A stretch of DNA of 64,000 bases from the NCBI GenBank assembly GCA_951406725.2, contig OX597821.1, positions 27,652,001-27,716,000 of the forward strand. Reading direction: 5' to 3'. The notes beneath the pieces were generated by a model. It saw nothing but the letters and a program-made list of their open reading frames with translations, was not told the origin of the DNA and did no database searches. This stretch comes from Octopus vulgaris. Its lineage: Eukaryota. Positions 1 through 64,000 of this stretch are shown piece after piece. Made by a program: the position numbers and the translations under genes. The first letter of the stretch is position 1. Every line of letters starts with the position of its first letter.

Positions 1-400
1 TGTGTGTATAGGTATAAGTGAGAATCTCCTTATTTACCTATAACTCTATCCCCCCTTTTTTTATATATATATTTTTTTATATATATATTTTTTATATATA
101 TTTTTTTTTATATATATTTTTTATATTTTTTATTTTTTTATTTTATTTTTTTATTTTTTATTTTTTTATTTTTTTATTTTTTTATTTATCTATTCTTTCA
201 TCTAACTTACCACTGACTCCTTGACCACTCCCCCAAGTATGATATTTTGCGCTATGCCTACCCCCAAAAAGTCCCCCACCACCACTCCTTTAAACCTGCC
301 TAAATGTATAAATGCTAATACAATTCTTGTTAAATAGCTTCCTGAAGATTTCTCTTGAATGAAACAGTACTAGTCCTGTAGAAGCTCCTTCTATATAATA
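1..400 (+). mobile_element. 3' end (pLTR-like) of a Penelope-like element, third copy; runs off the window start
   Basis: Near-identical to 52575-53018 (GTATAAGTGAGAATCTCC ... GAAGCTCCTTCTATATAATAAA). Ends in an A-run followed by (TA)n. Confidence 0.85.
336..386 (+). ncRNA. Type I hammerhead ribozyme at the PLE 3' end
   Basis: AGCTTC-CTGAAGA-T.TTC(TCTT)GAA.T-GAAA-CAG(TACTAGTC)CTG-TA-GAAGCT. Stem I 6 bp, canonical CUGANGA/GAAA core, stem III 4 bp, GUA triplet, U.U at the base of stem II. Confidence 0.8.
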
Positions 401-406
401 AAAAAA

Positions 407-534
<128 letters not shown>

Positions 535-708
535 GTGCAAAGAGCAAATTAAAAACCCAAAATATGAGTACATGTTTATTTTTATTAATATTTAACGAAA
601 GCAACATAGTTACTCAATACCTGATAGTTTCCTGCGTTGGTACCTTGATAAGTGACAACACACGATATTCTCGGACCCTGACTCGCTGTTACTTCTGCTA
701 CATATCAG

Positions 709-773
<65 letters not shown>

Positions 774-774
774 A

Positions 775-1091
775 ACACAGTTGCAGCGAAAAAACCGTTA
801 GATACACCAGAATATTTAAATTTAATTTGCGCCAAAAGATTTACGTCGTTTTGAAACCGCAACCCGTTCACTGACAAAATTTCGAGATGCACCACGAAAT
901 GTTATCAGTAAACAGGTCACGGTTTCAATGCGACGGAAATATTTTATACAAATTAAATTTCAATGTTGAAGTTAATCTAACGGCTTTTGAATGTTTTTAA
1001 ATGACTTATAAACACCTTCCATGCTGCAATTGTTTTTGTATCACCACACAGTCGTTGATCAAGTCACTTGCTATGCAATTACATCTCCCTA

Positions 1092-1092
<1 letters not shown>
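775..1092. repeat. Fold-back (palindromic) interspersed element between (TA)n tracts
   Basis: Imperfect arms ~790-884 and 895-988 around the loop AGATGCACCA. A related copy at ~22705-22958 shares the tail GTCACTTGC.ATGCAA.TACATCTCC. Confidence 0.65.
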
Positions 1093-1148
<56 letters not shown>

Positions 1149-1175
1149 GTATGTAGTATATTCGTATATATGGTT

Positions 1176-1206
<31 letters not shown>

Positions 1207-1211
1207 GTATG

Positions 1212-1243
<32 letters not shown>

Positions 1244-1247
1244 TGTA

Positions 1248-1313
<66 letters not shown>

Positions 1314-1317
<4 letters not shown>

Positions 1318-1425
1318 CCTGCTGGCTTAGCCAGCGGAATGGCGTCATTTAAAGGTTAAAACAATGCGAAACGCATTGTGACCAGCGATATGTAGCAACA
1401 TCTGATAGTCTGGTCGGTCACGGTA
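1314..1425 (+). mobile_element. SINE 3' fragment (tail type shared with 3023-3121 and 22247-22455)
   Basis: GCTTAGCCAGC...AAAACAATGCGAAACGCATTGTGACCAGCGAT.TGTAGCAACATCTGATAG...GGTCACGGT recurs three times in the window. Confidence 0.65.
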
Positions 1426-2580
1426 ATATATATATAAATCATAAGTGCAAGCGGATACATGTGCCCGTATACATTTAGATCAATACTCATTGGAATTTAT
1501 GATTTTCACATGCACACAGATACCACACACACACACACAGATGCTGCATATATATAAATAAGTGTTTGCATATATATGTGTTTGTCTATGTGTGCGTGCT
1601 TGCTCTTGCCTGTGCACGAGTATTTATATAAACATTGCGAATTTTTACATTGGTTCATTGTATCAAATACCTTTTCTCAAACATTTGTTACACGAAATTT
1701 ATCGCACTTGACACTTGTCGAGGACATTCAAGTAATGAAGAAGGCATCACATGCGAACATGCTGCTTTTTATCTTACTGGTAAGTAATCGTATAATTATT
1801 CATTTACATGAAATTTCAATGTCACACAGGAAAATACTCAACGCTATTAAAATTCACATTTTTATGCTTTTGTCATTTATTTATTGTTTCATCTTGAATA
1901 GCTGTTATTTTGGCTGTAGTAGATAAATTAGCATATTCGAATTACTTGTTGATATTTGGGATTACCGTATTGAACTGTTTTGTCCCCATAATGTACATTA
2001 TGTTGAGGCATTCAGCAGCACATTTTGGCAGCACTTACAATAGCTTATTCATTTCCTATTTGTTATTAAAGAAAAATTCTGCTAGATATCTTCCAGCAAT
2101 AAAAAACTATTGACTTCTATCTCATGGAATTTGCTTCTTGTGAATCTCCATATTTCCTTTTTAGAACCTTTTTGGATTTCATTTTTTGTTTTTCATTTTT
2201 ACGAAGAGTCCTTTTTTGCTCTTTTCTTTATTTTCTCTTTCCAAGTCTGCGCAGTTACGTAAGAAGTGCCACAGGAATTTCTATTTATACTATCTGTGAT
2301 GCATGGAATATTAATTTAGAAAAAAGATAAGCCTTTCCAGTGTGAGATGGTTTGATACAAAAACGATATTACATTTCGTATCAACATTTTATCGCACAGG
2401 TGTTTATAAGTCTGTAACCGATTTTGTTTAACTGCTGTCGGGAAATGTCATCTGTTCTGATAGCAACTACTTAATTTTTTGCCAAGGTATTGCAGGTTAT
2501 AATTACATGCTGCATTTATAATTTACTAAAATAAAATAAACTCTTATTTATCCTTTAACACACACGGATACACACATTTT

Positions 2581-2778
2581 TATACGATGGACTGCTGCAA
2601 TGTTCCTGGCCTTAAGAGTATCACGAATGACATGGTTGACGGCTCAGCCTCTGATGTTCTTTTAGAGAGCTTAGGAAAAGAGGAGAACCACTACGGTGTG
2701 TGAAGCTAGAAGGGGAGTGTGTTGCATAACATCATAATTAAGAGATTCTCCTATATTTTCTTGGCCACACCTCGTATA
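2581..2778 (+). mobile_element. Short mariner/Tc1 deletion derivative
   Basis: Ends TATACGA... and ...CCTCGTATA are TIR-like and TA-flanked. The internal CGGTGTGTGAAGCTAGAAGGGGAGTGTGTTGCATAA translates as RCVKLEGECVA*, like mariner transposase C-termini. Confidence 0.45.
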
Positions 2779-3149
2779 TTATATATATGACGTTTATGTA
2801 AAAAAAAAAAGAAAGCAGTGAGGCAAGAGGAGTTCGCATAACTTCGTAAATGTCACTAATATTTCATAATGAACTCAAATTAAATCATCAGCTTCGTTGC
2901 TTTTTAATTATATTTGTGACATGACAGGTGTCTCCTTGATGAGCTTCTTTACAGTAGTATATTCCGTTTACGTCTTTGAATCTAATTTGTGTTTGTATGT
3001 GTATGTATTAATATATATATATTTAGCCAGCTGGGTGGCATCACTTGAAGGCTAAAACAATGCAAAGTGAATTGTGACCAGCGATGTGTAGCAACATCTG
3101 ATAGCCTCGTCGGTCACCGTGACTACGGTTATAGATATATATATATATA

Positions 3150-6100
3150 TTATATAAAAGGGCTTAGTAAAATAAATTACTTTGCCGCATACTGAACTCA
3201 TTAGAAATAGCAGCTAAAAAACTTTTTTAAAGCTATTTCTAATACTTAAAGAAAATCTCTCTCATATTGTGTTTGCTTAACTCAACTCACGAAAGTTTGG
3301 GGGTAAGGACATCAAAAAATCAAATGCAAAGGTTATTTGAGAACGTACGTTTCAAGATTAGTCAACACGACACTTCTATCATCAGCTCAGAAACTCCTTG
3401 GTTTGGATTTGAAAACACTGAAAGTAAGAGCATACCCTTTCGGCTTCTCATCGCTTTCGAAGATCTGCTCGTAACTAACAGTGCCAACAAACTCAAATAT
3501 GCAAGCGAAGAATTTCTGTTATCCCCTTTCCACCAGCGTGGGTTAAAATCAGCAAACACTATGCTTATTTCGGTAAAATCCGAAGCATTAATTAGAGGGA
3601 GATTAATTATAATTTCAACAATTGAGGGTAAAATTAATTAATTATTAATCAATTTCACCAAGTGTTCAGTATGCAAAGGGACCATTTAAGGCGAATTCAA
3701 ATTATTACATTATATAAAAGGGCTTAGTAAAATAAATTACTTTGCCGCATACTGAACTCATTAGAAATAGCAGCTAAAAAACTTTTTTAAAGCTATTTCT
3801 AATACTTAAAGAAAATCTCTCTCATATTGTGTTTGCTTAACTCAACTCACGAAAGTTTGGGGGTAAGGACATCAAAAAATCAAATGCAAAGGTTATTTGA
3901 GAACGTACGTTTCAAGATTAGTCAACACGACACTTCTATCATCAGCTCAGAAACTCCTTGGTTTGGATTTGAAAACACTGAAAGTAAGAGCATACCCTTT
4001 CGGCTTCTCATCGCTTTCGAAGATCTGCTCGTAACTAACAGTGCCAACAAACTCAAATATGCAAGCGAAGAATTTCTGTTCTCCCCTTTCCACCAGCGTG
4101 GGTTAAAATCAGCAAACACTATGCTTATTTCGGTAAAATCCGAAGCATTAATTAGAGGGAGATTAATTATAATTTCAACAATTGAGGGTAAAATTAAATT
4201 AATTATTAATCAATTTCACCAAGTGTTCAGTATGCAAAGGGACCATTTAAGGCGAATTCAAATTATTACATTATATAAAAGGGCTTAGTAAAATAAATTA
4301 CTTTGCCGCATACTGAACTCATTAGAAATAGCAGCTAAAAAACTTTTTTAAAGCTATTTCTAATACTTAAAGAAAATCTCTCTCATATAGTGTTTACTTA
4401 ACTCAACTCACGAAAGTTTGGGGGTAAGAACATCAAAAAATCAAATGCAAAGGTTATTTGAGAACGTACGTTTCAAGATTAGTCAACACGACACTTCTAT
4501 CATCAGCTCAGAAACTCCTTGGTTTGGATTTGAAAACACTGAAAGTAAGAGCATACCCTTTCGGCTTCTCATCGCTTTCGAAGATCTGCTCGTAACTAAC
4601 AGTGCCAACAAACTCAAATATGCAAGCGAAGAATTTCTGTTCTCCCCTTTCCACCAGCGTGGGTTAAAATCAGCAAACACTATGCTTATTTCGGTAAAAT
4701 CCGAAGCATTAATTAGAGGGAGATTAATTATAATTTCAACAATTGAGGGTAAAATTAATTAATTATTAATCAATTTCACCAAGTGTTCAGTATGCAAAGG
4801 GACCATTTAAGGCGAATTCAAATTATTACATTATATAAAAGGGCTTAGTAAAATAAATTACTTTGCCGCATACTGAACTCATTAGAAATAGCAGCTAAAA
4901 AACTTTTTTAAAGCTATTTCTAATACTTAAAGAAAATCTCTCTCATATAGTGTTTGCTTAACTCAACTCACGAAAGTTTGGGGGTAAGGACATCAAAAAA
5001 TCAAATGCAAAGGATATTTGAGAACGTACGTTTCAAGATTAGTCAGCACGACACTTCTATCATCAGCTCAGAAACTCCTTGGTTTGGATTTGAAAACACT
5101 GAAAGTAAGAGCATACCCTTTCGGCTTCTCATCGCTTTCGAAGATCTGCTCGTAACTAACAGTGCCAACAAACTCAAATATGCAAGCGAAGAATTTCTGT
5201 TCTCCCCTTTCCACCAGCGTGGGTTAAAATCAGCAAACACTATGCTTATTTCGGTAAAATCCGAAGCATTAATTAGAGGGAGATTAATTATAATTTCAAC
5301 AATTGAGGGTAAAATTAATTAATTATTAATCAATTTCACCAAGTGTTCAGTATGCAAAGGGACCATTTAAGGCGAATTCAAATTATTACATTATATAAAA
5401 GGGCTTAGTAAAATAAATTACTTTGCCGCATACTGAACTCATTAGAAATAGCAGCTAAAAAACTTTTTTAAAGCTATTTCTAATACTTAAAGAAAATCTC
5501 TCTCATATAGTGTTTGCTTAACTCAACTCACGAAAGTTTGGGGGTAAGGACATCAAAAAATCAAATGCAAAGGTTATTTGAGAACGTACGTTTCAAGATT
5601 AGTCAACACGACACTTCTATCATCAGCTCAGAAACTCCTTGGTTTGGATTTGAAAACACTGAAAGTAAGAGCATACCCTTTCGGCTTCTCATCGCTTTCG
5701 AAGATCTGCTCGTAACTAACAGTGCCAACAAACTCAAATATGCAAGCGAAGAATTTCTGTTCTCCCCTTTCCACCAGCGTGGGTTAAAATCAGCAAACAC
5801 TATGCTTATTTCGGTAAAATCCGAAGCATTAATTAGAAGGAGATTAATTATAATTTCAACAATTGAGGGTAAAATTAATTAATTATTAATCAATTTCACC
5901 AAGTGTTCAGTATGCAAAGGGACCATTTAAGGCGAATTCAAATTATTACATTATATAAAAGGGCTTAGTAAAATAAATTACTTTGCCGCATACTGAACTC
6001 ATTAGAAATAGCAGCTAAAAAACTTTTTTAAAGCTATTTCTAATACTTAAAGAAAATCTCTCTCATATAGTGTTTGCTTAACTCAACTCACGAAAGTTTG

Positions 6101-7201
6101 GGGTAAGGACATCAAAAAATCAAATGCAAAGGTTATTTGAGAACGTACGTTTCAAGATTAGTCAACACGACACTTCTATCATCAGCTCAGAAACTCCTTG
6201 GTTTGGATTTGAAAACACTGAAAGTAAGAGCATACCCTTTCGGCTTCTCATCGCTTTCGAAGATCTGCTCGTAACTAACAGTGCCAACAAACTCAAATAT
6301 GCAAGCGAAGAATTTCTGTTCTCCCCTTTCCACCAGCGTGGGTTAAAATCAGCAAACACTATGCTTATTTCGGTAAAATCCGAAGCATTAATTAGAGGGA
6401 GATTAATTATAATTTCAACAATTGAGGGTAAAATTAATTAATTATTAATCAATTTCACCAAGTGTTCAGTATGCAAAGGGACCATTTAAGGCGAATTCAA
6501 ATTATTACATTATATAAAAGGGCTTAGTAAAATAAATTACTTTGCCGCATACTGAACTCATTAGAAATAGCAGCTAAAAAACTTTTTTAAAGCTATTTCT
6601 AATACTTAAAGAAAATCTCTCTCATATAGTGTTTGCTTAACTCAACTCACGAAAGTTTGGGGGTAAGGACATCAAAAAATCAAATGCAAAGGTTATTTGA
6701 GAACGTACGTTTCAAGATTAGTCAACACGACACTTCTATCATCAGCTCAGAAACTCCTTGGTTTGGATTTGAAAACACTGAAAGTAAGAGCATACCCTTT
6801 CGGCTTCTCATCGCTTTCGAAGATCTGCTCGTAACTAACAGTACCAACAAACTCAAATATGCAAGCGAAGAATTTCTGTTCTTCCCTTTCCACCAGCGTG
6901 GGTTAAAATCAGCAAACACTATGCTTATTTCGGTAAAATCCGAAGCATTAATTAGAGGGAGATTAATTATAATTTCAACAATTGAGCATTAATTAGAGGG
7001 AGATTAATTATAATTTCAACAATTGAGGGTAAAATTAATTAATTATTAATCAATTTAACAAAGTGTTCAGTATGCAAAGGGACCATTTAAGGCGAATTCC
7101 AATTATTACATTATATAAAAGGGCTTAGTAAAATAAATTACTTTGCCGCATACTGAACTCATTAGAAATAGCAGCTAAAAAACTTTTTTAAAGCTATTTC
7201 T
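3150..7201 (-). repeat. Tandem array of a ~560-bp HHR-bearing unit (7 full units + partial); retrozyme-like
   Basis: The unit marker TATATAAAAGGGC recurs at 3151, 3711, 4272, 4832, 5392, 5952, 6511 and 7112 (periods 560/561/560/560/560/559/601; the last unit has a 41-bp internal duplication). Units differ by only a few substitutions, and each has an HHR on the minus strand. Confidence 0.9.
3336..3392 (-). ncRNA. Minimal type I hammerhead ribozyme (repeated at ~3896, 4457, 5017, 5577, 6136, 6696)
   Basis: Minus strand: TTCTGAG-CTGATGA-T.AGA.AGT.GTC(GTGTT)GAC.TAA.TCT.T-GAAA-CGTACG-TT-CTCAAA. Stem I TGAG/CTCA, palindromic stem III (ACGTACGT), GUU triplet, U.U at the base of stem II. Confidence 0.7.
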
Positions 7202-7386
7202 AGCTGCTATTTCTAATGAGTTTTTTAGCTGCTATTTCTAATGAGTTCAGTATGCGGCAAAGTAATTTATTTTACTGAGCCCTTTTATATAACGTAATAA
7301 TTTGAATTCGCCTTAAATGGTCCCTTTGCATACTGAACACTTGGTGAAATTGATTAATAATTAATTAATTTTACCCTCAATTGTTG

Positions 7387-7394
<8 letters not shown>
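7202..7394 (+). repeat. Inverted partial copy of the 560-bp unit, ending in (TA)n
   Basis: Reverse complement of the unit junction (GTTCAGTATGCGGCAAAGTAATTTATTTTAC ... TTACCCTCAATTGTTGAAATTATA). TAGCTGCTATTTCTAATGAGTT is duplicated at the inversion point. Confidence 0.85.
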
Positions 7395-7442
<48 letters not shown>

Positions 7443-8122
7443 CATACACACACGCGCATATATATACATATATATATGTACATATATATGTATGTACATT
7501 TAAGTACATTCACAGGCGCACACAAAAACTGAGTTTAATTGTTTGCAATATGTCCCCTATATGAATGATGATGTTGAGGAAATCATGATGGTCGTTGTGA
7601 TAAATCATCAGTATCATGTTCAGAAATGCAGCACTCACATTTAAAGGGCATTTACTTTATTGTAATTTAAGCTAATCCTATAATACACCCATTAGAGACT
7701 GCCCAGATATTTCCGATTATATTTTGTATCTTGAGTTCGTTTCAATAAGTTGATGCGTTGAAATTTGGCAATATTGTTCCCGTGTCTCTAAGTGTAATGT
7801 TTTCATTATAAACATTCGTTTCTATGCCACCATTGGCGTTTGCGTGCGATCGGTTACTCGCCACAATGAAAAATCACTTTCGCTTCTTCGATCGATCATT
7901 AATTCCGTTAACAGTATTTTTTTACACCGTTGTATATGAATATATTGGCACCAATTGAATTCCTTCTATTTGAAAAATATCTGAGAAGACGTAGTGCATA
8001 TTTACTTGAGGTACCTACAACAAATACAACAAAATACGAGAGCAAGAACGACGACAAAAAATCTAAAGGAACAATATTATTAAGTAGTAGTAGGAGTAGT
8101 AGTAGTAGTAGTAGTATTAGTG

Positions 8123-8154
<32 letters not shown>

Positions 8155-9025
8155 CGTAGTCGTAGTCGTAGTAGTAGTAGTAGTAGTAGTCGTAGCCGTA
8201 GTAGTAGTAGTAGTAGTGATAATAATAATAATAGTAGTAGTAGACGCTTATGGTAGAGGTCTGTCGAAATTATAGTGTTTGACTGGTACTTAATTTATCG
8301 ACTCCAAAGTGATGAAAAGACAAGTGCACATCGGTGGAATTTGAAATTAGGTTATAAAGACGGATGAATTGCCGCAAAGCACATGTCGGGTGTGTTACGC
8401 TAGAACATACCAGTCAATAGATTTTCCATTCTTTGCATATATGTATCCCACTGGCGACAATATGCGTTTCGATGTACGTCGAGTATACGGAGCCGATGGG
8501 GTAAAAGGATAGCAAAATATCGATACCCTTCCATCCTATTTACCTTCAGGACAGCACCTCTTCTGTTCAGACATTCAGTGTTCCTTAACACTCTGGTCGG
8601 TAAGGGACATTTCCCAGGAATGTAACCCGCGGCTAATGCATGTAGGAACAAAACACGCACACAGACTATGTACGTGTCATCGATATTGTTTACATTTTTA
8701 GAGAGGCTGTCAATTCAGAATAATTTTTTTCTCATGTACTACACAACGGCAAGTCAATAAATAGACTTTACACTATTTTCATATACGTCCCAGGCCGGCT
8801 ACATATTTCGTTTCGAGGTCCGTCAAAATATGGCGATGGTGAGCTTAAGTTATACCGAAATATCCACATCCGCCGTTTTCATTCACCTGAGTTGCCAGTT
8901 ATCCTGCCTCATCTCGGACATTCAGTGTTTTTTAACCCTCTGCGTTATGGAAGAATGCAACCAATTGGCATATAAGCAAAACACATACGCTATAATTTTT
9001 ACTGCTTTGCTTTTAATTCAAAAGT

Positions 9026-9105
<80 letters not shown>

Positions 9106-9107
<2 letters not shown>

Positions 9108-9660
9108 TTGAGGGAGCAGTGCATGCCATCAAAATAACACTGGGGTAACATATACGAAGCCCAGTATACCCATCATGACTACCCGTCTGATAAGGGTACA
9201 CTAGGCACATGCATCACAACCATATGTGCGCAACATGGTGATTTCATATCAAGACAAAGAGCACATGACCTTGCAGGTGGGGCCCAGTTAGAATTTTCTT
9301 CTTCTCCAGTAACCGATTCCGCTCAAAAGAACCCTGAATAAGGATTGTTTAAGGGTGTTGAACGAAACACCCATGTTTCCAGAGGTGAATTATTCAAACC
9401 CCGGAATAATCTCTCTCAACACATGGTTATGATGCTCACCCACTGCTTCTGCTCGTGATCAGAGATGCACATATCGTCAGCCACTAAGAGAAATGCCGAA
9501 CTGGTTAAGGTCAAACAACTGACAGGCAAATCTGTGGTATTGAGCAGAATATATGCAGTAGCCCATCTTTTATACCAAGACAAAACAACGTACATGATAA
9601 CACTTCCAATCAGTTAAGATCAGAGGCTATGAGAGCCAGTGCGTGGTACTGCATCAGGGC
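9106..9660. mobile_element. ~550-bp interspersed repeat between (ATT)n tracts, unclassified
   Basis: GC-richer block sharply bounded by (ATT)n on both sides; no coding motif recognised. Confidence 0.45.
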
Positions 9661-9780
9661 AATTATTATTATCTTTATTATCATTATTATTATTATTATT
9701 ATTAATATTATTATTATTATTATTATTATCATTACTATTATTAATATTATTATTAATATTATTAATATTATTATTATTAT

Positions 9781-9814
<34 letters not shown>

Positions 9815-10253
9815 ATTATTATTATCATTGTTATTGTTGTTGTTGTTGTTATCATTATTCCCATACACTCAATAAATTAGTCTGTTGGAAAAGAAAATAA
9901 CCCTAACGTCGGGCTACAAGAAGTAACCTTAGATGTCCAGCAACCTACTATTGGGTTACAGCAAGTATCCTTAGATGCCAAGGGCCCTCCTAATTATCCT
10001 ACCTATCCCTAATAACACTGTTTTCTACAGCTGTACTACACTGCGTGTTATGCCTATTTCTCAATTCATATGTTCAGATCTTTCCATAGTGATTCCATTA
10101 CTTGGTCCTGGGCTTTCAATAGTCAGATCCTGGAAATTCAATAGCTAGGTTCTTCTTCTTCTTCTTCTTCTTCTTCTTCTTCTTCTTCTTCTTCTTCTTC
10201 TTCTTCTTCTTCTTCTTCTTCTTCTTCTTCCTCCTCCTCCTCCTTCTTCTTCT

Positions 10254-10338
<85 letters not shown>

Positions 10339-10348
10339 CATCATCATC

Positions 10349-10402
<54 letters not shown>

Positions 10403-11654
10403 CAGCAGTTTTCATGGCCGGGGTTTGGACAATACTACCGACTCCAGGCCTCCACATTTACAGTTTTTTTGTGCTACTGAGAGCGTATCGAGCTAGAAGT
10501 AAATGATTAACACATTAGTTAATCTAATTAGACTAACTAATTAGTTCAGAGAAGGAGGAATTATTTTATATTTCGACCCAAAAGAAAGTGTAACTAAAAA
10601 TAATACTGAAAATATCAACCTGCCTTCAACTTACAATGCCTTAATTGAAACAGTGGCTCTCAAGATAAATGCATGCTTCAGGGTAGCATAGCCGAAGGTA
10701 ACATACGGAGTTCAGAAGAGAAAGAGAGAAACGGGTTTTCTCATGGAGTAGATTTGCAAAGAGGAGGGCTTTGAAACTTGTCGCTCCTTGTGTATCCTGC
10801 AAAATATCAGTCAGAAGCAAACCCAAATTGTAAACTCTATGACAAGCGGTATACGTTAGCAAAAATATTAATAATAATAAATAGCACGTAGCCTGAAATG
10901 ATATCAGTTACGGAAAAACAGAAATACCATATGGCTTTTAAAAAATGAGCAAGATACAGTGTGACTAAAATAATAGCAAGGAAGGCATACATATTATTGA
11001 CATCTTGTGAAACTTAATAGTGCCATTAAAATCAGATGATGAAAAATATGAGTAGTTGTTTAGAAGAATGATTCGAATGGAACTCAGGGATTACTTAGTG
11101 CGGCACAAGATCCAAGATTTAACAGTAGGAATAAATCAAAAGCTGATATTAATCGCTTTTCATGTCTCAAAGACATGAAGAAATATAGCACAGGAATTGC
11201 TTAAAAATATTGTAGATTACTTCAGCATTGTGAAATACTAAGAGATGATGATGTATGCTTACATGAGAAAAAGGATATTGCAGTCCACGGTGAAAAATAG
11301 ATCTCGCATAATTGACCTATCTTTGATGTCAATCGTCGTCGAGATAACAGAACTAAGGGACAATAACATATCCATAAGCGGAGCAAAAAATTAAACAAGA
11401 TGTGGAGTTCTGAAAAACAAAAAGATAAGAATGTTAAGACAGAAGAGAGAAGTATATTCTGTATTAGTAATATTTTTTCGAATGTTGTCATAAACCTTGT
11501 AGTTTTAGGAAGACAAAATTCAAATAGAGAAATCAGAACTCAGATGTTAAAGAGCAAGAAGAAACGCACCTAAAAATGTTGTGCGATGCCCAGAGGATTC
11601 TGCCAGATTGCTGCTTTTACGAAATGTAGTAAATTATAATAATGATGGCTTCAG

Positions 11655-12050
11655 GTTTTTACACAAGACCATCAATTTCGGGGAGGGAGTAAATCGAATA
11701 CACCAACCCCAGTGCTCAATTGCTAATGTTATCGACTCCGAGAGTATAAAAGTTAAATTGTACCTCGGCGTAATTTCAAATCAGTAAGTAAAGACGAACA
11801 AAAATACTTCTAAGCCTTTTGCCCGGCGTGGTAACGAGTCTGTCAGATCGCAACCATACCGTCTTAATTAATAGTAGCAATTTCACAATTTGGCAGAAGG
11901 CCAGTAAGTTCAGGGGAGGGGGTAAATCCTGCACATCAATGCTAGTGTGGAACTGCTACGAAAGGATATAAAGTAAAGTCGAGCTTCGGGGAATTTGAAC
12001 GGAAAGACGACGAAAGACTGCTAAACATTTTCCACAGTATTACCGCCTTA
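11655..12050 (-). mobile_element. Two degenerate tRNA-derived SINE copies (family of 42300-42705)
   Basis: ATCGACTCCGAGAGTATAAAAGTTAAATTGTACCTCGGCGTAATTT and AAAGTCGAGCTTCGGGGAATTTGAAC match the family seen at 8278-8395, 34975-35138, 42300-42705 and 59490-59703. Confidence 0.55.
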
Positions 12051-12844
12051 ATAACAAAAATCACTCTGTAAACAGATGCAGAGAAACCAACACGAATACC
12101 TGTTGTATTTAGAACAAAGCAATACTAAGCATCGCATGCGTAGTCACAGATTATTGGAAATGAAATTGCAGACACTACAACAAACTAAAAGACAATACAC
12201 ATATCCAAGTCCCACAGAGCCGCATTTGGAAAAACAACGAAAACAATGAATGCATACAATAGATTAGAAAAAATATTGAAAAATAATATTTGTGACAGCA
12301 CCAAAACAAAATATGATTAACAAGAATTACTGTAAGCAACATCTCAGCAAAAACAGAGAAGAATTGTCTGTGATGATAGTGGGTAAGGTATAAGTAAAAG
12401 TAAAATCACATTGAGTGTTTATTTCGGTACTGGAAGAATTTTTACATACCAATTTTATTTCTTATTCTGGCCCATGTACTGATTCGTGGGACGTGCACCT
12501 ACTCCCAATCCTATTACTCCTATAACATCTCCGCATTTTCCTCCTCCAGCTCTTCGTCTTAAGGATGTTTAATCGTATTATATGATGCAAATATTAATGT
12601 ATAATTGTATTATTCTTTGTAACAGTACTAATAGTATTGATAATCGTAGAAATAGCAATGCTATGGATACGAATAATGGTCCCTCTCTTTCGTTGTACAT
12701 AAAAGGAATGACAATCTAAATAAATTAGTCAGCAATGACTCTTAATCACACCAATATGCACTAGCACACGTACTCGCACACACACACACTATATATATAT
12801 ACAAATGCATGTGTACATACATACAAATACATATATATGTATGT

Positions 12845-12906
<62 letters not shown>

Positions 12907-13948
12907 TACCACGCAACACGCATGTCATAGGAATGCTACAGTGAATAACTGTGGTAACAAAATACAGAATATAATAGATATATTTCGCTTTTAACTCGCC
13001 AATATTGAGTAAAGTTCATAAGAAAGCTAAGATGATAGAGCATGCATAGTTAATAACGATCTTATTTTGTCGTTTGATAAGATTCCTACATACAATGTCA
13101 TCAATGCTCGTGATATCGATCTGTTCGTTTATTCAAGGTTTATTTGTTCTGGTTTCGGTGGTAAGGGAAGAAGGAGAATTTGTGGTGCAGTTAGGTCGAA
13201 TTTGCCTATTGTCTGATTGTAATTGCACGAACTACAGGGCTCTGTTGCACGTACGTACACGACAAACACATGCAATTACTAATTCAATGCATTAATCATA
13301 GAATAGATAATCTGCATTGGAACGAGATTGCTTACACACATGCGAAGATGTATGGATCCGCACATAAAAAATATACACATACATATATACACCTACAAAT
13401 CCTTATATTAACAGTTACGTATGTATGTATATATGCATGTATGTATGTATGTATGTATGTATGTATGTGAGTGTGTATGCCTATCACTGTCTTTCTCTGA
13501 GACACTATTTTGCCCACTACATGTACGTTCATGCATACATATATACATGCATGTACATATACATGCATCCATGCATATATTAAGAGAGAGAGAGAGAGAG
13601 AGATAGAGACGGAGTGAGATAGAGAGAAGGGACAGAGATGTAGAAGAAATATATACGCACGCACAGATACACACATACACACACGTGCATCTTACCAACA
13701 AATTTTAGAAATTGTACTTAGATTTGCACTTGCACATGTAGATGTTTGGGTAGATGCAATATACTATTACTGCTGCTGCTGTTGTTGTTGCTGCTGCTAC
13801 TACTACTACTACTACAACTACTACTACTACTAATAATAATAATAATAATAATAATATTAATAATAATAATGATAATAATAGTAAAATAATAATAATGATA
13901 ATAATAAAAATAATAACATTAATAACATTAATAAAATTGTAGTGCCTC

Positions 13949-13979
<31 letters not shown>

Positions 13980-14132
13980 CAATACACCTTGAAGCTGCCT
14001 AAACCGAGATACGTCTCACAATGGCGAGTAAAGCATCTTCAATTTCATTTTGTGTGCCTATGTCAAAACGAATGCAATAATAATAAAAAGAATAGGAATA
14101 ATAATAATAATAATAACAACAACAACAACAAC

Positions 14133-14195
<63 letters not shown>

Positions 14196-14602
14196 AAGCA
14201 GAAGAAGCAGAAGAGGAAGAAGAAGAAGCGGAAGAAGCAGAAGAGGAAGAAGAAGAAGAAGAAGAAGAAGAAGAAGAAGAAGAAGAAGAAGAACAACAAC
14301 AACAACAACAACAACAAGGATATTCATATCCTTATGCGGGCAGGAATATTCGAATAGAAATACTTAGATGTCCTCACCCCCTCGACTGCGCTAGAATTTC
14401 AGTTCAACGGCGCCATAAGGATGAATGTCAAAGTTGATCTTGGTTTTACCTATACTCAAAACGAAAAGAGCCGGAAAAAAATCAAGCAAGGCACGTTGTC
14501 CAATCATGAAAAGATTCTGATATTCCACATGACATAATATATATATGACCATCCCATATTCTTACATACACACCTACTCAAATATATATATATATACATG
14601 TA

Positions 14603-14673
<71 letters not shown>

Positions 14674-14698
14674 GGTACCAAAAGCATGTCTCTCCCTC

Positions 14699-14763
<65 letters not shown>

Positions 14764-14987
14764 CCTGCTTATATATATATAGGTATATAATAGATAGATA
14801 GAGAGAGGGGAGGAGAAGCATTTAGTTCAATGGACACTTGATCTTTTGCTTTTACTTGAAATGTTCCCCTTAATCTACATTTTACTGCTTTCATCATAGT
14901 CAGCCATCATTTCACCAACACTATCTATCAAGATATGTTTATGCCTCAAAAAGTGATTATGAATATAAATATAAATATATGTATATA

Positions 14988-15062
<75 letters not shown>

Positions 15063-15065
<3 letters not shown>

Positions 15066-15218
15066 ACGGGCTTCTTTCAGTTTCCGTCTACGAAATCCAC
15101 TCAGAATGCTTTGGTCGGCCCGAGGCTATAGTTGGAGACACTTGCCCAAGATGCGACGTAGTGGGACTGAACCCTGAACTATGTGGTCGTTAAGCAAGTT
15201 ACTTACCACACAGCCACT

Positions 15219-15221
<3 letters not shown>
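15063..15221 (-). mobile_element. tRNA-derived SINE 5' half (family also at 18382-18545, 34681-34837, 38600-38745)
   Basis: Minus-strand head GGAGTGGCTGTGTGGTAAG (A box) ... GGTTCAGTCCC (B box), followed by TTGGGCAAGTGTCT; multi-copy in the window. Confidence 0.75.
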
Positions 15222-15305
<84 letters not shown>

Positions 15306-15794
15306 TGTCTTGTTTACTCCTATATATGAATATCTGCGAATATGTGTTTCTCTGTGTGTTGATGGATGTAAGTATTTATGCATGCATATGTACATTGTGC
15401 TTACGTAACAGACTAAAAAAAGTGTTTCGTATGCCTGTGTAATTGCAGATTTTCTTTATCTACACAGAAGCAAATGCATACATGAATAACTATGTTGAAC
15501 GCGAAATGCATTTCTCGGAATATGAATATGCGTCTATTTTCACATTTATTAGTAAATGCGTATGGCTCTTTAATAGAATCACTGTTACAGTGTGTTCAAA
15601 CTTCTACGTATAGTGACCAAGTATGCATATCTGAAGAAGGAATATCATATATATATAAATGTATGTGTGTACATAGATTTAATATATTAACCTCGTAAAG
15701 TGCTGCATGCACCCAACGAAATACTGTTTCAATACTGAATATGTTTGGAGAATGACCAATGACTCTCCATATGGAATTTTACGCAGTAAAATTC

Positions 15795-15829
<35 letters not shown>

Positions 15830-15830
<1 letters not shown>

Positions 15831-16157
15831 TAATTGTTATCGCCATATTAATATGGCAGTCTTATAGATATAAGACTAAAAGCTGTCGCTGATTAGCTCC
15901 ATCAGGCTATCGCCTTAAGATAGCTATTTGACACACAAACTGTGTCCATTATAACCTTCGAACAAGGGAGGTCAGCCGCTTCACACTGCCAGTCAGACAG
16001 CTACAGACGCGTTTCAGGGTATTTGCCCTTTGTCAATGTAGCGTAGTCGACCCAGCAGGTGTCGCCACTAATCGTCTCTGTTCGGAGGTTTTATTTACCT
16101 AGTTTCGGTGGAATACATCCTCTTGTTTTCAATAATAGTAATTTTAATATTTCTATT
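15830..16157 (-). mobile_element. Short HHR-bearing element between (TA)n tracts, with a chain of hairpins
   Basis: Bounded by (TA)n. HHR at 16000-16042; hairpins at 15842-15857, 15858-15877, 15906-15924 and 15930-15946. Confidence 0.65.
16000..16042 (-). ncRNA. Minimal type I hammerhead ribozyme, U3-A8 core variant
   Basis: Minus strand: GCTACA-TTGACAA-AGGG(CAAATA)CCCT-GAAA-CGCG-TC-TGTAGC. Perfect 6-bp stem I, 4-bp stem II, palindromic stem III, GUC triplet. Confidence 0.8.
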
Positions 16158-16167
16158 ATATATATAT

Positions 16168-16345
16168 AGGGAGAGTTTACGAAAAAAAATACAAAAGACG
16201 AAGACAGGTGGTGTACAAAACAAACAGACGTATTAGTATAACGCTCAGGAATAGAAAAAGTCTTTTACGTTTTGAGCCTACGCTCTCCTACAGAAAGGGA
16301 CACAGAAAACAAGGAAAGGAAAGAATGTGTGTAGTGGCTAACGAG
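16168..16345 (-). mobile_element. Short HHR-like element (same family as 38368-38543)
   Basis: Reverse complement of 38368-38543. Decayed core at 16262-16297: CTTT-CTGTAGG-A-GAGC(GTAG)GCTC-AAAA-CG-TA-AAAG. Confidence 0.65.
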
Positions 16346-16993
16346 AAAGTTATTTCCGATTCCACAGGGGACTAAAGTGAATTACTCATTGTATTATATA
16401 CATATATATAGATAGGTTTAAGAGATCACCTTCTACTACGCTCAAATTTCAAGTCAATTCGGATCGGTAACTATTATCATATTGTTGGACAAAATGAAAA
16501 TGTGTTTGAAATTTGCACGCGACTCCCTAAAATAATTTTATTACGTTTCTTGAACTTGGAAACATAAGTTGTGAAGTTGTGTATAAACATTGGAGGAAAC
16601 TATTTCCCAGAAGTCAGTTCGTATTAAATCTTAAGTAACTCAATAAATTTACTTTTCAATGTTCCATTGACAGACGACATGTTTGGAGCTGATTATTCAG
16701 AGATCAATGTATGTAATGTGTTAGAAAGTTTCACTTAAGTGGCAGCTCGTTCAAACTTTCTTTCACATTCAGTGTATTGGCTTTAATATGTAACTAATCT
16801 TTCGGATTGTTATCCCTGCTCCTAGCTACGATAATGCAAAATAAGGCAAACAATGCTGTTTTTGTGCTTGTAACTTTTAACGTCTTGTGGAATATAAAGA
16901 TCTTTATGAAGAATTCGTTTAATTGTTTCAATGCTAGGATTCTTGTGTCTCTTTTAGAAGCAAATGAGATTATTTGTTTTCAACTCCCTCTCC

Positions 16994-17436
16994 GGATCTT
17001 TTCGATTTGAACGGCAGTTTTTTTCTCGCGGTGACATATGAAAGTGTCACTCATAATTATGACCCTATAATCGGTCTATTGTATTTCAATCTCTTTTAGG
17101 GTTAGGGTTAGTTAGGGTTAGGGTTAGTTATGGGTAGGGGTGGGGGAGGGGTATATATTTTTCTTCACAAATGTAAATAAACCCAATCTGTTTCTTAAAC
17201 GAGGGACATATTCATACGGCACATAATGCTTTTTAACTCAATAGACGTCACTGATTGGTTGAAATAGCAGAAATTGCAGAAAACAAACAACATATATCTG
17301 ACACACTATAGATTTTTCTCAATACAGCCAAGAGAAAAAGATGTTTTATAAACACATTCTACCAGTATACGAAGTTTAAAATGTTTTAGTTACCTAGAAA
17401 TTGTGTTAAAAACTGCCGTTCAAACCGAAAATATCC
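16994..17436. mobile_element. Non-autonomous TIR DNA transposon (Merlin-like termini) with internal TTAGGG repeats
   Basis: TIRs GGATCTTTTCGATTTGAACGGCAGTTTT / AAAACTGCCGTTCAAACCGAAAATATCC. Perfect 8-bp TSD CCCTCTCC (16986-16993, 17437-17444). GTTAGG/TTAGGG repeats at ~17095-17140. Confidence 0.8.
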
Positions 17437-17589
17437 CCCTCTCCTCTCATCTGCCATTACACAACTTAAACTGAATGATGTTTTATGTCTTAAAGATATG
17501 CTACTGTAAAAGGCAATCTCTTTATATGTAATTATCTCTGATCACTTCTTTGAGAAGTTGATATAAATTTCAGTGTATATCAGCTGGAT

Positions 17590-18060
17590 CAAATTATGCA
17601 TCAGCGCCCGGAAGGTAAATAACTTTCGGTAGGATGATGATAACTTTTATATTGTTACCTCGCCCGTTGAGAGTCAGAGACTGATTGACAACTTCAGACG
17701 AGTCTATAGTGAGTTTGTACAAGTCATTAACTTAAAAAAGAGAAGAAAAAACCCAAAATATAAAGATCATGGCATTCGTGTAGGAAGCTGGGTAGCTTAT
17801 TATGCATTGCCATTATACAAGCGAGAAGAGTTTCACATGTTCACGAAGTCTTGGTGCAGGAGGATTAGCATTGTGACACTAAGTAGAATATGGGGTGATT
17901 GTGCCACCTGCACACGTATCAATCTGGATTGTTATGAAGTCTGATCTGCCAGTAATATTATATAGAGTGAAGCTTGTTCACTAAGGGAGACATATATGAG
18001 GCGACTAAAAGGGTTCAATATGGCGTGGAAGAGATGACGCTGCAGATCATGTAAGTGACG
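17590..18060 (+). pseudogene. Highly decayed LINE (RTE-like) AP-endonuclease remnant
   Basis: CACCTGCACACGTATCAATCTGGA translates as HLHTYQSG, resembling the RTE motif HL.TY.SG...QIDY; many stops. Confidence 0.3.
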
Positions 18061-18091
18061 TTTGAAACAATATTTTCACTTTTGGAATAGA

Positions 18092-18317
18092 TTACTCTTT
18101 TACTCTTTTGTTTCGGCCATTTGATTGCGGACATGCTGGAGCACCGCCTTTAGTCGAGCAAATCAACGCCATGACTTATTCTTTGTAAGGCTAGTACTTA
18201 TTCTATCGGACTCTTTTTGCAGAACCGCTAAGTTACGGGGACGTAAACACACCAGCATCGGTTGTCAAGCGATGTTGGGAGTACAAACACAGAATACAAA
18301 CATACATACACACACAT

Positions 18318-18380
<63 letters not shown>

Positions 18381-18545
18381 TACGACGGGCTTCTTTCAGT
18401 TTCCGTCCACCAAATAAACTCACAAGGTTTTGGTCGGACCGAAGTTATAATAAAAGACACGTGCCCAAAGTGCCACGCAGTGGGAATGAACCCGGAACCA
18501 TGTGGTTGGGAAGGAAGTCACTTACCACACAGCAACTCCTACGTC
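18092..18545 (-). mobile_element. Full-length tRNA-derived SINE with an internal (CA)n(TA)n microsatellite
   Basis: Head at 18382-18545 as in 15063-15221; 3' part at 18092-18290 ends in AAAAGAGT repeats on the minus strand. Confidence 0.7.
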
Positions 18546-18823
18546 TGAAAAATAAAAAAATTGGAAAACGATGATCAAATGATGAAAACTGCAATATTTT
18601 TTGTCATATTAGCGTGCATGCGAGAACGTACTATATTGACGTGTTTTACTCTTATTGCTTATTTTTAAACACCTTTTTAGATTTTTTCTGTATTTTCTTG
18701 TGCATGTGCGTATATAGACATATGTATGAACCTTTTTTTGTGCGCGTGTGTGTGTGCGAGCATGTATGAACAAAATAAAAGTAAATTAAACGAACGGGTA
18801 TAAACAAGGGATACAGACAATAC

Positions 18824-19131
18824 AGGCACTCCCCCACACACTCACGCACTTACTAAACATAGACACACATTGGGTTGTACGCAGGCGCAAACAAAGACAC
18901 ATGCAATAGGAATACAAAATACAAAATGGCTGATCGTTAGAAAACGAAAGACACACAAATAAGAAAGAAGCAAATGACCACTGATGAGGTCACAAAAGTT
19001 TGACGAAAGAACTCTGACCGAAATACTAGTAATGTAGAAAATAGAATAATGCTGAAGCATATTGACACCAAATATATAGTGCGTGTGTTTTTATTGGCTA
19101 AACTGGCAACATGACCATCCCCAAATACAAC
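18824..19131 (+). mobile_element. ~300-bp HHR-bearing element (second copy 58559-58854)
   Basis: Collinear with 58559-58854 (TAAACATAGACACACA ... ATTGGCTAAACTGGCAA ... AAATACAACA). Confidence 0.75.
18976..19019 (+). ncRNA. Type I hammerhead-like motif (partly decayed)
   Basis: GACCA-CTGATGA-G-GTCACA(AAAG)TTTGAC-GAAA-GAAC-TC-TGACC. Canonical core; mismatches in stems I and II are partly restored in the 58695 copy. Confidence 0.55.
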
Positions 19132-19142
19132 AATATATATAT

Positions 19143-19337
19143 AGTTAATCCAAATAAGAAAACACAGAAAAAAACACAGCAACGCGAGGACGTGGAACAA
19201 TTAAAGTATTATTTGACGCTCAGGAAAGAAGGGAAGGAGGGTTTAACGTTTCGAGCGGAGCTCTTCGTCGGAAACAAGGAGAAGGAAAGATCCCGAGAAG
19301 GGAAGACAGAGGAAAAAAATATTTTTGCTGGTGGTGC
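19143..19337 (-). mobile_element. Short HHR-bearing element related to the 16168/38368 family
   Basis: Shares GTATTA...ACGCTCAGGAA and the GAGC/GCTC stem with that family; flanked by (TA)n. Confidence 0.6.
19241..19275 (-). ncRNA. Minimal type I hammerhead-like motif, U4C variant
   Basis: Minus strand: GTTT-CCGACGA-A-GAGC(TCC)GCTC-GAAA-CG-TT-AAAC. One extra nucleotide before stem II; palindromic ACGT stem III. Confidence 0.6.
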
Positions 19338-19355
19338 TCAAGAGATCACATGTTG

Positions 19356-19426
<71 letters not shown>

Positions 19427-19982
19427 TTATATATATGTGCGTTTATATATATTTTTTGTTGAAATATATTTATATATATATTCATATATGAATATATATA
19501 TACACTCATGTATATGCACGCACAAACCCACTCATATATATGTATCTGTGTGTGTGTGTGTATTACAAAGTGTACGTAAGTCCAACTTAATATTGATCTC
19601 TTTATAAGTCCGGAACCAAGATGTCTCTTCCAGATGATAGTGGAATGGCTCAAACCTGAATATGTCAAGCATTTGTTTTAATGTTCATGAAAGTAACTTT
19701 GAATCTAACTGTGTGATAGTTGTACACCAAGCACAATACATGTCCTAGTGAATATACCAAAAAATGAATGTCAATTGCTATAAGTAGACAACAGCTATAC
19801 AATTCAGGGAATACATAATTCTTTAATGTATTAACCATTGCATAAATGCTATTTATAATTAGTAAATACTAATGTCGAGCCCTTTGTAACGGGAATCCAG
19901 AATGGAAAGAGCCAATATCAGTTCCAAATTTTTTCTGATATACGCTCCTTCTATAACCCTAATGTATGTTGATACCCGCTGA

Positions 19983-20056
19983 TTAAAATCCATTTGATGG
20001 TCCAGGTTCCATCTGCACGACATCATTTGAAGCAATATATTGTCTTATACTCTCAC
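19983..20056 (-). CDS. Possible terminal coding exon of an unidentified minus-strand gene
   Basis: Acceptor-like TTTTCTTCTTCTAG followed by a phase-1 frame ESIRQYIASNDVVQMEPGPSNGF* in non-repetitive DNA. No homology recognised and no partner exons established. Confidence 0.15.
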
Positions 20057-22246
20057 CTAGAAGAAGAAAAACTAATAGAAATATTCTTCAACAGCATCCG
20101 TAAAGAATATAAGCAATTATATATTATATTTCATTACCACATTTATTTATAAAATAAAATAAAATACGCAAGTTTAAATAGTAGGCTAAACCAATATTTA
20201 TGAAAATAGTGGACCATCAACGCCACTAACGGAAGGAACGACTACTCTCTACATTGTTGCTCGAGCAGCTATTTCAAGGGAAGGTACTCAGTTCATGTCC
20301 CAAATTATCAAGTTATAAAAAAGAAAAGCATATTGAAATATTTTGTTGAAAAGAAACAAAGAAAATGAATGTCTGACATGTGAAATCGGAACCTGCATAC
20401 AAGAATTTAATGCGGCATTCTACTGTCGTTGAAATCATCTCTGTAAAATCATATTGCCTTATGGCATTCTAGTTTGTAACAAATAGAATATCTGTGGCTT
20501 AAGAAATGATCAAACGTGAGTTGAAAATATCTTAATCTCATATGAAATCAATTCTTTAGAATTTTAATTTAATAGAGATTTTAATCAGAATGGTTATAGA
20601 AAATGTTATTCCACTTCCGAAGATTTGAATAAAATGTCTGTATTTAAAAAATCTGTTTACATTTAATCATGAAACTATAGATGTAAATATAAAGTTTGGC
20701 CTCTACAAATACTAAGAGGATAAGAGAGAGACAAGACGCATATATATCCACGAAGAAGAGCTTTTACGAATTTGAATATAATGAATATTTACGTGTAATA
20801 AAAAGGTGGGGGGTCATCTTGAAAGAAAAATAAGAAAGTATACCAAAAAAAGTTTGAAGTTTTGTGCATAGATATTGGATATCAAATACGAAAAACTGTC
20901 ACTGTAGAACAATGCATTTAATTTGGGAATGTAAATCATAAAAAATAAGAGAAAGCCATGTATTAATAATCTAGCGTTTTCTCAGGCGAGAATAAAGAAC
21001 ACATATACGGGAACAGTATCAAATAACACAAAAGATACATTACCATGACGATAAATGTGAAATATATATTTAATGATATTGTTGATAGAGGCTTAGAAAT
21101 GGCAATATGTGAAAACCACTTGGTCTATTTGACTAAAGATTGTCTCAGAAAACAATCTTGAATATTTAGAAACGATTAAAGACTCTCTCTATATATTTGC
21201 AAATAGATTTACTTTCTTGGTGACCAAACATAGTAACAATGAAATGATGTTTGTAAACAGTGAACAAGAATGCTTACTTATTTTAAGGAATGACCAGGGC
21301 ATATTTTCCAGATGCATGTACCTATGAAAACTGAATTCTGAATTTCGAGAAAACACCAACAGGAAACCACAACGAATTCCAGTCATACATTCAAGAATAT
21401 ATCGATTCTACAGAGACAAACGAAACGATCAAATCTGAGTTCTGAAGCCTGGGAGAAATTTAAAGTGTGTCGCTAATAATTAGTTGGTAGTTTGGTGGTC
21501 CTCACTCTCCTAGCCTTAAAAAAAAACAATCCCACAGTGTGCTATGCATGACATTCGGAAAAGAGAGTCCGTTCCAAATGTTTGAGAATCTTTGTCTATT
21601 AGGCAACAATTACTCTAGGCCCATTTTGTCTTTCAGCTATGTCCGAGGTAATTGATAAACTATTGCCGATAATTCAGATTAAATTCTGTGTCTGGAAATC
21701 AACAATCTTTTTGGAGGTGTATTGCTCGACTAGGAAAAATGTCACATCTCTCAATCTCTCTCACCCCTCCCTTCTTTTCACTCTGTACATTTGTGTATAT
21801 GTTCGTATGCATGCACGCACACACACACAAACACACAGACACACACATATATATCCGAACGTTTAAGCGTAATTATATATCAATTGTGCTATCTGCCTAA
21901 CGATCAGTGTCGACATTCTTATAAAAACTTGCTCGTAACAAATTTTGAGTAAAACGTCTAATTATTATATAATTACATACATCCACTGCATTCTCCCTTT
22001 GATACCAAATGTGTTTTTTTCCACTATGTCAAATATACACTTAATATAAATCGCACATCTTACATACATGACATGCATATACTTCCTTTGATACAGATAC
22101 TTCTATTCTTGCACTCATTCATATATGTGTGTGTATGTAGGCATTTTTGTATGTATGTCTGTAAGTATATATATATGTATGTATATATGTATGTATGTAT
22201 ACATGTATATATGTATGTATGTATACATGTATATATATATATATAT

Positions 22247-22453
22247 CACCGTGACCGCCCAGGCTATCAGATGTTGCTACACATTGCTGGTCACAATGCG
22301 CTTCGCATTGTTTTAGCCTTCAAATGACGCCACCACGCTGGCTAAGCGAGCAGGCCAATAGAAGAAAGAGTGAAAGAAAGTTGTGGCGAAAGAGTAGAGC
22401 AGGAATCGCTACCACCTCCTGCCGGAGCCTCGTGGAGCTGTAGGTGTTTTCGC

Positions 22454-22455
<2 letters not shown>
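22247..22455 (-). mobile_element. 5'-truncated tRNA-SINE (body shared with the 37282 and 60167 SINEs, different tail)
   Basis: Minus strand GCGAAAACACCTACAGCTCCACGAGGCTCCGGCAGGAGG...CTCTTTCGCCACAAC matches 60258-60330. Confidence 0.7.
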
Positions 22456-22538
<83 letters not shown>

Positions 22539-22704
22539 GCGTGGACCCGTCGATGTCCACTTTGCCTTTCATCCTCTCGGGGTCGATAAATAAAGTACCA
22601 GTTTCGTACTAGGTCAGGTAATCGACTTTATCCCTTTGTCTGTCATTGTTTGTCCCCTCTATGTTTAGCCCCTTGTGGGTAGTAAATAAATAAATATATA
22701 TATA

Positions 22705-22958
22705 TAGCGTAGAAGGTATTTATAAGCCTTTTAAGAAACATACACTTCAACATTTAAATTTAATTGGCCAAAATATTTTTGTCACTCTGAGACCCCGACC
22801 TGTTCATTGACAAAATTCCGTGCTGCACGGAATTTTGTGAATCTAACGAATTTTGTGTGTTTCTTAAATGGGCTATAAAGACCTTCCACACTTCAATTGT
22901 TTTCATTCCAGCACACGATCTCAGACCTGGTCACTTGCAATGCAAGTACATCTCCGTA
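22705..22958. repeat. Second copy of the fold-back element (cf. 775-1092)
   Basis: ACAAAATTCCGTG(CTG)CACGGAATTTTGT hairpin and a shared tail; (TA)n on both sides. Confidence 0.6.
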
Positions 22959-23033
22959 ATATATATATATATATATATATATATGAATAAATGAAAGAAT
23001 GGAGTTGAACGACAAATTAACAACTTTCCTTTA

Positions 23034-23116
23034 TTTTCGACATATGCTTCGAAGCCTGCATATTCCTAATTGTGAAGGAATAAGGAGTACATTATGCCGC
23101 TTTCTAATCAGGAAAA
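23034..23116 (-). ncRNA. Decayed type I hammerhead with a long stem II
   Basis: Minus strand: TTTTC-CTGATTA-GAAAGC.GGCAT...ATGCA.GGCTTC-GAAG-CATATG-TC-GAAAA. Stem I 5 bp and palindromic CATATG, with two core substitutions (G8U, A15.1G). Confidence 0.5.
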
Positions 23117-24033
23117 ACAAGGAATTTATGTCAACATCAAGATTCACAAAAACTTTCAGATGACTGCTCTCACGGAGCGCATAGCGATAATGAGTGTCTC
23201 TTTAATATTCCTTTATAAGGAGTGACGTCAAACTGGTTGAATGTAGAAAATTCTAGAAGGTTCTAAAGGTTCAAGAGTTCAAACGAAGTAGGGGAAGAGA
23301 GGCCTAAGAAAGTAAGGTGATATGGAACAGGTCGTATGTATGGTGGGTTTTGTTAAATTCTTTTGTGAATGAGTGTCTGTGTGAGTGAATGAATATAACT
23401 GTATTAATAATGCAGTTATATGCATTCACTCACATTTCTGATGTGAATTTGCTACCCAGGTATCGGTTAAATGAATTATCCATAAAAAGATATTTCATTT
23501 TTCTACTCAAATATATATATATATATATATATTTAATAATTTATTTCATATATACCAAAAATGTACATATTTAAAGAAACATTATTTTAAAATGGTTCAG
23601 CTGCAAAGCGTCGGTCATGCTGGAGCACCACCGCTGACTAATCTACACCATTATATGAAACCTACCCTGATATGTGGCATTTGGTCAATGAGAGAGTTTG
23701 ATGCTGCTGCCTTCGCCAGTTACACAGAATATAAATTATATCAGGAATTAGAGAAGATGAATAACAGAGTTTCATCCTACATCTATTTGTTGGAACTTGG
23801 TTCTCGAAAAAAAAAACTGTAACTTGATTACATCATCAAATAAAACCAGACTCCGACATTCTCTCAAAATCTCTCAAATGTAGAATTCTTCCCTAAAGAC
23901 GGAGGCTGGTGTTATCCGATGATAGAATCAAGTTACAGTCATTATTTGGGAAAACCAAGCACTCAGAAACAACTATTGAACTCGGAAAGCTCTTATTCAG
24001 CATCTGATACCAATTATATACTGTGTAAGTCGG

Positions 24034-24087
<54 letters not shown>

Positions 24088-24109
24088 GCAGAAGGAGAAA
24101 TAGCAGTTA

Positions 24110-25800
24110 AAGCCAATCTCCAACGTGTTTTATGAAGTAAATATAAAAACATTTGTAAAAAAAATATTCATTGTGTAATGTTTTCGCTGGTGTCGACATA
24201 GAGTTGGCCGTGGGAGAAGCATGTAGTAGAGAGATCAAGTGCAACTACCTTGATGGATTGACCCTGAGATTTGTTAATTGAAATACCCAAACTTATTTTG
24301 ACTGGAAATTGAAGCATCTTCAATTCAAATGGAACATATGGAGGTATAAGAGGAATTTTAGAAATAAAGATATGTTTTTCTTTTGTGACTACCTGTTATG
24401 AATGTTGCCTGTACGACATGGGGCTTTGTCGAAGTAACAACTAAGCGAGTTTCATTACACAGCTGAAATTGGTCAAAATTCCTAAGCAACGCAATGGGAG
24501 CACCTAGCTTAGTGTCAAGTTATGCGGTTGCATTCCAGATTGTTTAAGTATGTTCAAAAATTCAATAGTGTATTGAACAACTTGATCTTGATCGACTGTT
24601 TTCAATTGATCAACAAGTCATTTCTGAAGTATCTGTTAAATTTTGAAGTTCATGATTGAGTCTATCGACTATTTTATGAGTTGGTACAGCTGTTTAACAT
24701 AGCCAATTTACATCAGTGTAATTGGAAATACTTTATCTATAAGATCTCTAAGAGGAAGTATCATTTGACCACATGTAATTTCACGTATCTGAAATCTTGA
24801 GTTGAATGTTAATATCCATTTACAAATCTTAAGAAGTCGTATGATCACTTTGTAGAAATACTTTGATGTTGATTGTAAGATGATATTTTTTCACATCTCC
24901 AAATGGACGATTTTTTGAAGCACGTCTGTAGCGTTTGATCCTTTGGGGATAACTAGAAACGTTTTACGAAAACCTCCTGCAAGAACTGCCATTCCTCCCA
25001 TGAGCGTGCTATTGTTTTTTGTCTTGGAGGTTACTGTCAAGTACCACTGGAGCTCCACAATGTGCACTCATCGAAAACAATGAGGCAATTTGTTGGAGAA
25101 CTGTTGCCATTGCAGGATTTTGCAAATATTGCACATTTGAGATTCTTTCATTGCAAGGTGTAGAAGGAGCTTCAACATGGAATAGGCAGTTCTCCCATTG
25201 AGGGGTGGGGTTAGCTGTAATATCAGAAGACGCAACATTAGAAGTTTAAATTTTATTTCGTCCCATTCAGAATTGTTGGTGAAAGTGACAAAATGATCTG
25301 GTTTTCCACATGTCTTGATATATGTCAGGCCATCTTGTGATCGTTCGTGCATATATCGAGGATCCCTTGCGAATGATGATGGGTGGAATATATGTTGCCC
25401 CATGTTTTGAATATCAGCATCTGTCCTCTGAGCATCTTGGTGATAAGCATAATTTTTAGCCCTTAATTTTTTTTTGATTGTTACGACTGTAGCGGAGACG
25501 CTGACTCTCAACTTTAGCACACGTATCAACCAGGTGTTGCTGAAGTGGATCACGATACATGTGTAATTGAAATCATTGTTCTCATCTTAACACCAGTCGG
25601 TAATGATAGACGTCATTTGACATTACCTTTTTCTTTGTAATTGGCTCTCATGTTCCAAGTTTAAACTGTGAGATATCCATATTATACATTCCACAAGAAT
25701 AAGAGGATATTGGAGAGCATCATAAGAGGTATGCGTTTCTCAAGCACGTATAAATTTGCTATCTCGAGCACGAATGAGATTATTACGCTTTCATGGGGAA
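24110..25800 (-). mobile_element. Decayed, internally deleted Helitron (Rep/PIF1-like helicase pseudogene)
   Basis: Minus-strand motifs: ETHTSYDALQYPL (~25700-25740), PSSFARDPRYMHERSQDGLTYIKTCGKPDHFVTFT (Rep), NGRTAYSMLKL, GGMAVLAGGFRKT (helicase motif III) and SINKSQGQSIKVVALDLSTTCFSHGQLYV (motifs V/VI, ~24195-24283); frameshifted. Confidence 0.9.
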
Positions 25801-26314
25801 TATTTATCATAAGGATGTCTCAGTAAAACGGCGTACAATCTCCTTTACAATAGTTTACGATAGACGTAACAAACGCGGCAATAAACACACACACACTCAC
25901 AGTCACATAGACACTCATACAATTGATAATATTGAAAACAGCAAAACACACATACGAAGTTAATGCGAAAAGAAATTTAGTCAATATATGCGCAAAAAAT
26001 ACTTTCTGTAGCATTCCAGCGTCGGAAAGACACTAATTATTATGCGTCACCAAAGTGCAGAAAGTCGAAATATATTTGGAACATGTACTACGTGTTATAA
26101 AATTTAGGATTGAATGTCATGGTGAGGTAAGTCAAGCTCCAAGAAAGTTCGGAAGGCATATTTCAATTTTTCATACAAAAAAAAAAAACTCTTTAAACGA
26201 AAGCTGAACAAAGTGTGTAGAAAGGAATTTGTTGGTGTTGTGAACGTTAATTACTTTAAAACATTTGCTGAAAGATGTATGTAGCTAGACATCAATTAAT
26301 GTGACATCACTTAT

Positions 26315-27517
26315 TATATTAGGTATATAAAATTGAGTGAAATTTAATAGTATTCTAGAATGTCTAATGGAATTAAAATTTTATATTTATGCATTTGTGT
26401 ACATTTAAAGTAATTAAATATTATTTTATAGAATAAGCGAATTAAAATTTCTTCGATTAAAACCCTTTCTATCATGGAAGTATCCAAAGAGCATTTGAGG
26501 CACTACATGCTTTATGAGTACAAAAAAAAAGAAGACTGTGCAGCCGAAGCGACTTGAAACAAACACTCAGTTTATGGGAAAGAAGGCTTGAATGAAAGCA
26601 CTTGCAGAAGATGGTTTGCAAAATGCAGAAGTGCAGATTTCAGCCTTGAAGATGAAGTTCGAAGAGGACGTCCAGTTGAGTTTGATGATAAGCTCCATAA
26701 GGCATTACTTGAAGAAAATCCTGCATTATCAGCTGCAGAATTGGCAATAAAGCTTAGTTCAAACCATACAACTGTTTATCGTCATCTTCAAAAACCTGGA
26801 AAGGTTCGTAAACTTGGAAAATGTGTGCCTCAATAATTGTCCGAAGGCAAACGCAAATTCCTTGTTGACAGGTGCTCTTTTCTCCATTCTCGCGAACTCA
26901 TTTCACCCTTTTTAGATAGACTTGTGACTGTTGACGAAAAATGGGAAAAATCCCAACAACAAGTGAAAAGGGAACTTCATGGTAAAAAAGGTTCTTCTCT
27001 CTTTCTGGTAGGTTTGCAAAGGAATAATTCACTTTTAATTGTTACCACCTAATACAACAATCAATGCTCACGTCTACTGTCAGCAATTAGAGCGTTTGAA
27101 CCAAGCTTTGAAGAAAAAAGACCTGCTATAGTGAATCGAAGAAGGCTAATGTTTTATCAGGACAATGCGCGACCCCACACTGCAACGATCACATCACAGA
27201 AGATCGAAGAGCTTGGTTGGGACAATTTTTCTCATCCACCTTATTTTCTCGACGATGCACCTTCAAACTACCATTTGTTTCGTAATTTACAGAATCATTT
27301 CGCATGTCAGCAAGAGGTCGAAACTGACATTTCAGAGTTCTTCGCTTTGAAACCAAGACTAACATTCATGGGATTAAAAAGCTTGTAAATAGATGGGAGG
27401 AATTCATAGATAATCAGGGAAAGTATATTGATGATTAAATTTCAATTAAATATAACCTTTTATCACTTGTTTTCTTTATTCAAAATTGGGACAGGACTTA
27501 TGGGATAACCTGATATA
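26315..27517 (+). mobile_element. Decayed mariner transposon (DD34D-type transposase pseudogene)
   Basis: MEVSKEHLRHYMLYEY start (~26474), RRWF..FSLEDEVRRGRP, CVPQ*L (WVPHEL), TVDEKW, QDNARPH, HPPYFLDDAPSNYHLF. Right TIR ...CTTATGGGATAACCTGATATA; left TIR only partial (TATTAGGT). Confidence 0.92.
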
Positions 27518-30500
27518 TAACTGTGTAATGCTGTAGAATAAATACTAACTAACGCAGTAACTAAGATAAGCAGCATTGATTATTCACACTGCTAAAGCAG
27601 CATAGCAGAAATATGATAAAGATGCTTGGACAGGTAAAAAAACATTATCTTCAACCTGGTTATAAGGACTGGAATAACATTTCTGTAATTATATTGAAAG
27701 TGCCATTAAAGCTTTCTACTTCACCAAGTTTCCGAATTTGTTATAATAATCAAAATAACATTTTTTCCACATATTTTTGCGAGTGATTTGAGTACAGTCA
27801 AATCAGCCAAATCGTCATGTTCCTTATACAAATCAATAATATTTCAGCACATAAGTAGTGATAATAGATAATGATGCTTAAACCCCAACTCTCCATGGTG
27901 AAAAGGAAGATCCAAACAGCGGTACTTCAAAGTGAACAGTGCTTTTCGTTCAACGTCCAGGCCGCAACTAAACTAAACTCTTTCAAAATTGGTAGCTTTC
28001 AATGTTAGCCTGTACAGTCACATACATATCCTCGGACTCACACAGACATACATTCAGGCAAATCTCAGGCCTGTCTCTGTCGCTCTATTTGTCTGTCTCT
28101 GTGGTTATGTGAGTGTCAGTCTTCATAAAAATGTGTGTATACTGACAGACACATACACACGCAATTAGAAAGTGTGGCATCGTAGTGATGAGAGTGGTGG
28201 TATAAAATATCGTTTACGATAGTTTACTTAAAGAAAGATTATGATATTAAATATTAATAATGCAAAAATGTACACGAAAATAAATTTATTTGGTAGCCGA
28301 AAAATTACCGAATCTTTTGACACCTTATACCTCAAAAATCAGCCCCTCAGTTTTCGCATCTATAAGCAACATACGCACGCACACAAAGACACACACAAAC
28401 ACACACATACATGCACAAACACACACACACTCGCACACACGCTCACACTCACACTCACACAGAGATTCTTTTATATATTAAGATATACATATGCTCTACA
28501 GACTTAGGCATGCACATGTGTGTGTCTGTGTGTGTATGTGTGTCTGCGTGTGTGTAACTGTGTGTGTGTTTGTGTGTGTGTCTGTGTGTGTGCTTAGCTT
28601 ATCCGGTTATGATTACTAGCGGATATACATTATCCCATTCATTAGAATATGCATGATGATAGTACGTAAATTTCGCTTGAAATCACGTTAGTTATTTTTT
28701 GTTTGCATCCTGGTTTTACCATTGTAATTATCATATAGAAACTTTTTGTTAATTAATACATATTGATATATATTTCAAGTATATTTCCTCCAGCATTATT
28801 TGAAAATATGTAATGAACATGTATTTTCAATATCTCATCCTTTCATGGAAAATTTTGGTACGTTTTGCTGTATGTACGTATGATTATCTAACAATATATT
28901 AACTTTCACTTGCTTAAAGTTTTCCAGAAAAAACTTTATTTGAAGATAATTTATTATATTTATTTCCGTGGGATAATTAATTAGCTATGCCTAGTCAGGT
29001 ACGTTATTTACTTAGTGATGTTCTTCACGTCTTGCTTCTGCTTCTATAACCTAACATACTGATTATGTTCGCATGCAGATAGCGTCTAAGATTCATTTAT
29101 CAAGTGCATAATTTTTTTTTTACCTAAATTTTATGTCATTTTAAAACAATTTTAGAATTATTTCATGCCCTTTTCCAGAAACGCATAACATATCCTTCAC
29201 TACGCTGGGCTAATGCTCCGGACAAGTGCTGGTGGAATTCTCCCAGTAAATAAAATAACTTTAACAATTGACATGTATGTCATCATCGGGTAATACCTAC
29301 TTGCTGACCATTTGCTTCTACCAACATTTGTTTTATCGAATAAATAATTTCACATTATCTTAAATATGGTTGGTTAGTTTATTATCATAGATCTTCCTTT
29401 TAATGCCATATTCTTATCCAACGATGACAAGCAATTTGTCTCACTGAATATAGCATTAATTTGTAGATTCTCTTTCAAACTTTGCTACTTTTAAGGTACT
29501 ACATTCTGTTGCTTCGGGTCTGGGAATAGTGTTTCAAGCTGCTTGTGCACAGACTGAGTTCTTCAAAACAGAAATAGCAGTGAATAATGCAAAATTGATG
29601 TATTAGAGTTATATTCCCTCGGATTTCGAATGGTGAATGTAAGATATCACAAAGAAAGTTAAAATCCTTCTTTTCATTACTTCTCACTGTTGCTATGGAA
29701 TCATAGTTTGAACAATGTATTCATATGTTCATACATAAACAACAATATATGCCATTTTCATGCTGCTCCTACATGGTATCTCTGTATATAAAGTGTTTAA
29801 GATAAATATAGAACAAATTGCAGTTTCAAAATCTGCAATATATAGCTTCTCTATAAATAATTCTCTATGGATGTTATCTCCAATATAGTTTGAAAACCGT
29901 TTATGAATATATTATTTCAAATAGGTGTTGCTCTGTTGCATAAAAGATTACAGATAATTGTCGATCACGGTGACTCAAACGAAAAATTTCTAAGATGAAA
30001 TAGCAGACCACCGTGGCTATAGTGTTACCTGCATGTAAGATAATGTTGAAATTAAGGCAATAATCTACACCACCCAAGTGGTTTCAAACCTACATATATG
30101 GATAAAAACGGGAATAGATGGCGTTTATGTATGTGAATTACGTCAAACACTATATATTGGTATTTATTTATGATGCCTTAATCGACTCGAGTGCAACTGG
30201 AACAAGGCACCGCAAATTGTGCTACGTATACACATTGATGGACTGAGTTATTATCGGCACAATTATTTCAAATGGATATATATATATAACATGTTTGTGT
30301 AGCGGGATCGTGGCTTTTACACATGTTACAGAAGCTACGTTGCTAATCCTACTTGTAAATTAGAATCAATACTGATGCGCCGAAACTTGGAACATTTTAT
30401 CGAGTCTGAGTTGTCCTCTCATCGAAAATGTATCATATATTCTAATGTCAACTTCATCGATGAGGTATTTGAACATTACGAAGTTTTAAATAGCGAAGTC

Positions 30501-33030
30501 CATTGTGTAGTATGAATTCAAACTTAGGACTTACTTTCAAATATTAAAAATGGTGATGCACTGCTCCTATTTTGATATACTTTTCTTTGTGTATTTCCTA
30601 TATCTCATAAGATTAGTGATCGTGGAATTGAACACTAGACCTGCATATTTTCTTCTAACCATGTCATAAGTTGGCCTGGGGTAGGCATTCATCTGCACCC
30701 AGTGGTAAGGCTCCAGCTCGACATTTCAGGAGTTTTATGGAACATAGAATTACCTTTAGTCCTGCGTTACACTACAGGAACTCTGGCCCGAAGTGTTACA
30801 ATCCATGGCCCCGTTTCTTGTTCAACTAATGAAACATGCTTCTTTCGCTAAGCTTTTTGGAACTCAAAGAACGGTTATTCGTTATAGGTATACCACACTT
30901 CCAGCAATATGTGGAACGTCTGTAATGCCACGTTAATAAGTTTAGTGTTATATAGTCCCGATGCCTCAATTCCGAGCTCCAGAGCGCAGGCAATTATGAA
31001 AGTAAGCTGTAAATATACTTATAGAAAGTAACGAGAAACTAATCCCGTATCTTTCTTAAGGAACTGATTACATTTTCAAACACCGCCACAGAGGCCTATC
31101 ATCTCCTAACGCTGTACATGTAGCACGTAAAGAGAACGAGAAACCGCCAACAAAACGTTATCAATTTTAAAGAGGCAGAATAGTTCATTTGGCTATTGAA
31201 GCACAACAAAATAATAATTGATTCGGATTTGAACTAAAACATCGAAGGAAATGACTTGAAAATCTAGCATGGTCATTTTGTTCCATTTCGAGCTATGACA
31301 TATTGAGCATCTGTGTGAATTGCTATCTAAACATATGATTATATTATCTACATTATCGTGGTTTTCTATTCGAGCAAAGATTTATAGTCAAATTGAAGCC
31401 ACGGACTAGATATTACAAACACCTAAATTGGCAATATACTCTTATTCTTTGTGATCTGCTGGGAACTGATCATAGCATGTAATGGCAATCACCATAAAAT
31501 ATCATAAGTGTAAATCTCAAATGACATTTTATTCCAATAAACAGAAATTTGCGATTTAAATTTTCCTAACTTCAACATCTAACAGCTGAAAATAGCGAGC
31601 ATAAAGCTCCAATAACGAATATGATCATCTTTCCGTAATAATATATTAATATATAGCCCTCACCATATATTAACATATAGCCCCGTTACCACCATCACCA
31701 CCACATAGAAACGCGTATATGCTCATACATTTATGTCATATATGTGTGTGTGAAAGCAAATGTGCGTTTGTGGCTTTGTGTGTGCGTATATATATAAGAG
31801 TAACTCAAATGCTCTAAGTATGTTTTACGGAAATATAACCTGAATTCAATGTATATCGTGGGAATCGGAAACATCAATGCGACACCGTAACTTGTAATGT
31901 TATCGTGGCTTTTATAGTGTGACCGTTAAACTTTGAGGAATGGAGGTTTTTATGTACAGCAAATGGGTGAGATTCAGAAAAATATGAATCATTTATGATG
32001 CGTCTGCGATTTTGTGTTACTTTTTTTATCAGGCGTTACTCTGCGAGCTACATAGTTGTGAGTGTGAGCCAGTAGATGGTTTAGAATATTAAAAAAGATA
32101 ATTTTTTTTTGCTAATTAGAAAATGAAGATAGAAAAAATAATTTTATTCTTCGGCTAATATTTCAATGAACGTATGATATAACGTGAAAATTAGTTAAGG
32201 GCACATCATTGAAAGTTTCAAAAATAATGTAAAGCAGTAGGTCTGGGAAACAGTGAAACATGAACACAAACAACATCAGCTTTTGCTTAACAACTTTAAA
32301 AAGAAGAAATATAATTAATTCCAACACGCAAATACTCTAGGGATATCCAAAGAAATGTACACAAGTCTTTAGGTACAATCATCCATTTTATTATCATATA
32401 AGCACATCTTTTGCTAAATACGACATAGAGAAAAGCACAACTTCCATTCTAGAAATATCGTTCACCTTCCAATATCTAACACCTTACAACAACTGACACT
32501 TACAATATCCCCTTACAATAACTAACAATATCTCAAACATTAAAAACATCAACGGCATACATCACACTGGCACAAACACTTCATCCTACAAGTGTCCGAG
32601 GACATAAAGCATTTCACTTGGGAATACATATTCTGCAAATTTCATGCGAGCGTATAAATTTAGACAGGTGCTCCTAATTTCCAGTCAAATACATTCCGGA
32701 GAACAAAAGGCGTACATAAACATTATTCCAAATCATGTGTGTACTTATACGTAATAAATGTTGTACAACCCAACATGTAAATACTGCATCTGTGCATATC
32801 TATCCACAAAGCGCCAGAAACAAAATTATTTCTTTTACAAAAAAAATAAATAAATAAATAAATACATAAATAAACAAACCTTTAGCACGAAAAACTGTAA
32901 CCACTTTCATTATGTTATATGTTTTTCGGTCATCCAGAATATTTTCGAGGAACAACGTGGAAAGTAACATACACACCTCTCCACCCCCCAAAAAACCAGA
33001 AAATGGAAAATGTAGAATACACACACACAA

Positions 33031-33084
<54 letters not shown>

Positions 33085-33426
33085 GTGTTTGTGCGTACAA
33101 GGTAGGTGCTGAAATATTTTTAAGGATATAGTGAAAGGCGTGGTTGGAATGATTGTACATGGCTTAGCAAATCTAGAGGAACGCTGCAATAAATGTGTGA
33201 ATTCGAGAGGGGAATACAAAACCCAGGAAATTTGAAGCAACACCCTATATACACACGCACACGCACACACACACATATATATATAGATATATAATATAAT
33301 ATAATATAATATAATATAATATAATATAATATACTAGAAATTAGCTAAAAAGTTAAATAAACACCAATGCAAGACATCTCAGGTCTTATATGTTATTATT
33401 ATTAAAAATTATTAAGCAATTTTAAA

Positions 33427-33485
33427 GTCTTACAAGTATTTCTGGGATATTCCCAACACATGTAGAATATCCCACCATCGGAGAC
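33427..33485 (-). ncRNA. Type I hammerhead-like motif with a 10-bp stem II, variant core
   Basis: Minus strand: GTCT-CCGATGG-TGGGATATTC(12 nt)GAATATCCCA-GAAA-TACTTG-TA-AGAC. U4C and A9G deviations; lies ~100 bp from a (TATAA)n tract. Confidence 0.55.
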
Positions 33486-34680
33486 AGATGGTGAAAAAGT
33501 GAGAGGATATAGAATACGGAAATGATGGAGAGGTTTATAAAAAAGAGAAAAAGGAAAAAGATAAATAAATGTTCACAGTTTAAGTTTCCGATTGTACAAG
33601 TGATAATCCATGAGCCTTTAGATACAATCTTATATGAATCCAGGTAAGATGATATTCCTCATGTTGTAGATCTTCTGGAAGAATACTTCCATATTGAAGA
33701 TTCATAATAGCACGACAGTGTGAGATAGTAGAAAATGGCTAAAAATAGTGAAACAATAGAAAGAAAAAGGTATCGTAATAGAGTGGTAGATGATATTGAG
33801 GGAGAAAGAGAAAGAAGAAGAATAAAAAGAAGAAGAAGAAGAAGAAGAAGAAGAAGAAGAAGAAGAAGAAGAAGAAGGAGAAGAAGAAGAAGAAGAAGAA
33901 GAAGAAGAAGAAGAAGAAGAAGAAGAAGAAGAAGAAGGAGAAGAAGAAGAGAAGGTGGTCAGATTTACAGAGAGAAAAGTAGCTGACATAGCGTTGCCGA
34001 AGAATAAAAAAATATAAAAGTAGAATGAACAATATAAACAGAAAGATAAAGATAATTAAAGGAATTAAGGTAAAGAAAGATAAAGCAGGTAAAGAAAGAT
34101 AAAGTAAAGTAAAATAAAATAAATACGTAAATAAAGTAGATAAAAGGAATTCAAACAGACAGTAGAGGCTAGTGATGTTCTTCGAGTTATAGAGGTAGTG
34201 CAGGAAGTAAGTTTAGGCGTCACTGGTCAAGGTCAGTGGCTGTAAATATAATCCTAGCTAGCGGGATATGGGTGATGGAAAGTGTGAATGTGTATTGCGA
34301 AACAAGTTAACTGTTAAACTAAATTATTTAGGAATAAAAAATTAGGGGATCTGTGAGGCTAATTTTTTAAAATATAAAGAATTAATAGTTAGGAATGAAG
34401 GAATTACAAGTTGTTAAATAAGTTATTAATAATGATACAGAAGATATACAACGGTATGTGACTAAGACCATGGAGGAATATACGCCATGTATAGGGGTAA
34501 GATTGCACTTAGATTTATGGAAGAATTTAAGTGAGGAAGAATTTGTGCTTGCCTGTTGTGAAGGGTACCTTGTGTTTGTTGAGTATATTTACTTCTCTCC
34601 CCGCCCCTATAACTAGACGAACAACACTAGCAACTATTGTCTGTTTGAATCCCTTTTATCTAGTTTATTTCAACTTCTTA

Positions 34681-34941
<261 letters not shown>

Positions 34942-34974
34942 TGTACTATTTTGTTTTATGATTCTTTCAAATTT

Positions 34975-35138
34975 TGTTACATCGACCCCTGTGTTCAACT
35001 AGTACTTATTTTATTAACCCCGAAATGTTGAAAGGTAAAGTCGACTTGGGTAGTATTTGAACTCAGAACGTAGTGACGGGAGAAATACTGCTAATCATTT
35101 CGTCCAGCGCGCTAACGATTCGACTAACTCGCCACCTT
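34975..35138 (-). mobile_element. tRNA-derived SINE fragment (family of 42300-42705)
   Basis: TAGTACTTATTTTATTAACCCCGAAATGTTGAAAGGTAAAGTCGAC...TTTGAACTCAGAACGTAG...GCTAACGATTC..ACTCGCCACC. Confidence 0.7.
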
Positions 35139-35372
35139 ATAATAATTAGTAAATTTCTTACATAATTGCATTAATGCAAAATGCAAAAAATATTTCAAAA
35201 CAATTTGTCGTGATATTAAACTTTCCTAATTGTTACATAAAATTATCGATCATTTTCTCTTGTATCTTAATGTATATTCTGTTTTGTAGAATGATACCTT
35301 ATGTTTTTATGATTACTACCAGTTTACTTGGATCCTTATGTTATGTGTATGTATGTATTTGTGCATTATCTA

Positions 35373-35443
<71 letters not shown>

Positions 35444-35470
35444 TTATATATCTATCTATCTATCTATCTG

Positions 35471-35551
<81 letters not shown>

Positions 35552-35586
35552 GTCTATCTATCTATCTATCTATCTACCTATCTATA

Positions 35587-35647
<61 letters not shown>

Positions 35648-35992
35648 AAGAGATGCGTGTGTATGTATGCTTGTGCGCGTGTGTATGTATACGTACTTAT
35701 ATATATATATATTTGTGTTTGTGTACCATTTCTCAGTTTTTTCCCGTCATTATTTTTGTATATATCCGCTATTTTCTTCTAAAGAATCTAATACTCTTAG
35801 ACTAGTTTCTCCTTGGGGCTTACCAGATTGGAGCAATCTCGAATATAACCAGCCGAAATTGCAAAGATAACCTGGAGCTCGACTGTGTAGGGACAACTCC
35901 GAATGAACCGTCCTTGCATTCTTTGTATCGTATGTCTGCATGTTTTGTATCACCTAGCTGTCTGGATGTTTTACGCTCTTGTCCCGTTTTTG

Positions 35993-36043
<51 letters not shown>

Positions 36044-36049
<6 letters not shown>

Positions 36050-36262
36050 CAAGATAAGCAACAATAATATCTCGGTAATTTGGTACGATCGTTTCACGCT
36101 ACATGATTTTATTAAGCATTCTAAGTATTACAGGAGTTCTAAAATGATGAGTGCTCAACATTTTAAAACTGCTGTAACATTTACAATGTTTAATAAAATG
36201 ATGTAGCGTGAAACGATCGTACCAAATTCCCGAAGATATTCTTGTTGCTTATTTTGATTATA
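36044..36262. repeat. ~220-bp fold-back palindrome adjacent to (TA)n
   Basis: Arms include the perfect AATTTGGTACGATCGTTTCACGCTACAT / ATGTAGCGTGAAACGATCGTACCAAATT and the outer TATAATCAA.ATAAGCAACAA / TTGTTGCTTAT.TTGATTATA. Confidence 0.85.
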
Positions 36263-36352
36263 ATCACCCCATGGATTTATATGGATAACACCATAAACAA
36301 TTATGGTGCATCTAACTTAAGTACCATATTCATTTGAATCTAAATTTTGCTG

Positions 36353-36387
<35 letters not shown>

Positions 36388-36704
36388 GTGTGTGTGTGTG
36401 TATGTGTGTGTGTTTGTGTGTGTGTGTGTTTGTGCGAGTGTGCGTGTGTGTACGTGTAATATATACATGTAAGCACAACAGTCATGCATGTCAACAATTC
36501 ATTTCATTATGATAACTTACATAACGATTTTCTGACTTACTCTTTAAAATTAAAAACTTGAAACCACATATATGGCACGAGAATATCACTGAGGATATTC
36601 TTGTTTCTAAACGTTCCGTCACGTACGTGTTAAAAACAATAATTTATCTATATTACATACATGACAGCCGTGCTAAACCTTATAGAAAAACCATTTCAAA
36701 GAAT

Positions 36705-36747
<43 letters not shown>

Positions 36748-37281
36748 CTCCAAATAAAGTGGATGAATATTAATATGCCTCGTGCCTTTATGCATATACG
36801 TGTGAACTTCACAAACATGTTTTTCATATCATTTCTGTTAGATCTCTGAGATCAATGTGGTACTTTCATTCGTTGTTCTTTTGTTTTATTCCCACATTTC
36901 CATTGTCGTATTTGTGATAAAGACTTATTTGAATGACTCCTTGTGCGCGAACATGTAAATGCAGATGAGTCTAAATTAAATTATTGCGAAAATAGCAATC
37001 ATTGCAATCCTTTGAAAACCTAAACTTCACATGGCTAAAGTTAAGTAATTAACATTTATTGAGTGAGAAACAGGTTTACACAATGATGCAATCATGATCA
37101 GCTTCATACATCATTGAAAGAATACGGAACACTAGGTGGGGTAGAAATAACCGTAGTAATAGAAATATTGTACATGTTCATAACATCAGTATGATCATCA
37201 GCAAGTAGAACACACGGTTACAGTGGAGATAACAATATGTACGGAGTTGAAAAGAATATTTGGTCGTATGCATACTGATAT

Positions 37282-37659
37282 GAAGGGAAGCACTCCGTCG
37301 GTTACGACGACGAGGGTTCCGGTTGATCCGAATCAACGAAACAGCCTGCTCGTGAAATTAACGTGTAAGTGGCTGAGCACTCCATAGACACGTGTACCCT
37401 TAACGTAGTTCTCGGGGATATTAAGCGTGACAAAGAGAGTGACAAGGCCGGCCCTTTGAAATAAAGGTACAACAGAAACAGGAAGTAAGAGTGAGAGAAA
37501 GTTGCGGTGAAAGAGTACAACAGGGATCACCACCACCCCCTGCCGGAGCATCGTGGTGTTTTCGCTCAATAAACACTCACAACGCCCGGCATGGGAATCG
37601 AAACCGCGATCCTATAACCGCGAGTCCGCTGCCCTAACCACTGGGCCATTGCGCCTCCT
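37282..37659 (-). mobile_element. Full-length tRNA-derived SINE with TSD
   Basis: Minus-strand head GGAGGCGCAATGGCCCAGTGGTTAGGGCAGCGGACTCGCGG...GGTTTCGATTCCC (A/B boxes). TSD ATACTGATAT at 37272-37281 and 37660-37669. Confidence 0.85.
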
Positions 37660-37752
37660 ATACTGATATAAACACATACGCACGCACGCACACACACATA
37701 CACACGCATATTTTATATATATATATATATATAAATATAAATATATCTACAT

Positions 37753-37805
<53 letters not shown>

Positions 37806-38052
37806 TGATAGAATTAGTGGATTTTTAAAAAAATTTAATTATAGCGTTTATAGTGAGTTACACTGATATGAATTTCAAGCTTCAAGTAGCAGTTTTCAAG
37901 CTCAAAAGTGAATGTGTTACTGGTTGCTTCAACAGCAACAGATTTTTCTTACAATTATACATACAAAAACAATGATAAAGGCATATCCAAAACAGGGGAA
38001 ATATATATATAATTATACATTTCTGTTTGTGTGTGAGTGTATGTGTGTGTAC

Positions 38053-38114
<62 letters not shown>

Positions 38115-38367
38115 GAAGGCGGTGGGGTGAATAAAAGAAATTCATTGTTAATAAAGAAAGTAAAAGCGGAGATCTATAATGCAGCTGCAATCCCCTCCAC
38201 GCCATGCGACTGCGCATAACTTCAGTTATCCAGGTCTTATATATTGTATTATCAGCCGGATGATTTTACTTTTGTTTTGGTAGGTGTGAATTAGAGATGT
38301 CACAGAGATCATGGAGTTGTCTTAGAGAGACATGGAGAGAAAATGGTATACTAGTCGCCATGATAGA

Positions 38368-38539
38368 TCGTTAGCCACTACACACATTTTTTTTCTCTCC
38401 GTGTTTTTTCTGTGTCCCTTTCTGTAGAAGAGCGTAGGCTCGAAACGTAAACGATTTTTTTAATACCTGAGCGTTATACTAATACATCTGTTAGTATTGT
38501 ATACCACCCGTCTTTGTCTTTTGTTTTTTCGTAAACTCT

Positions 38540-38543
<4 letters not shown>
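38368..38543 (+). mobile_element. Short HHR-like element ending in (TA)n
   Basis: 38418-38453: CTTT-CTGTAGA-A-GAGC(GTAG)GCTC-GAAA-CG-TA-AACG (A6U variant core); inverted copy at 16168-16345. Confidence 0.65.
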
Positions 38544-38599
<56 letters not shown>

Positions 38600-39119
38600 G
38601 CGGCCGGCTTCTTATAGTAACCTTCTACCAAAATGTAATCACAAGTCTTCGGTTTGTTCAGTACTAACGTAAAAGACACATGCCTCGCGAAGCGGGAATG
38701 AACCCGCAACTAAGTGGTCGGAAAGCAAGCTTCTTACCACACCTACATATATATACTACAGACATAATACTGTCAGTTACAACTAAAAATAAAATTAATA
38801 TACTTAAGATATAATTACAACCAATTCAATTAAAAGAACGAGAGAACGGATGTACATAAATAGTAGTAGATATCGACATCAAAACGGTATGTCAAAGATA
38901 ACCACAATACTCTGTTATATATGTCGATAAGTTAGAAAGGAAAACAATATAAGCGCATGGATGAATCATAATTGGCATTACCATTCATGGGAGACCACAC
39001 TTAACCAGTTTAAATTTTAAAAAAAGAAAACAACCGAAATGAGGAAAGAAAAGCGAAAACCAAGTAACTTATCATCAGTCTGTGATATATGCGACAATAA
39101 AAACAATGGTATCGTTTCA

Positions 39120-39120
39120 T

Positions 39121-39187
<67 letters not shown>

Positions 39188-39260
39188 CAGCAGCAACAGC
39201 AGCAGCAGCAGTAGTAGTAGTAGTAGTAGTAGTAGCAGCAGCAGCAGCAGCAGTAGTAGC

Positions 39261-39296
<36 letters not shown>

Positions 39297-39326
39297 TGTA
39301 GTAGCAGCAGCAGCAGCAGTAGTAGC

Positions 39327-39384
<58 letters not shown>
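39120..39384. repeat. (AGT)n/(AGC)n trinucleotide tract at the LINE 3' end
   Basis: Direct reading of the sequence. Confidence 0.95.
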
Positions 39385-41545
39385 CTATCACACACAGGAA
39401 AATTGTCTGCATTTCCGGACCGATGGAAGGCGGCGGTTCGATCTTCACTATGGACTCGCCGATAGCTGGATACGTCCTATACGTGATAACAGCTGTTCAA
39501 CATAATTCCACAAGTCAGTAATGCAAGGACATTGGACGAGTGCACGCATATCGGTTTTGTCGCTCTGCGCACATCTCGGGAAGGTCCGTCTGACAGCACT
39601 TCCCTGCTGTAGATTTTATCTCGAACCGACAGAGCTCCTACCACATCACAGTAGCTCCGCAAAGCTAGAGATTTCTTGAAGTTATCCATCGCCATCTTCT
39701 CGAAAGTTCTCCTAGCAGACCGGTCAGTACGACTTCGTCAACGCGTAGCTTCTCCAAGTGCGTTGTCACTCTTCCCCTCCACTAACCCTCTATAGAACTC
39801 AAGAGTAGATGCTCCACTAATCGCATTTCCCGACATGTAGAGGACAGTGAGTGCCTGGCAACGATCCAGATGTCAATCACCCTGCTTCAGTCTCTTGAAC
39901 TACGTCTGCAGCTCAGTCAATAAGACAAGCTGTGTCAAACAAGCCTGTCAAACAAACGGTGACCACACCTGTGCAACGTTTAGGCAGAATATCTGAAGAT
40001 GCCGCAGCATCTGGGTGAGGCTAGCTACCCTGCTCGTCACCTCATCCCAAATCTTATCCCCGTGGAGGTCTGGTCTGAACCAAACCCAGAGCAACTTTAC
40101 CGGTACTTCTGTCCAGCGCTTAACGATTCCGGCTAGTTGCAAGCCCATCGACATTTTCGGGTTATGATTTTCTCCCAACAACTTCTCGTCTTCTTCCTAT
40201 GATATGCCTACCAATTCTGCCTACCAATTCTGCGCCCTAATCGAGCGGGATGCGCTTCAGCAGCTCCAGCTTCTGCAGTAAAGGCTCAAGAGTCAATATG
40301 TACCGAAGAGAGGAGAGAGGGTAACGTTGACGGACAGTTCGGGCAATCCGAAACGGTTCCGAGAAGTGGCCTTTTTTTTTGACTACCGTGCAGATGCCGC
40401 TGTGCATTGTAGTGATCCTCTGAAGACGGGGTCGAAGCCAGCAGCTTTCAGGAAAGCCTTTAGATATCGACGGTTGACCCTATCGAATGCATTCGATTGA
40501 TCAACCCCCACCGAACCCAAGTTACCATACTGCCTTTCTAATGTGTATCGCATGAGGTGGAGGTTGTCGTGTATGCACCTAGTCGGGATTGCGCAGCTTT
40601 GTGACTCCCCCACCAAATCCTCGACGACAAGGACCTACCTCTTTGCGAAAACCTTGGCCAAAATCGTAAACTCCATGATATGCAGAGTTATGAATATGAA
40701 GTTATCTAATGTGTCATTTTGTCATCGTATTTCCTTATCAGGGTCACTACGCCCCGGCTCACGTAACTGGATATAATCCCGTTCTGCTGCTAGTTGCAGT
40801 AGAGCACTTCGAGGAGATAGGAGAACAAGTCTGGCATATTTACGCAAAGTTCATAGGGCAGACAATCTAAAGCAGGTGAATTGCGCCTCGCCTAGCGTCT
40901 ACTGTCGAGAGACACGGCAAGCCTTCGACGTACGTACTGAAGGCCGCCATCATCTCCACCACGCCACACTATCTGAACAATCGAAGAAAGCCTCGGCGAA
41001 AGGCTTCACACATCTGCTTGATATCGCTCAGCTCGTGTCCATCTCTGTCCGTCAAAGTCTAAATTGTTGTTTTGTTATCACAACGGCCTCCGTCACTTGA
41101 GACCATCGAGCAGCTTTGATTCCTTCGCTTCTTACAGAACGCGCCTTAGCTCTGACAATACAACCTTCAGGTTCGCATTGAAGAACTGGTCTAATAATAA
41201 TCTCGCTGCTAACACGTCGGTTTCGATACCACTACAAATAGTTTAGTTTAGCTAATAACACCACCTCCTTTCAATTTTTTAAACACTATTTCTTTGTTAA
41301 GCCCTATCAATATTACTCTAATCTCTCTTTTGGGAGTCACACACCACCTGTTGTTGACGACCCCACCCCTGTCATTTTTTGTTTAACTAAATTGCTTACC
41401 TGGTCGCTGTAAACCTTACGAGCCAGAAATGAAATGTTCAGCTTCCAGTTCCCGGGTCCTAACCTACGCGTCTGATGTAGATCGACCGTACAGATTATAG
41501 ACTTATGCAACCGTTTTAAAAGGTAGAATACTACACTATTATTAT
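39385..41545 (-). mobile_element. Decayed L1/Tx1-type LINE ORF2 (EN-RT) pseudogene
   Basis: Minus-strand motifs GPGNWKLNISFL (EN-RT linker), AIPTRCIHDNLHLMR, VDQSNAFDRVNRRYLKAFLKAAGF (RT) and VKLLWVWFRPDL..KIW; many frameshifts. Confidence 0.8.
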
Positions 41546-42131
41546 CCATTTTCCTAATGAAAATCCTATGTATATTCGTTTTAGATGAAACAAAGTGTTT
41601 GGTTCAGGTCCGCACTGCCACATTAAGGAAATCTCGTCGGTACTTGTCAGACATCTGGAACTGGCTGATCAGGTGCTTGAAGCTTTTGCAGCCCCTTTTC
41701 TGTCAACTATTCCCACACAATCCCAGCGTTGACCTAAGTTTCCAGCCCAGTCCCCTGTCTCGGATTTCTGTTCCCCTTCTTCTGTATTGTTGCCAGTTAC
41801 GGGAGGAAGGTGTGAGTCTTCAGCAGTTGTTATATTTATGGGAGGGGTTGTATTCGTTTTACTCAACTCTTTCGAGGCGCATTCTGCCATCTTGTTCAGT
41901 TGTGTTTACTTCAATTCTGTTAACCGCCCACCCAAATTGTTTGGTGGGCCGAATATCGCCCCTCTGGGGAGTAAACAACCAGAGTAGATCAGTAACAGAT
42001 TCCTGGTGTTTCTATTCATAATTTGGAATAAAATAATTATTGTAAAAAGACAACAATCCTGGTTTAAATAGATATTTTGATCTGAACTTACTTGGAGCGT
42101 TCGAAAATCCGTTCGATGTGTTCGGCAGCAA

Positions 42132-42180
<49 letters not shown>

Positions 42181-42299
42181 GGTTCTAAATTTTGGCATCT
42201 TTGGTATTTGAACTCGGGACATAAAGACGGACGAAATGACAGTAATCTTGTTTTCCAGCGCAGTAACGATTCTGCCAGCTCGCCATGTTAGTAGTTGTA

Positions 42300-42705
42300 G
42301 TAGTATGAAAAATGTTTTCAAATTTTGACACGAATCCGGCAATTTTAGGTCAGGGGCATGCTGATTACATGGACCTAGTATTCGGCTAATACTTCATTGA
42401 CCTCAAAATAATGATAGGCAAGGTTGACCACGGTGGAATTTAAACAGAGAAAGCTAAGACAGACGAAATACCTATTTCTTTATTACCCACATGGGGCAAA
42501 ACACAGAGGGAACAAACAAGGACAGACAAACGGATTAAGTCGATTATATCGACCCCAGTGCGTAACTGGTACTTATTTAATCAACCCCGAAATGATGAAA
42601 TGCAAAGTCGGCATCGGCGGAATTTGAACTCAGAACGTAGCGGCAGACGAAATACCGCCAAGCATTTTACCCGGCGTGCTAATGATTCTACCAGTTCACC
42701 GCCTT
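42300..42705 (-). mobile_element. Nested tRNA-derived SINEs with a Meta-like central domain
   Basis: Minus-strand head GGCGGTGAACTGGTAGAATC...GAGTTCAAATTCCGCCGA (A/B boxes). Core ACTGGTACTTATTTAATCAACCCCGAAATGATGAAA; one copy follows or interrupts another. Confidence 0.75.
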
Positions 42706-42730
42706 AGTATTAATAATAATGATGATGATG

Positions 42731-42806
<76 letters not shown>

Positions 42807-43291
42807 CAACAACAACAACAACAACAATGATAATAATAATAATAGTAAATATTAATAAAAATAATAACATGAATAGAAAACAACAGTTTAAGTAAAACTT
42901 CTTCCAGTCAGACACCAAACTGAAAATGTATGAAAATTTTGATGAAAGTATTAGTCATATACTCGGCGATGACTGTAAGCTCTCTGACAAAGAGCATGGA
43001 AGACATCTTCAGTGCATTAGTAAAAGTCAAATTTTCTAGCGTTGAAATGACAGGAAATGGTACCTTAAGAATACAGTTATTAATGGGATTCTGTCTGCAT
43101 AGAGTGGTATATTTGTTGAAGACAGAAGAATAAACATTGTAAGATGACTGCTGGCTGATATTGGAGTGTGTTTTTCGATGCTTCTTTTATAAACTGCCAA
43201 ATCAGCCAAATCTCTTGAAATTAGAAATATGCATAAAGCACATGAAAGACTAGTACTAAACATTACACACATATTACGTAGAGCACTTTCA

Positions 43292-43327
<36 letters not shown>

Positions 43328-44098
43328 ACACAGACCACACAAATGAAAAACAAACAAATAGCAGGACATACTATACAGAAGCAGTACACAGAGTGATTCC
43401 TTTCGTTGTGCAGACAAAACAAACCATAGAAATGAGAATATGTAACATTAAAAACAATGAAGGCACATTATCAAAATATGAAAATATTTAAAGCATAATT
43501 ATATGAGTGACTTGGAGTTTCAGGTCGTATAGCATACATGTTCATCAAGGCTACAAGTCCTAACTCGATTAAATATGGCCTCTTTCCAAGCGACAGTCCA
43601 CTGGCACCAGATCACCACCGAGAACCTCTTTGTCATTAGATACTCCTAGATAATTTCTCTGCCACCTCAACAGTTTTCTAGAGAGCTCTTCTTCTGCCCT
43701 TTCCTGTAATATTCTTATCGCCACAGGCCTTAATCATGAAACAATCAACAAAGCTTGAAATGCCAAATATCACAATAGACACACCTCAGTCTCCATCCAC
43801 TTTTGTGATTGTCGTTCACCGATTAGCACTAAAACTGTGATGTGATGTGATTTTCTCTCTAAATAAGTACAAAAAAAAAAAAAACTAAAAGGAAAGGAGA
43901 TCTGATCTACTTAGTAAAGAAGATAAAGAAAAACGTAACTGAAACTTCCTACTACAAAGGAGGTAATACGGGGACAAAGACTTTCAAAATGTGAATCATC
44001 GAATGAAAATAAATGAAATAGAATCAAATATTTCAGAAAATAATATATATTATGTGTGAAGCTTATTCGATACAGTTCTTCATAGAGGTTAATATTTG

Positions 44099-44312
44099 CT
44101 CCCATCAACTTCTCATCTTCTTCCTATGATATGCTTACCAATTCTGCGTCCTAATCGAGCGGGATGCGCTACAGCAGCTCCAGCTTCCGCAGTAAAGACT
44201 CAAGAGTCAATATGTACAGGAGAGAGGAGAGAGGGCTACGTTGACGGACAGTTCGGGTAATCCGAAACCGTTCCTAGAAGTGGCCATTAACTTTGACTAC
44301 CGTGAAGATGCC
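44099..44312 (-). repeat. Diverged duplicate of Tx1-LINE segment 40172-40399
   Basis: CTTCTTCCTATGATATGC.TACCAATTCTGCG.CCTAATCGAGCGGGATGCGCT...GACTACCGTG.AGATGCCG is present at both sites. Confidence 0.85.
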
Positions 44313-45062
44313 GGTATAATATACTTATATTTAACATTGCGCAAGAACTAGTGTCCACTGAGAAGGAATAAAGAACAAACGTAACGTGATATCATGCAAC
44401 ATAAATGAGATGAGCATATACGAAGCTACTAAATATGATAATATAGCAGAGCAGACTAAAATGTGTTATGCTGGACGGAATACTGAACTTATCAAATATA
44501 TACATTTATAAATGCTTAGACAATTGTTGACATCATGTACTACCAACAACGGGAAAAATGTCAGTACTAGAAGTATTTTTTTTTGCTTCAAGTAAATAGC
44601 ATAATATATCAGATGAAATTATAATGTGGTTAAAAGCATAATGAAATTACAAGTTGCCAGTAAGAATTCAAAATAAGGTAAATCTCACGCAACTCTTAAG
44701 CATCTATACAATGGAGAAAGCAATATGGTAATATACAAAACAGTCCCATCTACATGATCGTAGATTGTATAAAATTTCATGAATAGAGAATAAATAAAGA
44801 GCATATAATATTTCTCTATACCTGGTTGCGTAAACACACACATATATACACATACCCACACGCACACATACTCTTTCTCTCTTATACAGACGCTTGCTCG
44901 TATATCCAACACATACATATGAGTAAAATAAGCCTACACAACCTCCCTAGCAGTTTTACGTTTGGATGTACAGGAATTCATACGTAGTTCTAAATATTTG
45001 TGATTTGTCACGCAATTTAAATTTTAAACGTACTAAATAATCGTGTATGCATTTTATATGGA

Positions 45063-45139
<77 letters not shown>

Positions 45140-45855
45140 TTCATATGTGTGTACGAGTGTGTGTGTAAATGTACATATATACATACATACATGCACATAC
45201 ATATATATAAATGTTTGCATATATACATACATATGTATATATATATATATATATAATCCGAGAGAGAGAGAGAGAGAGAGGCGGATAAACAGAGACAGAG
45301 AGAAAGAGGGAGGGAGTGAAAGAGAGCGAAAGAGAGAAAGATAGTAAAAAAGTTGAGAGGTAGAAAGATACATAGATTAACGTGAATACGTATTTGTAAT
45401 TAATGTTGTAGAAATAGAACAGCGTGGTATAATACACTTATATTTAACATTGCGCAAGAACTAGTGTCCATTCTTCATGACTGGAAATGTACAAAGGAAA
45501 GCCAAAAACAGACACCGTGATATAAATTGAAATATTTGGGTGCGTGTCAATTGTTAATTTCAGTTTGATTCCCAAGAAACTAATTGAATAGTAGTATTGT
45601 TTCGAAAAAGCAAAAATAAAAAGTAAGTTGGATATCTGTAATACAATTTAGACTATAGTCAAGCAAATTGTTCAGTCTGGCATATTAATTCTTTCCGTTC
45701 AATCTATGCCATACTTCTCCCAATTGTTTTCTCTGTATAATGTCCCAACAGTCACACATATATATGTCCAAACATATAAAGATACGCATTCACAAACACA
45801 CAAAAACACACCCAGACTGACACGTATATAAACAGATATATATATATATACATAT

Positions 45856-45921
<66 letters not shown>

Positions 45922-46001
45922 ATACACTCATACTGAGAGAGAAGAGTGCATTGTTAGTATATTATATATATATATATGAATATATATATATGTATATATA
46001 T

Positions 46002-46492
46002 ATTTATTATATAGAAGGAGCTTCTACAGGACTAGTACTGTTTCATTCAAGAGAAATCTTCAGGAAGCTATTTAACAAGAATTGTATTAGCATTTATACA
46101 TTTAGGCAGGTTTAAAGGAGTGGTGGTGGGGGACTTTTTGGGGGGTAGGCATAGCGCAAAATATCATACTTGGGGGAGTGGTCAAGGAGTCAGTGGTAAG
46201 TTAGATGAAAGAATAGATAAATAAAAAAATAAAAAAATAATAAAAAATATAAAAAATAAAAAATAAAAAATAAAAAATAAAAAAATAAAATAAAATAAAA
46301 TAAAAAAATATAAAATATAAAAAATATATATAAAAAAATATATATATAAAATATATATATACAAAAATATATATATAAAAAAAAGGGGGGATAGAGTTAT
46401 AGGTAAATAAGGAGATTCTCACTTATACCTATACACACATGTATACGTATCTACACACACATACATACATACACATATATATACACACACAT

Positions 46493-46545
<53 letters not shown>

Positions 46546-46922
46546 CCTACACATACACACATACATACATACAAATATACATATACATATATATATATAC
46601 AATCCAATACAGGCCCATTCCCTAATTTTAATTTTATTATCTTCATTTATTACTTTTGTTATCTTTGATCGCTAGGGCTAAGAATCCTGGCAATGGCTGC
46701 AGTCCATTTGTCTGTCTACTAGAAGGCAAGTACTCATTCCCGCACGCACACTCATTAGCACGTACATTCACCCATTCGTACACTCATACACATACACGTA
46801 CGCACGCGTTATATTCATACATACAAACATCTACATACGTTCACGTATATACACATACGTACTCGTACCTACAGATTCATGTCTACACTTTAGGAGGCTA
46901 GACTATACATATACACCAATAA

Positions 46923-46959
<37 letters not shown>

Positions 46960-47013
46960 CGCATATACATACACACACACACATATATACTCCTACATAC
47001 AGATACATACCTA

Positions 47014-47047
<34 letters not shown>

Positions 47048-47051
47048 CATG

Positions 47052-47089
<38 letters not shown>

Positions 47090-47271
47090 CATACACATAC
47101 ACACATACATATACACACACATACATACACATATATATACATACACAAACATATATACACACATATATATATATACATACACACATACACACATACATAC
47201 GTATACATACATACATACATCCATACATCCATACTTACATGCATTTATACGCATACACACACCCATCTATA

Positions 47272-47314
<43 letters not shown>

Positions 47315-47593
47315 TCACACATACATATACAAATCTACGCACACACATACATACATACACGTATACGCATACACGCACATACACATATACATGCGTACCC
47401 ATACACGTGCACACACGCACGCGCATCCATATATATACACACACACACATATATATACACACGTGTGCAAGCATACATACATACTCATACGCGCACACAT
47501 ACTTACAAATACATATATGCACACACTTACACACATATATATACATACACATATACATGCATACATACATATATGCATACATACACACACGCA

Positions 47594-47633
<40 letters not shown>

Positions 47634-47712
47634 TACATATATATACATATATATATACATACATAGATACACATACGCATACATACACATACACATACAT
47701 ACACACATATAT

Positions 47713-47757
<45 letters not shown>

Positions 47758-47958
47758 TACATATATACACACATACATACATATACATACACACACACAT
47801 ACATATATACATATACACTGATACACATACCCATACATACACATGCATATACTTATATCACTACATACTCACATATATAAACATATATACATATACACAC
47901 ATACATATGTACATGTACATACACATACGTATGCATATATATACATATACATATATAT

Positions 47959-47989
<31 letters not shown>

Positions 47990-48268
47990 CTACACACACA
48001 CACACACACACATACACACATATACATGTATACATACGCAAAAATGATACACATATATACACATACACACACACAGACAGATGCATATACATACATATAT
48101 ATATATAAACTACATATCTATATAAATACATACATAATACACATATACACACACATATATATACATTCATGCATATACATATACAAGTATACACATACAT
48201 ACACACACACGCGCACACATACATATACACACACACATATATACAAATACATACATACATACACACAT

Positions 48269-48317
<49 letters not shown>

Positions 48318-48690
48318 TACACGTACACATATACATATGTATATATATATCAACAAGGGAGGGTAAGGTTAATTAGTTATTAAACAATTTCATCAAGTGT
48401 TCAGTATGTAAAGGGACCATTATTATTTTGAGTAAACAATGTTAGAGGGAAAAAAATTCTCTAAGTAGTGGAAGAGGCTAAAAAACTTTATTGGCTGCTA
48501 TTTCTAGAAAGTTTAGTATGTGGCAAAGTAATTTATTTTATATTCCTAATCCCTAATTATATAATATTTTATACATACATACACATACATAAGCACATAC
48601 ATTTACACATACATATGCATATACATATATACACATATACATACAAACACATATACACATATACACACACACACACATACAAGCACATAC

Positions 48691-48742
<52 letters not shown>

Positions 48743-49420
48743 GCAAATATATATACATATATATTTTTTTACATGCATACATACACACACACACACATAA
48801 TACATGCGTATATTCCTACTGTACCCATGCATTTCTATACAAATATACATACATACATACGATACACATATACAAGCGTGCACATATAATATGTGAAAGG
48901 TCTTAGGAGAAAAGGTAATCGGGGGTGCTAGGGGAACAGTGGGGTTGGGGGGGGGTTGTAGGGGGGTTGTCATCAATCAGGTTGCCGGGTAGGTCTATAG
49001 TTCTTGTAGTTCGCATACTTCTTATGCATACAATTTGGGGAGTGTTCTGAAAATTTGTTAAGGAGAGGGCCTTTGGCGAACAAGATCTCTAGGCTCTCTG
49101 ATATGCATAGGTCACAGCAGGTATGTCCTCCTGTGTACGAGCGCGCCTTCTGTAGTAGTTTCCACTTGGTCTTGAAGGGGATTGAGTTCCTTTTAAGGTA
49201 CCAGATGTGGGCGGCGAGGGTAGTTTGGTTGGATTTATCCTGGCTAGGTTGGGCGTGGTAGAGTAGGAGAGTCTAATAGTGTTCTTATTTAGGATAGTGT
49301 AGTACTTATGTTGGGTGGGGAAGTGTTTCTGTAGGAGAGTGAAAAAGATCTTAGCTACAGGTGTAGCGACCTCACGGTTGAAGGGGGAGTTGTACCTCAC
49401 GGTTGAAGGGGGAGTTGTAC
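46002..49420 (-). mobile_element. Left arm: inverted, 5'-truncated Penelope-like (Naiad-type) element with a ~250-bp internal deletion
   Basis: Reverse complement of 49419-53019, but lacking ~49546-49794 (joined through CAGGA microhomology at ~49238-49242). Extends slightly further 5' (YNSPFNREVAT). Confidence 0.9.
46019..46069 (-). ncRNA. Type I hammerhead ribozyme (left-arm copy)
   Basis: Exact reverse complement of 52952-53002. Confidence 0.8.
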
Positions 49421-50063
49421 ACCTGTAGCTAAGATCTTTTTCACTCTCCTACAGAAACACTTCCCCACACAACATAAGTACTACACTATCCTAAATAAGA
49501 ACACTATTAGACTCTCCTACTCTACCACGCCCAACCTAGCCAGGAACCTAGCCAACAACAATGTGAAAAAACTTAACATATCTACTTTCTCCGGGGCCCA
49601 CCCAACGTCCGATAGCAATTGCAACTGCCATGATAAAACCACCTGCCCCCTCAACAACAACTGCCTACAGAGGGACCTAGTATATAAATGCGAGGTAAGA
49701 TCAGGCCTTGACGATAAAAGTAAATCCTACATTGGAATGACGTCAAACAGCTTTAAGACCCGCTGGTATGCACATACACACTCGTTCCGGCGACAGGATA
49801 AATCCAACCAAACTACCCTCGCCGCCCACATCTGGTACCTTAAAAGGAACTCAATCCCCTTCAAGACCAAGTGGAAACTACTACAGAAGGCGCGCTCGTA
49901 CACAGGAGGACATACCTGCTGTGACCTATGCATATCAGAGAGCCTAGAGATCTTGTTTGCCAAAGGCCCTCTCCTTAACAAATTTTCAGAACACTCCCCA
50001 AATTGTATGCATAAGAAGTATGCGAACTACAAGAACTATAGACCTACCCGGCAACCTGATTGA
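49419..50063 (+). CDS. C-terminal part of a PLE polyprotein: RT-thumb/linker + Cys motif + GIY-YIG endonuclease (5'-truncated, frame uninterrupted)
   Basis: TPVAKIFFTLLQKHFPTQHKYYTILNKNTIRLSYS..CNCHDKTTCPLNNNCL..LVYKC..SYIGMTSNSFKTRWYAHTHSF..TTLAAHIWYLK..CDLCISE..LLNK..CMH. This shows VY/YIG, R, H, E and N GIY-YIG residues plus the CxC-x5-C-x5-C and CxxC motifs typical of Naiad-clade PLEs. Confidence 0.88.
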   Translation, partial: TPVAKIFFTLLQKHFPTQHKYYTILNKNTIRLSYSTTPNLARNLANNNVKKLNISTFSGAHPTSDSNCNCHDKTTCPLNNNCLQRDLVYKCEVRSGLDDKSKSYIGMTSNSFKTRWYAHTHSFRRQDKSNQTTLAAHIWYLKRNSIPFKTKWKLLQKARSYTGGHTCCDLCISESLEILFAKGPLLNKFSEHSPNCMHKKYANYKNYRPTRQPD

Positions 50064-50304
50064 TGACAACCCCCCCCTACAACCCCCCTACAACCCCCCC
50101 AACCCCACTGTTCCCCTAGCACCCCCGATTACCTTTTCTCCTAAGACCTTTCACATATTATATGTGCACGCTTGTATATGTGTATCGTATGTATGTATGT
50201 ATATTTGTATAGAAATGCATGGGTACAGTAGGAATATACGCATGTATTATGTGTGTGTGTGTGTATGTATGCATGTAAAAAAATATATATGTATATATAT
50301 TTGC

Positions 50305-50356
<52 letters not shown>

Positions 50357-50484
50357 GTATGTGCTTGTATGTGTGTGTGTGTGTATATGTGTATATGTGT
50401 TTGTATGTATATGTGTATATATGTATATGCATATGTATGTGTAAATGTATGTGCTTATGTATGTGTATGTATGTATAAAATATT

Positions 50485-50700
50485 ATATAATTAGGGATTA
50501 GGAATATAAAATAAATTACTTTGCCACATACTAAACTTTCTAGAAATAGCAGCCAATAAAGTTTTTTAGCCTCTTCCACTACTTAGAGAATTTTTTTCCC
50601 TCTAACATTGTTTACTCAAAATAATAATGGTCCCTTTACATACTGAACACTTGATGAAATTGTTTAATAACTAATTAACCTTACCCTCCCTTGTTGATAT
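50485..50700. repeat. Module homologous to the 560-bp array unit, embedded in the PLE 3' region (mirror copy 48349-48570)
   Basis: AAAATAAATTACTTTGCC.CATACT.AACT...TAGAAATAGCAGC matches the unit start. ATGGTCCCTTT.CATACTGAACACTTG.TGAAATTG.TTAATAA.TAATTAA..TTACCCTC matches the inverted unit end (cf. 7317-7386). Confidence 0.8.
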
Positions 50701-50729
50701 ATATATACATATGTATATGTGTACGTGTA

Positions 50730-50778
<49 letters not shown>

Positions 50779-51034
50779 ATGTGTGTATGTATGTATGTAT
50801 TTGTATATATGTGTGTGTGTATATGTATGTGTGCGCGTGTGTGTGTATGTATGTGTATACTTGTATATGTATATGCATGAATGTATATATATGTGTGTGT
50901 ATATGTGTATTATGTATGTATTTATATAGATATGTAGTTTATATATATATATGTATGTATATGCATCTGTCTGTGTGTGTGTATGTGTATATATGTGTAT
51001 CATTTTTGCGTATGTATACATGTATATGTGTGTA

Positions 51035-51087
<53 letters not shown>

Positions 51088-51288
51088 ATATATATGTATA
51101 TGTATATATATGCATACGTATGTGTATGTACATGTACATATGTATGTGTGTATATGTATATATGTTTATATATGTGAGTATGTAGTGATATAAGTATATG
51201 CATGTGTATGTATGGGTATGTGTATCAGTGTATATGTATATATGTATGTGTGTGTGTATGTATATGTATGTATGTGTGTATATATGTA

Positions 51289-51333
<45 letters not shown>

Positions 51334-51412
51334 ATATATGTGTGTATGTATGTGTATGTGTATGTATGCGTATGTGTATCTATGTATGTATATATATATG
51401 TATATATATGTA

Positions 51413-51443
<31 letters not shown>

Positions 51444-51725
51444 GAGTGCGTGTGTGTATGTATGCATATATGTATGTATGCATGTATATGTGTATGTATA
51501 TATATGTGTGTAAGTGTGTGCATATATGTATTTGTAAGTATGTGTGCGCGTATGAGTATGTATGTATGCTTGCACACGTGTGTATATATATGTGTGTGTG
51601 TGTATATATATGGATGCGCGTGCGTGTGTGCACGTGTATGGGTACGCATGTATATGTGTATGTGCGTGTATGCATATACGTGTATGTATGTATGTGTGTG
51701 CGTGGATTTGTATATGTATGTGTGA

Positions 51726-51764
<39 letters not shown>

Positions 51765-51956
51765 TATATATAGATGGGTGTGTGTATGCGTATAAATGCA
51801 TGTAAGTATGGATGTATGGATGTATGTATGTATGTATACGTATGTATGTGTGTATGTGTGTATGTATATATATATATGTGTGTATATATGTTTGTGTATG
51901 TATATATATGTGTATGTATGTGTGTGTATATGTATGTGTGTATGTGTATGTATGTG

Positions 51957-52013
<57 letters not shown>

Positions 52014-52951
52014 GTATATATATGTATAGGTATGTATCTGTATGTAGGAGTATATATGTGTGTGTGTGTATGTATATGCGGGTATATACATATATATATA
52101 TATGTATATTTATTGGTGTATATGTATAGTCTAGCCTCCTAAAGTGTAGACATGAATCTGTAGGTACGAGTACGTATGTGTATATACGTGAACGTATGTA
52201 GATGTTTGTATGTATGAATATAACGCGTGCGTACGTGTATGTGTATGAGTGTACGAATGGGTGAATGTACGTGCTAATGAGTGTGCGTGCGGGAATGAGT
52301 ACTTGCCTTCTAGTAGACAGACAAATGGACTGCAGCCATTGCCAGGATTCTTAGCCCTAGCGATCAAAGATAACAAAAGTAATAAATGAAGATAATAAAA
52401 TTAAAATTAGGGAATGGGCCTGTATTGGATTGTATATATATATATGTATATGTATATTTGTATGTATGTATGTGTGCATGTGTAGGTATGTATATGTATG
52501 TATATATATGTATATATGTATATGTGTGTGTATATATATGTGTATGTATGTATGTGTGTGTAGATACGTATACATGTGTGTATAGGTATAAGTGAGAATC
52601 TCCTTATTTACCTATAACTCTATCCCCCCTTTTTTTATATATATATTTTTGTATATATATATTTTATATATATATTTTTTTATATATATTTTTTATATTT
52701 TATATTTTTTTATTTTATTTTATTTTATTTTTTATTTTTTATTTTTTATTTTTTATTTTTTATATTTTTTTATTATTTTTTTATTTTTTTATTTTTTTAT
52801 TTATCTATTCTTTCATCTAACTTACCACTGACTCCTTGACCACTCCCCCAAGTATGATATTTTGCGCTATGCCTACCCCCCAAAAAGTCCCCCACCACCA
52901 CTCCTTTAAACCTGCCTAAATGTATAAATGCTAATACAATTCTTGTTAAAT

Positions 52952-53002
52952 AGCTTCCTGAAGATTTCTCTTGAATGAAACAGTACTAGTCCTGTAGAAG
53001 CT
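52952..53002 (+). ncRNA. Type I hammerhead ribozyme (right-arm copy)
   Basis: AGCTTC-CTGAAGA-TTTCTCTTGAAT-GAAA-CAGTACTAGTCCTG-TA-GAAGCT; predicted cleavage after A52996. Confidence 0.8.
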
Positions 53003-53944
53003 CCTTCTATATAATAAATTAATTTTACTCTGCCATGTATTGAGTACCTTACTTACTGTGGTTAACCCCGAATCAACCCGGGACCTACATATGTATATAT
53101 ATATGTATATATATATGTATGTATATATATATCTATATCTATCTATCCCTCTCTCTCTATATATATATGACTATTTTTTCCAGTCAGTTATTCACCATTA
53201 CACATGTTTCATTCCGTAAGAGGAATCTCGAAATTGTCCATATTGGATAGATGTGAAAAAAATTCCTATAAGAAAATAGTTTGGCAGAGAATCATATATG
53301 TTATTTCTACAGATTTTCTATAGAATTTAGAAACAGTAAAAAAGTTATGACATTACGTATACGAACACATCTATGTAAACAGCGTGAAGCATCTTAACTT
53401 TCAGTGTTGGCTCTAACTCCTATAGGAAATTAGAAGAGATAACACAGAGTTAATTAAATCCATTGTTAACTCGAAACTTAGGATACTGTATTGAGTTATA
53501 ATCTTTTAATGTTCTTGCGAGTATACTATGATTCAAGAACAAAATACGTTATCTTTATCAGCATATACGAATATGGGTGTGTGTGCGCGCGCGTGTGTAT
53601 GGAATGTTCAGGTACGTGCGCTCTCACCACTGAGAACACAGACTTAGTTGTCCTCAGACACCAATGGATTATCTATCATCAAATTCATATACATTAACAG
53701 TGCCTGGACTACCTACTTGTCGAGGCATCAAGCGAAAAATAAATGGCACACGTAAAGATGGACTTTTGTCTCTGAAATTTTCGCACCAATATTCAATGAA
53801 AAAAATATTGAACACTCTCCGGTTTTTGTTTGCTTACTTTGTTTTTATGCATCAACGTATTCTTCTGTTTGTATATCTCTCTGTATACCAATCTGCCTAT
53901 ACGGTACGTGCCTCCCTACCTGCCTGCCTGCCTACCTACTAACA

Positions 53945-54010
<66 letters not shown>

Positions 54011-54013
54011 CCA

Positions 54014-54100
<87 letters not shown>
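53945..54100. repeat. (TATC)n microsatellite (another at 35367-35500)
   Basis: Direct reading. The window also has dozens of (TA)n, (CA)n, (ATT)n and (AAG)n tracts, which generate most ORFs in the track. Confidence 0.95.
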
Positions 54101-54101
<1 letters not shown>

Positions 54102-56909
54102 GTCTGTTTGTGTGTTTGTCTGTCTGCCTGTCTATCTTTACTTCACTAACTCAATATTTTCTCTCAGGGATTTATTACTTTATATCCGCTTTGCCTTGTT
54201 GATGGATGCCGGTCTTTCACTGAAATTGGAAGCCTTATAATGCAAAGGTTCTTAGATTGTTTCTGTTTCTCTACTATAAGTTTCGATTATTGATTGCTGA
54301 GGGTAGGCTCTTATCTGTGCACGTCCAACTCAATTTTAAAATTATGGCTATTGCGGGATCCATTGCTTAACATGCTGTATCATTCATTAGTAACGTTGAA
54401 TATATTTTGTATGTAGTCAGTCGTGGCACTGAAATGTAATGCTCTTTAGTGAACAGAAATTCATGTTTGTTTGCTCTCAAATCTCATTTATAAATCCAGT
54501 GACAACTGGAATCTCGCACGCTGAAAACAATGTTGATGTATCACATGCATTGCACATTACCGAAACCATAATGTTATGGAGAAGTGCAGCTTGAAAGTAT
54601 GTAAATAAACTGCAGGCTGAAAGGCTGTGAACAAATGGATGGTGATGTATTTGTGTATGTATATATGTATGTATCCTGCATTTTGAAGATATAATTTGCT
54701 ATTATTAATTTTTAGATAATAGATATTATTGCGGTTTTGGTTGTTGGGGCGCTATATGTGTCACTCTAATATAAGTGCAGTAGTTTTATTCTGTTGAGGG
54801 TTGATTATGATCTCAGCATTGCTATATTGCAGGATTTCTCTTTTTATTTCAGAATAGATTGCATAGTGAGCAAAGAATTTATTATCATCCTTTTTCGCGC
54901 AGCCCACCATCCGAAAATACACGCTAGAAATACCGGAGGTTTAAAGTTGTAACGTGTATTATAACTTGATTAAAAACTTCTTGGAGAACTTCGTTAGTTT
55001 TGGCTTCCTAACCCTACACGTAAATGGAAGACATTAAATAATGCAATGCTAAATAAATATTTAAGAGACTAAATGTATATTTATACTAACAAGCTACTAA
55101 TACTAGAAGAAGACTGCAGCTGATCTATAACATACTATTTAATATAACTTACTTTATTCATCTACTCTTCGTATACACAGATTATTGGTATGCTATCAGC
55201 AATTTCATGACTTACACTCTGAATACTAATCTGGTTCGTAATATAAATTGCTCGGAAAATATTTATGTAGTCTAAAGTTGTGCATAGTGACCTTCGACTT
55301 CAATTAACTACAATTTCTAAATAAACTGATCAAATCGATCATTCAACCAACAGACAGTATAAGAAGGTACTCTGAATTTTGTATATGCCGTATTTTGAGT
55401 CATATATTCAGCAGAAGTTTCCACAAATTTATATCTAAAATGGTGCTCTTAAACACATACACACACTAATAAACATCACGTACACACATAAAAACACGCA
55501 CTCACACGAGCACACATGTACAGGCAGATGCACGGTTTGGGCAAAATATTGGAATTACATTATTAAAAGCAATTTTGTATGATTTGATAAGATGCTACGT
55601 CTCCGTGGTGAATAAAAAAGGGGATACTCAGTAACTGATTGTTTAATCTTTAGCATCAACCACAGATTTAATACGCGAAAAACTTTACTCTAGCATGTTA
55701 TCAGCGGTTGGTACGGGAAGCTTAACCTATTTTGTCATAATTCTTTAATCGGTGAGGGAAAAGGGAAATGGTTCCCCAATTATAACTCCAAAATGCGTGG
55801 AGGAAAGAGTGAATGAAGATTCATCAGAGATGACGTTGTTCCATGGAATTATCGACCAAATTTGATAGTCTCTATGTCAATTTACCTTTTAACAATGTTG
55901 ATCTGACCCACGGAATGTTCGGCAATACCACCCCCTCCACGCTATTAAGAGTTATGGAGCTCACGATTAATTCGTTTAGTTTGGTTTAGTTTGAGAGTAG
56001 ATTGGCAATGCGGTTGTTTTACTTTGTGGTCAATTTTGCAGTAAAGTTTGATGGATTTAGAGACAATACTTTATATTAATCTCCTGTTTCTGAGATTTGC
56101 ATTCCGTCCACGATGATGCTTACCATGTCAAGCTTTACTATCGTTTGGAAATGAAACGTCATAGACATCATGTGCACGTGTGGTTAAATGTTTAGTTAGA
56201 GTATTTCGTTTAAAGATGGTCCCTTTAAGGACGTATATTATTCAAATCAAGAAGCCTAGAAAACACGAAAACTTCCCGGAAGTGAACGGGGATCACAGCT
56301 ATCGGTATTTCACAAGTTCTGCTGCTATTCGGAAATAAGACTCTAAACGATGTCCGATAACATAGAGATTGATTGGTCAACGTTCATATATTAAAGTCGT
56401 GTCTCAGTTCCGCGAGAAGGTTACGTAAACGTTATGGTGTATTGAATATGCCGTACGACAGTGAGAAACGAGATATATCAATAACTGACATTTATTTTAC
56501 TGTTTTCCCTGTCCCTTTACGTCAGAAATATTAAAAACTGGAAGGTGGATGAATACAAAAAAAAATTATAAGAATATTTTGCATAAAAATGTTAATTACT
56601 ATTTTTTTTATTATTCTGTGGATGATTAATGATATTAATTAGTGTAAGTTTACTACCACTGAACATCGTAAAACATATCCTTTGTTTGTAAAAAAGATAA
56701 ACAACGTTTGGAATAAATAAGATGAACTTTGGTTCCCTTCAGAACAAGATGAATCGTGTAGTACATGTACATACAAATATGCATCAAACACGGGCACACA
56801 CATGCGCAAACATACGCACACACACAAATATGTATATATACACATATATATGTGTGCGTGTCTATATATATGTGCGTGTGTCTATATATGTGTATGTTTG
56901 TTTATATAA

Positions 56910-57047
<138 letters not shown>

Positions 57048-57370
57048 TTATATAAAGTATGTGTGTATATATTATTTACTCTCATTTCCGATCCTAGAAT
57101 ATGTTAAATCATTTTCAAAATGATGATCAGATATGGATGCCTTCAGAATAATTGTGTAAACGCCTTTGTATATGCATTTCTTTAGAATATTCTACTTAGA
57201 TTTGTTTAGCAATAGATGCACGTTCAGACATGCTAGTACACATATAAAGTATGCACAAATATAAACATGTTGATGAATATAGACATGCATATATATGTTG
57301 ATGCACATGGACACCTATATGTGTTGATGTATAAATGATGTATATATTTACATACATATGCTCCCACGTG

Positions 57371-57469
<99 letters not shown>

Positions 57470-58558
57470 GAATGCATATATATATATATGTATGTATGTT
57501 TTTATGTTTTTATGTAGTAAGTATATCGTAACACACGTGTCCAGCGAACCGTTTATTGAGCCAAATTGCATGTAGAGGAATGAAGTTACACTATCGGAAA
57601 ATGTGTCACAGTGAAGTTGCAGATGAAGTAGAGAAAAAAGGTAACACATGAGAAAAGGGAGGAAAAAAAAGATTTCAAAACAAAAGCTATATACTAATGG
57701 ACACACAGAAGGTGAAGAGAAGTACAAAGAAAGAAATAAAGAAAATCTAGAAGTGAAAGCAAGAAAGTGAGCGTGAGTAAGAACATTTTTTTTATACTAA
57801 TTCAAGTCACCAAGCGAAACCGACACGCTACTTCATACTAGCTTTTTACTCATCTTTCATAGCAATACATTACTGTACGCATCATAAGATATTTTGGATT
57901 CGGTCGCAAAAAAAAAAAAAAAAAAAAGGAAATGACACGATATTCGCCTGTCTTTTCAAAAGCGAAATTAACATGGAAAGGTATTGAATATTTTTATTCG
58001 TACCTTTCATTACTATGCACTTGTTTTCCTCTAATGGTGTCTAAGATTTAAATTATACTTGCATGTTCACTAGAAATTATTTTATGTTTAGCGTTTAACA
58101 TCTAGTGTTGCATACGTATATACGTCTTATATTGCAGACGTGTATGTATGTATGGATGGATGGATTGATGGATGGATGGACATAAGTTTCTCTTCTAATT
58201 TTAAGCATTTAAGTTCTTCTTCTGAAGGAGCTGCTTTCTAACATATATAGAAAGTTCTATCATTGGAATGTAGATAACAAAAATGATGCCACATTTTAAA
58301 TCTGAGAAAAGTTTTGCATAGTTTTAGAGACTGTATTTGCAATGTGCGAGTCGACTGATTTCTTTTCTGTAAATCTGTGCGTATCCAGACTGACAGTTAC
58401 TCATTTGCTTACGAAACCGAGAGGGTGAAAGGCAAAGTCAACCTCATGAGAATTCGAAATAAGAAGGTTAACAGGAATGAATAGTCGCTAAATATTTTAC
58501 CCGGCGGGCTAAAAATTCTCTTTATCGACATGTAGATTATTAGTAATTGTAAATATTA

Positions 58559-58854
58559 CAGGCACTTCCTCCTCCCCCACTAAGTAAACATAGACACACA
58601 TAGAGGTATACGCATGCGCAAATGAAGAATAGAAATACAAAATGGCTGACCGTTAGTAAGGAGAAACACACAAATAAGAAAGAAGAAAGCAAATGACCAC
58701 TGATGCGGTCACAGGTGTGTGACGAAAGAACTCTGGCCGAAATAAGATTAAGATTAATGTAAAAAATATAACGCTGAAGCAAAGTAACACCAAATATATA
58801 GTGCGTGTGTTTTTATTGGCTAAACTGGCAAAATGACCATTCCTAAATACAACA
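58559..58854 (+). mobile_element. ~300-bp HHR-bearing element (copy of 18824-19131)
   Basis: 58695-58738: GACCA-CTGATGC-G-GTCACA(GGTG)TGTGAC-GAAA-GAAC-TC-TGGCC; perfect 6-bp stem II, A9C substitution. Confidence 0.75.
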
Positions 58855-59489
58855 AAAACTAATAAGAGTTATTAATAAAGTGTAGTCCCTAAAACCAATT
58901 ATATTTCGTTGAATCTGTGGTTGTGTGAACTGTTTCGGTTAAATTCAAAGCCGAATCAATACAATAATTAGTATTGTTTCTTTGACACGCAAATTATTTT
59001 TGGCAACAAAATATATGATAGCAAATTGTGGTGAGTACTTTGTTTTGTAGAAACTCCATTCTAATAATCTATCGTTATGACTTTCATGTTCCCTCGCTGA
59101 ATAATGTGATTGCTTGTGCTTCTCATTCCATAGATTGTTAACGGTATGCATAATTTATGTACGAATTGGATAATGAATTAACAAGTCTACTGTAATCCTT
59201 TGGATTTAAAGATTTTTTGGGTAAGATAAAACACGTTTCGCGGATAAACCCCCCCCCCCCAAAAATAACAAACATTTTATACCACATACCATCCAAATAA
59301 TTGAAAGTTGAGCATAAACTCTGGTTGCTAGTTCGGTGATATGCTCAAGTAAGGAAATTATTTTTAGAGCGCGTAGGAGTTGTCAACATATAAACCGAAT
59401 ATTTATAAAATTCATTTCACTCATTACATATTATACGGTTTTGGGGTTCAATCTGTCAATTGGAGTTTTCTATGTCTATCTTCTAACAT

Positions 59490-59703
59490 TGCTTTGAAAT
59501 TTTAGTACAAGGTTAGCAAGTTCAGAGCTGGAGGCGAGTCGATTACATCAACCACAATCTTCAGCTGTTACTTATTTTATCGATCTCGGGAGATTGATAA
59601 ACAAAGTTGACCGCGGTGGCTCTTGAACTTAGAACGAAAAGTCGGACGAAATGCTGCTAAACATTTTGCCGGCCTGATAACTATTTTGTCGGCTTGCGGC
59701 CTT
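59490..59703 (-). mobile_element. Degenerate tRNA-derived SINE (family of 42300-42705)
   Basis: GTTACTTATTTTATCGATCTCGGGAGATTGATAAACAAAGTTGACC...GAACTTAGAACG...GGACGAAATGCTGCTAAACATTTTGCC. Confidence 0.6.
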
Positions 59704-60166
59704 TCTGTCTTCTAACAATAAAAAATACGCGAATGTCACGTAATTGAGAGGTGATAATTAAGATACAACCTATTATCTAAGAATGTCGTTAAATGCTCGG
59801 CATACGCATTCCATGAATGCGTGCGCAAAAACAAAACTGGCCTTTTTCCTAAAGGAATTTTTTATATTTATTTTCACTTTAGACAAGGACAAAAAACTAT
59901 AATAATTTTTAAACTTGAGCACAACATCATCGTCGAAAATTTCCTCAAATATTTGTTTCCTTTGGTGATAGCTGTATCAATGTAAAATGTATGAAGCATC
60001 AATTGATGACGTCTTCCAATAGTTAATTCGTGCACTGGTTCTCTGAAGAATGAAATCGAACATGCTTGAACACAAACCGGTATAACTATTAATTTCCGCA
60101 CAATACCGTAACATTTTATTCACTCCTTACTGCATTCATACATTTATGTTGTTTAATTCCTTATAA

Positions 60167-60473
60167 GTGGAGGCACATGGCCTAGTGGTTAGAGCAGCGG
60201 ACTCGCGGTCGAGGAATCGCGGGTTCGAATCTCAGACCGGGCGATGTGTGTTTATGAGCGAAACACCTAAGCTCCACGCGGCTCCGGCAGAAGGTAATGG
60301 CGAAACTTCTGCTGACTCTTTCGCCACAATTTTCTCTCACTCTTTCCTACTGCATCTTGCAGCTCACCTGCGATGGACCGGCGTCCCGTCCAGGTGGGGA
60401 ACCAATACGCCAAGAAACCCGGAAACGGGCCCTATGAGTTAGGTATGGCTTGAGAAGGAACAAACAACAATTA
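60167..60473 (+). mobile_element. Full-length tRNA-derived SINE with TSD
   Basis: A box TGGCCTAGTGG, B box GGTTCGAATCT, AAC-rich tail; TSD CTTATAA at 60160-60166 and 60474-60480. Confidence 0.85.
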
Positions 60474-60659
60474 CTTATAACATTTTGATGACAGATCTAA
60501 TAATTCTACACTTACCAATTTTTGTGTGCTACTCATTATTTTCTCCCATTCTGTATCTAAAAAAATTGTCTGAAAAATTAATTTTTATAAAATTGTGTAC
60601 GGTTAAATGGAAAGCAATAGGAAAAGAATTTATTATCATTATTATTATCATTTTCTCTT

Positions 60660-62090
60660 TATCATAGGTATTGTTGGAGCTCCTAGAGTCTGGCATGCGT
60701 AGCGGGCTTACTACCTATAGTCTATGGTATCATGCTATTCGTTCTTTTCAACTATCTAATACTTTTCTGAGAATTCTGGCAATGCCGAAGAGACAAACAT
60801 TTTGTAACAGTTCTATTGGTCACTCTATCCCAATTTCCTTTATATTCATCTGGATGCCTACTGATACTGAACCCAACAATAACTGGCACTATCTTTCCAT
60901 AGCCGGGCCGTTGTGAACTTAAAAAGGTTGTATCTATCTTTTCGTCTTCTTTCTTGAAAATTCGTGGTCCTGTGGTCTGTTATGCTCTAGCTTCTGATCA
61001 CTTTGGATTGGGAAATCCCAGAAAATTTTGCTTGCGTGTGACCCGCTATTGTGTTCACACCGCAGCTTGTCTCTCTCTAGTCCTCAATTTTTGCATAATT
61101 TCCAATGTAGCATTTTCGCTACCTGGGCGTTTCGCCACAAATTGTTATGGTTTTGGGCAAGTCTGGGGCATTCTTTCATGATATGGGCAATGGTTTTATC
61201 CACTCTGTTGCAGATGCTGCACAATAGAGACACTTGCTCATTCTTCGCGGCCAATGCTTGGTTCTGCGCTGCCAGTATAGTGCTCTCGGTCTCTTATTTT
61301 AGGGTTCCCACCTATTTTCAGCAACTTCAGTTGTGGCTACACAGAAGTGAATGGTTTAGACCCTTGTTGCGTAATTGTTCTTCATGTCTTTTCTGTACTT
61401 CTTACTTTGCTTTCCCTTCTTTTTACTTTCAATACTCCCTCGTTCTTAACTCTCACTAGCAAGGTTTCCTCAATTTTGAGCTAGGTATCTCGAATTCCAT
61501 ACGCGCGCAGTCTTCCACACGTGTCAGTCCTCCTTCTCTAGGCGATCAGTATCTACAAATAGATGATGGGCCCCATGCATCTTAAGAACTTTCTTGAATT
61601 CCTGTCCATCTCCTTTAACTTCTTTCCTGTCCACGTCAGGATTTCAGCGCCGTACCGTTCTACCGCGATGGACGCGTGCGTTTAATGCCGAGATTATACT
61701 TCTGGCATCCAGCTTTAAAGTCAATATTTTTCTCACTCACATCACTCTCTTTTTGTCGTTTCCTTCATGTCGTGGTGTTTGATTCCATCTGCTTCAAGTA
61801 TACCCAGGTATTTATAACTGGATCGAAGTTGAATTTCCTTCATCACTTCACCACATGGCTGCCATATGCTTTCTGTCCTGGCAAGCCTTCCTCATCACAT
61901 CACCATCGTAGCATATGTATTTTGAGTGTCCACACCCCTTCTTAATATCATTGGAAAATCAGCACAGACTGGTCTAGGCTGTCCAGTTGTGCCTCAGATT
62001 TTGTGTATAGCTTCAGGTCATCCATGAATAGCAAGTGGTTTAATTTTCCCTTGTCTCTTCTCAAATTATACTTTATTTGATGTTCATCTT
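60660..62090 (-). mobile_element. Decayed R4/Dong-type non-LTR element, 3' fragment
   Basis: NHLLFMDDLKLYTKSEAQLD (61981-62040) followed by a degenerate C-terminal region; the 3' end abuts an (ATT)n-like tract. Confidence 0.65.
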
Positions 62091-62189
62091 TATAGATGAG
62101 CACGATATCTGTTTGTCTCGCCTCTATGACTTAATCGCACTACAAGTTAAAATCCTAGAGTATTTTGTAACGTTCGTTTCCCATTAGTC

Positions 62190-63875
62190 CTTCTGGCTTG
62201 TGTTAATACCGTTGATTGGCTCTCTCGAGGTTTGCTTTACCGCACAAAAGCCAGTGGGCATATCTAGTCACATTGTCGTGTCTAATTTGTATTCGCGTTG
62301 TTCGAGCTTACAGCTCTCACTAGCAATAAGGCTTATAATTTCTTCATTCTCACAGCAAATCCTAAACTGTGATATTTGGATTAGTTTGTTCTGAGAGCTT
62401 GTTCTTGAGCGCTAGACACTAATGCTTCAGTGGACTCTTTTACGTCTCCTTTCTGAAGCTATTGCCAGTTTCTATTCTAATCAATCTCATCTTCATTCTT
62501 CAAGAACTGACTGTGCATTTTCTTTTCCTGACAAATTTTCTTCATCTCTTTCTGGTCCTTCTCAAATTGTGTTAGATCTACGGCTTCGCTAACATTTAAG
62601 GTACCGTGCATTTTCATTGTTAATTGCATTTTCACGTGTTAATTGCCCTAATCTTATAGCGGTCATTTAGTTTCGATTGGAGCACAAGCCGAAATCTCCT
62701 AAAATACTCTTTCCTGTACATTTCTTTCATCTTGCGTTCATTCATCTTATCTCTTTAAATGATACCCAGGTAATTAATCCTTCCTCTCCTACGTCCCTTA
62801 TTGTTTCACCACTTTCCAGCTTGATCCCATAGATTTTTGTGATTTCCTCCCTTTTGTGGTTCATTACACCAAATTTCTCGATCTCAAATTCCACGCCAAT
62901 ATATTTGCTAATCATCTGCACAGTTTCCGTCAAACTCTACATTTCTTTCTCCGTCTTTGCGAATAGCTTTAGGTCATCCATAAACAACAGATTGTTTACT
63001 TTCATCCTGCCTAGCATGTGTCCCACAGGCATCATTCTTAAAACACTCGTTACTGGCAGAATACAGACAACAAATAAGAGGTGACAGAGTGTCCCCTTGA
63101 CAGATTCCTCTTTTGATATTTACCTCTCTCAGATTAACTCCCCATGTTGTGAGTTCAGTTCACCACATTGTCATTGAGTTTTGAATCAGTTTCAGGGTAT
63201 TGTGTGAGACATTAAATAGTTTAAGGCATTCAATAATCCATGTGTGTGGGGTCATACCATATGCTTCCATGTAGTCCACCCATGCCATCGCCAAATTTTT
63301 GTCTCTTCTTGCCATCAGCCAGAATAGACATCCATTAGTAAGTGATCCTTCGTTCCTCTGACCTTACGTCTACACCCATTTTGTTCTATTGTCAGCAGAT
63401 CGTTCCCTTCTAGGTACTTATAGGTGCTGTCTGATATAATGCCCGTCATCAGGTTCCACATCAGTGGCAAACGAGATATTGGTCGGAAATTTCCAGCCGC
63501 ATTCCCTTTACTTGGGTCCTTCTGGCATAGTACCCTTCTTCCTTTTGCATCCAAGCCGGTAATTGAATTTCACTACTCAGTATTTAGTCCAGCTTTCTTG
63601 TAATTCTCCTGTGCAAAGCTGTCAAGTATTGAAGTCAAAAGTCATGAATCTCACCTGGATTCTGGCGCTTTCTAGTTAGGAATTTTCCTGCACTGATCTC
63701 TAATCATCCCCTTAGTTATTATCAATTCCTCCGGCTGATACTCTCCACTTTCCTCTTTGAGGGACTTTAACCACTCTACTTCAGTTTCGTGTTGTTTCTC
63801 CCGAGACCATATTTTTAACCAAAATCTTTTACTTTCTTCAGCATCTGACACGGTTTTTCTTTCCCATCCAGTTCC
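62190..63875 (-). mobile_element. Decayed R4/Dong-type non-LTR element, RT region
   Basis: [83 protein letters not shown] (~62950-62999), IGVEFEIEK; (ATT)n begins at ~63880. Confidence 0.8.
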
Positions 63876-63878
63876 TCA

Positions 63879-63925
<47 letters not shown>

Positions 63926-64000
63926 ATATTATTATTATTATCATTATTATTATTAAAACCAACAGGATTATTATTAGAAACATTATCGGTGTTACGATAT

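Follow-up and report, generated by a model that had tools for sequence, protein, structure and literature searches.

The palindrome that the assembly places at 46002-53092 of the window (the whole 64,000-nucleotide stretch of Octopus vulgaris DNA analysed here) is probably the product of one head-to-head insertion, in which two 5'-truncated copies of a Hydra-clade Penelope-like element (PLE) entered a (TA)n microsatellite, both nicked strands having primed on one template. Taken alone, the locus is an ordinary dead insertion; across the genome, head-to-head insertion is the normal product of the family. Its young ends number in the thousands, two of its ORFs are intact in the assembly, and it follows a countable rule, namely one tail per palindrome with both arms coming from one source, which is open to an assay in cell-free systems or in cells.

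Structure of the palindrome and its central junction

The features of the locus are collected in Table 1. The two arms are 97.7% identical over 3,263 aligned bases; outside the microsatellites, 2 substitutions separate them over 1,369 aligned bases. An earlier, sequence-only reading had described a palindrome with reverse-complementary arms, and this part of the description stands. The symmetry does not, since 253 bp are lost on the left and a 73-bp tail is present on the right, leaving the palindrome asymmetric. The centre, which the same reading had placed at 49363-49420, consists of element sequence rather than a spacer, and the arms overlap by 3 nt. In the 5' direction, the left arm reaches 30 nt beyond the right arm.

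Specifically, the sequence missing from the left arm corresponds to positions 49541-49793 of the right arm, with 5-nt direct microhomologies at the edges of the deletion, and its loss takes out the CxCx5C linker and the GIY-YIG core and shifts the frame. The flanks of the palindrome are unique and without mirror symmetry (best local match 70 bases, score 60), and no target-site duplication could be discerned at the 46002-53092 insertion. Neither the centre junction nor the 25-bp duplication nor the junction of the deletion was seen in the contigs of four public runs, which possibly derive from other individuals. The assembly contains homopolymer errors and noisy hairpin centres, and the fine detail of these junctions may be wrong.

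The same hammerhead is found at both outer ends, as proposed previously, but the near-terminal position assigned to it (17 bp) holds only on the left, where the distance is 18 nt, because the right arm runs 73 bp past 53019. The hammerhead shows the canonical motif and three stems, and its folding z-score is about 0, the value expected for a minimal motif. In Rfam, nothing from a hammerhead family was recovered at E <= 0.1, only low-complexity miRNA matches. In layout and parsing, the motif matches the Hydra hammerheads given in File S2 of PMC8557442.

Table 1. Features of the palindromic insertion and its flanks (window positions)
Feature	Position	Strand	Remarks
Left (TA)n target flank	45960..46001	.	
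Left arm	46002..49420	-	Tail-less copy truncated at the 5' end, unit positions 1581-5387; lacks 253 bp internally, reading frame broken
Type I hammerhead motif, left arm	46068-46020	-	49 nt, identical to that of the right arm; pattern scan
Left-arm deletion junction	49238..49247	-	253 bp gone, 5-nt microhomology
Tandem duplication of the left arm's innermost 25 bp	49370..49419	-	Copies at 49370-49394 and 49395-49419, then 3-nt microhomology join
Right arm	49418..53092	+	5'-truncated copy, unit positions 1611-5387, with 73-bp tail
ORF remnant	49419..50063	+	Residues 500-713 of the 713-aa Hydra-type protein, without the RT core
3' UTR	50064..52952	+	About 2.9 kb, microsatellite-rich; mirror copy at 46069-48975
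Old nested fragment in the 3' UTR	50470..50705	.	From ends of the 560-bp array family, 78-89% identity; mirror copy 48342-48577
Minimal type I hammerhead motif, right arm	52953..53001	+	49 nt; pattern scan
73-bp tail	53020..53092	+	In tandem copies, the opening 73 nt of the following unit; this end only
Right (TA)n target flank	53093..53160	.	

Coding capacity and clade assignment

The 214-codon frame of the right arm was confirmed to be open, and the remnant holds the end of the thumb/linker followed by CxCx5C, GIY-YIG, CxxC and CxH. The full-length protein of the family, for which the assembly contains two intact full-length copies, is encoded by a single ORF of 713 aa, with the RT (YRDD at 347) preceding the endonuclease (YIG at 603). 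Its motifs comprise RIRWR, DKT, the CxCx5C linker, and CxxC and CxH flanking the catalytic E and N; the endonuclease is C-terminal and CCHH is absent from it. RWK is present in 11 of 13 aligned homologues, RWR in one and neither in the remaining one. According to precomputed labels the homologues bear the Pfam GIY-YIG domain PF01541. No relevant family came out of Pfam scans, whether of the window peptide, of the full protein or of 14 aligned members, and a PDB sequence search returned nothing relevant (best E 0.028); the GIY-YIG and RT assignment of the 713-aa protein rests on motifs. The ORF is covered by contigs from runs that were only guessed to be RNA, a coverage that carries no weight as expression evidence.

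By exact match, a C run is one base short (6-C) in 112 copies and in frame (7-C) in 27. A programmed or inherited RT-EN frameshift was considered and rejected: the in-frame run is present in all four public runs, with no deletion listed at >= 5%, and 6-C and 7-C copies are interleaved on a tree of 43 sequences. The short C run is likely a homopolymer error.

The assignment to the PLEs is upheld by the RT and GIY-YIG ORF, the pLTR, the partial tandems, the inverted 5'-truncated copy and the tail. The further proposal of a Naiad-clade element fails. Naiads, as described in PMC8557442, likewise target (TA)n, form inverted tailed copies and have cysteine motifs; they are, however, defined there by two traits, an N-terminal endonuclease that carries CCHH and the absence of canonical hammerheads, and further show DKA and IFD. 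The element in the window has instead a C-terminal endonuclease without CCHH, a hammerhead, and DKT rather than DKA. The domain order in the two intact full-length copies refutes the Naiad reading, to which we assign a negligible probability. Neptune, Nematis and Poseidon were also discarded, the element having neither the CCHH in the endonuclease nor the DKG motif of these clades.

Judged by RWR/DKT, CxCx5C, the lack of CCHH, the hammerhead and the (TA)n targeting, the element fits a Hydra-clade PLE. Compared by eye, the 713-aa protein matches Hydra-1_Obim, Hydra-2_Amil and Hydra-1_Ajap motif by motif. With the clade as presented by Craig et al. 2021 in PMC8557442 (among others Hydra-1_Obim, Hydra-1_Ajap and Penelope-13_HM) it shares one ORF coding for about 700 aa, DKT and an RWK-like motif, CxCx5C, the absence of CCHH, CxxC/CxH around the catalytic E and N, a canonical 3' hammerhead and the (TA)n target. 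In addition, an inverted copy with 5' truncation is on record for Penelope-13_HM, as at this locus. Differences include RWR where the Hydra clade has RWK, a tail of 73 nt against the 30-40 nt described in PMC8557442, and a unit of 5,387 bp against mostly < 3 kb. The unit length is due to the roughly 3-kb microsatellite 3' UTR with its nested retrozyme-end fragment, and in the same source the small size is a general, not a defining, Hydra trait; a Hydra family can be both abundant and long. Its hammerhead and protein differ from those of Hydra-1_Obim in a comparison by eye, which makes it a family separate from the latter. What is described here is a new family within a known clade, with useful mechanistic statistics.

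Pairing of tailed and tail-less ends across the genome

Genome-wide, the family has at least 2,263 tailed and at least 1,309 tail-less ends, and it inserts into (TA)n. The part of C1 up to 104.8 Mb contains 63 exact tail-less ends; for 38 of them, a tailed end in divergent orientation lies within 16 kb, and the other 25 have no exact-match partner. In the same interval, none of the 63 was paired with a second tail-less end within 16 kb, a single tailed-tailed pair was found among 100 tailed ends, and the convergent-orientation control gave no pairs. Under independent choice of end type, the probability of such a bias is about 7e-11. A comparable result was obtained on 40 fetched tailed ends: 31 have an inverted tail-less partner, none a tailed one, and nine have no partner within 9.9 kb. 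The combination of a tailed and a tail-less end also accounts for 33 of 36 longer pairs, and the two-ended layout is repeated at dozens of loci, 200-bp ones included, many pair loci having been selected for being pairs.

The longer arm is the tail-less one in L025, L027 and L238 and the tailed one in L024, L030 and L239. Since the longer arm varies and the tail is missing from the tail-less arm, neither arm was simply copied from the other at these loci. The inverted pLTRs tailed on one side that are described for EN+ PLEs (PMC3846280; PMC8557442, Fig. 2) show the same head-to-head truncation and palindromic junctions; in those accounts the tail is optional, whereas in the present family a tailed end pairs with a tail-less one almost without exception, and the pairs have been counted. 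The parts of the literature on inverted PLE copies that were covered gave no such tally, which does not exclude one in print.

A single recent integration from a young family, as suggested from the sequence, is supported by our data, and the family is probably still competent. One copy considered as the direct source of that in the window, L021, was rejected because the two show 6 differences over 636 bases. The divergent arm of L226 had suggested A-to-I editing, which was likewise rejected, the differences being indel noise near the hairpin centre.

Origin of the two arms and alternative explanations

The arms of the window palindrome share alleles that are found in none of 30-34 other copies, and a 35-mer with two rare alleles is confined, genome-wide, to this pair of arms. 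In 17 of 36 pairs, the arms have one or more private alleles in common. Such shared alleles could alternatively arise from arm-to-arm gene conversion or from polishing. Both arms fall in the ORF at 15 junctions: six of these show a separation of no more than about 31 nt (a chance of about 3% for each), and nine an offset of more than 100 nt. In addition, 246 mini-palindromes are joined without any spacer, at a self-complementary 4-mer, a configuration that would suit end-to-end annealing of cDNAs better than snap-back.

The route to tandem and inverted PLE insertions is treated as an open question in PMC8557442 and PMC11167929. In the reading that we favour, the GIY-YIG domain would nick both (TA)n strands, and the RT would start on one strand 18 nt downstream of the hammerhead and on the other 73 nt further, with an uncleaved, read-through or circular RNA serving as template for both starts. 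The tail-less cDNA would skip 253 nt and stutter 25 nt, after which the two cDNA 3' ends would anneal through 3 nt and be repaired. In vitro, according to PMC11167929, an anole PLE acts on both strands, cutting and then extending them; two internal starts define its tail, and a dimer is predicted. This Poseidon from Anolis (PAc) resembles our case in its AT-rich target cut on both strands, its two internal RT starts and its uncleaved RNA template; it differs in belonging to another clade and, as reported there, in being studied by a bulk assay without a strand difference in start site or a test of pairing within single insertions.

The near-symmetric centre, the shared private alleles and the confinement of the deletion to the tail-less arm would also be produced by fold-back, whereby one tail-started cDNA stops, snaps back and copies itself to an AT-rich tail-less site, a course that would necessarily leave one end tailed and the other tail-less. 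PMC3846280 proposes self-priming, and in a variant it would take place on an antisense transcript, as suggested for rotifer Penelope. We nevertheless consider fold-back unlikely: the 5' reach of the tail-less arm exceeds that of the tailed arm by 30 nt here, the tail-less arm is kilobases longer in L025, L027 and L238, and zero-loop junctions, that of L011 among them, would make poor snap-back primers.

An origin from two RNAs, or from two insertions in the same microsatellite, would call for later homogenisation by gene conversion between the arms, a known phenomenon in palindromes. The arms differ at common alleles in 8 of 36 pairs, which fits two templates, and the family targets (TA)n, in which its own 3' UTR is rich. 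The strict divergent orientation, the tail pairing, the lack of target DNA between the arms, and the locus-specific deleted units in both arms of three arrays favour one event on one template and make such an origin improbable. Less probable still is a fold-back read or an assembly artefact. Long-read-type errors (as in the 112 short C runs against 27 in frame), noisy hairpin centres and the failure to see the junction in the contigs of the four public runs all point that way; the flanks, however, are unique and unmirrored, the arms differ by the tail and by a clean microhomology deletion, and the layout recurs at dozens of loci. Tailed and tail-less ends, together with one deleted-unit junction, are also present in the independent contigs of the public runs.

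Three arrays with units of 271-333 bp derive from the Hydra-type family, each at one locus, most units being about 99-100% identical to the parent; a near-identical parent and retrozyme-like offspring are thus on offer in one family. Tentatively, and with somewhat less than an even chance in our estimation, Hydra PLEs would integrate through an asymmetric two-enzyme complex priming both strands of a (TA)n target from two different, fixed starts on one RNA, which would make each complete insertion a palindrome with a single tail; with a small deleted hammerhead circle as that RNA, the reaction would yield a head-to-head tandem array in one step. If this is true, the three single-locus arrays would be newborn retrozymes, captured as they arise from a parent that is active. 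Non-LTR retrozymes are described in PMC7229834 and bioRxiv 10.64898/2026.07.22.740005 as tandem 170-560-bp hammerhead units, thought to be PLE-derived and PLE-dependent; unlike them, the window palindrome is the remnant of a coding element. The earlier reading also suggested that the palindrome's family could supply RT/EN to the hammerhead elements of the window. For the 560-bp array at 3146-7394 this would be a putative cross-mobilisation, since the array forms a family of its own, one 33-mer of which has 1,916 exact matches; what it has in common with the Hydra-type element is limited to the fragment nested in the 3' UTR and a comparable arrangement of the ends. The hammerhead end at window positions 1-400 belongs to the same family as the palindrome.

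Arms, centre and parent family of the palindrome

When the window was compared with itself, 49794-53019 aligned at 97.7% identity to opposite-strand positions 49242-46002 and, in the non-microsatellite blocks, the arms are unlike at 2 of 1,369 bases; the sequence-only reading was thus right in describing near-identical reverse-complement arms. That reading had placed their differences mainly in microsatellites and a few substitutions, and both were recovered by global alignment, but it had overlooked a 253-bp absence in the left arm, bordered by a 5-nt microhomology, where 49541-49793 of the right arm finds no counterpart. The centre of the palindrome is element sequence, in which the arms overlap by 3 nt and the innermost 25 nt are present twice; in the numbering of the full-length unit, the innermost position is 1581 in the left arm and 1611 in the right arm. 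Because the assembly carries homopolymer errors and is noisy at hairpin centres, this 25-bp duplication is especially provisional and needs read support. The contigs of four public runs did not resolve the palindrome's own junctions. Left and right flanks are unrelated beyond (TA)n runs.

The 214-codon frame proposed in the right arm is open throughout. As anticipated, a search with its peptide recovered full-length copies from the assembly (G000, 2.8 Gb, 227 contigs, with the window at C8:27,652,001-27,716,000): at least 150 scored matches showed 95-100% identity, and an intact 713-aa ORF lies at two loci, on C18 (L021) and C4 (L022/L023). The peptide corresponds to residues 500-713 of this protein (214/214 identical), and the unit measures 5,387 bp (ATG at 115, stop at 2256, hammerhead at 5321). 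Set against its nearest relatives, the window copy has 3-6 differences in 636 bases. We conclude that the window palindrome is a dead, recent, head-to-head insertion.

At a C run (unit 1582-1588), 112 assembly copies seem frameshifted between RT and EN, while public contigs give the run in frame; the assembly probably undercounts the intact ORFs of the family. A second head-to-head insertion of this family, of about 9 kb (L032), begins before the window, has its tail-less end at window 1-400 and lies 46 kb from the palindrome.

Table. Coordinates of hammerhead motifs, frame and arrays (window positions unless a contig is named)
Feature	Position	Strand	Remark
Type I hammerhead motif, 49 nt	52953	+	pattern scan
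Type I hammerhead motif, 49 nt	46068	-	identical; pattern scan
Type I hammerhead motif, 49 nt	337	+	identical; pattern scan
Open frame	49419-50063		214 codons
560-bp hammerhead tandem array	3146-7394		7 motifs on minus strand
Fragment of 560-bp family ends, old and nested	50470-50705 and 48342-48577		in element 3' UTR
Head-to-head array L168	C2:64628300-64632200		277-bp deleted units
Head-to-head array L169	C5:37481400-37489300		333-bp deleted units
Head-to-head array L170	C8:91475100-91483400		271-bp deleted units

Clade assignment

The element had been assigned to Naiad, a placement that we abandon. In the published clade description (PMC8557442), Naiads carry an N-terminal endonuclease with CCHH and DKA and no canonical hammerhead, whereas in Hydra elements the endonuclease is C-terminal, with RWK, DKT, CxCx5C, CxxC and CxH motifs but no CCHH; these carry a hammerhead and insert into (TA)n. 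The 713-aa protein shows the Hydra features, except that RWR takes the place of RWK; nearly all of the 13 homologues picked from the best 120 of 1,082 matches show them too. On motifs, domain order and by-eye comparison, the family would be a new one within the Hydra clade. The printed Hydra-1_Obim protein parallels it by eye, but belongs to a separate family with its own hammerhead (PMC8557442). Typical Hydra elements, as far as described there, are shorter, since the octopus unit is lengthened by a microsatellite 3' UTR of about 3 kb. Pfam and PDB sequence searches returned no relevant match. The consulted part of an octopus repeat annotation reports recently active Penelope-like families, naming no clade (PMC13282606).

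One tailed and one tail-less end

The claim of the same hammerhead at both outer ends stands for the 49-nt motif, which is identical, but not for the ends as a whole, as the right end runs on further. In tandem copies the 3' end of one unit joins the 5' end of the next directly, which identifies 53020-53092 as a 73-bp element tail. On folding, the motif forms three stems, with an energy not better than that of shuffled sequences; an Rfam search did not report it.

Exact matches in the genome comprise 2,263 tailed ends, 1,309 tail-less ends and 81 tail-into-5'-UTR junctions, 60 of which belong to three arrays. Of the first 42 tailed ends listed on C1, 40 were fetched: 31 of these pair with an inverted tail-less end and none with a tailed one, no partner being found within 9.9 kb for the other 9. 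Judged by coordinates, of the 63 tail-less ends on C1 up to 104.8 Mb, 38 have a facing tailed end at 16 kb or less (21 within 182 bp) and 0 a facing tail-less end; 100 tailed ends include one tailed-tailed pair, with a tail-less end in between, and the convergent control gave 0 pairs. If ends were chosen independently, P for this pairing would be about 7e-11 at best. The longer pairs (n=36) comprise 33 tailed plus tail-less, 2 running into tandem and 1 tailed-tailed. These pair sets overlap and some loci were picked for being pairs. In the contigs of public runs, the tail end is joined to TA in 4/4 runs and the tail-less end in one.

Genome-wide, 246 exact mini-palindromes of about 210 bp (e.g. 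L041, L048, L066) have a perfect zero-spacer junction at the 5' stem of the hammerhead, where the sequence turns on a self-complementary 4-mer at the hammerhead 5' edge; they resemble MITEs, and an annotation could wrongly list them as MITEs. At L039/L040 (C3:32115200-32122400), a head-to-head insertion is itself duplicated in a larger convergent arrangement, through a later rearrangement or an assembly effect.

At 50505, 50663 and 52153 both window arms carry alleles missing from 30-34 other copies, and the 35-mer over 50497 and 50505 occurs in these two arms only in the whole genome. In 17 of 36 pairs the arms have in common one or more alleles that are private among the copies compared; in 8 of 36 they disagree at common alleles, which counts against a single template. 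Later gene conversion could also produce shared alleles. Where both arms end in the ORF, 6 of 15 junctions match within about 31 nt (expectation about 3% each), the remaining 9 being offset by at least 136 nt.

According to a study on an anole PLE (PMC11167929), its protein, predicted to dimerize, cleaves AT-rich DNA on both strands and extends both, and synthesis begins at two internal sites delimiting the tail, on uncleaved RNA. In the octopus, two RNA-primed cDNAs would be made and then joined via microhomology; the template RNA would have to read through the hammerhead site uncut, because the predicted cut is upstream of both ends. The main rival, fold-back or antisense self-priming (PMC3846280), suits the palindrome almost as well. 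Joining of two cDNAs explains the family best, because the longer arm can be either one and the tail is on just one arm. The head-to-head shape of the insertion is already published; the additions here are a one-tail rule backed by counts, the signal for a single template, and mini-arrays identical to the parent.

Arrays of deleted units and other hammerhead elements

In the three arrays of deleted units (L168, L169, L170), every unit bears hammerhead and tail and is mostly 99-100% identical to the parent element; the same deletion junction recurs in both arms, and one end is tailed, the other tail-less. By tail-into-5'-UTR junction pattern each type was detected at one locus, and the 333-bp deletion junction is present in public run X20 as a loose end. 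These arrays are candidate newborn retrozymes; that retrozymes as a class originate from PLEs has been proposed before (bioRxiv 10.64898/2026.07.22.740005; PMC7229834).

The 560-bp array has a short inverted arm; of its ends, one is short and the other, in (TA)n, is tailed and about 107 nt long. It belongs to a different, high-copy family (1,916 matches), for which no autonomous partner was found. This array and the Hydra element have the same short-end/long-end layout and their AT-rich start motifs are similar, while homology is confined to a piece nested in the latter's 3' UTR. This old fragment suggests that the 3' UTR expanded via insertions into its own microsatellites.

Elsewhere in the window, self-comparison revealed a self-inverted repeat of about 220 bp (36044-36262, 88% identity), and an open 111-aa frame at 27053-27385 (+) bears, by eye, a resemblance to a mariner-type transposase fragment.

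What the first reader, a model, noticed from the sequence alone, without database searches (positions are those of the whole stretch)
48349..50700. The PLE 3' region carries a diverged piece of the retrozyme-like unit, linking the autonomous and non-autonomous elements
Seen: a ~215-bp island between microsatellites (50485-50700; mirror 48349-48570) consists of the start of the 560-bp unit joined to the inverted end of the unit. It terminates at essentially the same point (TTACCCTC..TTGTTGA..TATA) as the inverted tail of the array at ~7372-7394. It lacks the HHR. Inference: either a relative of the array family inserted into (TA)n of the PLE progenitor and now hitchhikes, or the two share a cis element recognised by the PLE RT/EN. 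The shared endpoint suggests a defined 3' priming terminus.
Basis: partly seen in the sequence, partly recalled or inferred. Interest (0 to 1): 0.72.

Follow-up and report, generated by a model that had tools for sequence, protein, structure and literature searches.

The report
Retrozyme stub hitchhiking inside Penelope retrotransposon
A 216-base, ribozyme-less scrap of a tandem-repeat RNA parasite, half of it flipped, sits deep inside the long 3' region of a Penelope-like jumping gene and is likely a decayed passenger copied along with it, while the host element's own ends lie over 2 kb away beside an RNA hairpin shared by its relatives that likely marks where copying starts.

Summary
The island (50482-50697, identical mirror 48350-48565) is unit nt 61-193 reversed (82% identity) joined to unit nt 215-290 forward (88%). 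It lacks the hammerhead and ends at the same two TATA sites (E1, E2) as the 560-bp array.

The island is not at the PLE's priming end. It lies inside a 2.9-kb spacer, 2.3 kb upstream of the PLE's own hammerhead and termini. Its hairpins have decayed, and its inversion junction and left flank recur at high depth in public contigs. It is most likely a two-armed retrozyme stub inserted into (TA)n of a Hydra-clade PLE progenitor and amplified as cargo. It is unlikely to be a working cis element.

By-product: Hydra-type PLEs carry two tandem conserved hairpins after the hammerhead. Three informative copies end 2-4 nt upstream of one or the other, and this PLE's tail carries the first hairpin. The unit also uses two fixed ends, and its E1 region weakly resembles this PLE's tail. 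That resemblance, not the island, is the candidate link between autonomous and non-autonomous element. No whole genome was available for a presence/absence count.

The parts
50482..50697 (+). Island: two-armed stub of a diverged relative of the 560-bp unit, flanked by TA/TATG microsatellite
50482..50619 (-). Island arm 1: unit sense nt 61-193 on the minus strand, ending outward at E1; 105/128 identical
50620..50625 (.). 6-nt inversion junction; the 31-mers across it occur in a 71-nt contig with 0 differences at depth 4188
50626..50697 (+). Island arm 2: unit sense nt 215-290, ending outward at E2; 66/75 identical; terminal hairpin broken
48350..48565 (-). Mirror island inside the left PLE arm, identical
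49407..50063 (+). 5'-truncated Hydra-type PLE ORF (thumb end, CxCX5C linker, GIY-YIG endonuclease with CxxC/CxH), 218 aa
46002..49419 (-). Left PLE arm (head-to-head copy; 253-nt internal deletion; 25-bp duplication at the central junction 49369-49420; hammerhead core at 46063; ends at E1' in (TA)n)
50064..52957 (+). Unusually long 3' spacer of the PLE: microsatellites, the island, a unique block 52131-52430, a T-rich tract
52952..53003 (+). The PLE's own minimal type I hammerhead (core 52958, predicted cut after 52991, U.U at base of helix II)
53008..53019 (+). E1': main PLE terminus, used by the left arm and by the copy at the window start
53027..53047 (+). Hydra tail hairpin H1 (first pair swapped G-C to A-U); top window hit of a model built only from other genomes, 23 bits, E 0.004
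53020..53088 (+). PLE tail, present only on the right arm, ending at E2' in (TA)n
1..410 (+). Third copy of the PLE 3' end (hammerhead core 342, ends at E1'); starts downstream of the island position, so uninformative for presence/absence
3149..7202 (-). Array of ~7.2 units of 560 bp (retrozyme-like; hammerhead core in 7 of 7 full units), outer end at E1 in (TA)n
7219..7394 (+). Inverted tail of the array (unit nt 118-294), outer end at E2 in (TA)n; 25-bp duplication at the junction 7197-7247

Best explanation
The island is a ribozyme-less fragment of the 560-bp unit's family with its first half inverted, lying inside the 3' spacer of a Penelope-like element 2.3 kb from that element's ends, and it is likely a decayed two-armed insertion that has been copied as passive cargo. 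Inferred steps: (1) a PLE endonuclease cut both strands of a (TA)n tract in the spacer of a Hydra-clade master copy; (2) each strand primed reverse transcription on RNA of a sister subfamily of the unit, one at E1 and one at E2, both cDNAs stopped early and were joined head to head, giving in 216 bp the same layout as the 4.2-kb array and the 7-kb PLE insertion; (3) because the stub lies between the ORF and the PLE's hammerhead it is part of the PLE RNA and rides in every copy long enough to reach it; (4) the PLE's own start sites are set by the hammerhead-TATA-hairpin module at 52958-53088, not by the island. Shown: homology, arm geometry, shared ends, position, loss of structure, multi-copy junction, hairpin at the PLE end.
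For: Geometry: arms are sense nt 61-193 (inverted) and 215-290, with outer ends at E1 and E2 like the array. Position: PLE hammerhead and termini lie 2.3-2.4 kb downstream. Both arms hold the island with 0 of 228 differences and the duplication stops at PLE termini. Multi-copy with constant junction: a 71-nt contig 50563-50633, 0 differences, depth 4188 in run X17, where other listed pieces lie at depth 11-445; an 87-nt variant with 7 differences and 1 gap runs to 50629 at depth 297; a 60-nt contig 50467-50526 at depth 815 in X5 joins island to this left flank; a variant lacking the island's 5-nt insert keeps the flank. Recurrent ends: an X9 contig of array type ends at E2 followed by (TA)n, and one X5 contig (depth 82) shows a different arm 1 to arm 2 joint. 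Decay: island fold z 0.28 vs unit z -6.4; terminal hairpin 5 of 14 pairs broken, 0 compensated, -9.7 to -0.1 kcal/mol. Real terminus signal lies elsewhere: a model from 24 Hydra-type loci of other genomes (covariation reached by 0 of 500 shuffles) hits 53007-53055 best in the window and gives no hairpin-containing hit in the island. Precedent: inverted 5'-truncated copies and tails (PMC8557442), two-strand cleavage and two RT start sites (PMC11167929), captured 0.9-1.5 kb spacers before the 3' pLTR (PMC3846280).
Against: No genome was held, so presence/absence of the island across PLE copies was not scored. The junction contig has only 8 letters of arm 2, short of the tool's 31-letters-each-side rule; no listed piece spans the stretch; contig depth is not a copy number; 50692-50730 was skipped as repeat; 607 pieces and 32 loose ends were not shown. 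The shared left flank is 15-30 nt of degenerate microsatellite and does not prove linkage to the ORF. The second joint has only 24 letters on its short side. The unit has only three TATA sites, so shared ends could follow from target homology alone. Stem B keeps 16 of 22 pairs unchanged and one compensated pair, so not all structure signal is gone in sequence terms, although the inversion prevents that stem from forming. A deletion from a longer array insertion would give the same end product.
Confidence: 0.6

Rival explanations
1. Passenger by deletion: a longer retrozyme array with an inverted tail once sat in the PLE spacer, and a DNA-level or template-switch deletion left only its two ends.
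For: The island equals left end plus right end of the array at 3149-7394. An internal hammerhead-bearing array would cut the PLE RNA, which would select for losing it (inference). The left PLE arm has a 253-nt deletion, so deletions do occur here.
Against: The two arms nearly abut on the unit (193 vs 215), as expected from one short inversion event. A second, different short joint exists in X5, so stubs may arise directly.
Confidence: 0.17
2. The island (alone or with short flanks) is its own mobile mini-element that amplified independently and happens to sit in this PLE.
For: High depth of the exact junction, and diverged variants sharing it.
Against: The left flank is shared with the window's copy in listed contigs, and no island-type loose end at the left boundary appears among those shown. 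It lacks a hammerhead and folding.
Confidence: 0.1
3. The island is a functional cis element that the PLE and the retrozyme share and that RT/EN recognises.
For: Arm 2 is in PLE sense and ends at E2, a recurrent retrozyme terminus. It keeps a 7-mer resembling the 3' strand of the Hydra hairpin at 50644.
Against: It lies 2.3 kb from every PLE end seen (3 of 3 copies end after the hammerhead). Hairpins are broken without compensation. No model hit. In 45 of 80 related loci with a hammerhead-like match, it lies 63-518 nt after the endonuclease match, and none of the 80 loci has BLAST similarity to island or unit.
Confidence: 0.07
4. The island is the ancestral source: the 560-bp unit arose from this part of the PLE 3' region, as retrozymes are proposed to derive from pLTRs.
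For: Retrozymes resemble pLTRs in Xenopus (10.64898/2026.07.22.740005). The PLE tail aligns weakly with the unit's E1 region.
Against: The island is inverted relative to the intact, well-folding unit, covers only about 210 of 560 nt, has no hammerhead and is bounded by TA tracts like an insertion. No other part of the spacer matched the unit at E 1e-5.
Confidence: 0.04
5. The mirror copy is an assembly fold-back artefact.
For: Arms are 97.7% identical over 3.2 kb.
Against: The arms differ by a 253-nt deletion, other indels and substitutions in unique sequence, and they end at different PLE termini with different flanks.
Confidence: 0.02

Closest known systems
Hydra-clade Penelope-like elements (Craig et al. 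2021, PMC8557442)
   Same: C-terminal GIY-YIG, CxCX5C linker, no CCHH, CxxC and CxH motifs, hammerhead, (TA)n targets, head-to-head 5'-truncated copies with a tail on one end.
   Different: Described families are generally under 3 kb in all, whereas here the ORF-to-hammerhead spacer alone is 2.9 kb and carries a retrozyme stub. The tail is ~70 nt rather than 30-40. The twin hairpins were not mentioned in the passages, section 11 or the one searchable supplement.
Animal non-LTR retrozymes (Cervera & de la Pena 2020, PMC7229834; Li, Clavereau & Pollet 2026, 10.64898/2026.07.22.740005)
   Same: The array: tandem, low-GC, non-coding, strongly folding units, each with a type I hammerhead core.
   Different: Monomer 560 nt (170-400 in the first paper, 51-972 in the second). 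The array has a PLE-type inverted tail and two fixed ends in (TA)n. The island itself has no hammerhead and one rearranged partial unit, so it is a derivative and not a retrozyme.
Pen1_Av of Adineta vaga (Arkhipova et al. 2013, PMC3846280)
   Same: 3' pLTR separated from the ORF by a long captured spacer; head-to-head inverted structures.
   Different: There the spacers differ between copies and are host DNA. Here the spacer appears to be shared by many copies and includes a piece of a non-autonomous element.
Poseidon PAc two-site internal initiation (Frangieh et al. 2024, PMC11167929)
   Same: Both strands cut and extended; two RT start sites downstream of the hammerhead define the tail.
   Different: PAc starts in an AC-rich stem loop inside the ORF without homology to the target. 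In Hydra-type loci the ends lie in AT-rich sequence just 5' of two repeated hairpins upstream of the ATG.

Membership tests
Hydra-clade PLE (host element) | C-terminal GIY-YIG endonuclease without CCHH | tested here: met
   ORF ends in an EN-like domain; alignment shows no conserved cysteine pair between the GIY- and YIG-equivalent motifs
Hydra-clade PLE (host element) | CxCX5C linker; CxxC and CxH around the conserved E and N | tested here: met
   C72/C74 with a third C five residues on; C172/C175; C200/H202
Hydra-clade PLE (host element) | RT with RWK and DKT motifs | tested here: inconclusive
   RT is missing from the window copy (5'-truncated); DKT in 12 of 12 and RW[KR] in 9 of 12 relatives of 690 aa or more
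Hydra-clade PLE (host element) | Type I hammerhead in the 3' repeat; (TA)n insertion | tested here: met
   Core motif at 52958, 46063 and 342, ends in (TA)n. Rfam did not report it; cleavage untested
Hydra-clade PLE (host element) | Placement in the RT phylogeny | not tested
   No RT in the window and no named reference sequences in hand
Non-LTR retrozyme (array) | At least two tandem units each with a type I hammerhead | tested here: met
   7 of 7 full units by motif and stem check; no Rfam hammerhead hit
Non-LTR retrozyme (array) | Non-coding, GC below 50%, highly self-paired | tested here: met
   GC 34%; longest stop-to-stop frame 91/123 aa; z -6.4
Non-LTR retrozyme (array) | Self-cleavage and circular RNA in vivo | not testable with these tools
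   Only contigs were available and no run is on record as RNA
Non-LTR retrozyme (island) | Hammerhead present and tandem units | tested here: not met
   No CTGANGA on either strand; single rearranged partial unit
PLE terminal cis element (island) | Located at the element's 3' ends and structurally conserved | tested here: not met
   2.3 kb from ends; hairpins broken; no model hit

The most novel reading that the evidence does not exclude
Hydra-clade PLE reverse transcriptases start copying just upstream of two tandem conserved RNA hairpins between hammerhead and start codon, one per target strand. This 560-nt retrozyme parasitises a Hydra PLE by presenting two diverged mimics of that signal (two similar 7-mers, each about 41 nt past E1 and E2, plus a 62-column likeness between its E1 region and this PLE's tail). 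The island is then the fossil of the parasite inserting into its own driver.
Probability: 0.3. Interest if true: 0.65.

Novelty: new variant of a known kind. Interest (0 to 1): 0.38.

Why it matters
The island itself is ordinary nested-insertion debris. It does show a retrozyme-family sequence inserted with PLE-type geometry (two arms, two fixed ends, TA target), which is insertion-level support for the still indirect claim that PLEs mobilise animal retrozymes. The more useful by-product is a short, covarying, repeated hairpin next to the two 3' termini of Hydra-type PLEs. It gives a concrete, testable RNA signal for how PLE tails and head-to-head insertions form, and a way to ask which PLE drives which retrozyme.

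Tried and rejected
Earlier-findings look-ups by place, by sequence (island, unit, ORF) and by two word sets returned nothing; one word search returned 8 notes on other genomes. Rfam: 0 hits at gathering in the window and no hammerhead family at E<=5 in either region; hammerheads rest on motif and stem checks. My first hammerhead script found nothing because it demanded a pair at the base of helix II; the relaxed version found the 7 array cores but not the PLE's bulged one, which was located by exact search. Pfam gave only a sub-threshold match. A pattern shared by island and unit had 0 matches in metagenome contigs. No RNA holder was listed. Run X1 (RNA by guess) and run X9 (other species label) had no cover over the island junction; this is not used as evidence. 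My idea that the unit carries a canonical Hydra hairpin after E2 failed the model test (5 weak hits, none with the hairpin); the two 7-mer look-alikes have P about 0.05 and were chosen after the fact. A 19/21 match between the PLE tail and the unit just before E2 (0 of 1000 shuffles, but 1 of 144 genomic control segments) is AT-rich and is not relied on. Inversion by recombination between the unit's internal inverted repeat was rejected because it would flip nt ~159-224, not 61-193.
Full report
OBSERVATION. The island at 50478-50705 and its mirror at 48342-48569 are identical (0 of 228). Against two tandem units it scores 91 on one strand and 98 on the other; 1000 dinucleotide shuffles each reached at most 39 and 36. 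Seven of seven full array units carry a type I hammerhead core on the minus strand, which fixes the unit's RNA sense. Numbered from the predicted cut, arm 1 of the island is the reverse complement of nt 61-193 (105/128 identical, 14 gap columns) and arm 2 is nt 215-290 forward (66/75); the array's inverted tail is nt 118-294. So the island is one nearly continuous piece of the unit with its first part flipped. Its outer ends are the same two TATA sites, E1 (nt ~186-193) and E2 (nt ~291-294), that end the array. It has no hammerhead core.

THE HOST ELEMENT. The 218-aa frame at 49407-50063 is the end of a Penelope-like ORF: 36% identical to a 712-aa RT-EN protein, with 6028 relatives at E<=0.001. 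Atlas neighbours with a recorded taxon are mostly Mollusca, on one or two members each. That the host looks octopus-like is my recalled impression from the microsatellite load and is untested. The linker and endonuclease motifs match the Hydra clade as defined in PMC8557442 (section 11 read whole, other passages). The insertion is head-to-head. The right arm runs from ~49417 to ~53088 and the left from 49419 to 46002. The arms differ by a 253-nt deletion, small indels and substitutions, and they end at different points, so this is not a fold-back artefact. The PLE has its own hammerhead core at 52958, mirrored at 46063 and repeated at 342. The left arm and the copy at 1-410 end about 25 nt after the predicted cut (E1'); the right arm runs ~70 nt further (E2'). 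The island is therefore 2322-2391 nt inside the 3' ends, in a 2928-nt stretch between stop codon and cut site. In 80 related loci from metagenomes (best 80 of 228 confirmed), a loose hammerhead pattern was found downstream in 45, at a median of 169 nt (63-518) from the end of the protein match. The pattern includes some false hits and many contigs are short, so long spacers are under-sampled. Still, this spacer is far outside that range. Captured spacers of 0.9-1.5 kb before the 3' pLTR are known from Pen1_Av (PMC3846280, passages).

IS THE ISLAND MULTI-COPY, AND IN WHAT CONTEXT? No genome is held. I laid contigs of 4 of the 24 listed runs on 50450-50730 at 88% likeness. In X17, a 71-nt contig covers 50563-50633 with no difference at depth 4188, while other listed pieces are at 11-445. 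Its last 31-mers cross the inversion junction, though only 8 letters lie in arm 2, below the tool's bridging rule. An 87-nt variant (7 differences, 1 gap, depth 297) runs to 50629, and a 66-nt piece (5 differences) covers 50605-50670. In X5, a 60-nt contig at depth 815 joins the island to this copy's left flank, and 22 contigs run over the stretch's ends. A variant lacking the island's 5-nt insert keeps the same flank (X1, X5). So the junction is old enough to have diverged variants and is abundant, probably hundreds of copies (rough inference; the tool warns that depth is no copy number). It travels with at least 15-30 nt of the same flank. The right flank was skipped as repeat, no listed piece spans the stretch, and 607 pieces were not shown. 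Linkage to the ORF in other copies is therefore inferred, not shown. Two further rows bear on endpoints: an array-type contig in X9 ends at E2 followed by (TA)n, and one X5 contig (depth 82, short side 24) joins arm 1 at 50530 to arm 2 by a different junction, which may be an independent stub. Against over-reading: the monomer has only three TATA sites (nt 74, 186, 291).

IS IT FUNCTIONAL? The monomer folds far better than shuffles (z -6.4); the island does not (z 0.28). Mapped onto the unit's hairpins, the island breaks 5 of 14 pairs in the hairpin before E2 and 4 of 19 in hairpin A, with no compensated pair in either. The long stem around E1 keeps 16 of 22 pairs unchanged and has one compensated pair, but the inversion puts its two strands in the same orientation, so it cannot form. 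This is the picture of a decaying passenger from a sister subfamily.

WHAT MARKS THE PLE'S REAL ENDS. Downstream of the hammerhead the related loci share a hairpin, GCTC-stem-loop-stem-two-base bulge-GAGCAC. Of 47 loci with a core match, 33 had at least 120 nt downstream and 23 matched a loose pattern. I dropped 2 of these (L028, L030), re-cut 4 and added 3 loci without a core match, giving 24 sequences. Pairing is 92.9%, with 18 cells changed on both sides; 0 of 500 shuffles reach the covariation score, and slid controls fall to 18-55%. The model contains no window sequence. Over the whole window its best hit is 53007-53055, the PLE tail (23 bits, E 0.004, rough calibration); the next is 16.7 bits in the palindrome at 36143-36195. 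It finds no hairpin-containing hit in the unit or the island. Over all 80 loci it gives 54 hits at E<=0.5 (the 24 training sites match by construction); 14 loci show two hits 55-83 nt apart, and printed flanks show the order hammerhead, hairpin 1, hairpin 2, start codon. Comparing same-family copies gave 12 rows: 6 full matches, 3 different families, and 3 informative departures. L036 and L046 end 2-3 nt before hairpin 1, and L044 ends about 4 nt before hairpin 2, each running into an AT repeat. This matches E1' (8 nt before the hairpin at 53027) and suggests that E2' precedes an uncopied second hairpin. It parallels the two RT start sites and two-strand extension shown for Poseidon PAc (PMC11167929, main text parts 1-2 of 4), where initiation needed no target homology. 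Three cases is a small sample.

LINK BETWEEN PLE AND RETROZYME. Both hammerheads have U.U at the base of helix II, as do 22 of 39 distinct hammerheads in the related loci; the same mismatch is known from an axolotl retrozyme (PMC7229834, passages), so it is not diagnostic. The PLE tail aligns colinearly with the unit's E1 region, terminus on terminus: 44 identities in 62 columns; 1-6 of 1000 shuffles and 0 of 144 genomic segments reach it under three scorings, but tails of 34 other Hydra loci come close (19 vs 22, 41 vs 45, 126 vs 130). Among 77 TATATAA sites outside the array, the PLE terminus ranks first for likeness to E1 (21 vs mean 12.8, sd 1.8; window sizes chosen after seeing the match). 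The unit has two 7-mers like the hairpin's 3' strand, about 41 nt past E1 and E2 (P about 0.05), but the model does not accept them. So partnership with a Hydra-type PLE is plausible and partnership with this family is unproven.

MECHANISM AND RIVALS. Most likely (0.6): a direct two-armed, early-terminated insertion of a sister-subfamily retrozyme RNA into a TA tract of the PLE's spacer, then passive co-retrotransposition. Deletion from a longer nested array (0.17) gives the same passenger. Independent mini-element 0.10, functional shared cis element 0.07, ancestral source of the unit 0.04, artefact 0.02. PMC3846280 proposes self-priming on an antisense template for head-to-head forms; my data do not separate that from two-strand target priming.

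WHAT IS KNOWN. That animal retrozymes are non-autonomous PLE derivatives is argued in 10.64898/2026.07.22.740005 (parts 1-3 of 5 read) and suggested in PMC7229834. Inverted truncated copies, tails and (TA)n targeting are standard (PMC8557442). I found no report of a retrozyme stub carried in a PLE spacer, or of the twin hairpins, in searches (listings; the three hits of 88 were not opened). The one searchable supplement of PMC8557442 has 0 occurrences of 'hairpin' or 'stem-loop', but its figures were not seen. PMC13282606 on an octopus genome has 0 occurrences of 'ribozyme' or 'Hydra' in its main text. Subscription papers and Repbase notes are outside the library. Notes from this scan on other genomes describe similar palindromic PLE stubs and tandem non-autonomous arrays with PLE-type ends; they are unchecked and are not counted as support.

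VERDICT. Real feature, mostly ordinary cause: a new variant of known PLE and retrozyme behaviour. Interest 0.38, carried mainly by the hairpin-terminus by-product.

Noticed in passing
L008, L010, L011, L024, L033, L034, L036, L040, L042, L046, L052, L062, L071, L077; window 53027-53047: Hydra-type PLEs carry two tandem conserved hairpins (55-83 nt apart) between hammerhead and start codon; three informative copies end 2-4 nt upstream of one of them. Not found in the papers searched.
   Followed up: partly
window 36044-36262 (to ~36355): An 88% palindrome between (TA)n tracts, with the right arm ~95 nt longer than the left; its centre gives the second-best hit to the Hydra hairpin model (16.7 bits, E 0.24). 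Probably another two-armed PLE-type stub of a different family.
   Followed up: partly
window 52998-53058 vs unit nt 176-235: The PLE tail aligns colinearly with the retrozyme unit around E1 (44/62 columns), terminus on terminus; suggestive only, since other Hydra tails score close.
   Followed up: partly
window 16147-16344 and 38368-38565: Two copies (87%) of another repeat ending in a C-rich motif plus (TA)n, with a degenerate hammerhead-like stretch by eye; probably 3' ends of an older PLE family.
   Followed up: no
window 7197-7247 and 49369-49420: Both the array and the PLE have a 25-bp tandem duplication at their inversion junction; the array also has a 41-bp duplication at 6944-7027.
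   Followed up: no
window 1312-1439, 3023-3150, 22223-22360: A ~128-nt dispersed repeat (85-90%) next to (TA)n; one copy abuts the TA tract at the array's left end.
   Followed up: no
window 14963-15222, 18340-18541, 34689-34939, 38556-38742: A ~200-nt SINE-like family, each copy attached to a (TA)n tract.
   Followed up: no
window 49242 / 49541-49794: The left PLE arm lacks 253 nt of the ORF between short shared sequences, so the two arms came from different templates or one skipped during copying.
   Followed up: partly
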